Assembly (NCBI GenBank): GCA_013239625.1
Contig: MU053304.1
Coordinates: forward strand, 2,728,001 to 2,792,000
DNA length: 64,000 nucleotides
DNA from: Lama guanicoe
Lineage: Eukaryota
Direction of reading: 5' to 3'
The notes under the pieces were generated by a model that was not told the origin of the DNA, did no database searches, and worked only from the letters and a program-made list of their open reading frames with translations. The first letter of the stretch is position 1. Each line of letters starts with the position of its first letter. Made by a program: the position numbers and the translations under genes. Below are positions 1 through 64,000 of the stretch, piece by piece.

Positions 1-344
1 GTAATTACAAGGGTCCTTAAAAGTGAAAAATGGAGGCAGAAGAGAGAGAATTAGAGAAACAAATGGCAGTATTAAAAAGACTTGGATTGATGTTGCTGGC
101 TTTGAAGACTGGGGAAGGGGTCTGGAGCCAAGAAATGCAGCCAATCTCTAGAAGTTGGTAAAGGCAAGAGAAGAGACCCTAGCTAGAGCCTCCAGAAAGG
201 AATGAAACCCTACTGATGCCTTGATTGTAACACAGTGAAATCTGTGCCAGATTTAGTGACAGAACTGTAAGACAATACATTTGTGTTCTTTTAAAACACC
301 TGGCTTATGGGAATTTGTTACAGCAGCAGGAGGAAACTAATACA
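1..344 (+). mobile_element. MaLR LTR (MLT1D-like), cut by window start
   Basis: MLT1 motifs 'ttgctggctttgaaga', 'agagcctccagaaaggaa', 'ttgttacagcagca...ggaaactaataca' terminus. Confidence 0.9.
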
Positions 345-349
345 AGTTC

Positions 350-880
350 CTTGATCTGACTCTCCCCTGGTTTCCCTCCCACCTCTCAGGCTGTCCCAGA
401 TTTGCATGCTCATCCTCTTCTCCTGAGCCTTTAAATCCTCATGCCCATCCTAGATGCCCTTTCTACTTACTCTGTATTATCCCCATCCAGGGTTCTAATC
501 ACCACCTCTACACAGATAACTCATTTATATTCCAACCTCATATTTCATATTGAGTTGCAGGTCTATAAATACAACTGCCTGTCTGATAGCTCTTCTTAGA
601 TGAATTATAGTCACTTCAGAATAAATGTGACCGAAACCATGACCTTTCCCCCCAAACTAGATCCTCTCCCAGCATGTTTTATCACAGTAATGAAACCATT
701 ATCCCCCCACAAGCCATCCTAGGTGCATGCAAGCCTTATAGTTAGGGGTCATCTTTGACACCTCTCCCTCTCTGTCATCTCCTATATGAAACCCACCACT
801 GTCTCTTACCCATTTTACTTACTGAACATTACTGAAATCCATCCTTCCCACTTCTTTACATGTTTCCTGCCATCATTCTG
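350..880 (+). mobile_element. L2 LINE fragment
   Basis: Pyrimidine-rich L2-like text, e.g. 'accacctctacacagataactc', 'ggggtcatctttgacacctctccctc'. Confidence 0.75.
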
Positions 881-882
881 GC

Positions 883-1160
883 TGTATTAGTTTTCTATTG
901 CTGTGTAATAAGCCAGCACAAATTTAGCACCTTAAAACAACACCGATTTATTAGGTCACACTGCAGGTCAGAAGCCTACAGAGTGTGGCTAGGTTCTCCG
1001 CTCAGGAGGAAATCAAGACATCAGCTGGCTCCATTGTCGTCTAGGGCTCAGGGTCCCCTGACAGAATCATTCATTTTATTGGTAGAATTTATCTCCCTGC
1101 AGTTACAGCACCACAGTCCCAATTCCTTGCTGGCTATCATCTGGGGAATGCTCTCAGGGG
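883..1160 (-). mobile_element. MLT1 LTR fragment inserted in L2
   Basis: Starts 'tgtattagttttctattgctgtgtaa...aaatttagcaccttaaaacaacac', the reverse complement of an MLT1 3' end. Confidence 0.8.
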
Positions 1161-1329
1161 CTTGTATTTTAATGAATTTTTTATTTTTAAATTTAACATT
1201 TTTGGTAATTTATTTTATTTTTTTAATCAAACTACTAGACCTTGAACAATTGAAAAGCAAAGAACAAACAAAAAAACAAAAAAACAAAAAAAAAACCCAA
1301 ACTGGTTTTTTACCACTGAAAAGTGAGAT

Positions 1330-1740
1330 GCTGGACCAGTGGGCCCTGCACACCCTGGCCACTACTCCTCCAGCTTCATTTCATTATCATATAGCTGCTC
1401 ACTTGCTAAGTGCTCATTTCAGTGGACTTCTCGTAGTTCCCTCTGTGTTCCATATTTCTTGTGTCATATTTACTGCCCTCACTAGTTTGCAATCTCCCCT
1501 TTATATTCTCTCATTACAGCAGGGACTTTCAATATGTACCTACCACAATCTCAATAGTAATAAATATGTAAATATTAATTTTGGTAGATGTCTGCTTCTC
1601 TCCTAAATTGTAAGCTCTGTGATATCAGAGGGCATATCTTCCAGCTAACGGGCATTATTTGCAGCTCTCTGCATAGTGTCTGATACATAATAGGTGCTCA
1701 AGAAATGCGTATGGAATGAGGGAACAAATCAATCAATGAA
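1330..1740 (+). mobile_element. L2 3' end
   Basis: 'tgtaagctctgtga...catagtgtctgatacataataggtgctcaagaaat...gaatga' canonical L2 tail. Confidence 0.8.
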
Positions 1741-1929
1741 TATGAGCCATACCATGCAAATCAAATAACACCTCAACCAATTATTATGTTTCATCTTATT
1801 CACCATAGTTAAGTCTACTAAGCTTCATTTTTATTATTAACAAAATTAGAATACTCTTTCTAGTCTCACAAGATTGAAAGGGAATTAAAGCATGTACAAA
1901 TGTTTTGTTTCAAAGTGTAAGATGCTTCT

Positions 1930-2210
1930 AAAATGCAGCTGATGAGTTGGTAGGAATTATTTCTCATGTAACACTGGTAGAAGGATGAAATGTATAATGT
2001 CTCTAAAAGCCCTTTGGAAAAATATACTAAAGTCTTTAAAGATATTCAATTTTTGATTGAATAATTTGATTGAATAACAAAATATTCAATAATAGAGGTT
2101 CTAAAATTTCATTCTAAAATATAACTGGACAAATACACAAATATGTAAGAAGAAGGCTGTTCATTCCATGGTTGTTTCTAATAAAAAGATAGGAAATGTG
2201 TCCTAAGTAT
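1930..2210 (+). mobile_element. Old L1 (L1ME-like) 3' fragment
   Basis: Degenerate ORF2-end/3'UTR pattern ('cactggtagaaggatgaaatg', 'tgttcattccatggttgtttctaata'). Confidence 0.5.
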
Positions 2211-2219
2211 GTTCTGATA

Positions 2220-3534
2220 TATGAAAGGGTTGATGGGAGACACAACCTGATTGGCATAATTTAAGAAACAACCTAGATATTGCCTTACCATGTGGAAGTA
2301 TTTTCCCAGTGCTGGCTAAGGGCTGGTCCTAGTACAGTGTGGCTGATTTACACCCAGATACATGACGCTGAGAATAAGCTTTGGCTACAGTGTCAAGAGC
2401 ATATGAGTGTAAACTAAAGTGGAAGACTTACGATAACCTTGATTGAACATGAATTGAGGGAGTAGGTTGAGATCTACACTAACTCTAGTGATAGTAGATC
2501 AGGACACTAAGTTTCAGGCACACAAGTTGTGTGGCTACTTCCATCAGAGAGAGCGTTTCTGAAACAGCCTTTAACAATGAGAGGAGAGTCCCTGAGGTCT
2601 CTCATCCCAGGAGCTGTAACACTCTCAGCTGCTTCTAAAGTAGATGTTTCAGAGGCAGTTGTAGGTCCACAATCTCAGTAAAAGAGTACTTTTAAGCCCT
2701 GAAGTATCCATACCAATGCAAGAACAGCAGAGGCCTCTAAGGATTTAGGAAACGTCTAGAATTGATTGATTCTTGGAGACCCCAAGTAGAAGTATTGGAT
2801 TGCCTGTTCTACCTGGAAAGATGGTAGCTTTAGATACTAATCTGAATTTTAAAAAAGATGTGTAGTATCTTCCCCAAGTTGGTAAATCAGGTCATTCAAG
2901 CCACAGATCCATCTACCAATATGACTACTTATTATACATAACAGAATGTCTACATTATTTTTTTAAGGAAGAAAGTAACATATGCTGTTTTGTAACTTCT
3001 TTCTCATATCCTTGTGCTGAATTAGGAAAGGATGGACTGAAAAAAATTTACTATTGATGGAGACCCATATGTCTGATTCCTGAAGATCCACGTGGGGAAC
3101 AGCCCAAAGGAGAAAGTGTATTTTAGGGAATGCTGACTATAACTTTCTGGAAACCACTCGAGACTGTCACCTGGGAGACCTGACTGGTGGTGGGGAAATG
3201 AGTGTCACATAAATGTCCCTCTACACAGAACTCTGTAGTCCTCAGTTAACATAGGGATCTGACCTAAAAGTCTAGATAATGGCTCACTGGATAGTCCACA
3301 CTCAGCTTTAAGACAGTCATGTTCAAATTTTTGTAACAGTGTGGTAGGTCCTGGACTTCTCTAATGTAGATTAATTTCACTTAACATATACAGGACATGG
3401 GTTGGAAGTTGTGTTAGCTGGGAAAAGATAGGCTTCAGTTGCAGCAAAGCACAAAATGTTTTTGGAAGACAGAAGAAATAGAGGATTTTTTTTTTTTTAC
3501 AATGAATACTGTAGAGAGGTAATAAAAAAGGGGG
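2220..3534 (+). mobile_element. Probable ancient Gypsy-type internal sequence (MamGyp-like), integrase C-terminal remnant to polypurine tract
   Basis: Frameshifted W-E-T-Q-P...K-Q-P-D-I-P-Y-H-V at ~2234-2297, resembling the Gypsy GPY/F region RWE..PY.V..QP.DIPVY.V. Degenerate RRSQR.TRG..P.RL-like stretch at ~3231-3277. Purine tract at 3524-3534 directly before TG. Confidence 0.5.
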
Positions 3535-4206
3535 TGTGAAATATGGACATGTCATTTATAAGATTAAGTGTATTTAATAAAAACAAATGCTTCTGTAATG
3601 CTTGTGATGTGCTAGGCACTCCTCCAAGAACTTCACATGCATTAACACATTTAATAACCCCTACCTGCTTTAGGAGGACAGTGCTGTTATTAAGAGGAAT
3701 GAAGGAACTGAACACTAGGTTGACAACCTGTCCAAGCAAGTGGCTGGACCAAGCATCCTGGTCTTGACCTGTCCTTTGATCAATGCAACTTGTGAGGAGC
3801 AAAAGGAACATTTCTGTATTAAGAATTTAATGGTAAGCAAGAATTTGGGAATTCGGCAGGATGAAACATTTAAAGATCTAGGGAGAAGTTAAGCGTGTAG
3901 AAAAAATTTGGAAATTTGGCTAATAGCAACACCTAGTCTGGGAGTTCATAAGGCAGAAATGCCTTGTTCAGAGCAACAGCAGCCTCTTGAAATTTGATCT
4001 TCCTGCCCTATTGCCCAGGGTTTTTATTAGCTGAAAAGAATACATTTGTTATTTCTAGTGAAGGAAATTTCCAGTGGCTATGGGAAATAAAGCTGTAGTT
4101 AATATTTGAGCAATCTGTTAGAAATGGCAGTGACTGGTCTTAACCTTGAAAAACTCTCTCAAATTAACTCTGCTTGTAGTTGATTTCAAAGGTAAAAAGG
4201 ACTACA
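3535..4206 (+). mobile_element. Probable 3' LTR of the Gypsy-like element, interrupted by a MIR
   Basis: Begins TGTGAA right after the purine tract; AATAAA near 4086; ends ...GGACTACA at 4206. Confidence 0.45.
3590..3785 (-). mobile_element. MIR SINE
   Basis: 'tgtgctaggcact...aacttcacatgcattaacacatttaat...ggaactga...ggttgacaacctgtccaag' reverse MIR core. Confidence 0.75.
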
Positions 4207-6334
4207 GTTTTAATAATATTTGTGCGTTAAGCCCTTGACATACTATTCTTTGTTGTTCTTCAATTGGCTATAATTTTTCCTACACTTATTTTATTTTTGG
4301 CCTTTTTTTGGAGGGAAGAGAGCACAATCAATAACTCCTAAAATGTCAGGAATTTAAGGTATTCTTAAATTTTACTTTTTCCCTGTTCAGTGGTTTCATG
4401 TGTTTCAGGATTAAAAATACCAGTGACCAAATACTGTTTTAGGCAAAGAAAGGAAATGAACAAATGTTCACTATTTTAAGATGACAGCATATTATAAAAG
4501 AAATAATAGTCATGAAATTTAACCAGATTGTGATTTAGTTACACTATTTTCCATCAGATTGAACTGTGTTGACACAGGAAGCACTGGAGAGAAGAAGGCA
4601 TCTGTATTGCGTTACTGTCCTCTGCTTCAAGTAATAATAATTATCATTTTGCAATACAAAGGAATTTGTGAGGGTATTTTGTTACACTTACCACCGTGTT
4701 ATAAAAAAATAAACTTCAAGCAACAGAACTGTTTATATAAAATTATATAATAATCATGTTTAATCTGAATACAAATAATCCCCACTGAATAACAAAAGAG
4801 TTAACAGTTCAGCATCAAGGAACGGGCTAGACAATTCTAGGGAAATAATTTTTATAAAGTATTTAATAATTCAAATGTAGATAAGATACATTGCTATGCA
4901 ACATTCTAAAATGTAGAACTTTGAGCAAAGAAAGTGAAATGTAAATAGAAAATTCATTCAATTATAGAAAAAAATACCGTAAGAGCCATAATCTGTAATC
5001 ACACAATCAAAGTACATAGGAGAGCGTACCCAAGATCATATTTCACCTGTACTTCATACAGGTTTCTGCCCTATTTACAGCTTGTTGATTTAGTGGGTTA
5101 AAAGCCAAAGCTCTAAGAGGGAAAGACAAGCCTTCCTCCTGGGGTGCTTTGCAGTTTTCCCTCATAGGGCAGATTGTGATTACAGGTATTGCTTTTTAAA
5201 AGGTTAAACTTTTGCTCATTTTTATTTTTAGGGGAAAAATAAGACATGTTTATTTTAAGAACAAGTGAAATAATGTTTTAGATTTATGCAATTTTTTAAC
5301 AAGGACAAAAGTCTTAAGAAAATTTTAATCTGAAATGGCTTTTATTTAAAGTCATATGTCATATCTAGTATGTTTAAACACATGATTTTGAATCAGGATG
5401 TTCCAAACTACTATTTAACAATAAAAACTCTTCGGCTTTAACTTTAAAAAATGCAAAGTTATCATAAATTTCTGTGTACTAGGTAGCTATTTCTAAAAAC
5501 GTAAAAATATACAATATTAAAATGAAGAAAAATAAAATTTTCCATTTTTAAGAAACACTTGTAATCAATATTTTAATATGCCTTTCTCCTTAATTTTTAT
5601 AAGCTATTAATATTCATATTTTACTTTCCAGTATTTTAGATAAACTGAAGTAGAAAATTGAAACTATAATTTAGTTAATATAATCTCCATAGATGAAAAA
5701 TTTTACTACAATGTCTGGACTACCTAAATTATTAGTTGGGTGTTATATAGACATTCTTAATGAAAAGAAAATTATATGGTCACACACAAAAACTCAGCTG
5801 GTTGCAAAACACAAAATAACTTGTCTGACCATGTCTTCAATCATGTAAATTATCATAATCATGGAAAATTTTATTCTTGGAAATTCATTCACATTACTAT
5901 TATTTTCTCAATGAACTAAACTTTCTCTGCATATATCATTAATTGGTTAACAATTATGTACCCAGATCCATCATTTCCTCTTAATCATACACTTGAAATT
6001 CAGGTGAATCACCAGTTATTTTTTTCCAAGAACGGAAACAATGTAAAATCCAGTCCCTAAGAGTCAAGAATTTTGTTTCTCCCAACCATGACTCTACATT
6101 TATTTTTGTGGTTTTAATTTTTTTATCTTAATAGTTTCATAAAACAAGGAAATGAAATATCAGAATGTGAAATTCTGGAAAAGATTATTTAGATTGAGTT
6201 TCACACTGTTGGAAAACAATACCCTAAACCTCCAAGTAATACACTTGTAAATACTTGAATAACGGCAGTAATAACAAGGGATATTTTGAAAAAAGTACAG
6301 GCTCCAGACACACACGTACAATCAAGCACATGTG

Positions 6335-6715
6335 TAATTGGAATGCTTTATTTTTAAGACCAGGAAAGAGGTGAAAATGTCTCCTCTCACCATTCATTTT
6401 CAATATCACACTGGAAGCCCTAGTCAATATAATAAGATAAGAAAAACAACTCGATAAACAAAAAACAGACAATCCAATCAAAAAATGGGCAGAAAACCTA
6501 AACAGACATTTCTCCAAAGAAGACACATGAAAAACAATGTTCAACATTGCTAATTATTAGAGAAATGCAAATCAAAACTACAGTGAGGTATCACCTAAAC
6601 TGATCAGAATGGCCACCATTAAAACATCTACATATAACAAATAACAAATGCTAGAGAGGGTGTGGAGAAAAGCGAACTCTCCAATACTTGTTGGTGGGAA
6701 TGTAAATTGGTGCAA
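6335..6715 (+). mobile_element. L1 ORF2 fragments (old piece followed by a younger cetartiodactyl-type piece)
   Basis: 'aatgggcagaaaacctaaacagacatttctccaaagaagaca', 'gaaatgcaaatcaaaactaca', 'tgttggtgggaatgtaaattggtgca'. Confidence 0.9.
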
Positions 6716-8605
6716 AGAAGTTAAAAAAGTACCTAGGATATTCAGCTTAAACCTTTCCTGACTTCGCCTTTTACATAAATTCAAATTATTGCTACAACCT
6801 TTCCATACTCCAAAATGATGTTAAATGCATTATTTCCCACAGGAAGTTGACACCCTCACATTAAATTACACAGGAAGAAAAGCTGGCAGAATGTATGTAG
6901 TAATTTTCCATTAAATTCCAGCATTTGAAAAATTGCCAAAGAAATGCAACACTGCTCTTGCATTATGTGCCAGAGTTAAGAAAAAATTTTCTTATGCATG
7001 AGTTGACATGACAATATTCACCATATGCTTCTAGGAGTTTCCAGGTTTAAAATGTCAAATGCCTTTAAATATACCAAATTATGGCCTAGAAATATTATAA
7101 TAATGATAAATTCGAATTATGCACTTTCTATTCAAGTAATAATATGGAACAGGAATAGAGTATAAAAGTCATTACTATTAAACACTGTGATATTAACTTA
7201 GCTGTGGAATATACTTTTGATTAAACACATCAAACTTACATATTATTTTTACATGTAGTTAAATCCAAAACTATTATCTAGAGTTTTATGCAATCAATTC
7301 ATATCCATTTTTATCAGTTTAATGAAAGAAAAATGGGTAACATAAAGTTAAGTTAAATGGAACCTGTTTTGCCCTGTGGTTTTAGTCTGCTTTCTCAACT
7401 CACATCTGCATATAGGATTTGAGTTTCAGTGTGCTTTTTAGCAATAATAAATTAATGCCATTAATATTAAATTAATAACAAATTGTTATCTTCATATATA
7501 CATTCTTGTAATATGCATATGTATGTACATGCATGTACACATGTAAACATAGTATTTATACACACAGATGTATGTTGTGTGAAGACTGACACCATGAAGT
7601 AGCAAAAATTAACACTGATTTTTCTCAGTCACCATTTCTATGGAAACATGACAGTGAAGAGAAATATGTAACGTCTGAACTTTTTCACGATAACACTGGT
7701 ATCATTTCCCCACTCTTTTCTTAACCAAAGCCATAGTACTGCTCAGGCTTAGGCTTTCAAAATTATGGCTTCATGACCCAAGCTAATGACTAATTTAGAA
7801 ACCACCTCTTTCCTATTTGAAAACAAATTCAATTTTTTATTATAATGTGTTCATTTTTAAGTTTCTCTTTGAAAAACATACTCAGCGTTCACAATAAAAT
7901 GCACATGATTACAGTCTAGGAATAAATACCACGCCTGCAATTGCCTGATACAATGTTCTACTGAGTGTGTTCAGAATTAAATTTCATATTCAAAGTTTTA
8001 AACGGTGAACATTTAATATATTTCTCGATGGTAATATAAAATTACTTACTGATTTTGAAAAGAAAATTGAAAATACTTTGAAAGAAAAGCTGCAAATAAA
8101 TATAAGGCATTACTTTAAGCACATAGTTATCTAGAATGTTCAAGAATTGAGTGTATTAAAAGTTTTATTTACCAGCTACCATAAATGTCATACTTAAAAA
8201 AACTTTTAAAAGAACTGAATACAATTAGGAAATCTGTCATTAAAATTTGAGTGTATCTATTTTCATCTTGATTCAGAAAGCATTTGAAATCTTGCTTGAT
8301 ACCTGACATTTCTATGAACTTTCTCATTTTCCCCAAATATTCTTAGACAATTCAGCTGATTAATCAAAAAATAGTAAACATCGCACAATTATTGGTTATT
8401 AACTATATATCAGCTATTACTGAATTAACACATATTCCATTTAGTCATCAATTCAACTTTTTGAGATCCAAAGTATTTTTATTCCAATACGATCAGCATT
8501 CTGAGCAGTTAATAATAAGTCCAGATAATAAGTTACAGATTATGTTATCATGAATGTACTGTTGAAAACATGTATACCTTACTTTAATTTCCTAGGCTTT
8601 GCAAT

Positions 8606-8947
8606 TGCTTTGGACTACATTTGTGTCCCACCCCCAACCAAATCCATATTAAGAGGTAAGACTTTGGGGAGGTAATTAGGTTTAAATGAGGTCATGAGGG
8701 TACTGCTCCCACAATGAGGTTAGTGTCCTTATGAGAGAAAAAGACCAGAACATGTCCCCTTGGCCATGTGAGGAACAGTGAGAAGGCGCTAGCCACAAGC
8801 CAGGAAGCAGGCACTTATCAGAACTGGACCATGCTGGCATCATAATCTGGGACTTCCAGCCTCTAGAACTGTAAGAAATAAGTTTGTGTTGTTTAAGCCA
8901 ACCAATCTATGGTATTTTGTTACAGGATCCCAGAGCCAGCTAAGACA
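8606..8947 (+). mobile_element. MaLR LTR (MLT1A-like)
   Basis: TG start; 'gacttccagcctctagaactgtaagaaataagtttgtgttgtttaagcca'; ends 'ctaagaca'. Confidence 0.9.
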
Positions 8948-9859
8948 GGGACCAACAGTAAATGATTAGGAAATTCACTTTTTTTGCAAACAAGAAAATA
9001 AGCATATCATAAAACACAGCTAAAGAAAACTCAGTTTGGTGCTCTGGCAGACTCCCAAATAACTGTTCTATTTTAAGCAACAACTCAGTGAACCATTTAA
9101 CCTACAAAAAGGAAAAGAGGCTCAAGTAGATTTTTATAATAAACATAGTATCCTGTTGTTACAACTCAAAAAAAAAGTGACAAATTAACTACAAAATGCT
9201 ACTCATTACTGTATTCAGTCTGATAATTTCAGCTCTAAATTCAAGAACTGTAATAGCATAACAACTGATGAATAAAAGTAAACAGACTTCTTATTCTTCT
9301 AAGAATAAGAGAATTCTCAAACTGAAATATTGTTTTTTCTCCAGGTGCATAAACATTGCTTTGTTTGAGTAACCACATAATGTGTACAATAAACTTTCTT
9401 CCTAGGGGTCAAGGGTAAAATGAGACAGAAATGAGATGAAGCTTAGGAAGAACTGAGACTCAAAAATGAGGCGATTTCGGTAAAGGGGTGAGAATCATAA
9501 ACAGAGTTACTTCCTAAGTTAGGATGGGAGTAGGACTTATGGGCAGCATGAAACTCGTGAAGATGAGGTTCGAATATGGTATGAAATTAGCAACTTAGGG
9601 AAAACACAGGGAAACAACAGGTCCAACTGAGAGGCAGGAGCAGAGTCAGAAACAGGTTAAACACTAATTATTAGTAAGGACAGATGTGGTGAACATTCCT
9701 TTAAAATAAAACACAGTCTGTTTTGGGCTGCACTCACATATCCCTCATGCCAAAAAGCCATGGCAAGCTGCTATGTCATGCAACCTGTTCCTTGATTTTT
9801 GTATCCACAATTGGAGGAAGATCCTACAAATTAATCTGACAAAGTCAGAATAAAATAAC

Positions 9860-11910
9860 TGACTTCTGGATTTGATAAAATGGAATAAGCACAATCAATC
9901 CCATCGCTTCCACTGATTACAGCTGAAAATTCTGGAACAACTGCATGAGGCAGAATCTGAGAACTCTGAAAAGTGAATTCAAGCATGCAGATTGGGGGAA
10001 GAGATTCAAAAATTGAAGTATGACTCATATGATGATGAGTTTCCTGTTTGTTTGTTTGTTTCTTTGTTTTTCTTCTAATTATCTGCTGGCCAAGACTCTA
10101 GAAAGACCCAAATTCCAGAATTGCGTACCTGGAAGAGACAGAAGTTCTCCAAGAAATAACCCTTTTTCTGGTCAGAGAATGAGGAGTGGGTCCCCCGTGG
10201 GAAGGCAAGTGCGGGAAGAAGCCCTCATTCGCTATCTTTCTCTTCTTACTCTGCTGGATTTACCCCAAGGCAAGCCTCCGGCATGAAGCTGCCTTTGTTT
10301 CGTGGGCATAGAGGCTGTTCCTAAGTCTGGTAGTGAGTTCCAGGCCGAGTTCAAAGGCTTGACAATCAGGAGAGCCAACGCTGTAGGTCTAGCCTAAAGG
10401 TTGACAGCTCAAGACACAGGATTAGCTTATGTTTCAGTTCAAGTCCACAGGCAGAAAAAGCTGATGTCTCAGTCTGAAAGCCTTTAGATGGGAAAGATTG
10501 CCTTCCTTGGGAAGGTCAGCTTTTCATCCTAGTCAGGCCTTCTACTGGTAGGGTGAGGCCCACTCGCATTATAAAAGGCGATATGCTCTGCTCAGTCTGC
10601 CAATGTAAATGTTAATCTCATCCAAAACACCCTCACAGAAATACCAAGAATGTCTGACCAAGTGCCCAGGCACCTGTGGTCCAGTCAAGTTGACACATAA
10701 AACTAAACATTACAGGCATAGAGCACTGTCCAGGTCCCAGGGAAGCCCTGAAGGTATATACATGAAGCAGGTGGGACAGCACTGCGAAGGGCTTGTAAAC
10801 TAAAATGACACAGATGTGCCTTGGAACCAGTAGTCTGAACCTAGGCAGATTAATTGCATGCCAGAGGAGGAAACAACATCGCCCAGAGGATTGCACAGGT
10901 ATCAGGGTTTCATCACATAATGTTAAAAATGTCCAGGATATAATAAAACATGACTTGACATATAAGGGACCAAGAAAATATTTCAGGTGAATAACTCTCA
11001 AGGGAAAGGATAATGAATAGACAGACATCAAACCCAAAATGGCCCAGATGTTGGAAATATCCAACAGAGACTATAAACCAGCTGTTATTCTCAGGGGCTA
11101 GGAAGTGAGGATAAGCACTCTCGATACAAATGCAAAAACAGTAGCTCTCAGGAAAGAAACAGACACTATAGAAAATAACAAAATGAAATTTTATAACTGA
11201 AAAACATACAATGCTGAAAATTTTAAAATTCACTGAAGAATAGAGATGTCAGAGGAAGAAGGTCAGGGGACTTAAAGATAGAGATCAGTAAAAATCATCT
11301 AGTCTCAAAGAAAAAAACATTTGGAAGATAATGGAAAGAGACTCAGAGACACGGGGGACAAAATTATAACATGCCTGTGGTCATTAGAATCCCAGAAGGA
11401 GAAGAAAAAGAGATTGGCATGGAAAAAGTATTTGATGAAATAATTTCTGAAAACTTGCAAATTTGCTAGAGATCACAATTCTACAGATACAAGAAACTCA
11501 AGAAACTTTAAATAGATTAGAGTCAAAGAAATCACACTCAAGTGCATTATAACTGAACTACTGAAAATCAAACATAAAGAAAAATCTTAAAAGCAGACCA
11601 AAAAATGACACATTGCATAGAGAGGAATGATGGTTCAAAGACTACAAAAGTTACATACTGTATGATTTCATTTTTATGACATTCTGGAAGAGTAAAATCT
11701 CTAAGGATGAAGAATAGATCAGTGGTTTCCAGAGGTAAGAGCTGATGACAAAGGAACAGCACGAGATAATTCTTTAATTTGAAAGCACTGTTTTATATCT
11801 TGATTGTGTTAATGTCTATTTGACTATTTTTTGTTAAAATTCATAAAAGTCTGCATCAAAAATGTGAATTTTACAATATGTAAATTTAAAATATATATAA
11901 AAATAAAAAA
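9860..11910 (+). mobile_element. Old L1 (L1MC/MD-like): 5' region, ORF1 remnant and 3' end, internally deleted
   Basis: ORF1-like 'cccagaaggagaagaaaaagagattggcatggaaaaagtatttgatgaaataat' joined at ~11650 to a 3'UTR 'tactgtatgatttcatttttatgacattctggaa'. Confidence 0.8.
10325..10714 (-). mobile_element. MLT2 (ERVL) LTR within the L1
   Basis: 'aaatgttaatctcatccaaaacaccctcacaga...ccagtcaagttgacacataaaactaaacattaca'. Confidence 0.9.
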
Positions 11911-13225
11911 CACTAGCCCTTATTAATAGCCAACAGCTTTTACCCACTAATCTTATACTAATGTCATATATTTTCTTACACATGATTATATGCCTCTGTG
12001 GCTCTAACCCCTTTTGGTGGAAAATGAGTGAAAGAGTTCAATGTACACAAGCATTTCTCTCTACATATCAGAGAGTGGAGCCATTAAAAGCAAAGCTTAT
12101 AAGACTCTCCTGTGAGGCTCACCTGCCCAATGTCAGAGGAAGAAAAAAACCGAAGACTCTTAAGCACAATAGCATGGTTATTTCTAAGGTAAGGGCATAC
12201 CTTTGCTAATTAATATGAGAAATATTACTTCCTAAACAGAAATTTACGTGATTTTTCCTTCCTGCAATGCAATGGTACTTCACTGAAGAATGTGGTAGAT
12301 AGTCAGTACTCCAAGGCAATGACCTAGAGCTGCTTTTCAGTCAGAATGCAGCTGTATCAACCTGCTTGTTAAAATACTGTAAAACTTTGGTAACAGTTGG
12401 CAAATAGCACCTACTCCTAACTCTGCAAGTGCTCCATTATCACCCTACTCACCCTTCCACTTCTCCAGAACTCTGCACAATCCAGTAACTAATGAGTTAA
12501 TGTTTGACAAGATAAGGAACCTCTAAGGACTGCTTGAGCATCAAGGTTGGGTCTGCTGTGATTGGTCAGAGCCTAAACCAAGCCAGTTGTTAATTATTTT
12601 GATAATGATCCCTCTCCTAGATGCGTCTTAAACTTCCTAAATCATGATAGGTCCTTTTTTCCCTACTAGACTAGACATGATGCAGAGTAATGTTAACAGA
12701 TGAAGCAGGTTGAAGTGGTTATCTGATGTAACCTTTAAAGAAACACCAACCCTTCCTTATCAGCTGGGTTATGATGGTGTCTGTCCTGAAAGGAGAGGAA
12801 GGTGCCCAGCAAATTCTCCAGTTACCCTTCTGCCAAACTCAGTATCTGTTGAGAATGACTGCCTTACTTTTTGTCTTCAACCCACACACCCATCACATAC
12901 TTGAGAAATGCTTATTGAGTGAATTAATTGAAAAACATTGAACAGAAATATTTCTACTTCCAAAAATAGAAAAACAGTGAAATAGAAACATTTAAAAATA
13001 ACAAGAACACATTGATCATTAAAAATATACAATATAAAATACTGAAAAATAAGTATCTTGTCATGCTAATAATAAAAGTTATAGAATATATTATTTTCTG
13101 TCTCTATCCTCAATCTGCTTTAAGTGGTGATAAAAGCTGTTATATAGGAGACTTTTATAATTATATTTTATGGTCACATGTGATTTTTATATACAGAGAA
13201 ATATATTTGATTATTACTTACAGTG

Positions 13226-13385
13226 TTTTTTAACAGCTCTATTGAGGTATAACTTATACACAAAAACTGCACATATTTAATGTGCACAATTTAATGAGTC
13301 TGGACATAGGCAAACACTTATAATACTACCACCACAATCAAGTTAATAGACATATCCAACCCTTCCCAGAGTTTCCTTAAGGTGT
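13226..13385 (-). mobile_element. L1 3' tail (L1MC-like)
   Basis: 'aacagctctattgaggtataacttatacac...aactgcacatatttaatgtgcacaattt'. Confidence 0.75.
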
Positions 13386-13429
13386 TTTTATACCTTAAGG
13401 TGGTTTTTTTTTTTGGTTTTATTTTTGCA

Positions 13430-14272
13430 TTTCTTCAAAGAAAATATACAAATGGCTAATACATACAGGAAAAGATGCTTACCATCATTAGTCATTAGGG
13501 AAATGCAAATTAAAAACCACAATGAGACTCCTCCTCATACTCACAGTATCGGCTTTAGTCAAAATGACATACAGTAAGTGCTGGTGAGGATGTGGAGAAA
13601 TCAGAACTCTTGTGCATTGCTGACAGAAATACAAAAGTGTGCGGCTCCTTTGGAAAAGAGTTTGGCAGTTCCTCAAAAAGTTAAACATTAGGGTTACCAT
13701 ATGACCCAACAATTCTATTCCTAAGTATACATCCAAGAGACTGGAAACATATGTCCACAGAAAAACTTGTATGCATACGTTTATAGCAGAATTACTCCCA
13801 ACAGCAAAAAGGTGGAAACAACCCAAATGTCCATGAACAGATGAATGGATAAACAGAATGTGGTATATCCGTAAGACACAATAGTATTTGGCAATAAAAA
13901 GAAACAAAGTATTTGCACATTTTATAATGTGGATAAAACTTGAAAACATTATGCTAGTGAAAGAAACCAAACACAAATGGCCATGAACAATATGATCCCA
14001 CTTATATGAAATATCCAGAATAGAGAAACCTATGGAGACTATATATATAACTGATTGCCAGGGACTTGAGGAGAAAGGAATGGGGTGTGACTGCTTTGCT
14101 AATGGGCACAGAGAATCTTTCTTGGGTAATGAAATAATGTTCTGGAGTTAGATAGCAGTGAGGGTTGCGTGACTTTGTGAATATGTTAAAAACCACTGAA
14201 TTGTACACTCTAAACGGGTGAGTTTTGTGGTATGTGAACTCTACCTTCACGAAAAAAACAAACAAACAAAAA
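13430..14272 (+). mobile_element. L1MB-like 3' end with A-rich tail
   Basis: 'ttaccatatgacccaacaattctattcctaagtatacatccaagaga', 'tggaaacaacccaaatgtcca', 'aaccactgaattgtacactctaaacgggtgag'. Confidence 0.92.
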
Positions 14273-15589
14273 TGAGACTGGAGAAGTTGGAAGACAAGAG
14301 GATAAGAGGTGCCAACACTGCTTGAACAGATTAAGGTGACCTACTAGGTAAACTTGGGCCCAAAGCGAGTCCAGGCTCAGCACACCACAATTAGCACTGA
14401 ATTTTGGCCATTTTAAAGCAAACTGCTGTGAAAGTTAAAAATATTTGGACGGGAGTGATCTGTAATTAAATGCAGGCATACTGTCATCAACCCAGACGAG
14501 AGCTATAGCCCTTCATAACTTGAGCAGTAAGTATTAAAATAATTGCATTTCTCCTGTGCACTAGTATCCTGACTATAACTGAAGACTACTTATTTCTTGA
14601 TATTTCAATGACTAGATAGTAATTAGTTTGCTTAAGTTGTCAAAAACAAACATGTACGTCTATCTTCACTTAAATGTGTCCATATGATAAAGTATGTCCA
14701 CTAGCCAAGAACTTAAATAATTCTTTTAAATCTATCATTGTGTAAATGCAGTTTATAGGCTTTTAATCAACCAGAATATTTTATCTTTATCCCAGATCTG
14801 GGATCTTAAATTCAAGCACCTACAATAAGCATGTACTGGTAAAGTAAAAATAAAATGAAGCAGGCAGATGTTGAAGGTAGGAAGAGATGGAAACTGAAAT
14901 AAAAGGGAGAGACCAAGACCATCTAAAGAAAACCCATTCACTCAGGCGCAGCTAATTAAAAAAATAAATTGCTTAGCATAGCAAGATTTACATTTTTAAA
15001 AGGAGTCAGGGGAGTGGGGATTCTATAATTGTAGAGTTTTATGTAGGAAATCTGCCCATTTAAAAAAAATTGGATATAGATTTTTGAAAACAGCTAAGAA
15101 CAATAAATTTCACATCATATTTTTCATTTCAAAAATTTTATTTCATTGAAGACCTTTATGCATATTCAGAAAAAAAATTGTCCTTTTTCTCTAGAATTCC
15201 AGATTCTGTATTTCCAGATTTCCATATTAAACTCCAGAGACCGCTGATGACACTATTATATCATTCAAATATATTTCATCTAATTCTCTGGATGACTGCT
15301 TAATCATTTATCAGATCATTATCAGGCTTTGTACAGTCTGTGTAATTAAATTTAACTAAACTAGGTACTGTCAGTTGGTTGTCTATAAAGTTAACTTTTT
15401 CATTCAAAATGACAAGAGCTTAGTCCATTTACAGAGACAGAATTATTACCATCACTCTGCATTTCCCTCTGGTTAGTGTCATTTTCCACCTGGAAGTCCA
15501 TGGAGCATCTCAAAATCAAAATATGTAAAGGATAATAAATGTTTTGATCATTATATTCTCTGCGTCTGTTTGACTCAATACCATCCTCA

Positions 15590-16090
15590 TAGCTCCTTCA
15601 CCCTTGCCTTGCTCACTATGCAATCAGTTAAGTCCCATTAATTGTCACTCTGAAGTATCTCTCATGTCTGTCCTCTCTTCTCCATCGTCAGTACCATAGC
15701 AATCAGAGCCTTTTTACCCTACAGGTGACCAACAGGAACTCCCACATGCTTCTTTCTAGCCCTCTGGCCAACTGTCTACTCTAGGAAACCTAGCAATTCT
15801 GAATCATTTCACTGATTGGTTTACTCCCCTATCCTAAAAATTCAAGGACTCTCATTGCTTATAAAACAAAGTCTAAACTCTAAAGGGAGGGAAGAAACTT
15901 GTATTGTGTGCCTATGGATAATAAAATAAGCTCTGGTGTCTGATATTCCTGGGCTCAAATTCTGGTTCCATGTTTACTAGCGCACCTCCACTGAGTTACA
16001 TTCCATGATCTGAAACTCCTTAACTGTAATCAGGCTCAATGCTAATCTTAGAAGAGATGGTGTAAGGCTCAGGAAGCAGCCTTTGTGAAG
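15590..16090 (+). mobile_element. L2 fragment followed by MIR fragment
   Basis: L2-like 'ctcattgcttataaaacaaagtctaaactc'; MIR-like 'cctgggctcaaattctggttcca'. Confidence 0.55.
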
Positions 16091-16978
16091 TAGCCAGTAC
16101 ATCGCGGGCTCTTGGAACCGTACTGCCAGGAAGAAACTGGATCTGGAATCTTGCCATCTTTCCTGGCTCTGGACGGTTGGGAGTTGGTCTCCTGAGTCAA
16201 CTGCACAGAGGTCAGAATCAAGAGAAGATGTCCTGAAGACAAACCAGCAAGACTGGGAATAAGGCGGAATTCGTCAGTAAAGCAATGTGCACGTCATTCA
16301 TTACCTCAACTGCCAAACCTCAGAATCACAAAGCAGACCTCATGCCTGAGAACCTGCAGTTTTTACTCCAGTGGAGAATTTTTTGTGTAACCTGCTGACC
16401 TGGGAAGCAAATATTTAAAAAGTAGAAGTAACTTCAGAAGGGCAGTAACAAGAACAATAAAAACTATAAATATGTCAGTAAAAGATGGAGTCCTGGAACA
16501 CTAGCAAAGATTGTTGAATTTAGCCTCTTCCCAATTTCTCAGTCTTTTATCTCCACTACACATTAAACTTACTACTTCACAACTTTTTCCTTAGTTTGCC
16601 CAACATATGGATTGAAATCTAAAATAGCAGTTTATTTTTTGCAGTTTCTATGTTGGAAATTTTCAGTAGGTGTTAGAATATGCATTTACATTTGCTGCAC
16701 CAACAACTTAAGATTACTTTTCTACATTTCTTTGCTGGCAAACAAATGCTGTGTGGTAATAATAATTTTAAACGCCCCTCATTGTTAATGTCCCTTATAT
16801 TGTGTTTTGGTGCAAGCAGAAGGTATCTTCTGTTTTCCTCATCTGAGAAATATGTTCAGTGTCCTGCCTGACTCTGGAAGAGTATGTTCTTGGCAGAAGA
16901 TGGGTTTGCATCTCTCCCAGCTTTCTTATGAAAAGCAACCAGGTTTTTATAGGTGTAGTTTGTGGTCATGGCAATGAT

Positions 16979-17425
16979 TGTCAGGTTCTGTCACCTGCCT
17001 TCCACTGGGTTCCCTGGAAACAGACTCTGAGACAAGAACTATGTGCAGATGGATTGGGGGGTGCTCTTGGATGGTACCTATAAGGAAGTGAGAGGCAGGA
17101 CTGGGCAGAGGCAATGTTGGCCTGCACTGCTATTGTAGTTGAGGCTTTAGCCAATTCTATACAGAGCCCTGGAGCTGGGATAGACCTTTGGTATTGCTCC
17201 AAATTAAGAAAATGTGGCTAGACTGTGTATGTTCCCATCAGCCAGACATTAGCTGCAAGTCACCTCAGAAAAAGCTGCATCCCTGATGGAGGCAGTTCCT
17301 TATGGCTGAGGGCAACTGCCAATAAGGGATAAAGTTGTAACCAGGAGTTAATATTCCCAGAGGTTGGTGGGGCAGGAGAGAAATGGGTGTGTCATCCCTG
17401 GAGAAGAGATCTGGTAATCACTACA
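16979..17425 (-). mobile_element. ERVL LTR (LTR16-like)
   Basis: 'gggttccctggaaacagactctgaga...ggaagtgagaggcaggactgggcagagg...gagccctggagctgggat'. Confidence 0.8.
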
Positions 17426-18459
17426 GCTCCCAAGAGAAATGAAACTCTATGTCATGAACTCATTAGCTCTTGTCTATCCAGCTGACCAGTTGAATGAGAC
17501 TTGACTAACATGGTAGAGGAAATGAAGCTAATCAGCTTGTTTCAATGCTCAGAGCACGACTTACTCTAGTTGTATTATATAACTCAGCAATAGGAGAAAA
17601 ACATGAGGAAAATGAAAGTGAAACTTTTAAATTCTTTATGAACATAAGCTGTTGGAGAGTAACGCCTATTTTACTTTGATACTCTATAAACAGAAATTGG
17701 TTAGATAAATCAAGCAAACAATCAATACAAATTAACTTAGTGTGCCCAGGACTAACTTCAGTATTGTGGAGGGACTTCAACATTCATCTCCCTAACAGCA
17801 TCAGCACTAATTTAAAGCAGGTAAATACCAGGGTTGTTCTTGGCACCATATCATTATTTCAGATATCGGTCATCAGTTTCATTCATCTTTCTTGGCTTTT
17901 GCTCCAACTCCTTTTGTCTTTCTTGTGTCTGTCCCTTCCCAATTTAATATACATTCTTTGCGAATGCTCCTGGGATCTCATTATCACCTCATTCCTGCAT
18001 CCTCCCATCTCACTTTGACCCCAACTTCCCTTACCTTCACTCTTCCAAAACTCAATCTTAGACCTGTCAGGAGGACCCTGTGTTATACAAGGAGAGGTAA
18101 GGACTGAGGATGGAGTCATTCTTCCTGGGTTGTCAGGGCAAACGTTGACAATTGTTGCAACATAGAGAACTTGGCTAAGAGAGGAGGAACTAAGCAAATA
18201 ATCAAGTCTCGTGACACATCTTTCTTGAATTTTCAGGAACATTTGGCGTAATTGATCAATTCTTTTGCTTGAATCATTTTGTTTACGAAGAATTTTCCAG
18301 AAACAGGGTCCCTGAAAGGTCTAATTAGATACACAAAAATGTGAAAAGTTCTTTGTTTGGAATCCACTCTCCTGTGTTTCCTTCTATCTTTCTGGCAGCT
18401 GCCCCTGCCTTTCTGTGCCTGGATCCTTTTCTTCTATAGGTTGGAGGATGTCTAATCTC

Positions 18460-19150
18460 TACAACTTTGTGGAGAATTTGCCACTTGCATCATATGAAGA
18501 GAAGAAAGGGCAAGGGAGTTGAGAGTAATTTCAGGACATTGGTAGTAATGCTGAACAATGGAATCTAAGTCTTTAAAGAAATGAAATGGGAGTATGTAAG
18601 GAGTTATGGGTGATGAGAAAAGTAAAGAGCCAGTAGATTAGAAGACCAATGAGTCAAAGATGGTTCAAATAGAGATAATGGAATGGGTGAAAGACTGGAT
18701 ATGGTTAAAAAAAAAAGTAGAATGCTCAAAATAGAAGTTTCTGACATAGCAATAAAATATCAAAAATATGATTGGAACTTAATCAAGGGTAGGATGTTTT
18801 TCATTCATTTACATAAATGTACAAGATTAGTAGTGAAAAAAAGAGTGAGACTAGGTGTTCCAATGTTCAACAGGTAAGAGGGAAATATTTTGATATTAGA
18901 AGAAAACCACTATAAGTGAGAATAATGTGTAGATAGTATTAAGCCAATTATTTCAAAGGAATTATTTTTTTTCACCTTTGTATTCACTTCTTTACTGTTA
19001 ACATAGGAAGAGTATTCTTGGAAGTAGCGATGGGGAGTAAGTAGGATGTCTACCTCATCTCAAGAATCTCTGGAAATTGTTTTGTGGTGGAAAGGAGATG
19101 GGAATAGCCATTTCTTCAGGGAGCCACCCAGCAAACAGTGTTCTTAAGGA
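18460..19150 (-). mobile_element. L2 internal fragment
   Basis: Purine-rich degenerate sequence typical of antisense L2 ORF2. Confidence 0.45.
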
Positions 19151-19299
19151 ATTAGCACATTTTCATTAAATTCATAAGGTAAAGGAAATATTCAGATAAA
19201 TGTTTAGAGATAAAATACATGTTACAAATGACAGTCTGTAAGTTGCAGAGGGCTTTGAAAGGGTTAGAGATATATGAAAATTTGGTTCCATTGAGGGTA

Positions 19300-19752
19300 T
19301 GTTTTAGGTCAGGTTTTCCACAATATGACTCAAAATGGATTTGCATGAAAGAAGTTTGTATATGAGGGTTCTCTGGAACAGCATCTTTTAAGGAGTGAAG
19401 AAAACAAGATTGCACAGAAGTAGAAGTCACACTTTAATGCAGTTGTAGCAAAGGCTTCAGCTGATCCCAAGGGGAGCTTGGAAGCTAAGATGGCCCTTCA
19501 AAGATATACTGAATTTAGTCAAAGAGGTAAGCCTGCTTAACTTATCTCCCCTGCATTGACTAGCCTTTGTGTGTGGATCATCCTTAGAGAGAATATAACT
19601 TTGGATGAGGTAGTTTCTTTAGACTGTGAACACTTCCCCTGCTGATGGATTATGCTGTGAGTCATCAGTAGCCAACACTTCTGGCAGCTAAGGGAATGAG
19701 AACCTCAGATTCGAAAAAGGAATATGGATAGAATAGAACAGCATTCACTACA
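19300..19752 (-). mobile_element. ERVL LTR (LTR16-like), 3' LTR of the adjacent internal remnant
   Basis: Same family pattern as 16979-17425 ('aaaggcttcagctgatcccaaggggagcttggaagctaagatggcccttca'). Confidence 0.8.
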
Positions 19753-20285
19753 GTCCAACACTTGCACCACTGAGATCCACTTGCTTCCTTCACTTCTTCC
19801 GGCATTTAGTTTGGCTGCTTCTCCTGGAGAAATTTACAAGAATGTTAGTGTCCCTCGTGTTTCAACTAATACTAGTCACTCTCTTCTACTGTTCACTTTA
19901 GGTTCCCTTCAACCTCAACTAGTGCTTCTGCTGGTCTAGGTGGCTTACCAGGTAAAACATCTCAAATCTTCAATGTCTAAGAGGAATGAGCCCTTGGTCA
20001 TAATGACTACCCTATCAAAATTTACCACCAAATTTTGTCAGGAAAGTAACAGGAGATACCCAAGTGGATGACCTAGATGCCAAAGAAACTCTTTTCTGTA
20101 CACCCGATCTCTTGGGAAACAGCTTAAATAAACCAGATGGCATCCATAGCTTCCAACTGATAAAACCCTTGCTGTGTTTCCTGGTGAAATCATTACAGCT
20201 CTGAGAACCAGGACCACTAGACCTTCACAGCCTAGAATTGCAAGGACAGGAAACAAATTCCTTAAATGATTCTCCAGGATTGATG
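19753..20285 (-). mobile_element. ERVL internal remnant (end of pol / dUTPase-like region)
   Basis: ORF 20038-20256 FPVLAILGCEGLVVLVLRAVMISPGNT matches the remembered ERVL LPVPATLCSAGLEVLVPEGGMLPPGDT; contiguous with the LTR. Confidence 0.8.
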
Positions 20286-20739
20286 GAATATATCAGGTAA
20301 TGTCTAGTCAAGGGATGAAACCACGTAGTAATTTAAACAGGAGTAAAAAGAATTCTAAATGACATACTAATGACAGACACAGAGAACAGTCATTACCTAG
20401 AGTGTAGTGCATTTTCTGAAATTCCAGTGCCTGAGAACGCTGGCACTATTCTGAGGTCACAGAACCTAAGGAATCTAGAGGTCACTTGAATCCTTGTATA
20501 ATTTCACATATAATTAGTTACTATTTGCCCAAGACTTTGGTTTAGGGATATTGCTTCTCTATATCTATTTTCAACATCTACTAAATAAAGATAAAAATAG
20601 TAACCCACTTCATGCTGCTGCTTTAAAATTAGGTTTCTTAAATAAGTAGCCTTGTGTAAAGCACTTGAATGGAGAGCCATTCAAATACTCCTTGGGGCTG
20701 TAGGGAAAAAAAAACAAACAAACCTAAAAAGTCTTTATG

Positions 20740-20980
20740 ACTATTCTGGTTATGCATTGTTACATAATAAACCATCTTAAAACCTGGTGGGTTAACATGA
20801 CAATTTATTATCACCTGTCATGTTTCTCTGGGTTGACTGGTCTCAGCAGGGTGGTTCTCATGAAATGGGAAGCTGACAGTTGCAGTCAGATAACAGATGG
20901 GGCTGCAGTCATCTGAAAGCTAGATTAGGCTGAATGTCCAAGGAAGCTCATTCACGTGGCTGTCAGTTTCTGCCGGAAGC
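20740..20980 (-). mobile_element. MaLR LTR fragment (MLT1H-like)
   Basis: 'ctgggttgactggtctcagcagggtggttctc...ggggctgcagtcatctgaaagct'. Confidence 0.75.
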
Positions 20981-21289
20981 AAGTTTCATGACATTTTTCC
21001 ATGTGTAGATTTTGACATACGTCACAGAATTCATCAAGTTAATTGGCTGTTAAGCAAAAGTGCTATTAAGTATTCAATGAAATATAGTTTCCTTTAAAAC
21101 TAGTTTATTGGCTTTCATTTCAGTAAGAGCTCGTAGTTACATCTTCTTCCTGTGCCATGTTCCCTGAAACAAGCTAAGCCCTGAAACGACTGTTAAGAAG
21201 CACGAGTTTACACGGTTGAACAAATCACTCAGTGACTAGAGAATGGGAAAGTCCGTCCATCTTAGAGAAAGTAGATAGATCACTAAAAT

Positions 21290-21420
21290 AGTGGCACAAT
21301 GTGGTTAAGGATCAGGCTTTGCAGGCGTTCAGAGCTGGGTTTGAATCCCAGCTGTGTTCTCAAGACATGGTTTCCCCTTTTAAAAAATGTGGATATTACC
21401 TACCTCAACATATCCTAGCA
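21290..21420 (+). mobile_element. MIR fragment
   Basis: 'gtggttaagga..caggctttg...ctgggtttgaatcccagct'. Confidence 0.7.
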
Positions 21421-22637
21421 AGCAATAGATGACACTATGTTTCTTGGTTATAATTTTTATTACAATGTTTTTTGAAAATTTATGTTTTCCACATCTTTAG
21501 TGAGAAAGTAGTCACATACATAGAGCAGCATTTTATCTACTCTCTACATAAATTGTTAAAGCAGCTTTTTAAGAAACCATTTTTCATGGTTCTACAGAGG
21601 ATAGATCTGTTTTTAAAGAGTTTTTTTTTAAATGAAAAGAATAACATCAATGTATTTCTCCAACTAAATCTGATAAAAGATAACATTTCTCAATACATCC
21701 TCTTGCTATCCGACATCACAGTACTTTATAGAGCAGTACTTGCAAGTAGCTTGTAGATGAGACATTAATATTTATTACCTGAATAAAATTTTAATATTGA
21801 TTAACATTCATCATCAAATTGTACTCTCTAAGCAACCATTTGCTTGATCCTAATGAGTAACAGAATTATGCTTCTAAAAGAGGTATTAAATCCAAATCAT
21901 TCTAATATCTTCTATCGATTAACAGACAATTTTATCTATGCCACTAAATTACTTCAGTGATTTTCATTCACTAATTGCCTTACTTCTGTCCTTCTGTCAG
22001 TCCTTAGCAGTATCAATCAGGTATTTGACCTTACAGTTAGACAGAAATAGCACTTGTTAAAGTTGTAATTGGTATGTTCTAGTGTTAACAACACATTCAT
22101 AGCCCTTTGGGGATAGCTATATTTCATTTCTTGTTACTGAATAAACTAATCACATGTTGGTTTGACAAACTGTATTTTGGTTTGAAATAGGAATTAATGG
22201 CAATATTTATCTAAGGATTAGTAAATTCCGTTTCAGCCTGTGGCAGACTAGGAGATAAGAAACTCCTATCCTAGGAAAACTTGGTACAAAATTAATAAAA
22301 TGAAATTCAACAGAATTATATGTATAGCTCTACAATCAGATTCAAAATGAATCAAACAAAACTGTATGGGAAAGATCCTTTTTAAGATCAACTCATGTGA
22401 AAAAGTTACTCAAAAACTTAGCTAAAGCCAAGAAGAAGATGATGTAGATGTGTTAAAAATTGAAGTCTTAGGCTGCATACACAGAAACATAATATCTTTA
22501 TTTACAAAACTGGAATAAGCCACTGCATCTTTCTTGTGTGTTTTTTAAAAGTTAATACAGCTAATACAATATTATGAACACAGAGTATAGACTTATACAA
22601 ATGAGAAAAAAGTGGAATGATAAAGTCAGCTGTAGCA

Positions 22638-23245
22638 GGACTTCCTTTCTAACCATAACAGAATAGCTTACATCTGACCTATCATGCTGCTGCAAATAAC
22701 TAATTCATTTGAATGTATGTTCTGTAATACTGTTTGAATGTTTGCAGTCATGGACAGCATTCAGCACTAAAGTCCTTGAGGAAAGAGAGGCACAACAGGT
22801 GACCCACACTCATCTGGCTTCCTCATTCAAGACGTTCTTTGTGACGCTGGTGCTAGGAAATAGAACACGCACAGGACAGAGGCTTTCTGCATGGGAAAAA
22901 AAACAAAACAAAACAGAGACTGAAGTTTGGATTGCCAAGACAGTTGAGAGCAGATTACTGCAGAAGAAGGACATGCAGAAAATGAGCCCTGAATATCTAA
23001 ATATATATATATTCAGTTCTTTGGGTGAATCCCACCTGCACATGGACACGGAAAAACTTTGGAAGGCTTAGCAGGGAACAGCCACTGGAAGCCTGGAGAG
23101 ATGAATGTAGATTTCAGAGATCTCAACATGATGGGGAGTACTGGAATTTGGATATTACTAGATGGAGAGACTTTGGTGGACATCTTGGGATTTCAGTTGA
23201 GATTCCAAATACTCTCCAAGTAAGAATCACTTTCTAGGGCAGTAG
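22638..23245 (+). mobile_element. Old L1M 5' region
   Basis: 'ggacttcctttctaaccataacagaatagc', 'ctgaagtttggattgccaagacag' resemble L1MC/MD 5' ends. Confidence 0.6.
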
Positions 23246-24617
23246 AGTCTGTTGTGGATGCATCAGGTGAAAGGCAAAAGCTGTAATATAGGACCCTGAG
23301 TAGTGAACACAGCAGCAAAGGGTCCTTAACCATGGGTCTAAGCAGATTAAGTTAGCAGTCTTTCAAGGAAGTATCTTATTATGTCTTAGTGTGGTTTAGA
23401 ATATGTTATTTCGCTTGCCTTATGGGTGAAATGAGATCTACTGCTGCCAGGCAGTTGGCAGGGAACTTAGGGTTTTGCAAGCATTTTGATAGAAGAAAGA
23501 TTCATAGGGCAAGCAGCTAACAATTTCAGAAAAATAGTATTCTATACGGTCTTCAGGGTGGATCAGTGGGAGGAATTGTTGCAAACCGGCCTCCAGGTCA
23601 CTTCCCTCCTGGTGGGAAGGCAATCTGGGGCAGGGAGGAATCCCAATGGTTTATAAGGTTGGGGCATGTCATCTCCCTTTGTTGTTCTCTGGGCTGGGGT
23701 GATGTCTTCTGAGGTGCTTGTGTACTTGAATGTGACAGAAGCCAGCCCGGGGCAGGGGGTGGGGGATTGTCTTCCCAGATGGAAACCCATGAAGGGTAAG
23801 TGGGAGTATCTGGCTGGTGTTAAGTTCTGAGTACATGTGCTATTGGCTCAGGATGGCATTACAGGTATGGGCTTTACTGCAATTTGAGCAGATCTCATTA
23901 AGCTCTTTCGAATCATCAAGGATCCACCTTGCAAAGGAGCACTGGTTATCCTGATTGAGTTTTGTGGGGACTCTGTCCAAGATGCATACAAATTCTGGAC
24001 ACATTGATTAAGGACATTTTGTGGATGGCAGCTTTACAATTCTGAGACTGTCCCATCAAAATTATAGAAAGATCATTAGCACACAAATCTGCCTGCCAGA
24101 TGGGTCTGCTTTGGTTACACTGGGAAAGCCATTTCACCTGGGATTATTTTGAGGCATAGTGTAAGGAGAAAGAGACCCACTTAAGCATCATTTCCACTGG
24201 CAACATTTCCTGTAAAGAGATGTGAGCTCTGGTTCAGAATTCAAGCCTGGGGGCACTCTGGCTGAAACCCTTCTAATAGAGCCTGCTAGCATCTGGTTCT
24301 CAATCATTCTGAGTGCATGTGAGCACCTAACTGAATTTGTTCCAGCACATCTCCTGGGACAGGGATAAGCCTGAAGGGTCTACTAGCAACCTTACTCTCC
24401 AGGTTGTGCATGACAACAACAGCCGCAACAAAGAAGAACATTTGCACTTGACTAGTTTTCAAGGGTCTCCTTTAGGGCAAGCAGTTTGGATACTGACCCA
24501 TGAAGAAGTGTGATTGCTTTGGAGCAAGAGCTCATGCTCACTTCCTTGTGTAAAGTGATGTAGGGACTTGACCCAAATCCACTGATAGGACAGCTGGATT
24601 CTGCGGTTCCTTTGTGG

Positions 24618-25930
24618 TGTAAGCAAAGAAAAATCATTTTTCCTCCATCTTTCTATGTTCTGGCTGAGATTCTCCCCCTATAATAAAAGACAGATTAACA
24701 GGAGGAAAACAAACAGAAGTTTAATAGCATGTATAACTCCTGTATACATGAGCAATATTACTAAACCAAGCCTGATGTGCGGCAAAGCTTATCTATTGAT
24801 ACCCATTGTAGTGAGGGAAATTACAGCATTTATTACAGGGCACCAAGCATGGAGAATGGGCATCTAATCCTCAAAAGAGCCGAACTACCCAATGTCTTTC
24901 AGGGAAGGGTTTTTAAAGGCAGGATTTGGAGTGAATGTTTCAGGGTGCATGGTTTTCTCTGATTGGTTGGTGATAAGTTAACAGGGTAAGGTTTTAGGAT
25001 TTTTTTTTTTTTAATCTTAATCATCAACCTTTTGGTTCTAGCCATAATAGAGTCTATGTGCTGTAGTCAGCATGTAGTCACTGTCCTCTGCCTGGGTGGG
25101 AGGGTCTTAGTTTCTGCAGGAAAACTCAAAATAATATGTGTCAGATTGGGTCATGTATATCCTTTGAGGAGGAACTAGGACTCTGTGTTATTGCTGAACT
25201 ATTGTTTAAGTGATTATTACTTTCCTTGCTTGCCTGCCTTCCTTTGTTTCTACATTCCTCACTTCTCTAATTAGTAACTCTTTGGAATACAGGGAAGGCC
25301 TAGGAAACTAACGTCTTTTTCCATAAACAAAAATTAGGGAACACAGAGGGGCTTTTGTATCCAAGAAGGCCCTGCAGGGTCCTGCTCAGTTTCAATCCAC
25401 CTGCTTCTTTGATACCCCTCAATCCTGAGAACAGCAGAAAGACAAGAAAGGGAATAAAGTTTTGGATAGACAGGCTAATCTTAAACTCAGCAGGGAATTC
25501 TGTTTTGGAGAGAATCAGATTCAAAGATGCCCAGGAAAACTGATTACTCCCAAACTGAGTTAAGCCATGGCCTTAAAGACCAGCTCCAGCTAAAAATAAA
25601 AGTATTGCGGTTAGGGGAGGCCAGCTGTGGGAGGTAATCAGGAAAAGCACAACAAACAAAGACATGGTTATTATGCAGATTTAAATTCAAGCCTTCTCTA
25701 TTGGTAAGAGTTTCTAGAGGTTTGGTCATCTTCCTCTTCCAGGTATAGAGAGAAATATTCCCTTTCAAATGGAGATTTCCCTTATAAATGTAAACATCTG
25801 TTACAAAAGGGTAACTTCTACTCGGTTTCCAGAGCTTTCCCTCTGTTTGCCATTTCTAAAATATGATCATCTTAAAATAATCTTTATGCCTAGGAGGCAT
25901 ATTGTGGAATGGCAATTTTTGCTTCTTTTA
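24618..25930 (-). mobile_element. ERV1 MER4-group LTR (MER34/MER39-like) inserted in the EBLN-like element, itself interrupted
   Basis: TG at 24618, TA (decayed CA) at 25929-30; near-TSD gtgg (24614-17) / gtag (25931-34); 'aaaagacagattaacaggag', 'aaataatctttatgcctaggaggcatatt'. Confidence 0.8.
24756..25525 (-). mobile_element. Younger ERV1 3' LTR (MER41-like, 24756-25394) plus ~130 bp internal sequence
   Basis: LTR end 'gggtcctgctcagtttca' at 25394; the minus strand reads purine tract AAAGAAGCAGGTGGAT then TGAAAC; 'catttattacagggcaccaagc'. Confidence 0.8.
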
Positions 25931-26264
25931 GTAGATTTTATTTCCTAACGTGACTGGCATCCACTAGGCGAGGGGCTCTTTTCCTCTTTCTCTCTGAGAT
26001 CCGCATGGTTCTGCTAGTGAATCCTGGGGCTGTAATTCCAATCTCTTGCAAAATTTTTGATGAATATGGTTTAATTAACCAAACAGTGAGGCAAATCTGG
26101 TTGCCTTCACTTTGCAGCTGGTGTTGAGCCATTGTCTGAGCCAATAAAATCTGTATAATCACGATCTCTAAGAAACATGGTAGGCTTTTGTTCCCTTGGG
26201 CTATTACAAGAGGGTCATTTTGCTCTTTTTGAGGTCATCAAAAACACAAGTCCTAAATGCCTTG

Positions 26265-26715
26265 TATATTAGTTTCCTGTTAATGTTATTAAAAAATTAG
26301 AACAAACTTAGTGGCTTAAAAAATACAAATTTACTATCTTACAGTTCTATAGTTTGGAAGTCCTCAAATCAAAAGTTCAGCAAGAATGTGTTCATTCTGG
26401 AAGCTCTAGGGAGACTCCATTATCTTTCCTTTTCCAGCTTCCAGAGGATGTCTTCATTAAGGAATGACCCCTTCCTCTCACCACTCCAACTCTGCTTTTA
26501 TCTTGACATCTAACTATCCTTAGCTATGCCTCTAACTGTACTACTTTCCTCTTTAAAAAAGCCTTGTGATTATAATAAAGACAATCTGGATAAACCAGGA
26601 AAATCCTCCTAACTCAGTATCTTTGACTTATTCACATCTTATTTACACATTTACAGTTTCTGGAGATTTGGACATGGACATCTATGGGGGAAGGGACACT
26701 ATTCAGCCTACTGCA
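26265..26715 (-). mobile_element. MLT1D-like solo LTR splitting the EBLN-like reading frame
   Basis: 'tatattagtttcctg...acaaacttagtggcttaaa' to 'ctattcagcctactgca'; decayed 5-bp TSD ccttg/catgg. Confidence 0.88.
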
Positions 26716-26782
26716 CATGGTAAATAGAATAACCAAAAGAGACACAAATAACAGTACAAAACAACAATCATCAGATTATAGG

Positions 26783-27252
26783 TGTGGCAATTTGGAACTA
26801 TGCCACTAAGAGTTCCTTTCAAGAAAAAATTCTTGCAAGATAGGCACTTAGCTAACAGCCTGTAGTTCAGTACCTTTTGTAGCTACCATGGCTTTGAAAC
26901 AAATTCCAGCTTCTTTCTGGGCAATCTCCAGCCAATGACTGAGCATAACAAGGCTACTAGAACTTCTAGAAGCCATTTCTGCCCAACACAAGACTCTCCT
27001 AATAGGCAATCTTTGCTCTCATTTCCCTTTTCTGCCTGCTGAGACTGTCAGACATACATCAAAACTGAGAGTTTCCTTGCCTACTTCTACTTCCTCCCCT
27101 TTTTCTTTTCACAGATGTCAGATCTACAGCACAATCTGAAGACTTTTCCTTACCCATCTTGAGTCTTCACTCCATTATCTTTCACAGACACATCCCTGTA
27201 CATCCCTACCCCATCTCAGTGTCTTCTTAGTGAACTGGTATAAGTCAGTATA
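26783..27252 (+). mobile_element. ERVL LTR (LTR16B-like)
   Basis: 'ccagccaatgactgagca', 'ccatttctgcccaacacaagactctcctaataggcaatctttgctc'; near-TSD atagg/ctagg. Confidence 0.75.
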
Positions 27253-28869
27253 CTAGGAGCCCCTGATTGACCACTGGACTTTATGCGGTTTAGAAGGAGA
27301 GGGAAGGAAGAGAAAAATGTAGAATGGAGAAATTTGATAGAACTTCATGAAAGGAGAGGTTGGATGTTTATTCAGAGGCTATGTAGGATTGACAGAGCAG
27401 CAGAGAGACGACAGGGCAATTTTGGGGAGAGGAGCACAAAAAAGGGTGGTGAAATCATAAGGTATCCTTGAAGGACAAGAGGTAGATCCTTCTTCCTTGG
27501 GGAGTTTCATTAATAAAAGTTAGAAATGAACAGTCTTCATAATAAGTGATATGTGAACTCTGATGCCAGAGCCCAAGGCATCTGTCAGACATCTTGACAG
27601 ACATCTTGGTCTAAGAGCATCATTATGAGACAGTCTTAAAGTCTCAATACTTACAATTTACTTTCTTTGTGTTTGTTGCAGGCTATTATTTTCTTTGTTA
27701 ATTCAAGAGAGGAAGCATATCTAAGTTTGTTTTTAGGCAAAAGTGAGGCAGTTAGAATCTAGTGTTCTTTGAGCCCCCTTTCTTACATAATCTTAGAGTT
27801 ATTCTTCACCCTTATAGATTTACATGCTTCACTCTTACAGGGGACAGGTAAAACATTAATTTGTTCATCTCTTTTTACTGAGGTAGGACCATGGTTGATC
27901 TAACTTCTAGGCTCTTCAGCTGTGAAGGGAAAAAAAAAAGTCATTTGGCTAAGAATTCACTCTTTGAATATTCCTTTTAAATTCAGGAATTAGGTTCATA
28001 TGTACTTGATAGATATGGTGAAAATGGACACTTTGGTTTTGAGTCTGGACTTTCTGATCACGGATTATTATCAGATTATATTTTCAAATTAGTATGTTCT
28101 CTACAGAAGGTATGATATACTCAGTCCTCTTTACAATTTTTCATTTTGTATTAGTGTCAAATTTTTATATTCTATCATCGCCTCCAAGCACACCCTTCCC
28201 ATCATGTGTATTTATCTCCCCCCTCCAATAATTTTACTTCTAGTGAAAAAGAGAAGGCACCCAGTGGCTAAAAATAAAAGTCTTGGCGAGTTACAGATTT
28301 CATTTTAACCTTAAGGACAAGCCTGAAAACTATTCTTCAAATGGATAAATTGAGTCCCAAAATAGTAACACACTTGTGCTGACAGATGGAGGTGCAGATA
28401 GAAGAATGTGTATGGCAGTTGTTGCCTGAAGCACTTCCATCTGTCACCAAGTCTCCACTGTGTCTGTAGGTTCAAAACTACTCTATCCACTAATGGGCAA
28501 TTGTACATGCTTTCTCCATTCATTCTGCTATGAAGTGGACTAAATGGCTCACAAGGATCTTTGAAGCAAAAATAATTAAATATATAACTAGCGATTTCTA
28601 TCTCTCTGGAACTAAACATATGCTATGTAAAAATACCACCTCTCGTGGCTTTTCCCAGGTTAAAAAAAAAAATCTAGGGGGAAAAAAAAAGATGAGTAAA
28701 ATAGGTTGGAAGGGGAAGGGGAAAGAAGAGAGAAAGATCTCCCACTCAAGTGTCAAGAACCTATGTCTTCTTCCCTTAATAAAAAAGTCATTTTCTTTTC
28801 ATGTCTCTTCATAGCTACACAATAAAGATCGAATGAATGCTAAAATCTAACTTATTATTCTTATTTGTA

Positions 28870-29090
28870 GGCAACACAGTAAATATGAACACAGAGTCTG
28901 CAACCAGACTATCTTGGCTAAATCCAGGCAGCCTCTAGTACCAGCATTGGGATCTGAACTTTGGGTATCTCAGTTCTCTCACCTGTGAAATGAAGATTGG
29001 TAAACAGAGCTATTTCATTGGTTTGATGGGGACTGAATCAATAAATATATGTAAAGTTCTCAGAGTAGTGACTGGCTCATGATCAGCCCC
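28870..29090 (+). mobile_element. MIR
   Basis: 'tctcagttctctcacctgtgaaatgaagat...aatatatgtaaagttctcagagtagtgactggctcat'. Confidence 0.75.
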
Positions 29091-29422
29091 AACACGCCTG
29101 GACTTGGCCATCTAGCCTGTTGTCATCATGCGAACCTGACTGGGCCCCATAATATTTATTGAGACATGATATGAGTGCAGCAGAGACTTTTGGTCAGCGT
29201 AACCCCAAGTAGGCTCTCCAAGATCATAGCAGAGCATCTCCGGCCAGCCACTACTGATATGACATGATACTATACATTGAAAACCCTGTTAGAAATAAAA
29301 TAAACCTTGTCAATAAAAAATTTTCATAATTTCTTCTAATGCATTTTTGATTTTAGAAATATTTTTAGAAATAATTTTGAGTTATTTATAATGTATATTG
29401 GATTATTTTAAGAAAACATTTT

Positions 29423-29999
29423 ATTTTAATTTTATTTAACATTTTTATTGATTTATAATCATTTTACAATGTTGTGTCAAATTCCAGTGCAGAGCACAAT
29501 TTTTCAGTTATACATGAGCATACATATATTCATTGTCACATTTTTTTCTCTGTGAGCTACCATAAGATCTTGTGTATATTTGCCTGTGCTATACAGTATA
29601 ATCTTGTTTATCTATTCTACAATTTTGAAATCCCGTCTATCTCTTCCCAACCTCCGCCCCCTTGGCAACCACAAGTTTATAATCTACGTCTATGAGTCTG
29701 TTTCTGTTTTATATTTATGCTTTGTTTGTTTGTTTTTGTTTTGTTTTGTTTTTTTAGATTCCACATATGAGTGATTTCATATGGTATTTTTCTTTCTCTT
29801 TCTGGCTTACTTCACGTAGAATGACATTCTTGAGGAGCATCCATGTTGCTGCAAATGGCATTATGTTGTCGGTTTTTATGGCTGAGTAGTATTCCATTGT
29901 ATAAATATATCACATCTTCTTTATCCAGTCATCCATTGATGGACATTTAGGCTGTTTCCATGTCTTGGCTATTGTAAATAGTGCTGCTATGAACATTGG
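29423..29999 (-). mobile_element. Young, 5'-truncated lineage-specific L1 (camelid L1_Vpa-like)
   Basis: Well-preserved 3'UTR; TSD aaacatttt at 29414-22 and 30000-08, followed by aa (TT/AAAA endonuclease site on the L1 strand). Confidence 0.92.
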
Positions 30000-32065
30000 A
30001 AACATTTTAAGAGAAACATGCCCTCTGATTTCTCTCAATGCATATTACATATATTTTTTATATTTGAATTTTGATCACCTTTAGTTAAGTTAAATGCAGT
30101 AAAAATTTCTCTTATTTTTCTTTTTAAATGGCTCACCAATATTGATAACTGATTAAATCCATGTTTCACCAATTATTTAAAATGTGATAATCATTATGTG
30201 TAAAATTTTCATATCACAATCAAAAGTTTCTATTCAGTTCTATTGATTTGTTTCTGTTTCTTCTTTCCAAATATTTTAATTAATGTAGGATTTTAGTACA
30301 CTCAAATGTCTAATCATACCAGGACCCCCTGCTCTTATTATTTCTCATTTTCAGGGCAATCGTGGATATTTCTGCATGATACTTTTTCCAGAAAATGTTT
30401 AGCTTCAATTTTTCTTTCTGAAATTCCACAAAAAAAAAATGCCTACAGACACTTCAACTGAACGGTTTTGAATGTATGGACTAACATAGGGAAAACTACA
30501 ACCTTTACAAAAGTGAATTTTTCATTCTGTGGTCAAATATAGTTTTACAGTGACTTTAAAAATTCAGTAAAAATGCCATCAGACTGGGTCCAAAACTAGA
30601 ATCTACCTGCATCCAATCTTGACTAAGTCTGGGGATGGATTTAGGATTGAGAGTCAGAAAGTCTGTGTTACATGATCCACTCTGTGAAAATTAGGTTGGT
30701 CAAGGACTTCTCTAATAATACTTTTGGCGGTAAAGGGTGGGAAAAAATACTTATAAAAACAGATTGTAACTTTGTATATTGCAGAAATATCTCAAAGATA
30801 AATTGTACCACAGGAAGATATTGCTTCTCTTCATGCATGAAGCAATTACTGACTCCCATCCCGAATGTGCAGGGAGCTCTTTCTTCCACAGTTGATTGGG
30901 ATTTCAGTGAACCAGCCACTCTGTCGCTTGATTCTCATTAAGAACAATGACATGCTTTTCTCAAGAGGCTATTTGGGGCTTGTCTGGGCAGGTAGCTTGA
31001 GGCTTTGGACCTGCTCATAAGTAAAGGGCCACTAAAGGATTAAGCTGTCCCCTCGTGAGCAGTAATTCTATTTTCTGACAAACTCGGCTTCTTCCACACA
31101 GTTTTCTCCTCATTTGTTTTATACAACTTAGAATTTTCTAAATTAGGAATGAATGCTGAAACCTTTTGATATTATATTCATATTCACTCAGAATTTGTTC
31201 AGTAAAGTTCAAAAAATTCAATAGGATACAGTGAGACTTATTTTTTAAATGTCAGTTTTTAGAATTAGAAAAGTAACACATGCCTAGTTTAACAATTCAA
31301 ACAATAAGTGCTTTAATTTAAACAATAAAGAGGCATTGGAATTAGTGTCAACCCTCTGAAGCAGGCACTGCTAGCTATTTGATTTAGATGCAAAATCATA
31401 CACATATACAAAGATGTGGACTTCCCATGGATTTCACTTCAGGAGAGCTAAGAAGGGGTCACAAAATACATCTTTAAAGGGAAGCAACTGTTAGGGTTGA
31501 ACTGACTGCCTGGTCCCTCACCTCAGTGCCCCTTATTTTTGCACAGAGCCAAGGCAATTGTCTGGACCCATCACAATGCAAGGCCAGCACCACAACAGCC
31601 CCTTAAATTTGAAATACTGTATGGCATTTTCCAAATTCTGAGAAAAAGCGTGCATTCTCTGCTTTTAAAGAAATTATACAGTCAACCAACAGGCTTTCTT
31701 TATTCTAGGATCATACCTCCAGATTGAGGAAATCCCTCCCTGTTCCCCTCTGAGGAGCCTGAAAGCCTTGGGGCTTGTTTGACTAGCCCCACCCCCCAAA
31801 TCTTCTTACTCTTTCCACCCACAAGATCCCATGACATTTATTGTCTCTCCCATTCATTTAACACCTGTTGTCAGTCTCTTGAAACTGCTTGCATTCATTC
31901 TTTTCTATTTTATTTAACATTCTGTGGGTCTCTTTAGCTAGAATACAAATTCCCTGAGAAAAGGGACCTTATATTTTCTTATTTATGCTTGTCACAAAAT
32001 TCAACACACCATTATGTTCATAACAAGCACTTGGTAAAAAGCTATATACATGTGAGTTTAGTGTG

Positions 32066-32092
32066 CACGCACACACACACACACACACACAC
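32066..32092. repeat. (CA)n microsatellite
   Basis: Direct reading. Confidence 0.95.
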
Positions 32093-35000
32093 ACCACCTT
32101 GGGTTTCAGTATCATTGTGGCCAATGACAAGCTGTAGAATTTGGGGAGAGTCACTCAGTTCCCTTCAGTTTCCTTCTTGATAATATCAACATGAAATACT
32201 AGCTTTATATAATTGTTATCAAGGTTAAATATTGCCTGTAAATGCTCCATTTTTTGTTATAAAAATGCCAGATACCAATACAGCTGATGAATATTTATTG
32301 AAAAAAAAATACGATTCCAAGTTTATAATCATTAATATAGTAAATGAATAAGATTTGAAAGTGATCTCAGAGATTACCTACCCTAATCTTGTTTTACAGT
32401 TGAGAAAACACCAAAGTGTTTTTTCTGAGACTACACAGCTATTGTACTGCCATAATTATTTAATAAACTGTTATATAAAACCTCACACTCTCAAGTATAT
32501 TTACTGTCAGAATAATTAATCTGCTTCCAGTCAAAGAAATGTTTTGTTTGTAATGAATCTATAGTTGTTGATTACAATCATTTTAGTAATTTCCCTCATT
32601 TAGAAAAAATAAGTACAAATAGAACCCTAAGTGATGACTTTGCTCAATACCCTCACCTTTTGAAGATGGTAGATTGAAGCTTTGTCTTCGAGCTGTTACA
32701 TAAAACATAAAACTAGGAAATGTGAATGCACCTGATGGTGAATTGGAAATTGCATTCAAGTAACAGCTAATGTATGTAGATTTAAACATTCATATTCTGA
32801 AATCAACCATATCTCCCTGATGCTGAGGAAGAAATAAACTTAAAAGGATTAACAATCCCCTAAAGAGTGCCCAGTTCCTTGTTATGTAATAATTATACAA
32901 TTAATTATAGTACTGGATTTTTTTTTAAAGCAAAGAAAACAAATGTCCAGTTTCTTCTGAATTTATGGCCAAGAGCCCTGGGCAAGACATGTAGGTCAAG
33001 TGCGGAGATGCTGGAAAGGAGAGGCGACTGCCCAGCCATCTTGACAATTATCTGCTTTCTCCTGCTCACTCTGTATTTAAATCTGCATGATTAAAGTGCA
33101 GGCCTGCCAATGGAGAAAGCAGGCTGAGATTTCTGACAACTGCATATTTAACTAGCCAGCAGTGATAATGCGTGCCACAGTCTCCGTCAGCACGTTTGCA
33201 CTTGCTGGGAGGAAGGTCAAGAAAACTGTTCTTTAAATATCAGACTCAGAAAATCATTAGGCCATCAGTCCATTTTAATAAAGAGTAAACATGTTTTTCC
33301 CAAGGGGGAAAAAAAAAGGCTCCAGCTTAGAACTTGCCTTTTCAAACTTCTTAATGGGGAATCTCTATTACACCACCTGGGAAATCAGATGGACAATAAT
33401 TACCATTGCAATAATTTTACATAAACAATCTCTGTTTCCATGTCCAGTCTACCTGGACAGGTAGATGGCATTCTTTTCATTAGGGATTTGGACAGTTCCA
33501 ACACAAGACGCACAAATGTAAGTAGATACCTTCAAAGGGTGACCATAGGAGGGGCCTTCCCACCAAAATATTACTTTCTATCCTAAGTTTCTGCTGCATG
33601 GCGGCAAAATATTTTTTTTATTTTTCTTTTCTTTATTTTTTAATAATTCAAAATGAGTGTAAGTAATCCTTGGAGGAAAACAATAAAAATGTTGAGTGAA
33701 ATTGAATTGAAGGTATAAGTGAGTGATAGCAGTTCCATCTCTCTCTCCCTCCCTCCTTCCCTTCTTCCTTATCCTTCACTCTTTTTTTTTTTTTTGGAAA
33801 GATAGTTCAGGAAGGATGGAAATGACTTAGTGCTTCAAGGCTGGCATGCAGGTAATGGCTTTCCATTCAGATGGGAGGAACAGCTACTGAAGAAAATCTG
33901 CTGACAACACCAGAACCAAATTTTGCCTGTTTCACAATTTCTCTCAGATCTAATACTGTTAATAATATTTCTTTCCCAATAGAGCCTTCTACTCTAGATT
34001 GAACTGCGGCTTGAGACGGTCTGGAAAAGGTGGATTAATTTAAAACGGAGAAGGCAGCTATGTTTTGTTTCAGTGCCATTAATTCACCTTTCAAAAATGG
34101 ATGATAGCTACTAATTGCAGCAATCTCACTTCCTAGCCAAAGATGAATCCTAAATTCAACAGCCATATTTAATTGAGAAACACAGACTTCATTTCATTCT
34201 GTACCTGAAAGATTCATTGCATAAACAGGTAATCTTCTCCGTTGCAGTTAAAGCTGTAAATACCCAAATGTTGTAGAATTTCAGGGCTGATATTGGTAAG
34301 CTTTCAAATCAGGAGCTTACTGGGTGATTTCGTATGGAAATAACAGCACACTCTTTTCTTTTTGCATTTTTCACTGTATATGAATTATTCATCAGTATAA
34401 AATACTGAGATTTATTTTTCAGCATGCATCACAAAAAAAGAGGGAGGAGAATGTATCATAAGCCGCAGAATTTACATCTTTACAAATAGCTTGAGCTCTC
34501 AAAGGATTCTTGAGTGAGAAAAACATGACAATTTTAACACGATTTTTTACTGAATATTTCTACAGAAACTCCCGGGCATCTTATCAGTGTAAACAAATTC
34601 ACAGAGGAAATTAGCTCTTTGAACCAAAAGTGAGATCAGACAAGTGTCAGAAACAACAGCACAGCTTTTTATGTTTGTGTGGTTGAAAGAAACAGAAAGA
34701 AATGCACTTTCTGATTCCCACTGATTATCACTAAGCCAAATTCTTCTTTCTCCAGTTATTTCTCAGGGTTTTGGTGCCCATGGAAAAATACTATAAATAT
34801 CTAGGAGGTCACATTAAAAATATCCTCCTCACCTGCCCCACCCTTCGAGATCCTGCCTCAAGAGGTCCATAGGTGTGCCTGGCAATCTGTGTTCTCCAAA
34901 GGCCACAGATAGTTTTGATGCAGTGGATCCCAGCACCAAATTCTCAGCACCTCAAAAGCACAGTAAGAGCCTGAGATTTGAATGCCATAGTCACAGGTGG

Positions 35001-35966
35001 AAAGAGGAGAGGAAAAAAAATACACTTTGATAAGTTTAACAGGGCCTTCCCTGGGGGCTAGTATAGATGGCACATCCTTGGGTTGTAGGCAAAGAACCAG
35101 AATCAACTCCAACCAAAGCAAGGAGGGCCCAGCATCCAAAAGCTCTCTCTGTTGGCTGCAGGGACAGAGGTGGCAATGATGCTGGTTGGGGAATATGTGC
35201 ATCTCTGATGTCAGTCACTGTAAAGTGAAACTCTGCTCTTTCTCCTTCTCAATACTTAGTCGCTCTGGCCAGTGGCACACATTGCCTTATTGGTAGTAAT
35301 GCTTACGATGGTATAAAAATCTGTAAAAATGAAAATCATTGTAAAGTCATTTCTAATACTTGGAGCCTGCAATGTACAAAGGTCAAGGTCACAAGCCTTA
35401 AGAATTCCAGTATTTCATAATTCAAAATGAGCGCCTGCATATTAAACACTTGGAAAGGTTACCGTGTAAGATGGCAGGATCAACTTTCCTGGAAAGATTA
35501 AAAAGCCAGAGACACACTTACTTGAATGCTTGAAGACTCACTATGTAGACCTCTATTCACTGTTCAGGCTGTGACTTGCCTAGAAGGGGACAATGCTTTT
35601 CTAAAGTCTTCCTTCTGTTTAGCTTCCTTGGATCATTTCTACCCAAGATGCCTCCATTCCTAACCTACCAACAATGATTACTCAGTATCTCAAATAAGCA
35701 GATGAACGTTAAGATTAGAATGTCTCTCTCTGGGTTGTTTCTTCTTAGACAGAAACAAACAAAGAATGTGCTATGTGTGGCCCAGAAGATGGGTGACGCA
35801 CTCAATTAGCAGCATTCGTATCTTTGATTTCATACTCAGGGTGCATGTGGACTAGTTTTCCCATCAGGAAAATTCTAGGAAACAGGACATGGTGTTTTAT
35901 TATGAGGGCACTTGACAAACTTGGAAAGTTTCTATTTGGCAGAGTTAAAGAGGACAGTGCAGGTAA

Positions 35967-36617
35967 TGTTAGCAGGTGAGGAAGCCCCCTAAGAGGGGGA
36001 GAAACCCCAGAGAATGGGTTCTTGCCTTCCCGTCATGAAATAATTCACAGTGGAGACAAAGCGGCAGAGTGAAAGCTGCTTTATTGCCCAAAAGAGGAAA
36101 AGAGGAAAAGACACCGGAGCGGAAAGACACTCAAGTGAGGGACCGTAAGCCCAGGTGGCCTGACGTAAGAACTCCCGTTCCTGGGGGTCTTAGCAGGGTC
36201 CTTTCGTCAGTCTTCTCTGGTGCTTCTTGTCCTTTCTCCACTGGCTGCTCTTTTCCTGCTTGGCTCCCAGCTTGTTCTGCTCTGTGGAACAAACACTGCA
36301 AAAACAAGATCAGGTAACTAGGGACCCTCAGACAATGTAGTCAGGCTAAAACTAGGTAACTAGACCCCCAGACAATGTTGTCAAGCTAACACAATGTGGT
36401 CAAGCTAGAGCAGGAGAGACCCTTAAACAAAGCGGTCACATAGATCAGATCTAGTCAGGGCTTTCTATTCCTTCAGGATGGCTTTCTTCATTGCTCAAGC
36501 CGAAGTACCACCCAGGGGCAACTATTAGGTTAAGTGTAAACAGGTTAATTTTGAACCTTTAAAGAAGTCCCTAGGAACAGGTCCCAGTTTGGGTTCCCTG
36601 GCTCCCTGCCGCCTTCA
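35967..36617 (-). mobile_element. Young ERV1-type solo LTR (651 bp)
   Basis: TG...CA ends; 4-bp near-TSD gtaa/gtag; AATAAA on the minus strand near 36081-86; CpGs retained; internal tandem repeats. Confidence 0.85.
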
Positions 36618-36784
36618 GTAGCTGTTTAAGGGATGTGTGCAGCTACCAGCTACGTAGAAGATAAGGAATAATTGAGGCATATTTTGTTTTATGGTGATTG
36701 AATGGGACTTTCTCTCCTCACCCCTTCAGTCTGACTTCCTGCATAAAAGCTGCTGTGTAAAGTGGTGAAATAACACCAATTATG

Positions 36785-37010
36785 TTCATTAATTCATTAA
36801 TTCAATAAATGTGTATTGAGTGCTGGCCATGAGCCAAGCACGTCTCTAAATACTAAGATTATACCAGTGAAGAAAGCGAGAAAATAAGAAATGCCTGCTT
36901 TTGTGAAATTTACATGCTAGTATAAGAAAACAAAAAATAATCATAGTAAGCAAATAATAGACTATGTGAGAATGTGATAAGTACCATGGAAAAAACAGAT
37001 CACAGGTACA
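36785..37010 (-). mobile_element. L2 3' end
   Basis: 'ttcattaattcaataaatgtgtattgagtgct...gccaagcac'. Confidence 0.8.
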
Positions 37011-37601
37011 GAGGATCCATTGAACAATAATTGCCTCCGACCACATCTTCATTCAGGTACTATGTGAGGCTCAACAATGTCCAAGAGAGAATCCTGACCC
37101 TAAGGAGTGAGAACCCGTGCTGTAACTGTCGCAATCCGGAGCTGGCCAAGACGCGGACATGGACTGCTGCTCAGCCTTACGGGCATTGGGACGTATTGAC
37201 ATTGATTCAGTGTGCCTTCCTTTAGTTATGCTGCTAATGAGTTGTATTACACTTCCTCTTGAGTGATGACTTCTATTCCAGGAATAAATTATTTTCCCAA
37301 ATAATATAGCTTTCATTAAAAAATAATAAGCAATGAATGAAAATAATCCAATTTAGCAAAAATTCAAAGTAATAAAAACTTTGTTGCATATAATATATGC
37401 CGTAGAAGAAAGAGGCACTGACAACATACAATGAACTCTCTTGACATCCTTTTCTTCAATTACTAGGAGTGGTGATGGCACTGCTTGATGTCAGATACTG
37501 CATGACTCAGAGAAGGCTTTACACATAACTATTCTAGGAGAATAAAGAAAAAGAGAAGAGGAACTGCACACCATACTAACAGATAGTCAATGGTCCATAT
37601 C

Positions 37602-37815
37602 CAGGGGCAGATCCAGTTTTGTGGGACTTAAAACTTATACAATTGTGGAGGCCCTCTTTATAAAAAGACAGCAAAACTATAAATACAAATTTACGTTAGT
37701 AAGTGAGCTATTATTAAGAAAGAGAAATGAAAATACAACAAAATTGTATATTTTTAAAAAGCTGACATACATCACAAATATCATAAAACACATAGAAGTA
37801 ATATATTGGTATTGA
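37602..37815 (+). mobile_element. hAT DNA transposon fragment (MER96B-like)
   Basis: 'caggggcagatccagttttgtgggacttaaaacttatacaattgtggaggccctcttta'. Confidence 0.7.
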
Positions 37816-38807
37816 TTAGATAAAAGTGTAGTCACTAAGGGTCATCTCTTGGGAAGCACAACTGGACACAGGGGTGTGAAAGTAGACAGCCACAAACATA
37901 GCATCATTTGCAGAATTCCATCCCAAAATGTGTATTGTCTCCCAACTAGTCATTGCCACGGTAACATATGATTGAAGCGCTTACTAAATGTCTAATACTT
38001 TGACCTAGAAGGGAAACATTTTTAAATGACCCTCACCCACTATAAACTTAAGACAAAATCTGAGCCCACTCACATCATATTTAGGCAAATGGATTCTAAA
38101 ATCAGGTTGGGCCCAAATTCCAAATTCCTAATTTATTTGGGTCACAGAATATTGAAATTCTGTGCTATATTTTAAGTTGATCTTCCAATTACTTTGTTTT
38201 AATTTGTACAGTTTTCAAGGAGGATGTGGCTTCTATGATTCTAATTTTAAAATAATTTTCACAGACATACAGATTTATTTTATTGGAGCTAGATAAAGGA
38301 GTATGTAATGAGTTGATTTTCAGGAGGTTTATGGGTCAAATAAACCTCCTCAGTCTGGAAAACATAGTTTACAACTTTGAGTAAACAAATCTAACAAATG
38401 CAGTTTTCTTTAACAAGTATTTTCAATTTTAATGATAGAATAAACAGTTCTTTAAACTACTTAAAATAACTTTTATTGTACAAAAATTTTCTTTCCTCTT
38501 CTTGCAAAGAAAAAAATTAGGTAGAAACTGAAATTTGTAGTTAAACAGAATAAATATAGATTAAAATAATTTCTGTAGTAATTTTACGTAAATATTCACT
38601 GACATTTTCCTTGTCTGTTTAAACAAGCATGGTGGCTGAATATTTGTCTTGTGGAAGCACCTGTATCAAAAATCTCCATTTGCTTTGAATTATACAGAAG
38701 TTTATGACCAAGACTGAATTTTAAAATGCAGAGTTTATCATTTTCTGTTTCCTTACTAGGGTCATGTTTTCTAATCTATTCTGTGAAGCTGTCTTTTAAT
38801 AGGGGCA

Positions 38808-39307
38808 TATACTTTTCAATGCTTCTAAAACAAATTTCCCCAAACTTAGTGGCTTGAAACAATAAAAAGTTATTATCTTAACAGTTCTGGAGATCAAAAG
38901 TCCAAGACGGATTTTGTTGGGTATCAGCAGGGCTGTGTTCCTTCTGGGGATATAAGGAAGAAGCAATTCCTTCGCCTTTCCATCTCCTAGAGGCTGCCTG
39001 CTTTCTTGGCTCTTGGCCTCAGTTCCCAATTTTCAAAGTCAGCAACATCAGACCAGGCTCTTCGCATGCTGACGTCTTTCTGGTTCTCTCACTGCCTCCC
39101 TCTTTTACTTTAAGAATCTTTGACATTATAACAGTGTATCCGAACAATGTTAGATAATCTCCTTATTTTAAAGTCTTATTTTAAAGTTGATTAACAACCT
39201 CAATACCACTCCCCTTTCCCCTTGTCTTGTACTATCACATATTTACAGGCTCCATGATTTCGGATGTGGATGTTTTAGGGGTTAGGAGCATTATTCTACC
39301 TAACACA
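38808..39307 (-). mobile_element. MLT1D-like LTR
   Basis: 'caaacttagtggcttgaaacaa...cagcagggctgtgttccttctgg...cattattctacctaacaca'. Confidence 0.88.
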
Positions 39308-39309
39308 GT

Positions 39310-40262
39310 CTACTAAGCCCATTTCATGTAATGTAATTATCCATACGCTGGAGCTGAAGTCTGACATGTTTTGCATTCTGTTTGTTTTCTCTGCTTTTGT
39401 TTCTCTACTTATTATTTTTACTTTCTTGGAGATTATTTAAAACTTCTTAAAGAATTTATGTAGACTTATATGTAGCATTTTTGAATATATCTGTCAGCAA
39501 AGCATTTTTAGTGGTTGCTCTAGGTTTTATGTTGTATGTACATGTTTATCAGTCTAATGGTGCCATCATTTTACCAGCTTGAGTGCAGTATAGAAACGAC
39601 TTCTCTTATATTCCTTATCCTCTCCTATTTATAAGTATCTTGACTCATTCCTTTACATATATTAGAAACACATCAGAAAGTGTCAGAATTTTTGCTTCAG
39701 CCATCATATAATTTAGGAAATTTAAGAAAAGAAGGAATACTGGTTGTATTTAGTTATATTTTTGCATATTCTTTTTTCCTTCCTGAGTTTCTTTTGTTTT
39801 TTCAAGTTTCTTTGTTTTATAACTTCCTTTCTGTAGAGAGAACTTTATTTAGCCATTCTTTTAGGATGGGTCTGCTGATGGCAAATTCTTTCAGTTCTTT
39901 TCCATCTGAGAGTGTCTTAATTTCCAATTCATTCCTGAAAAACACTTTCACACAGTATAGGGTTCTGGGTTGACAGCCCTCTTCTTTTAACATTTGAAAA
40001 ATATTGCCCTCCATGGTTTCTGATGAGAAGTCTACTATCATTCAACTTGTTTTTCCACTAGAGGTAAGTCATTTTTCTACGACCATTTTCACAATTTCGT
40101 CATTGTCTTTAGTTTCAGAAATTGCATTTTTTATTTGTCTTGGTGTGGATTTGTTTGTTTATTTATTCTGTTTGAGATCTGCCCAGCTTCTTGAATCTGC
40201 AGATCTATACCCCTTGCCAAATTTTGGAAGCTTTCAGAAAATATTTCTTCAAGCATTTTTTC
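39310..40262 (-). mobile_element. Old L1 ORF1/inter-ORF fragment, antisense
   Basis: Minus-strand ORFs 39817-40041 and 40131-40352 carry L1 ORF1-like peptides (DFSSETME, LKEFAISRPILKEWL, ESFQNLARGIDLQIQEA). Confidence 0.85.
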
Positions 40263-40324
40263 AGTTGAGACTTCATCTGGAGGCTTGACTAGGGAAAGAT
40301 CTGCTCCAAAGCTTCCTCTGATTG

Positions 40325-41600
40325 AAAAACCTCTAGATAACATCACATTCAATAGTGAAAGATTAAATCCTTCCTCCCAATATCAGGAACAAGTTAAGAA
40401 TGGGTGCTCTCAACACTTCTATTCGAAAGTGTGCTAGAGGCTTTAGCCAGTGCAATAAAGTAAGAAAACAAAACCAATAGGCAAACAAATTAAAAAAGAA
40501 GGAAATTAAGCTGTGTTTATCCATGGACAACATGATCCTCCACGTAGAAAATTTTGCAGAATTTACAATACAAAAAGATAATACAAAAAATAATTAGTAA
40601 GTTAAGTTTAGGAAGATTGCAGGATACTAAGTAAATATACAATAAGCAAGTGTATTTCTATAAAATACCAGTTAATATTTGGAAATTTAAATAAATGTTA
40701 CTATTTACAATGGCATCAAACTGTTTAAAATACTTAAGAATAAATCTGACAAAAGATTTGCAAGGATCCTACAATAAAAAAGTACAAAATATTGCTGAGA
40801 AAAATTATACAGGACCTAAATTAATGTGGAGATAAGTTCTGTTTATGTATTACAAAAATCTTTACTGTTAATATACTAATTTTACATTGAACCATCAATT
40901 CAGTGGAATCCTAATCAGTATCCCAGCTGACATTTTTGAAGAAATTCATAAACTGATTTTAAAATTTATATGGAAACTCAAAAGAACTAGGATAGCTAAA
41001 ACAACATTTAAAAGGTAGAGCAAATCTGGAGATTTATCATAACCTAATTTAAAGACTTTTTATAAGGCTACAATAATCTATCCTTGTGTTACTGATACAA
41101 AAATAGATCAATAGAATCCATTAGAAAATCCAGAATAGACCCACATGAATACGGTCAATTTATTTTTGACAGAAATGTCAACATTATTAATTGGACATAG
41201 TATAATCTTTTCACCAAATGATGTTGAATCACTTGTATAGCCATATACAAAACCCTTTAGCCCTTATCACACACCATATACAGACATTTAGTTGAAGTGG
41301 ATCATAAGAGCTAAAACTATGAAACTTCTAGAAGGCAGTAAAGGAGAATATCCTAGTGATTGGGTTTGGTGAAGATTTCATAATAGGAAGCAAAGATCAC
41401 AGATTATAGATGCATCAAAAATAAACTGTCCTTCTTCAAAAAACCCTGTTATAAAAATGAAAAGACAAGCCACAGACCAGAAGAAAATATTTGCAAAACA
41501 TATCCAACAATATACTTACAATTAGACAATATAATAAAACACAAATTAAGAATATAAAGGTAAAAAAACTAATACAAATGAACTTTCAAGAGTACAAATG
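40325..41600 (+). mobile_element. Old L1 ORF2 fragment, sense
   Basis: 'gacaacatgatcctccacgtagaaaat' (ADDMI region), 'aaactgattttaaaatttatatggaa', 'aaaagacaagccacagac'. Confidence 0.88.
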
Positions 41601-41789
41601 TGGTAGTGAGTGGGAAGATAACATAGAATACTTCAAGATTGCCGACATGGCAAATTTTCTGAGATTTAAAATAGCTTCTTCCCTGGCTTAATCTGAAGAG
41701 CAATTTTAACCTTCGTGTTCATGTTTTATTGAATAAACATTCCGTTTCCCGTATGTAAATGCGAGGTCTCTGTACTTGGCCGTTGTCAT

Positions 41790-42020
41790 GAACAAAAGCT
41801 TAAACTGTGGACCAGGACTGATTATGACTCGGTTCCAGCTCTTCCACTTAAAACCGTATGAGCTTGAGTTTTTCACTTCAACCACTCTAGGTCTAATTTT
41901 TTCTCAATAATAAGATAAGGTTATGCAATATTTCCTAGAGCCACGGTGAGGCCTAAAGTAGGTTACATATAAAAGTAACTGCCACAGCCCTTATCACGCT
42001 GTAGGCACCACAGTTGTTAA
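41790..42020 (+). mobile_element. MIR
   Basis: 'ccagctcttccactta...cacttcaaccactctaggtct'. Confidence 0.6.
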
Positions 42021-43304
42021 GAGCCCTGTCACTCTTGGTTCTTTGTAGAACTGCCCCCACTACCTGTGCGCAGCATCTTATAAAGATAGCAGAGAAGGCA
42101 ATTTCATAACTGTCTGTTTACCTTTTGTGAAAATCTATGGTTTTGTACTAGATTTCAAAAGGTTAACTGAACTAATGGCCTTTTATCTCCCCATAATGAT
42201 GTTGAATATGCTGGAGTAAACGTGCAACTACAGCAAACAGTGCTCGACTGCTAGTTGCCTCCTGAGTAGGTACCACATGGAGAATGGTGTATTTATCCAC
42301 ACAATGTCTCCTTAACTCATGTTTGTATGTTCCAGAATAACAATTAGAGCGTAGGCTGAATATTTTAATTGAAGGACTGAGAGTTCTTTTGGACTCTGAG
42401 ATCTAATATATAAAGATACATTAAGAAATGTCATGGGTTTAGGCCAAGCTATTACACTGCCCGATTTCAAATCCATCCCAGGGAGTAAGAGTTTTTCATT
42501 GTACCATAATCTCATACTTGACACCTGAAAGTAATGGCTTTTCCTTCCACTGAATAGAGAGAAAAATTATTTTTCTTTAAAGTGTCTATTACCCCAAAAC
42601 TCTGTACTTCGGCTAGATACTATAGAAAATTGTACCATCTGGAAAGCAAGTTACATTAATTTTGCAATCATCTAGTAAAATCTATTCTCCACTTGTTAGG
42701 TGTATCCATTATTTCTGCACCTTAAGCAAACCCAAGAAACATAAATAAGAGGAGACAGTAGTCCCCTTTCCAACTTAAACATGAGAAGGGGTCCTGGCTC
42801 CACTATACTGTATCAACATAACCAGCTCTGCTTTACAACATTCCAAATTTAAATACAAATTATTGGCTTCCATCCGTATCACCAACTCCATTCTTCTCTA
42901 GCACTTTTCTCAAGTCTGACAGTTAATTACATCCACCTTTCATATTAACCCATTTTTTTTAATCAGTCTTTTCTTAAACACAATTCCCCACTCAAATGTC
43001 ATGGGCTTTATCCTTTACGCTGATGCAGGCTTCAATCATGTTTTAAAAATAGCAAGATGACTATCACTCAGTAAAGTCAAATATAGTATTCGAGTTTTAT
43101 AGTGCTTTTCTAATGCATGATAGAAATATTAAAGTTTTGTAAATATTTTTATTTACTATACAAGTCATACTTTAGTCACTAAACAAGTCATATATGACAC
43201 CAACCTAAAATCATTACAAAGTAAACTTGAAACAGTTTGATCAATTAAATATGTAATGTGTAAGAATAACCCTGCCTAATTTTATTATTTAAATGGTAAT
43301 CCAC

Positions 43305-43783
43305 TGCGCAGAAAATAGCATAGCAGGTCTGAGGCGGCTATCTTTAGAAGAGTCTGCTTTCAAGGTTGGCTTTTGTCGTCTGAAACTTCCGCCGACTGAT
43401 AGGGTTGTCTCCTAGTACTTAGACAGTTTGCACATACAGTGTGATTTAAGGATAACATCTCCTGGGAGTCTGGAACTTTGCTAGTTGCTAGGCAGAGAAT
43501 GCCTGTGTGACTAGCTTCCCATGGGCTTCCCTGGGCAGAAACATTGCATACATGTTGCTGCATTTTGCAGCTGGAGGGAGAATGTGCTCTGTGTGACCAT
43601 TACAGGAAGAAGAGAGTGTGGAAAAGTGAATGTGTGTTTACCCAGACCCCTCCTGTATCGTGTTTCCCTTACAGATCCAGCTGTGTATGTTTATCTTAGA
43701 TGTAAGGATAAGTCTATACTGAGTTCCTGAGCTCTTCTAGCAAACCGCTGAACAAATGGGCGTTCTTGGAGACCCCCAAAATA
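43305..43783 (+). mobile_element. ERVL LTR (MER68-like)
   Basis: Starts 'tgcgcagaaaatagcatagcaggtctgag...tatctttagaagagtctgctttcaaggttggc'; 'gggcttccctgggcagaaacattgca'. Confidence 0.85.
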
Positions 43784-44321
43784 ATTACCTCACTAAATCA
43801 AATACTATTTAGCATAAAATAAAACAATACAATTTGCCTTTCTCAATCTTTCAGGACAGAGCCAATAACTTTTGCCTCTTCTCTTCCATAACACATGTTA
43901 CTTCCCTGCTTAAAATCCTACCATGATAGCCCACTGCACTTAAGATTCCAGTTCCTTATGAATACCTACCACTTCCCTCCTCAACCTCATCTCAGTTCCC
44001 ATTGGAATTTAGCCATGGCCTCCACCCTGGAAGAGAGACGTGCATTACATCTGCTCACCAGACGAGCCTAGTTCTCTCCTCCATTCTCCTAAAGCCATCG
44101 CATATGCACTGCTCTGCCACAGCCCTAAAATGCATTTAACCTGAAGCACAACTGGAAAATGTGGGCATTGGATATTGAAATCAATCTCCAAGTTTGGATA
44201 TTTTCTTCATACTTATTTATGAGCCATAAAATGCCTAAAACTAAGTTCAGCTTGCAATCGCTTTTTAAATCATTGCAGTTGGTATGATGTCTGCCCAAAT
44301 GTCAGTATTTCACAGTTTTTA

Positions 44322-44800
44322 TCAGTTAAGATTTGTTGACTGAAAATGAAGGAGCACCTGACTAACCCTGGCGTAAGCCATAAGAGTATTATAAGTCGCC
44401 TACCACAGTCTCTGGGACAGGTGGTTTCCAGGTCTGCTTAGGAACTCTACGGGATCAGGCCACTGAGCTGCTACTTCTGCATTTCTCTTAGCCTTCCCTT
44501 TTTAGCTGCAATTTGGCAACTGCTATTCCAGACATCACACATGCAGAAAGCAGGGGGTAGGTGATGTGTTGGTGATAAAATAGCTTTTTCTTCATAGGGA
44601 TGGCTGTCTTTTTTATCAGGGAGCAGAATCTTTCTCACAAGAGAACAGTTGGCTTATTTTATAATGCATTGGTTGAAAGTAGTTAGCATGCCCTCTCCTT
44701 CAACAACCCTGTAAAGGATAAGCAGCATGCACAAGGCTGGCTTAGACCAAGCATGACTTGTCCCAGTGGTTAGAAGAAAGGCCTGAGCATGTTGCTGCTG
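44322..44800 (-). mobile_element. Old MaLR LTR (MLT1K/L-like)
   Basis: 'tcagttaagatttg...cctgactaaccctggcgtaagccataag', 'ctgctattccagacatcacac'. Confidence 0.55.
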
Positions 44801-44849
44801 AGCAAAGCAAGAATTACATTTGCAGTAAATGTTGGCCAAGTCTATGGTT

Positions 44850-45031
44850 TGGACACCATTTGGTTCACTGTGATCATCTGGAGTACTGATTAAAGCACAG
44901 ATCTTGAGCCCCAAGCCCCTGAATTTCTGCCTCAGTAGGTCTGATGTGGGACCTAAGAACATGAATTTCTAACAACTTCCCAGTTGATGTTACTGTGACT
45001 CTACTGGGGACTGCTACACTTAGAACCACCG
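44850..45031. mobile_element. MER5A (hAT-Charlie MITE)
   Basis: 'tcagtaggtctgatgtgggacctaagaacatgaatttctaacaacttcccagttgatg...agaaccacc'. Confidence 0.85.
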
Positions 45032-47234
45032 GAGAATGCAGACATCAGCTTCTATCACACAACTCCATAGATTCCAGGTGAAGCCAAAGGTTATCGCTGG
45101 CTTATGTCTAGTCATAGCTAAGGGTTGGTATTGATCTAATTTGTAGATGTAGACAAGGTTTAATACTAGCCTCACCTACAACTGTAGGCAAGGTTTGGTA
45201 CTGGCCTTCCATTCAGAGTGAAACATGCATTGAATCAGTGCCAGTCTTCATAGTTTTAAAATCAATTTTGTAATGTGCTTCATCACGTCAAATATATAGA
45301 GAAAAAGTTATAAAATAACAAACACTTTGTGTAGAACACATCAACTTTAACTCAAAATACTCGTCAGATCAGATAATTCCAAACATCAAGGATTACTTTA
45401 AGACATGTAGATGCAATATAACATGGCATTTTTCCAAACTCTTGAATATGTAAATTGAGAAGGATAATAATGTATTACATTTTCTAAAAACATTACATCC
45501 TGGGAAATAGAACTTTGGCAAGGATTAACAATCTCAACCAAATAGAAGGCTAGAAAATCAGTTTGGTGAACACATTTTTATGGGGAGAACTTGGGGAAAT
45601 TGAGGTGTCTATCATGTCTAAGAGACTATGGAGCATGTGCAAAAAGTGATTGGGGTAAATTATGTGGAATAAGTTTTTCATTACAATTGTACATACAATA
45701 CAAAAAACATCAACTTTTAAGGGGGTCCCGCCAACCTTAAAGATTCATTTTGACTTACAACAATTTGTGTGACCTATGAGTTTAGTGTATGATGACAGGG
45801 TTTGTCTGTTTATCTGTTTGTTTGTTTGTTTTTGTCACTGGTACAACCCAGGGGACCACTTATTGCAAAAGATGTAATTTCTTGCATAGTTCCTTGATAA
45901 CAAGTTTTTCCTACCTTAAAGATAAATGCTAATTATAACAGCTAACCCAAGAGTAAATTAAAAGAAAAGTGGGTATGTGGAGGATCTATTTAAAATCTGA
46001 CTGTAGATGCCCTATTATCTAATTTGGCAGCTTAAGGGGGAGGGGTTAATTTTAGGCAGAACGACTAAGTTGTATTTTTCCAAATAAATTCAGGTGAGAT
46101 AATATTGCCCAAATCAAATAATGATATCCTAAAATTTATATAATACTTAATGTACATATGTGAAATTGAAGTGTGAAATTAAAAAATAAAATTTCTTCCC
46201 TCCTGAAAAAAAAACAAAACTACTCTGAAATGGGCCACACGTGTAGTCTCTAAGCAACGAAAAAAGTAGAAGGAAACAGACATTTCAATGGCTATCAGTC
46301 CAAGCACTGTGATAAAGGGTCTGCAACGCCCTGTAGTAGATGGGAAAGGCTTCACAGGGGAAAGTTCTGCCTTAGGTGGGATAAAATATTTAGAATTAAA
46401 GGGAAGAGAGGAAATGCTAAGTCAGGACAATAGAGAGGGGCAAGAGTATGCCCCAAAATGCGAGCAGATGAAACCACTTTCTCTGGAAAATAAGGATGAA
46501 GTTTGACTGATTCTAGGATGAGAACTATAGTAATTAAGAGCACACTGGCTTTTTACAAATCTCAAACTCCCAAATTGTAAATGGCTATACATCAATTTAA
46601 AAAAAAAAAAAGAGCACCCTGGCTTTGGAGCTCATTGCTTTACCCTGGTGAGCCACATGGGTGGATAAATAACCCTATGGAGAAAACCAATTCAACTCAG
46701 CATTTTCATGGAGTAGATTTCTGAGGTTACAATTTCAAGATTAAGGAGCTATTAAGGATAAAAAAAAAAGTTCTATATAAAATAAAGACATGCTTTGTCA
46801 TGCCATAAGGGATTATCTTATAAACACACATCCCATTTTACAGGGGTGAGGAGCCAAAAAGTTCCATCTGTGCTCCAGATATTATTTAACCGTCTAGAAA
46901 GAACTCAAGTTCTGCCTGAGCCCTATATTTGGATAAACACTTATGATCCCCTGTAACTAATTGCTCTTTTGTCATGGACACTTTTATCTTCCTCTCTGTA
47001 AATCCCATATTTCTGTTAATTTTCACTAGCACTTCCTACACATTGCCTGTGTTCTTTACTTAAGAAATCTAGGTTAATATCGTAAAATTGACTTAAATTT
47101 TATCATTTCAAAGATAAAGAATCCTTAAAGGAGTGGGAGTGAGGGAAGGAAGGCTTTCTCTCTTCACTGCACCTCTGTATTGTTGGAAAATTTTAGCAAG
47201 CATTTACTATTTTTGAATTTTTAAACTAACGTCT

Positions 47235-48810
47235 TTTTAATTGAAGTAAAATGTGCATAACATAAAATTTATCATTTAACCATTTTTCATTGCATGATTC
47301 ATGGGCATTAAATACATTCACATTGCTGTGCAACCATCATTACTATACGTATCCAGAACTTTTTCATCACCTCAAACTGAAACTGTACATCCATTAAACA
47401 ATAACTCTTCATCCCTTCTTCCCTCGGCTGTTCAGAAACCATTATTTTATTTTCTGTCTCCATGAGTTTAACCACTCTAGGTACCACATACAAGTGGAAT
47501 TGTACAATATTTGTATTTTTGCGGCTGGTTTATTTCACTTGGTATAGTATCTTCAAGATTCATCTATGTTGTAGCATGTATCAGAATTTCATTCCTTTTT
47601 AAGGGTGACTATTCCATTTATGTCTATAGCATATCCTGTTTATCCATTCATCCATCAGTGGACACTTGGGTAGTTTTCATCTCTTTGGCTATTGTGAATA
47701 ATGATGCTATAAATATGGGTATATAAATATATCTTTATGTCTTTGCTCTCATATATTCCTTTGAGAATATATCTTCAGCAGTGGAATTTCTGGATCCTGT
47801 GGTGATTCTATATTTAATTTTTTGAGGAGCCGCCATATTGGTTTATGTAACAGCTGTACCATTTTACATCCCCACTATCAGTGCCAAACATTTGAATTTT
47901 TCCACATCCTCATCAGTACCTGTTATTTTCTGTTTTTTTTTTTTTTAATAGTAGCCATTCTTTTAGGTATGAAGTGATTTCATTGTGGGTTTTGGTTTCA
48001 TTTTCTTAGCAATTAGTGATGGTGAGCATCTTTTCATGTGCTCACAGAGCCCATTTGTGTATCTTCTTTGGAGAAATGTCTATTCAAATTCTTTGCAAAT
48101 TTTTTAATTGGATTCATATTCTGCTGCTCTTCATTCTTTTGCATGTGGATATCCAGTTTTCTCAATGTTATTTGTTGAAAAGATTTCCCTTTCCCCACTG
48201 AATGGTCTTGGCAGCCTTGTCAAAAATAATTTGACCAAGTATGCAAAAGTTTATTTCTGTGTTTTCTATTCTGTTCCATAGTTCTATATGTCTCTCCTTA
48301 TGCCATTTCCACACTGTTGTGACTACTGTAGCTTTGCACTAAATTTTGAAATCAGGAAGGTTGATTTTCAAGATTGTTTTGGAGAATAATTACTTCTGTC
48401 ATTTTGCTATTTGCTTTCTATATGCCTTAGAGCTTTTCTGTCCTTCATTTCCTGCATTACTGTCTGCTGTCTGTTTATTTAAATTTTATTGTGAAATTTT
48501 AGAATTTCTTTATCATTTCCTTTTTGCAAATATTCTTTAACTATTTTCTTTGTGGTCACCATAAAAATTAAACTTAACATCCCAAATTTTAACATTCTTA
48601 TCTGAATTTATACCGGCTTGATTTCAATCACATAGAAAAAACTCTGCTTCTATACAGCTCTATCTCCACTCCTTTCATTTACTGATCATAATATTCTACC
48701 TTTATGCTTTGTGTACCCAAAACATATATGTTAATAATTTTAATGCATTAGTCTCTTCAATTATATAGAAAACAAAAAGTAGGGTTACACAAACCAAAAT
48801 GGTAATACTA
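47235..48810 (-). mobile_element. L1MB-like 3' end plus further antisense L1 fragments
   Basis: 'atacattcacattgctgtgcaaccatca', 'ggctattgtgaataatgatgctat', 'ttggagaaatgtctattcaaat'. Confidence 0.9.
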
Positions 48811-50087
48811 CTAAGATCGCACCAATTGACTCTAATATTTGTGCTGAGGATAAGTCTATAAGCATTTATAACCTTTTTGATTTAGAAAATATGGCATAAA
48901 TCTTTATATCATCAATTAAATATGAAGTGACAGCAAAAGCATACAGTTATTTATACTTCAAATATTGCTTCACTTGAGATTACATTCTTAATAGAAATGA
49001 AAAAAATATTTAGTGTATTTCCTCATAACATGGTTCCATATAAATAATGGTAGGGTCAAACCACTCTATTATTGCTACAATTTAGTTTAAAATTTCTTCT
49101 TGTAGAATGACTGTTTTTTGTCTTTAAACTTCAATAGTAATATTTAAGACCTGCGAAATGTTTTCAAGTCTATGAATAATGCCTTTAATATGCCTTGTGG
49201 TCTTAGGAGCTAATTATAGGGAAGTATATTAAATAAAAGTCACTAGGAAAGAAACAACACTGAAATACATATCACATTAGAGCCAGAGTTCAGAAGAACA
49301 GTTCTGTTTCAAATGAATATTTTTTCACTTAAGTGTTACATTGAATTGAGCAGTTCTTTTTTCTTCAATCTGCAGTTTTAATTACTTGCACCTGTTAAAA
49401 AGCTGATTGCTTTCACGGTTTCATTCTACGCTGTCTTTCAAAACATAGGACAATATCAGTAAGTTAAGTTGGTTTTATGAGGCTTCTGGTTAAAATATGT
49501 TTATTTAGACCATTTTTATTTCAGAAGACTGCACAGTTTCTGGCTAAGTAAAGAATTGAATCCTAATTTTTAATTCAAGAATTCCTTATCTAAGTATAAT
49601 TGGAAAGTAGACTAAGAAAAAAAATGCTCATCCAGGATGTCCTAAAGGGAAATTTCATCACTAAATCAAAATACAAAAGTCAAAAAGCAGATATCAAAGT
49701 CAAATAATTCTCATAGACAGTATTCAAATCACATCAATGTTGTTTATTTCAAAAACTCTTGCATTCCAAAAAACTTAGAACAACAACACCTCTGGCACAT
49801 GGAAGAGATTATTATCAAGGCCCACAGTTAAAGACAGGAACAGTGATGCCAGCCTTGGCCTCAGCTCTTTTCCTACCCAAAGCTGAGTATTATATAGAAG
49901 GAGAGACACATAAAGGTAATACCATACTCTGATCAAGAGGAAGCACCGGGAGACATGTCAGGGGCGGGTCTTTCTCTCTGTATGCCCTTGATGAAATTTC
50001 TAAACCTCTCTGTGCTTTAGTTTTCTTCTTTGTCAGGTAAGTATAATAATAGCACCCACTTCAAAAGGGATAACAGTTAATTAGCAT

Positions 50088-50088
<1 letters not shown>

Positions 50089-50126
<38 letters not shown>
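50089..50126. repeat. (TAGA)n tetranucleotide microsatellite inside a MIR
   Basis: Direct reading. Confidence 0.95.
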
Positions 50127-50253
50127 TAGAAAACATGCTTACAAGAGACTTAGTATAACAGAACAGGTGCTTTTTTTCAAATATAAGTTGTTGTTATTAT
50201 TATTGTTATTTCTGAGGCAGGGGAGAAAAACTAAAGAATTGGAGGATATAAAA

Positions 50254-50714
50254 TGTTATGGGTTGAATTGTGTCCCCTAAAAATTCATATATATGTTCTA
50301 GTCCTAACCCCCATAGCACAGAATGTGACCTTATATAGAAACAGGATCATTGCAGATATAATTAATGAAGTTGAGTTCATACTGGAGTAGTCTGTCCGTA
50401 ATCCACTGTAACCAGAATCTTTATAAAAAGGAGAAATCTGGACACAGACATATATACAGGGAGAATGCCATGGAAGATGAAGGCAGAGATTCAGTGATAT
50501 TCTACAAGCCATGTAAGGACAAGATTTCCAAGAAACCATCAGAAGCTGGGAGAGAGACATGGAACACATTCTTTCCCACAGCCCTTGGGTGTTACCAGTC
50601 CTGCCAACATCTTGATTGTAGACTTTGGGCCTCCAAAACAGTGAGACAATAAGTTTCTGTTTAAGCAACCTAGTTTGTGATACTTTGCTATGGCAGTTCT
50701 AGCAAACCAACATA
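50254..50714 (+). mobile_element. MLT1C-like solo LTR
   Basis: 'tgttatgggttgaattgtgtccc'...'tttgctatggcagttctagcaaaccaacata'. Confidence 0.92.
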
Positions 50715-51149
50715 CTGTTCTAAAACTGGTGATATATAAATCCATCCATATTCTTAATTTTCCAAAGTCTAGGTATAGAGGGAAAAACGGGAGACTTTCC
50801 CTGCTGTACTCCCTGAATTTTGCTGTTTGGTAAGTGGATGCACACACCATGTTGTTTTTGTGAACTTCACACAACGTAGTGAGAAGGCCTCCAAGTGAAG
50901 CCTTGAGAGAGACTGGGGCTACTGATGGGTGTGGAAGAGGGGCCTTTGTCCACCAGGTGGAGGGTTGAAGGGCTCCAGAAACTCGCTTCCACCACCTGAG
51001 GTACCACGGACAGAGCACTGGGCCTGGGCCCTCCGTAAAGCCGAAGACACCTCCTGGGGTTTGAGGATGCAGTGAGCTCTAGACTGTCACGTCCTTCTCT
51101 GGAGAATCCCATGATGTTTGACTACTTTGACTTGTTTCTTAGGAAATGT

Positions 51150-51400
51150 ATCACAATATTTAAAGACAGCTGGCTCTGGAGTCACCCAGGTTGAAAATGT
51201 GGTTTCACTTCACTCCACTTACTAGACATGTCTTTTGGATAAGATATTTAATGTTATTGTATATCAATTTCTGTATTTTGTTAAAGCCGGAATGATACTA
51301 ATTGCACTTCTTTTATGAATTTGTTGTGGAAATTAACTAAAATGTAAAGTGTGTAGGATAGTGTTTGGTATACAGGAAACATTCAATAAATGCTAATTAT
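51150..51400 (+). mobile_element. MIR
   Basis: 'ggctctggagtca...ctccacttactag...cattcaataaatgctaattattatt'. Confidence 0.75.
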
Positions 51401-52495
51401 TATTTTTCTGCAATATAACTTTCTAAATGAAGCTGTACTCACTGAAATGTGGGAAAAAAATCTCAGTCAAAATTTGGCCAAATAATTTTCATGTAGCTCT
51501 TGTGTGCTCAACATGATGGCTTGAATAGTCATACAGTCATATGATGTAAAGTGTATGATCTACACAGCCTCAAAGTACGTAAGGAAATTCCCCCAGAAAA
51601 CCTTCTCCTCACTTCAGCACACTCAGTTTATTTTTCTAATGTGATCTGGAGTCAGATTAAGGAGCTGGGACCGAGCAGGGAAAGAGAGTTATACTTAGGA
51701 CAGATGCCAACAGTAAATGCAAATAAGGAAGATTAAAGCTGAGCTTAAAGAAATAGCTTGTAAGGAATGTGAGCCTGAGAATCCTGTACTGAGTCCCAGT
51801 GCGGAAGGAGGTAGGAAAAGACCCCGACTAGGGATATTCCTTGGCTTTGACAAAGCAGGGGCAAGCCCTCTCTAGAAAAAGGTTCTCCCAATTAAAGTAT
51901 AAAATAGCTATGCATGCAAGTATTACAGAGATAAAGGATTCAAAGATGAGCATGCAAAAAGAGATCATAAAAACAAATGGTTATTTAAAAATATTTGTTA
52001 GATACAGAGTATCTAGTGACACAAAAAATAAACTTTCGAGTTAAAATTCAATCAATAGTCAAAGAAATAGAAAAGATAGAAATATTTGAAACATTTAATG
52101 AACTAGAAGACATGTCAGAAATTACAGAGAGAAAGACAAATACTATATGATCTCTCATATATAAAATCTAAAAAATTCCTCACAAAACCTCATCTAAAAA
52201 ACATCAGTTGTCTCTTGAGGGAGAATTGAATGATAGAATATAAGGGAGGGAGACTTACTTACTTATTGTTTACCTTCTCGTGTCTTTTGCATTTAATACT
52301 AAGTATGTTTATTCCCTAGATAACAAACTGAATAAAATTAAAACATAGACTTCATTTGGGGAAAATCTATTTTAAAAAAATGTTTTTGAAAAAATCTATT
52401 TTTTAAAAAAAACAAGATGTTTTTTAAAAAAAGGTATAATAATAGCAGATAGAAAAATAGACAATAAATAAATTCATAATAAAAGGTTTTGGCAA

Positions 52496-52940
52496 GCAAT
52501 CCCACTCCTGGGCATATATCTGGAGAAAACTATAATTTGAAAAGACACATCAACGCCAACATTCATAGCAGCACTATTTACAATAGCCATGACATGGAAG
52601 CAACATAAATGTCCATCAACATATGATTAGAGAAAGAAGATATGATATATATATGATGTATATATATACACATTTGAATATTACTCAACCATAAAAGAGA
52701 GTGAAATAATACCATTTGCAGCAATATGGATGGACCTAGAGATTATTATACTGGTGAAGGAAGTCAGAGAAAAACAAATATCATATGATATCACTCATAT
52801 GTGGAATCTAAAAAAAAAGACATAAATATTATTTACAAACCAAAAACAGACTCACAGACATAGAAAACAAACTGTGATTACCAAAGGGGAAAGGGCAGGG
52901 GAGGGATAAATTAAGGATTCAGTATTAGCATATACAGTAT
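52496..52940 (+). mobile_element. Cetartiodactyl/camelid-type L1 3' end
   Basis: 'gcaatcccactcctgggcatatatctggagaaaactataatttgaaaagacaca', 'atttacaaaccaaaaacagactcacagacatagaaaacaaact'. Confidence 0.9.
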
Positions 52941-52944
52941 ATTT

Positions 52945-53950
52945 TCAAATCCCGAAAATGTTTTACGTGAAAATTGACAAAATTTTTTGGAAAAGCAGGG
53001 GGCAAAAATATACTCAAAACATTCCTAAATTTAGAAAAAAGTAATAAAAGGGGCTTTTTCTACAGAACATAAAAAACTTACCTAGCCATAAAAATTAATA
53101 TAGTTAATTTGGTGTAGGAAGTCACAAATATATCAAACACAGAATTCAGAAACAGTAATTATGATATTTGATAGAAGTAGCATTAATGATCTAAAGAAAT
53201 GGAATAATTAATCAATACATGGATTTAGATAATAAAGTACACAATAGAAAAATGTACAAAGGGCATTTAAAAAGCTATATATGGATGAGTAAATATGTAT
53301 GGCAGACATATGAAAAGACATTCAAACTCATCAGTGATCTAAGCAATGCAAGTCAAGATCACAATCAGATATTATTTTACATTCATAAGACTGACAAATA
53401 TTTACAACCCTGACGATGTTGATATAGAAATGAAGCAATGAAAACACATGTACTCTTGTGGAATTTATAATTAGTACAACCACTTTGGAAAACAATTCAT
53501 TTTCCATTTTGTACACATGACAATATGTATATTCATGGTCCAGGAATTTCCTGTCCTAAGGATACATCTGCATATGTGCACCATAAGAAGGGTGCAAGAA
53601 TATCCCAAATGCCTAACAAGAAAAAAGCCCAACAGGGAAAATAATCAAGTCGATTTTTGTATGATCACTATGGAGTATTATATAGCAGTGAAAATGAGTG
53701 GGTTTCAGCTACAAATGACTTACATATATTTTAGAAATATCACTCTAAGTTAAAAATACCAGACTACTTATGACTCTTACAAAAAAGAGAAATTACTTAT
53801 TGTATTGCTAGGTATAATTACATATATAGCAAACTTATTTTTAAAAGAAGGGAAATGATAAACACAAAATGAAAGATAATAGCTATGTCTGAGAAAGAGG
53901 CAGGGGGATAAGATGAGGAACCCATGCACAGATGAAAGACATTTAGGGAT
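52945..53950 (+). mobile_element. Old L1ME-like fragments
   Basis: 'tagtacaaccactttggaaaacaatt', 'ctatggagtattatatagcagtgaaaatgag'. Confidence 0.7.
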
Positions 53951-55396
53951 ATAAATTACATAACTATAAGGAAAGAAACTTATTTAAGAAACCTGCATGT
54001 CAGATTCCCATTCCTATTTATTTTCTATAAAATCGAACTAGTAGTTCACTCCCCTTAGGCAAACTGGGAAGCTCAGCTAACATTGTAAAAATAAGAAACT
54101 TATCCCTTAAAGTAGACATATCTTACTAGCCTCGTGTTTCACCATATGACTTAACGGTATAAAAATGCCAATAACTTCAGGAAAAAAAGACTTTCTTTCC
54201 CAGAAAAACTGCTTAGAATGGTAGCATTTTCCTGGTGTTTTAGTTGGCTTTTTAATGGAAGGCTACATGCTTTCAAAGGGCAGTTAGTCCACTAAAAGTA
54301 TGCTGGCTCAGGGCTGTCATTATAAATGATTGTTTTAGAATATGTGCATCGTGATGAAAGTCAAATACACAGAAAAACATGTGATGACTCACTGGGTTAG
54401 TTAGAAACATCTGTCACTGAAATAATAGAGCATGGCAAGATGGAGATTTTTTAAAGACAAAATAAAACTTTCTATGACCTTAAACAGGAACGTGTTTAGA
54501 ATGCAACTGAAATGTCTGGCTTTCTATGAGCAAATCTATTCAAGCAGCCTATAAATCATTTCTCAGGTTCAGGATTAGCATTAAAAATCTTGGACTGCAG
54601 AAGGAGGATGGGAGCAAGAGCGTAAGAACCTCCTTGTTAGGAAATCACTGGTTAATCTGTCTCTTCTGTATTTCTCTCATATTTAGCTCAATGCTTTTTC
54701 TCCTGTTTTTGCTCAGAATATCATAGGGAATTATCCTTTATCTACCAGACCTGGCATCATGGCTAGCCTTCTTCCAAAAAATATTTATTTTAAATCATTT
54801 AGTGAAAATCTAGGCAGATATTTTAGTAGGCAATAAGCATTAAAAAAGCATTATTTGTCTCAAAAAAAAGTTCAAAACTCTGAACAAAATCAGAAGTAAT
54901 TTTAAAACAGTTAATTTCTTTCTAATATAAATTTCTAAAATGAAGATTAAATTATTGGAAGCTGACTGTGCCATATGTGTAATATATATTATGTAAATGA
55001 ATGAAATTATTTCTAAATTATCAATGTATTGGCTTGTTGAGATTATGAATTATCAGTAGTTTGGCTTGTTGTGTGCTCAATGCTAGTAAAAAATAATCCA
55101 TAATTTGTGATTAAAATCTCAATGGAAAATACATAAATTTCCTCCGAGTTCCTTTACAAGTCAGCAGGTTATGGGTGTTCGCAAACTTCATAGGTCAAAA
55201 CATGCAGCCCCGGACATAGAGACCTCAGTGTGAGAAGTTATTGACGCTGGGCACTCTATATATTCTTGTCTTTTATCTATGAAAGAACTCTTAGAGGTCA
55301 TCATTATTAATCCCACTTTAAAGACTGGGAAGCCCATGCTCAGAGAGGTAAGCAGTTTATATGTACAGAGTTTATGAGCATAAATACGTGGATTCC

Positions 55397-56011
55397 TGTG
55401 GGTTCGTCACCAGTTGTGGGTTCTGGCCGGCAGAAGTCCCACTGAGACGGAATGAATTACTCAAGACTCTGGGGAAAAGTCAAGAGAGCGAGAGGGAGTC
55501 GGGAGCCAGCTCCACAAGCCTCTCAAATCTCTCATATTTACTGCGTACAGTCGAAGCAGGAATTTAGGGAAGGACAGGGTGGGATCACAATGAATACAAA
55601 GGCTTTGTTTATTGTTGGTGTTTGGCTCAAGGTCAGAAGACCCTTTTTCGTGAATCATGTTCATGTTGAGCCTTTCAGCTTATCAGGGCGGAAGGTATGA
55701 GAATCAACTGCTTAACACGATTTTCCTTGGACTCAGGTGGCTGTGCCTGTCTCAGGTTGCCCCCCTCAGGGGATCTTACCCGTCATTGGCGAACCAGCCT
55801 TCTCACCTCTGAGTCTGCAGCTTTTTACCATTCCAGCCCAAGGCTGTTTTGGGGATAGAAGACTAACAGCAGGCACGCCCAGCCCAGCGTTTATAGCCGG
55901 GGGCCTAGGTCATTGCTAAAACCTCAAGGCAGTTACTAAGCAGTATCTTCTTTAAGGAGATAAGCGGCTGGAATCTGTTACAATTTGTTAACCCAATCAT
56001 GGGCTCCCACA
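55397..56011 (-). mobile_element. Young ERV2/betaretrovirus-like solo LTR (615 bp) inserted in a MIR
   Basis: Inverted termini TGTGGG...CCCACA; 6-bp near-TSD gattcc/gattca; AGTAAA signal on the minus strand near 55537-42; MIR core continues on both sides. Confidence 0.85.
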
Positions 56012-59000
56012 GATTCAAAGCAAGATTGACCTTATTTCAAGGTCCATGTTTCTTGCTCCAAACTCAGACTGTCATCTTTACACATTCTTACCCAACTCAA
56101 GTACCCAAAGGACTCATTTCTGACTTTTCCCATTCTCTGTTTATTACATTTATTTGTCCCATAAACACTTATTGAGTAGTTTCTCTCCATACATCACCAT
56201 GCCTTGGACTGAGTAAAAAGAACTACAGATTGTAGAGTCTTTAGGATTAGAGAGTGTTTACGATCAGCTGCTGGGAAATCCCTGCAGGAGGGAGACACTT
56301 GTGAATGTAATTGTGCAGAGACCACTGACTGTGGCTGCCAAGAAGGCCTCGAGGACTGGCTGTAGGTCATCCTCTGGGCGGTAGAATAGCTGTGAATAAT
56401 GGCTGCAGCTACAAACAAGCAATGACCAACTGGTAAGAGGGGAAAAGGCAGGTGCTGATTCTGGAGTTATAAAGGTTGGCTGTGGGATCAGAGCTCTGCC
56501 ATTCGTGAGCTGTGCAGACTAGAACAATTTCCATGTTTGTTTCTTTAGCTGTAGAACAGGGCAATAATAATTCACAATTTCTTGTAAAAATTAGAAGAAA
56601 ACATATGAAGTGCCAGACATACAGAAGATACTTAAACACTACTGTTGCTACTCCCTAAACTTAACAGTCACACACCTAAAACATACTCTGACATAGCAGA
56701 ACATCACCGTCTGCTCAGTTAAAGGAAAAAAATTATACTCCGCTAAGGCAGGTATCAATACAGAATGTTCGTTTGGGCAAATGTAGACATAATGTGAATT
56801 TAAGTTATAAATAAATGTTTCCTGAATTTCTATCTTTTACATGCTGAAAAACGCAATAGATTTGAAGTCGGTTATTGTCTTTTGAGAAATGTAAGGGCTC
56901 ACGTAAGTGGATTTTGCTCCCATGTTCTGTTAGTCATTAGTCACCATCGGGTCACCTTTAAACTGTGATGTGGAGCTGAGGCCTCCCTCTTTGCTCTTGC
57001 CAGGAATTCTCACAATTGGATTCTCACTGAAATCACCCACAGAGCTTTAAACACTACTAGCGGCCAGGTCCTCATTCCGGGAGATTCTTATTTAATGGTC
57101 TGAGATCTCACCTTCAGAATTTTTAAAGCAATTCTACCACCTAGCCCACCCTTAAATAGCTTCATGATACACCTGCCATTCACTAATCAAAATTCCAACT
57201 GTGGCTTCCAGTAGAAGAGGAAATAATGAACTGTATACTGTAACTGAGGAAGTTAGCAGAACGTAGCACAAAAAGAGAGAAGGGAAAAATAAGGACAAGA
57301 TTAAGAAACAAGAAGGATAAAGTGACAGGTTTGACATACTCTGTTTCAGAACAAAAAGAAAAAGATGTTGGGGTAGGCATCAAGATAGTTAAGAATTGTT
57401 CTTTCATAAAGGAAAATTAAAAATCTACAGTTTTAAGAAGCACATTAAGTTGGGTGGGGGAAGATGCTGAAAACAACAGGATACACTATATCCCAAAGGG
57501 ATGAAGATTTAGATAATAGATGGAAATTTTAAAAATACAGTAGATGCACAATATTATGTTAGTTTCCAATGTACTAAATAGGGATGGGAAATGTTTGTAG
57601 TTTAGTTACAGATAGTTAAAATACCATTAAATGCAGTAACAAAAAAAGATAGCATCTATACCAGCCACTACATTAGATATTTATATTTTCACATCTGTTA
57701 AAAACCAATGTAGTATTATCATTATTATTCCCACTTACAGTTGAAAGCACTTAAGCAAGGCTAAATTTAAGTAATAGAGGCTGAACATAGCAGAGGCATA
57801 ATTTGAACTTAGATATATTTGGCTTCTGTGGCAAATAAGCCAAAGAATTAACTTTCCTCTGAGTCAGTGACTGGACAATGTCCTTTGCGAGATCACCGGT
57901 TACATAAAACAAAGAGAAATTGGATTTCTCTTTAAGTCACCTGTGCAATTCTCTGTTAAGCTAGTGGGAAAGCAAACTTCTGCTCTTCTTGGCATGTATG
58001 CTAATCTCACGCATGACTGCTTAAAGGCTCTTTCATGGAAGAGCACACATCAGGCAAATGATTTTAGGACAGAATAAAATTAAGATTGCATATTTTACTC
58101 TGCTTATTTACTAGAAAGTCATATAACCTTTAGGAGACACATGTGGGTTTTATTATGATTTTCTTGGCGATTTCTGTAAGGGAGGTGAGATGTAATAAAA
58201 TGGTCTCATTTTAACAGACCAAAAGGATTTGAAAGTAAAGTGTGAAAAAATAGTCTCAACAGCAACAACAAAAAACAATTCAGTCGGTAGCAGGACATGT
58301 GAGAATGGTTTTATTTATTTAGTTAGGTAATTATTTAGTTGGTTTTGAGAATTGATTGGATGTGGGCAGTTTGCATTTTTGTAGTCCTGAAAACTGGATT
58401 GCATGCATAAATGCTTTTGTACGTGCTAAAGTCAATTATGCATGTTGACATTTCCTGACAATAGCAGTTGCTAATTATGTGTGTGTTCAGAATGGACAAA
58501 CAGGCCAACCACAGTCAATGATGGGCATGGAAAATTTGCCCTTGGTAGCCTAGCTAGCTATGAGATTTCCCTCACAATGAAGGTGTCTCTGCCTGGTTTC
58601 TTTGGGTATGGAAGTAACCTGGTGCTCTTTCCTCTTCTTTATCGCCTGTCCTAGGTATGCAGCATCACGCAGCCCAGAGGGCAACATTCACAGTTGCATT
58701 GCTCTCCAGGGGTACTATCATGTGGAAGGTTCTTCCTACCACTGTGCCTCTTTGTGACCCTGATCAGGCCTCCTGCTTTCCTTCCCAGCCTCTTCTGACA
58801 CCACACAGGGTCTCTGCACAGTCACCACACTGGCCTCCTTTCAGCCCCGCAGTGGGCCACGCCTGCTCTGCCCTCGAGCGCTGCACTTAAGCTCCCTCCC
58901 GCACTTACTCAACACAAATTTTAAAAGTGCTTTCCACGTGCTCTGTTCCATATCATACACTAGTGCAGCACATTGATGATGTTGAGAAGAATTATTCACT

Positions 59001-59177
59001 TCTTGCTTGCATGGCAAAAGCATTGTCACCATGGGCAAATGAAACAGCCCCAAAACAAACATAATCAGGATCCAAATAAAACTAAGCATCAAATACACAT
59101 AAAATGGAACATTGTGTATATTATTTTATTACACTTTCACCCGTGTTCACTGAAGAGAAAAAAACGCTTGAGGGAAG

Positions 59178-59700
59178 AGTGTGTTTGGTCCTCAGGACTT
59201 TGAGTATTTAGTAACAGAAAGCCTTTTTGAACTAGTTTAGCAGAAAAAGTGTGACAGGGAAATACTCGTAGAGCTGGGAAATCCAAAGGTTGTATCTGAG
59301 ACCTAACAAATCCAGGAGCCCAAAGATTACATTCTGAGCTTTCCCCCGACACTGTTTTTTTTATTCCTCCATTCCTTCTTGGTTTGGCTCTTCTTTGCCT
59401 GTTGATACTATTCCTCCCTGCTTCAGACAGGCTTTTGCTTTTTTGAAGGTCACGATCTAAATCTTTAGAGGCTGTGATCCAAAAGGAAGTGAGAGTCTGT
59501 GTCTCACCAACCGTGTAGCAAACGTACGGACAGACTCCGTTGGCTTCCGTGTTTAACCAGGCTTGGAGCACGTGTACATACCCCTAGACTGGGGCACTCT
59601 GAAAGCGCTACAACTGACAGCTCCACCAGGATAACATGAGATGGGGGATGAGTGGCTTCCCTTCCGAAAGTGAAGGTTCTCATCACAAGTGGGAAAATGA
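59178..59700 (-). mobile_element. Old MaLR LTR (MLT1J/K-like)
   Basis: 'gtcctcaggactttgagtatttagtaacagaaagcctttttgaactagtttagcagaaaaag'. Confidence 0.55.
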
Positions 59701-59719
59701 AGGAGCGTACTCGGCAGCC

Positions 59720-60192
59720 AAAACTGTAGCTACCTGTCTTTATTCTGATTACTCTCAAAATGGAATCAAAGTCAAGGATTGGCAGTGGATTATTCCAGGG
59801 AACACAAATGAGGACTTGCAGAAAGAAGGAGAGGGAAGGGAGAAAAACCAATAAAGGATGAATCCATGAGCAGTTTCCTGCTATGAGTGTGGCTACACCC
59901 ACTTAGAACCCTCCAGAAACCAGACAGGAGTTTATTTCAGAATTTGCCTTTGGAAGATAAAAATAGTGGGGTCATTTATGTATGGAAAACAGTCCCCTCC
60001 TCTTTAGTTGAAAGTTGTCCCTTCAAGGGCTTTCACTCTTCCTGCTTCCAGGGAAACAAGAAAGCTTTCAGGCAGAGAACAAGAGAGATGCTGGCCCCCG
60101 AAGTGATTGGTTGCTGCATGCCAGGAATGACCAGGAGGAGCATACCACCTGGCCTAGGTGATATGGAATGAGGCATCAGCAAGGCTCAATAC
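59720..60192 (-). mobile_element. ERVL LTR (LTR16E/D-like)
   Basis: 'gagagggaagggagaaaaaccaataaaggatg...gagcagtttcctgctatgag'. Confidence 0.6.
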
Positions 60193-60229
60193 ACTATAAC
60201 AAGCCACTATGATATTATTAGACATAGTC

Positions 60230-60800
60230 ATTGGTGTGAGTACTTTGGAAAGCATTATAGCATTATCTCCTAAAGTTGAATATTCATACACCTAAGGCCA
60301 ACAAATTCACTTCTAGAACTATCCCAAGAGAAATTCTTGCACAAGAAAATAGAGGAGTCAATAAAAGTATATCAATAACATTATTTTCCACAATAAAAAC
60401 CTGGAGATAACCCAAGTGTTCACCCAAAGAGAGCAAATTAATATACTATTCATACAACAGAATACAATATAATGGTCAAAATTAATGAACTATATATAAC
60501 AACATGCAACAACATGGAACAATCTTAGAAGAGTAAAAGTGAGTCAAAAAAAAAGAATCTGAAAAGATCAAAAGATTACATACCACATACCATTTTTATA
60601 AATTAAAAACAATTAAAATAAAATATATTTACTTTTTAAGAATCACAGATAGATGTACTAAATCTAGACAAAAATAGAAGCAAAGGAATAATGGATAAGA
60701 GGCTTAAGATGGTTTTCATTATCAGGTGGGTGGGGGCAGGATGGAGTAGCAGGTTAGAATTTAAAAGTAACTGACTAAATAAATACAAGGGGGCCATATG
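60230..60800 (+). mobile_element. L1ME-like 3' end
   Basis: 'actttggaaagcattatagcattatctcctaaagttgaatattcatacacc', 'ctatcccaagagaaattcttgcaca'. Confidence 0.75.
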
Positions 60801-61301
60801 TTGACCAAATGAAGAGAGCATATCACTACTATGGAATTTATGATTACCCCAATTCTGTGTACCTCAATTCCAAAGAAGGAAGGAAAAACAAAAATTATGG
60901 TCCCTGTGAGAGCAGAGGGAACTAAGACTCTAAACAAAGAAATGGCGTAGGGCATTCCAAACTGAGGACAATGTAAGATGTTGAGGATGGTTCTTCTGGA
61001 GCCTCTACTGTAATATTACCAGCTAGTTTTTTTGTTCTCAGTGCCTAGAATGTACCTGACACCCTCACAGATGTGTTTACATGCATTATTTTATTTAATA
61101 CTTGCTACTTGATACATATCACTCTTTCCATTGGACAGACAAGAAAACTGACATTCAAAGAGTTTATTTTTCCTAAGGATCCAGCCCAAAATGTAGCAGA
61201 GATGGCATTTAGGAGCAGGCAGAATAGCTATGGCTGGGAAACCTTTAGGCAGGTAAAACAGGAGTCTTCTAAAGGGATTGCTGCAAGAGAACAAAAGGCA
61301 T

Positions 61302-61757
61302 TGCATTAGTCAGAGTCTCAGTGAGAGACAGAAAATATTTTCAGTTAAGATTATGGCTCAGTCTTAATTAATTGAATAGAGTATTAAAAGAGTTATGAGA
61401 AAGGTGAAGGAAACCAACATAGGATTCTGAGTTTCTCTGGCGCTAGCAAACTTCACCCCTAGAGGAAGCAAGGGGAGGAAGCTCTACCAGGAGCCGGAGC
61501 CTTAGCAGTGGAGGGCCACCTGATCGGTGTTGCAGTCAAAGAGAGACAGCGACCGCCGCACCAGGCAGATGTACTCCAATTCCGGCTCCTACACTCTGAT
61601 CTCCAGCATTTTCTATTGGCTGAACACAGTGTGAAGCAGGGTCACGCGATCTGGATAAGGGAGTATGTTGGGGTCCTCTCAGGGCGCTGACCGGGGCAGA
61701 GAATAATGGAGAATGGATCTCAGGGAGAGAGGACAAATATTGAGAGTAAACAGCACA
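61302..61757 (-). mobile_element. ERVL LTR (LTR33-like)
   Basis: 'tgcattagtcagagtctcagt...ctctgatctccagcattttctattggctgaac...ggagaatggatct...aaacagcaca'. Confidence 0.75.
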
Positions 61758-64000
61758 GGCACCTTTAAAAAGTTGTCAAAGACTGATCATAGTTAGAGAA
61801 GCCTTATGGGATAACCATCATATAAATACATAATGTTCACCCACGTATCAGTCATTGGTCAATCAAGCTTGCTCCCTCCCTCCTTTCTTTCTCCCAGGCA
61901 CACACATAATTATGGTCCATTGTTTGAAATACATACTCAGTTTTATGATACACATTAAGCAATACTTTCCCCTTTTGCTTTTAATTCTGACCTTAAAGAT
62001 CTAGAAAGCTATTTAAGTTCTCTGCTTATCTTGATGTTAGGCAACCATACGATGATGATTTAATGACATGGAATTAAGAATGGGAAGACTAACTTTTGAC
62101 TCAACATTACAGATGTCTTCTAATTTTTTACATTTATTTTATGCTTCGTGTAGGAAGAATGATTGATATGTGATTAGGTAATACTTTGCAACCCTAGAAA
62201 GTAGCACAGTTGTGTATCATTTTATTGAATAATCATAATTCATAGGAAAGGCCTTCATAGTTTTTTCATTCACTGTGTGCATCCCTGCTGCATTGTAACT
62301 TTCTTCTCCATCTCTTGGTGACACCTCAGGTAGATCCTATGGCTTTCTGATTACTTTAAGTGATGGTAGTCTCATTTTTGTGATAATGCCAACTTTCAGA
62401 TATAAAAGGTGCATTCATCTAAATCAAAGATTCACTTGCACATCTAACCTAAATCTCGCACCCACCTCCTGCTCAAGCCCAGCCCTGCATGGGGACCAGT
62501 AGTGGACTGAGGCACTGGAATACTTTGATTAAGGAGATGGGGACTGTATGCCCAGTACACAGGCAATAATACAACAAATGAAAAGGCAGGGTTTTTTTTT
62601 ATCAAAAATCATCATTAATAGGCAATTTTAAACAATGTAAATAATGAAATACTCCTCTTCCAAAAAAATCTATTGTGTAATCCAACTTGTAAACAGTGGC
62701 CAGAGTCACTGCTGAGAGCTAATAATACACATATAAGCTTCGAATGAGCACATTTGTCTTACTTTCCTTTAACAAATACAGTATCCATAAATGTAGTATT
62801 TTATGTGAAGCTAACTTGGGAAACTTCCAGCTATGGAGTCACCCCCAATACACACAACTTCAGTGACACACCTTCATTTCAAGAGTAAGTTAGTGAAGTT
62901 CTGTAATCGTTCCAGCTTGAGGAGGCACATTCCATGTCTCTAAACCCTACATACTCTTGGGTGTGAGCAGGAAATTCAGAATAAACAATATAGTTTTTCT
63001 TTTCTGAGTTATTTTATTTCTGATGTCAAGTTTTAGATGAGCCTAATCAAACACAAATTTTCAAACGTCAAGAATCAAATTTGAACAATGTACAGAGAGA
63101 CAATGGGCTTTAAAATTGTTCCTTGTGAAGAATGTCATTGACTCTGCAACAGTAAGATGTAAGGAAATAAAATTATAGAGAAAAACAGTCAGAAAGAATG
63201 CCAGGAGAAATGACAGGAGGTGGTGACCTTGCATTGCCAGAGATACCAAAAAGGCAGTGTCAGAATGCTTTGATCATTTTCACCAGGAACTGAACACTTG
63301 CTCTAAATAAATGAATCAAGGAAAGTCATTTAGCCATTAATTCTAATTTTTGCAGAAGAAAGAACACGTGAAAGTTCCTCCCAAATTTAACAGATCTGTG
63401 TGATGAACTTCCTGGTGAAGATAATTTAGTATTAGTAAATTAATGATTTAATAATTTTATGTTTCCCTAATGTCATCAAATCCCATGTAAACAGTCAGTA
63501 GGTTCTTTACAAGTAAAACCTCTAGAAAAAGTTATCTTTCACTTCCATATAAAACCAAATTTATATCCCTTTTTCTAGGAAAGAAGAAAGAGGGACTTTT
63601 GGGAATCAGAGGAAGAGCTCTCTTTGAAGTTGTCTGAATGTTGGGAACTCTGGCCAAGGAGTTAGAACTGGGAGACTTGCAACCGTGACTAAAGCCATCT
63701 CAGCTCTCAAAGCTCAGTTCAAGGATGACACTGAATTTAGAGAATGGCTTCCTTGACTCCACCACTAGGGCTTCTGACAAGGAATTTGTGTAGGTCTGGA
63801 AGCCTCAGAAGAGTGCTCTGGTTCACGGCATAGGAGACCATAATGACATCGTTAGTGACTTCACACAAAGTTTTCCTAGACTTGCAAGCATGTTATAATC
63901 ACGTTAAATATTACATCCAGAGCAATCACTCATTATGTCCTACGTTCAGTGCAGCCCACTAGTGGATTTGACCGTTCATACCCACGGGGGATTCCAGGGC

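Follow-up and report, generated by a model that had tools for sequence, protein, structure and literature searches.

Nested LTR-type inserts in a decayed, probably ERV-L-type element of Lama guanicoe

Introduction

What is the decayed stretch that old LTRs interrupt in this guanaco contig, and how far back does their nesting place it? The DNA analysed, which we call the window, comprises 64,000 nucleotides of Lama guanicoe (assembly GCA_013239625.1, contig MU053304.1, positions 2,728,001 to 2,792,000 of the forward strand), and all coordinates below are counted from its first letter. A preliminary description had read the stretch as a viral gene on the minus strand, split by an MLT1D-like LTR, and had proposed the order of insertion as a deep calibration point for that viral lineage. 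Our analysis indicates that the host of these inserts is most likely a retroviral relic of an ordinary kind, whose coding strand would be the opposite one.

Anatomy of the locus

The nesting of LTRs inside a decayed element is real, with one host stretch broken by three inserts at 24618-25930, 26265-26715 and 26783-27252. The left coding-like part of the host (23780-24617, plus strand, left end approximate) carries Gag-like blocks recognised by eye along with many stops and frameshifts, and homologous fragments (P0001-P0027) match it at 23851-24620. The middle part (25935-26259, plus strand) contains the 98-codon minus-strand stop-free stretch (25938-26234 in the list of open reading frames) that belongs to the frame preferred in the preliminary description. 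Between the second and third inserts lie 57 bp of plus-strand host (26721-26777), whose phase agrees with that of the host sequence immediately left of the second insert. A probable right part (27258-27500, plus strand, right end approximate) follows the third; it is covered by no homologue and holds one Gag-like word in phase with the upstream blocks. The preliminary description had begun the element further left, and its segment at 23250-23780, to which we assign no strand, is a possible 5′ leader and only a candidate part of the host: it showed no homologue match or motif, as tblastn matches of the homologous fragments start at 23851 and Pfam was negative.

Decay affects the host throughout, with 6-19 stops per phase in about 298 codons and several frameshifts relative to its homologues. 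Within 22000-29000 the element is not bracketed by any long direct repeat, and no flanking host LTR was seen. On inspection of the sequence, a poly(A/T) run is absent at both element ends, although decay could erase such a run. Rfam returned 0 matches. No gene of the surrounding genome was recognised within the window, which therefore offers no anchor for synteny.

The insert at 26265-26715 (451 bp) is a copy of an interspersed repeat: five other stretches of the window align with it at 63-74% identity, the local scores of 53-124 exceed the shuffled maxima (27-36), and blastn gives four matches elsewhere in the window. We take it to be an MLT1-type (MaLR) solo LTR, presumably in minus orientation; subfamily D is the putative assignment of the preliminary description. 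Its length falls in the 350-500 bp expected of such a solo LTR with a 5 bp duplication, and no CpG is left in it. The presumed target-site duplication (26260-26264 and 26716-26720) is weak: its two copies match at 3/5 positions, a level attained by 12% of random pairs (chance 0.124). The insert and one 5 bp flank together measure 456 bp, a multiple of three, so both flanks are in the same phase. According to the supplement of PMC1914374, consensus lengths are 505 bp for MLT1D, 365 bp for MLT1A0 and 464 bp for LTR16B. The insert is thus 54 bp shorter than MLT1D and longer than MLT1A0, a length that excludes an unexpanded MLT1A0. In the local alignments, the five further MLT1-like copies, 63-74% identical, lie at 134-342, 800-880, 8850-8900, 38750-38950 and 50250-50750.

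An LTR16-like LTR had been placed close to the MLT1-type one, and this was borne out. A 470 bp insert in plus orientation (26783-27252), with TG..TA ends, lies 67 bp away, and its flanking 5-mers (26778-26782 and 27253-27257) are 4/5 alike, with a chance of 0.02. Its LTR16 identity is presumed; a second copy was not found in the window, and its length fits the 464 bp of LTR16B. The preliminary description was silent on the third insert, of 1313 bp (24618-25930, LTR-type, strand unassigned), which has TG..TA ends and flanking 4-mers 3/4 alike. We take it to be ERV1-like, perhaps two nested LTRs. It is probably the youngest of the inserts, because the homologue P0008 matches both of its sides in a copy that lacks it.

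Reading frames of the host stretch

Over the four host segments, the plus phases hold 15, 19 and 19 stops and the minus phases 12, 14 and 6, in about 298 codons each. The frame of the preliminary description is the stop-poorest of all six (6 stops in 299 codons); by a Poisson estimate, the chance that one of six phases would be so poor in stops is roughly 1 in 12. Frames antisense to coding sequence often contain few stops. The details of that frame fared less well. Removal of the MLT1-type LTR had been said to restore an LPGI motif. In fact the two flank copies are unequal, neither spells the motif by itself, and a codon has to be taken from each to obtain it. The peptide as it was written is absent from the DNA, since its first five residues lie in another minus frame than the rest, and a different stop-free minus frame is in phase at the upstream peptide. 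Nor is the frame open across the MLT1-type insert, as 3 stops fall within the first 10 codons past the junction.

Homologous fragments

A phmmer search with a minus-frame piece against 1.84 billion proteins found 8 unnamed clusters, with E up to 0.001 and 35-55% identity; Pfam gave no match on the 8 homologues. Their matches to the window are spread over all three minus frames, and the frame also changes between one homologue and another; they are therefore fortuitous open stretches of related DNA. For example, P0002 matches the three minus frames at 57% of 70, 49% of 43 and 67% of 24 residues, a pattern that reflects likeness at the DNA level and not selection on one minus frame. Residues 5-57 of P0008 match 26096-25935 at 57%. 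No homologue spans or reaches either of the two old LTR sites, so that continuity of the host across both, including the 57 bp at 26721-26777, rests on phase and on the by-eye likeness to HERV-L Gag described below.

A random-sequence simulation converted protein identities of 56% and 40% into DNA distances of about 24% and 35%. Distances of this size are far beyond those among camelids, and they would suit orthologues in other orders. However, the paralogous MLT1 copies in the window are 26-37% apart, and because they reach similar distances the orthology of the 8 clusters is not established; these could be orthologues or paralogues. One cluster (P0002 and P0013-P0021, 10 members, of which three compared are 90-95% alike) is about 56% identical to the window, closer than most (35-55%), and may represent the orthologous sequence of related hoofed mammals. 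Among sequencing runs, 19 of 24 rows from 8 studies and 4 coded organisms contain at least 90% of the words of the stretch; as such a search sees near-identical DNA only, these matches say only that close relatives share it.

Other searches added nothing to these fragments. Further homologue searches gave 22, 389 and 1 candidates, none of them scoring. A metagenome scan passed 2 of 47 stretches, and both were rejected because their GC content is 56-57% and their DNA does not match that of the window. Patterns derived from the window found 0 of 28 in viral contigs, with 26 loci lacking a tblastx match, and a scan of viral contigs with a retroviral RT pattern for an ERV-L protein found 0. Pfam, run on six whole frames and 28 pieces of the element to 27600, found no viral family; NCBIfam was blank on 4 pieces; sequence searches of the PDB with 6 queries gave a best E of 0.21; and of two ESM Atlas queries, one had no usable match and one stood at 0.77. 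Two single-sequence folds were uninformative, with mean pLDDT of 43.7 and 34.0. A literature search on this exact locus, which covered sources other than the locus table of the bornavirus survey, found nothing.

Evidence for a probable class III (ERV-L-type) host

We consider the host to be, with a probability of about 0.6, a dead class III (ERV-L-type or MaLR-like) internal fragment, gag-like on the plus strand, into which the LTRs inserted later. HERV-L-like words on the plus strand were first noticed by eye and then searched for. Of three words searched in the 3,993,252 characters of the supplements of PMC4724089, two occur once each and one is absent. Both words found lie in the HERV-L Gag record of that source, 29 residues apart, and their counterparts in the window share a plus frame, with 33 codons from one to the other. 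When insert lengths are counted, seven words that were selected by eye in four segments share a single plus phase and follow the order of HERV-L Gag; the words were chosen with the frame known, so the single phase is not the result of a blind test. Among the word blocks are some on both sides of the MLT1-type and of the LTR16-type insert, which speaks for a host that continues past each of the two LTRs.

The match to HERV-L Gag is one made by eye and not a statistical one, and both the ERV-L identity and the coding strand are inferred. Block scores under BLOSUM62, summed by hand, are about 23-30 and do not exceed the shuffled means of 31-40. Two pairs of blocks are spaced 22 and 86 codons apart in the window compared with 45 and about 128 in HERV-L, where both spacings were counted by hand and the second is approximate. 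Further observations count against a class III host: the plus-strand stops outnumber those of the minus frame favoured by the preliminary description, no flanking LTR of the host was identified, and 8 clusters among 1.84 billion proteins is a low number for a repeat family. On the plus strand of 27251-31000, none of three short motifs of protease and RT occurs, and Pfam is blank to 27600; a truncated or gag-only element would be compatible with the missing pro and pol. Class III Gag is described as escaping motif-based detection (PMC4724089), and the blank Pfam scans therefore fit a class III host. Our probability also reflects how common old class III internal sequences are: among 360 human repeats ranked by age, HERVL40 is placed 2, ERVL-E 4 and HERV16 41 (PMC1914374).

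Compared with the HERV-L Gag record of PMC4724089, which comes from a spuma-like class III ERV, the host has its blocks in the same plus-strand order and shares one exact five-residue and one exact four-residue word. It resembles HERV-L Gag and the older class III internal sequences ERVL-E, HERV16 and HERVL40 in that no zinc finger is seen, in escaping Pfam and in being interrupted by younger repeats. It differs from HERV-L in its low identity, its shorter block spacing and the lack of any pro, pol or LTRs of its own among the features found, and so is not HERV-L itself. The most likely course of events is that a class III ERV entered an early placental ancestor by ordinary retroviral integration and then decayed neutrally, leaving a gag-like plus-strand region with no pro or pol behind it. 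LTR16-type, MLT1-type and 1.3 kb ERV1-type elements would later have landed in it, each then being cut to LTR sequence, most likely by LTR-LTR recombination.

The absence of a significant family match, by any tool and on either strand, would also be expected if the host were an unnamed low-copy repeat or plain single-copy DNA, in which case both protein readings would be chance and the LTRs would still date the host but nothing viral. Stop density is near background in five of the six phases, and none of the likenesses to bornavirus N, G and M seen by eye survived testing. We nevertheless regard such an origin as unlikely, given the ordered, one-phase blocks in common with HERV-L Gag, exact five-residue word included, and given the GC content of the host segments (0.41-0.47), which lies above that of most of the window (0.29-0.43).

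A possible viral group other than known ERVs

A more far-reaching proposal takes the locus as the single-copy fossil of an undescribed virus group or class III lineage, older than LTR16B activity and than the placental radiation, with the eight star-like homologues as orthologues in different orders. We hold this to be decidedly unlikely; the DNA distances of the homologues would suit it, and paralogous MLT1 copies in the window reach similar ones. Were this reading true, the insertion would be among the oldest datable viral insertions in mammals. For a host that is non-retroviral or from an undescribed virus, the LTR16-type nesting would give a minimum age above the 96.5 My of the bornaviral elements (10.1101/2020.12.02.408005).

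A non-retroviral viral gene on the minus strand, bornavirus-like or of another family, integrated once and later split by LTRs, is very unlikely. Its low stop count, the 98-codon stop-free stretch and the small number of homologues (8 clusters), as expected of a single-copy locus, speak for it, and Boreoeutheria-wide bornaviral elements do exist. Six such elements have been dated to at least 96.5 My (10.1101/2020.12.02.408005), and named boreoeutherian bornaviral loci are given in the supplement of PMC11089739. The endogenous bornavirus-like elements of these sources and of PMC5834213 resemble the host in age, decay, stops and frameshifts, and camelid copies are known for one EBLG; the host, in contrast, has no similarity to 16 bornavirus genomes. 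No search supported a viral gene on this strand.

The comparison covered 16 natural bornavirus genomes from ortho- and carboviruses, 2 of them with carbovirus gene order; culterviruses and other virus families stand outside that set and are covered only by the Pfam, PDB and ESM Atlas searches, which were blank, as were the homologue searches with the minus frames. In tblastn with the ORFs of the 16 genomes, nothing was better than E 0.06 in the non-LTR parts. The best rows inside 23200-27600 (L protein, E 0.011-0.04) fall within the 1.3 kb LTR insert and were taken as chance. Frameshift-aware alignment of 10 proteins to both strands, with X at the inserts, reached a top score of 51, within the shuffled maxima of 35-62 over 20 tests. 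That score belonged to carbovirus N on the minus strand, whose own shuffled maximum was 46 (12 shuffles). Profiles of bornavirus N, G and L, run on 156 frames, ranked control stretches above the element, and no control stretch was better than E 1.4. The host as a bornavirus fossil thus gave no signal by tblastn, frameshift-aware alignment or profile with the 16 genomes, and these three tests led us to abandon the likenesses to bornavirus G, M and N (the last on either strand) that had been seen by eye. The published alpaca EBLG (PMC5834213) was also rejected as this element, its row containing none of the element's peptides when compared by eye. Elsewhere in the window, the best tblastn rows of the whole screen lie on the minus strand at 52706-52951 (G proteins, 26-27% identity over 85 residues, E 0.004) and are probably chance.

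Age of the insertion

The logic of dating by nesting holds. Among 360 human repeats ranked by age, where low ranks are old, LTR16B is placed 99, MLT1D 130, MLT1C 142 and MLT1B 154, followed by L1MA9 at 156 and MLT1A0 at 172 (PMC1914374). The last two are given there as clade-specific insertions that mark the separation of the lineage of primates and rodents from that of carnivores and artiodactyls. As the activity of LTR16B and MLT1B-D precedes this boreoeutherian split, an age above about 95-100 My is probable for the host, which probably predates the split whichever of MLT1B-D the insert is. This age, like the presence of orthologues in other orders, is inferred from published repeat ranks. 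The two old inserts resemble published MLT1B-D and LTR16B solo LTRs (PMC5753468, PMC1914374) in length class, 5 bp flanks and decayed TG/CA-type ends; for MLT1B-D, the likeness extends to the other copies of the insert in the window, and its length, 54 bp below the MLT1D consensus, is the difference.

The nesting would date less if the MLT1-type insert belonged to a late subfamily or had moved late in Laurasiatheria, or if the LTR16-type LTR bordered the host and did not split it. The subfamily assignments of both LTRs are putative, no homologue spans either site, and MLT1A0 insertions sort laurasiatherian orders (PMC9141728), but we find this most improbable because the 451 bp insert is longer than the 365 bp MLT1A0, because the LTR16 flanks are 4/5 alike, and because the laurasiatherian marker file of that study, with at least 6 occurrences of MLT1A, has 0 of MLT1B, C, D, E and LTR16 among the rows listed. 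Vargiu et al. describe MaLR pieces in younger ERV backbones, possibly artefacts, and raise the question of an age below 80 My for some MaLR insertions (PMC4724089).

A close precedent is an ERV-L insertion dated to 104-110 My, orthologous in 11 mammals and with nested repeats shared among placentals (Lee et al. 2013, PMC3758187). Like the host described here, it is an ERV-L relic in which nested repeats argue for an age at or before the placental radiation. It differs in having LTRs, inserts of MIR and MER3, and orthology that was shown; the inserts here are LTRs, and orthology is not shown. With an ERV-L-type group already dated to 104-110 My by orthology (PMC3758187) and the virus of this locus not named, the special calibration point proposed earlier is not supported. 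If the class III reading holds, the locus is a further old fragment of ERV-L type that contains younger repeats, common in kind and ordinary in age, and it adds no calibration point to the published one. Such nesting is common, since ERVL-E has 3,664 against 137 in the two interruption columns of the human table in PMC1914374, with the meaning of the columns taken from its main text.

Other repeats in the window

Just right of the host, a short element with inverted ends occupies 27530-27640 and is perhaps a small DNA-transposon relic. Repeat fragments at 13428-14340, 29657-29999, 47518-48114 and 52556-52889 are similar to one another. We take them to be L1-like and other repeats, a presumptive family assignment.
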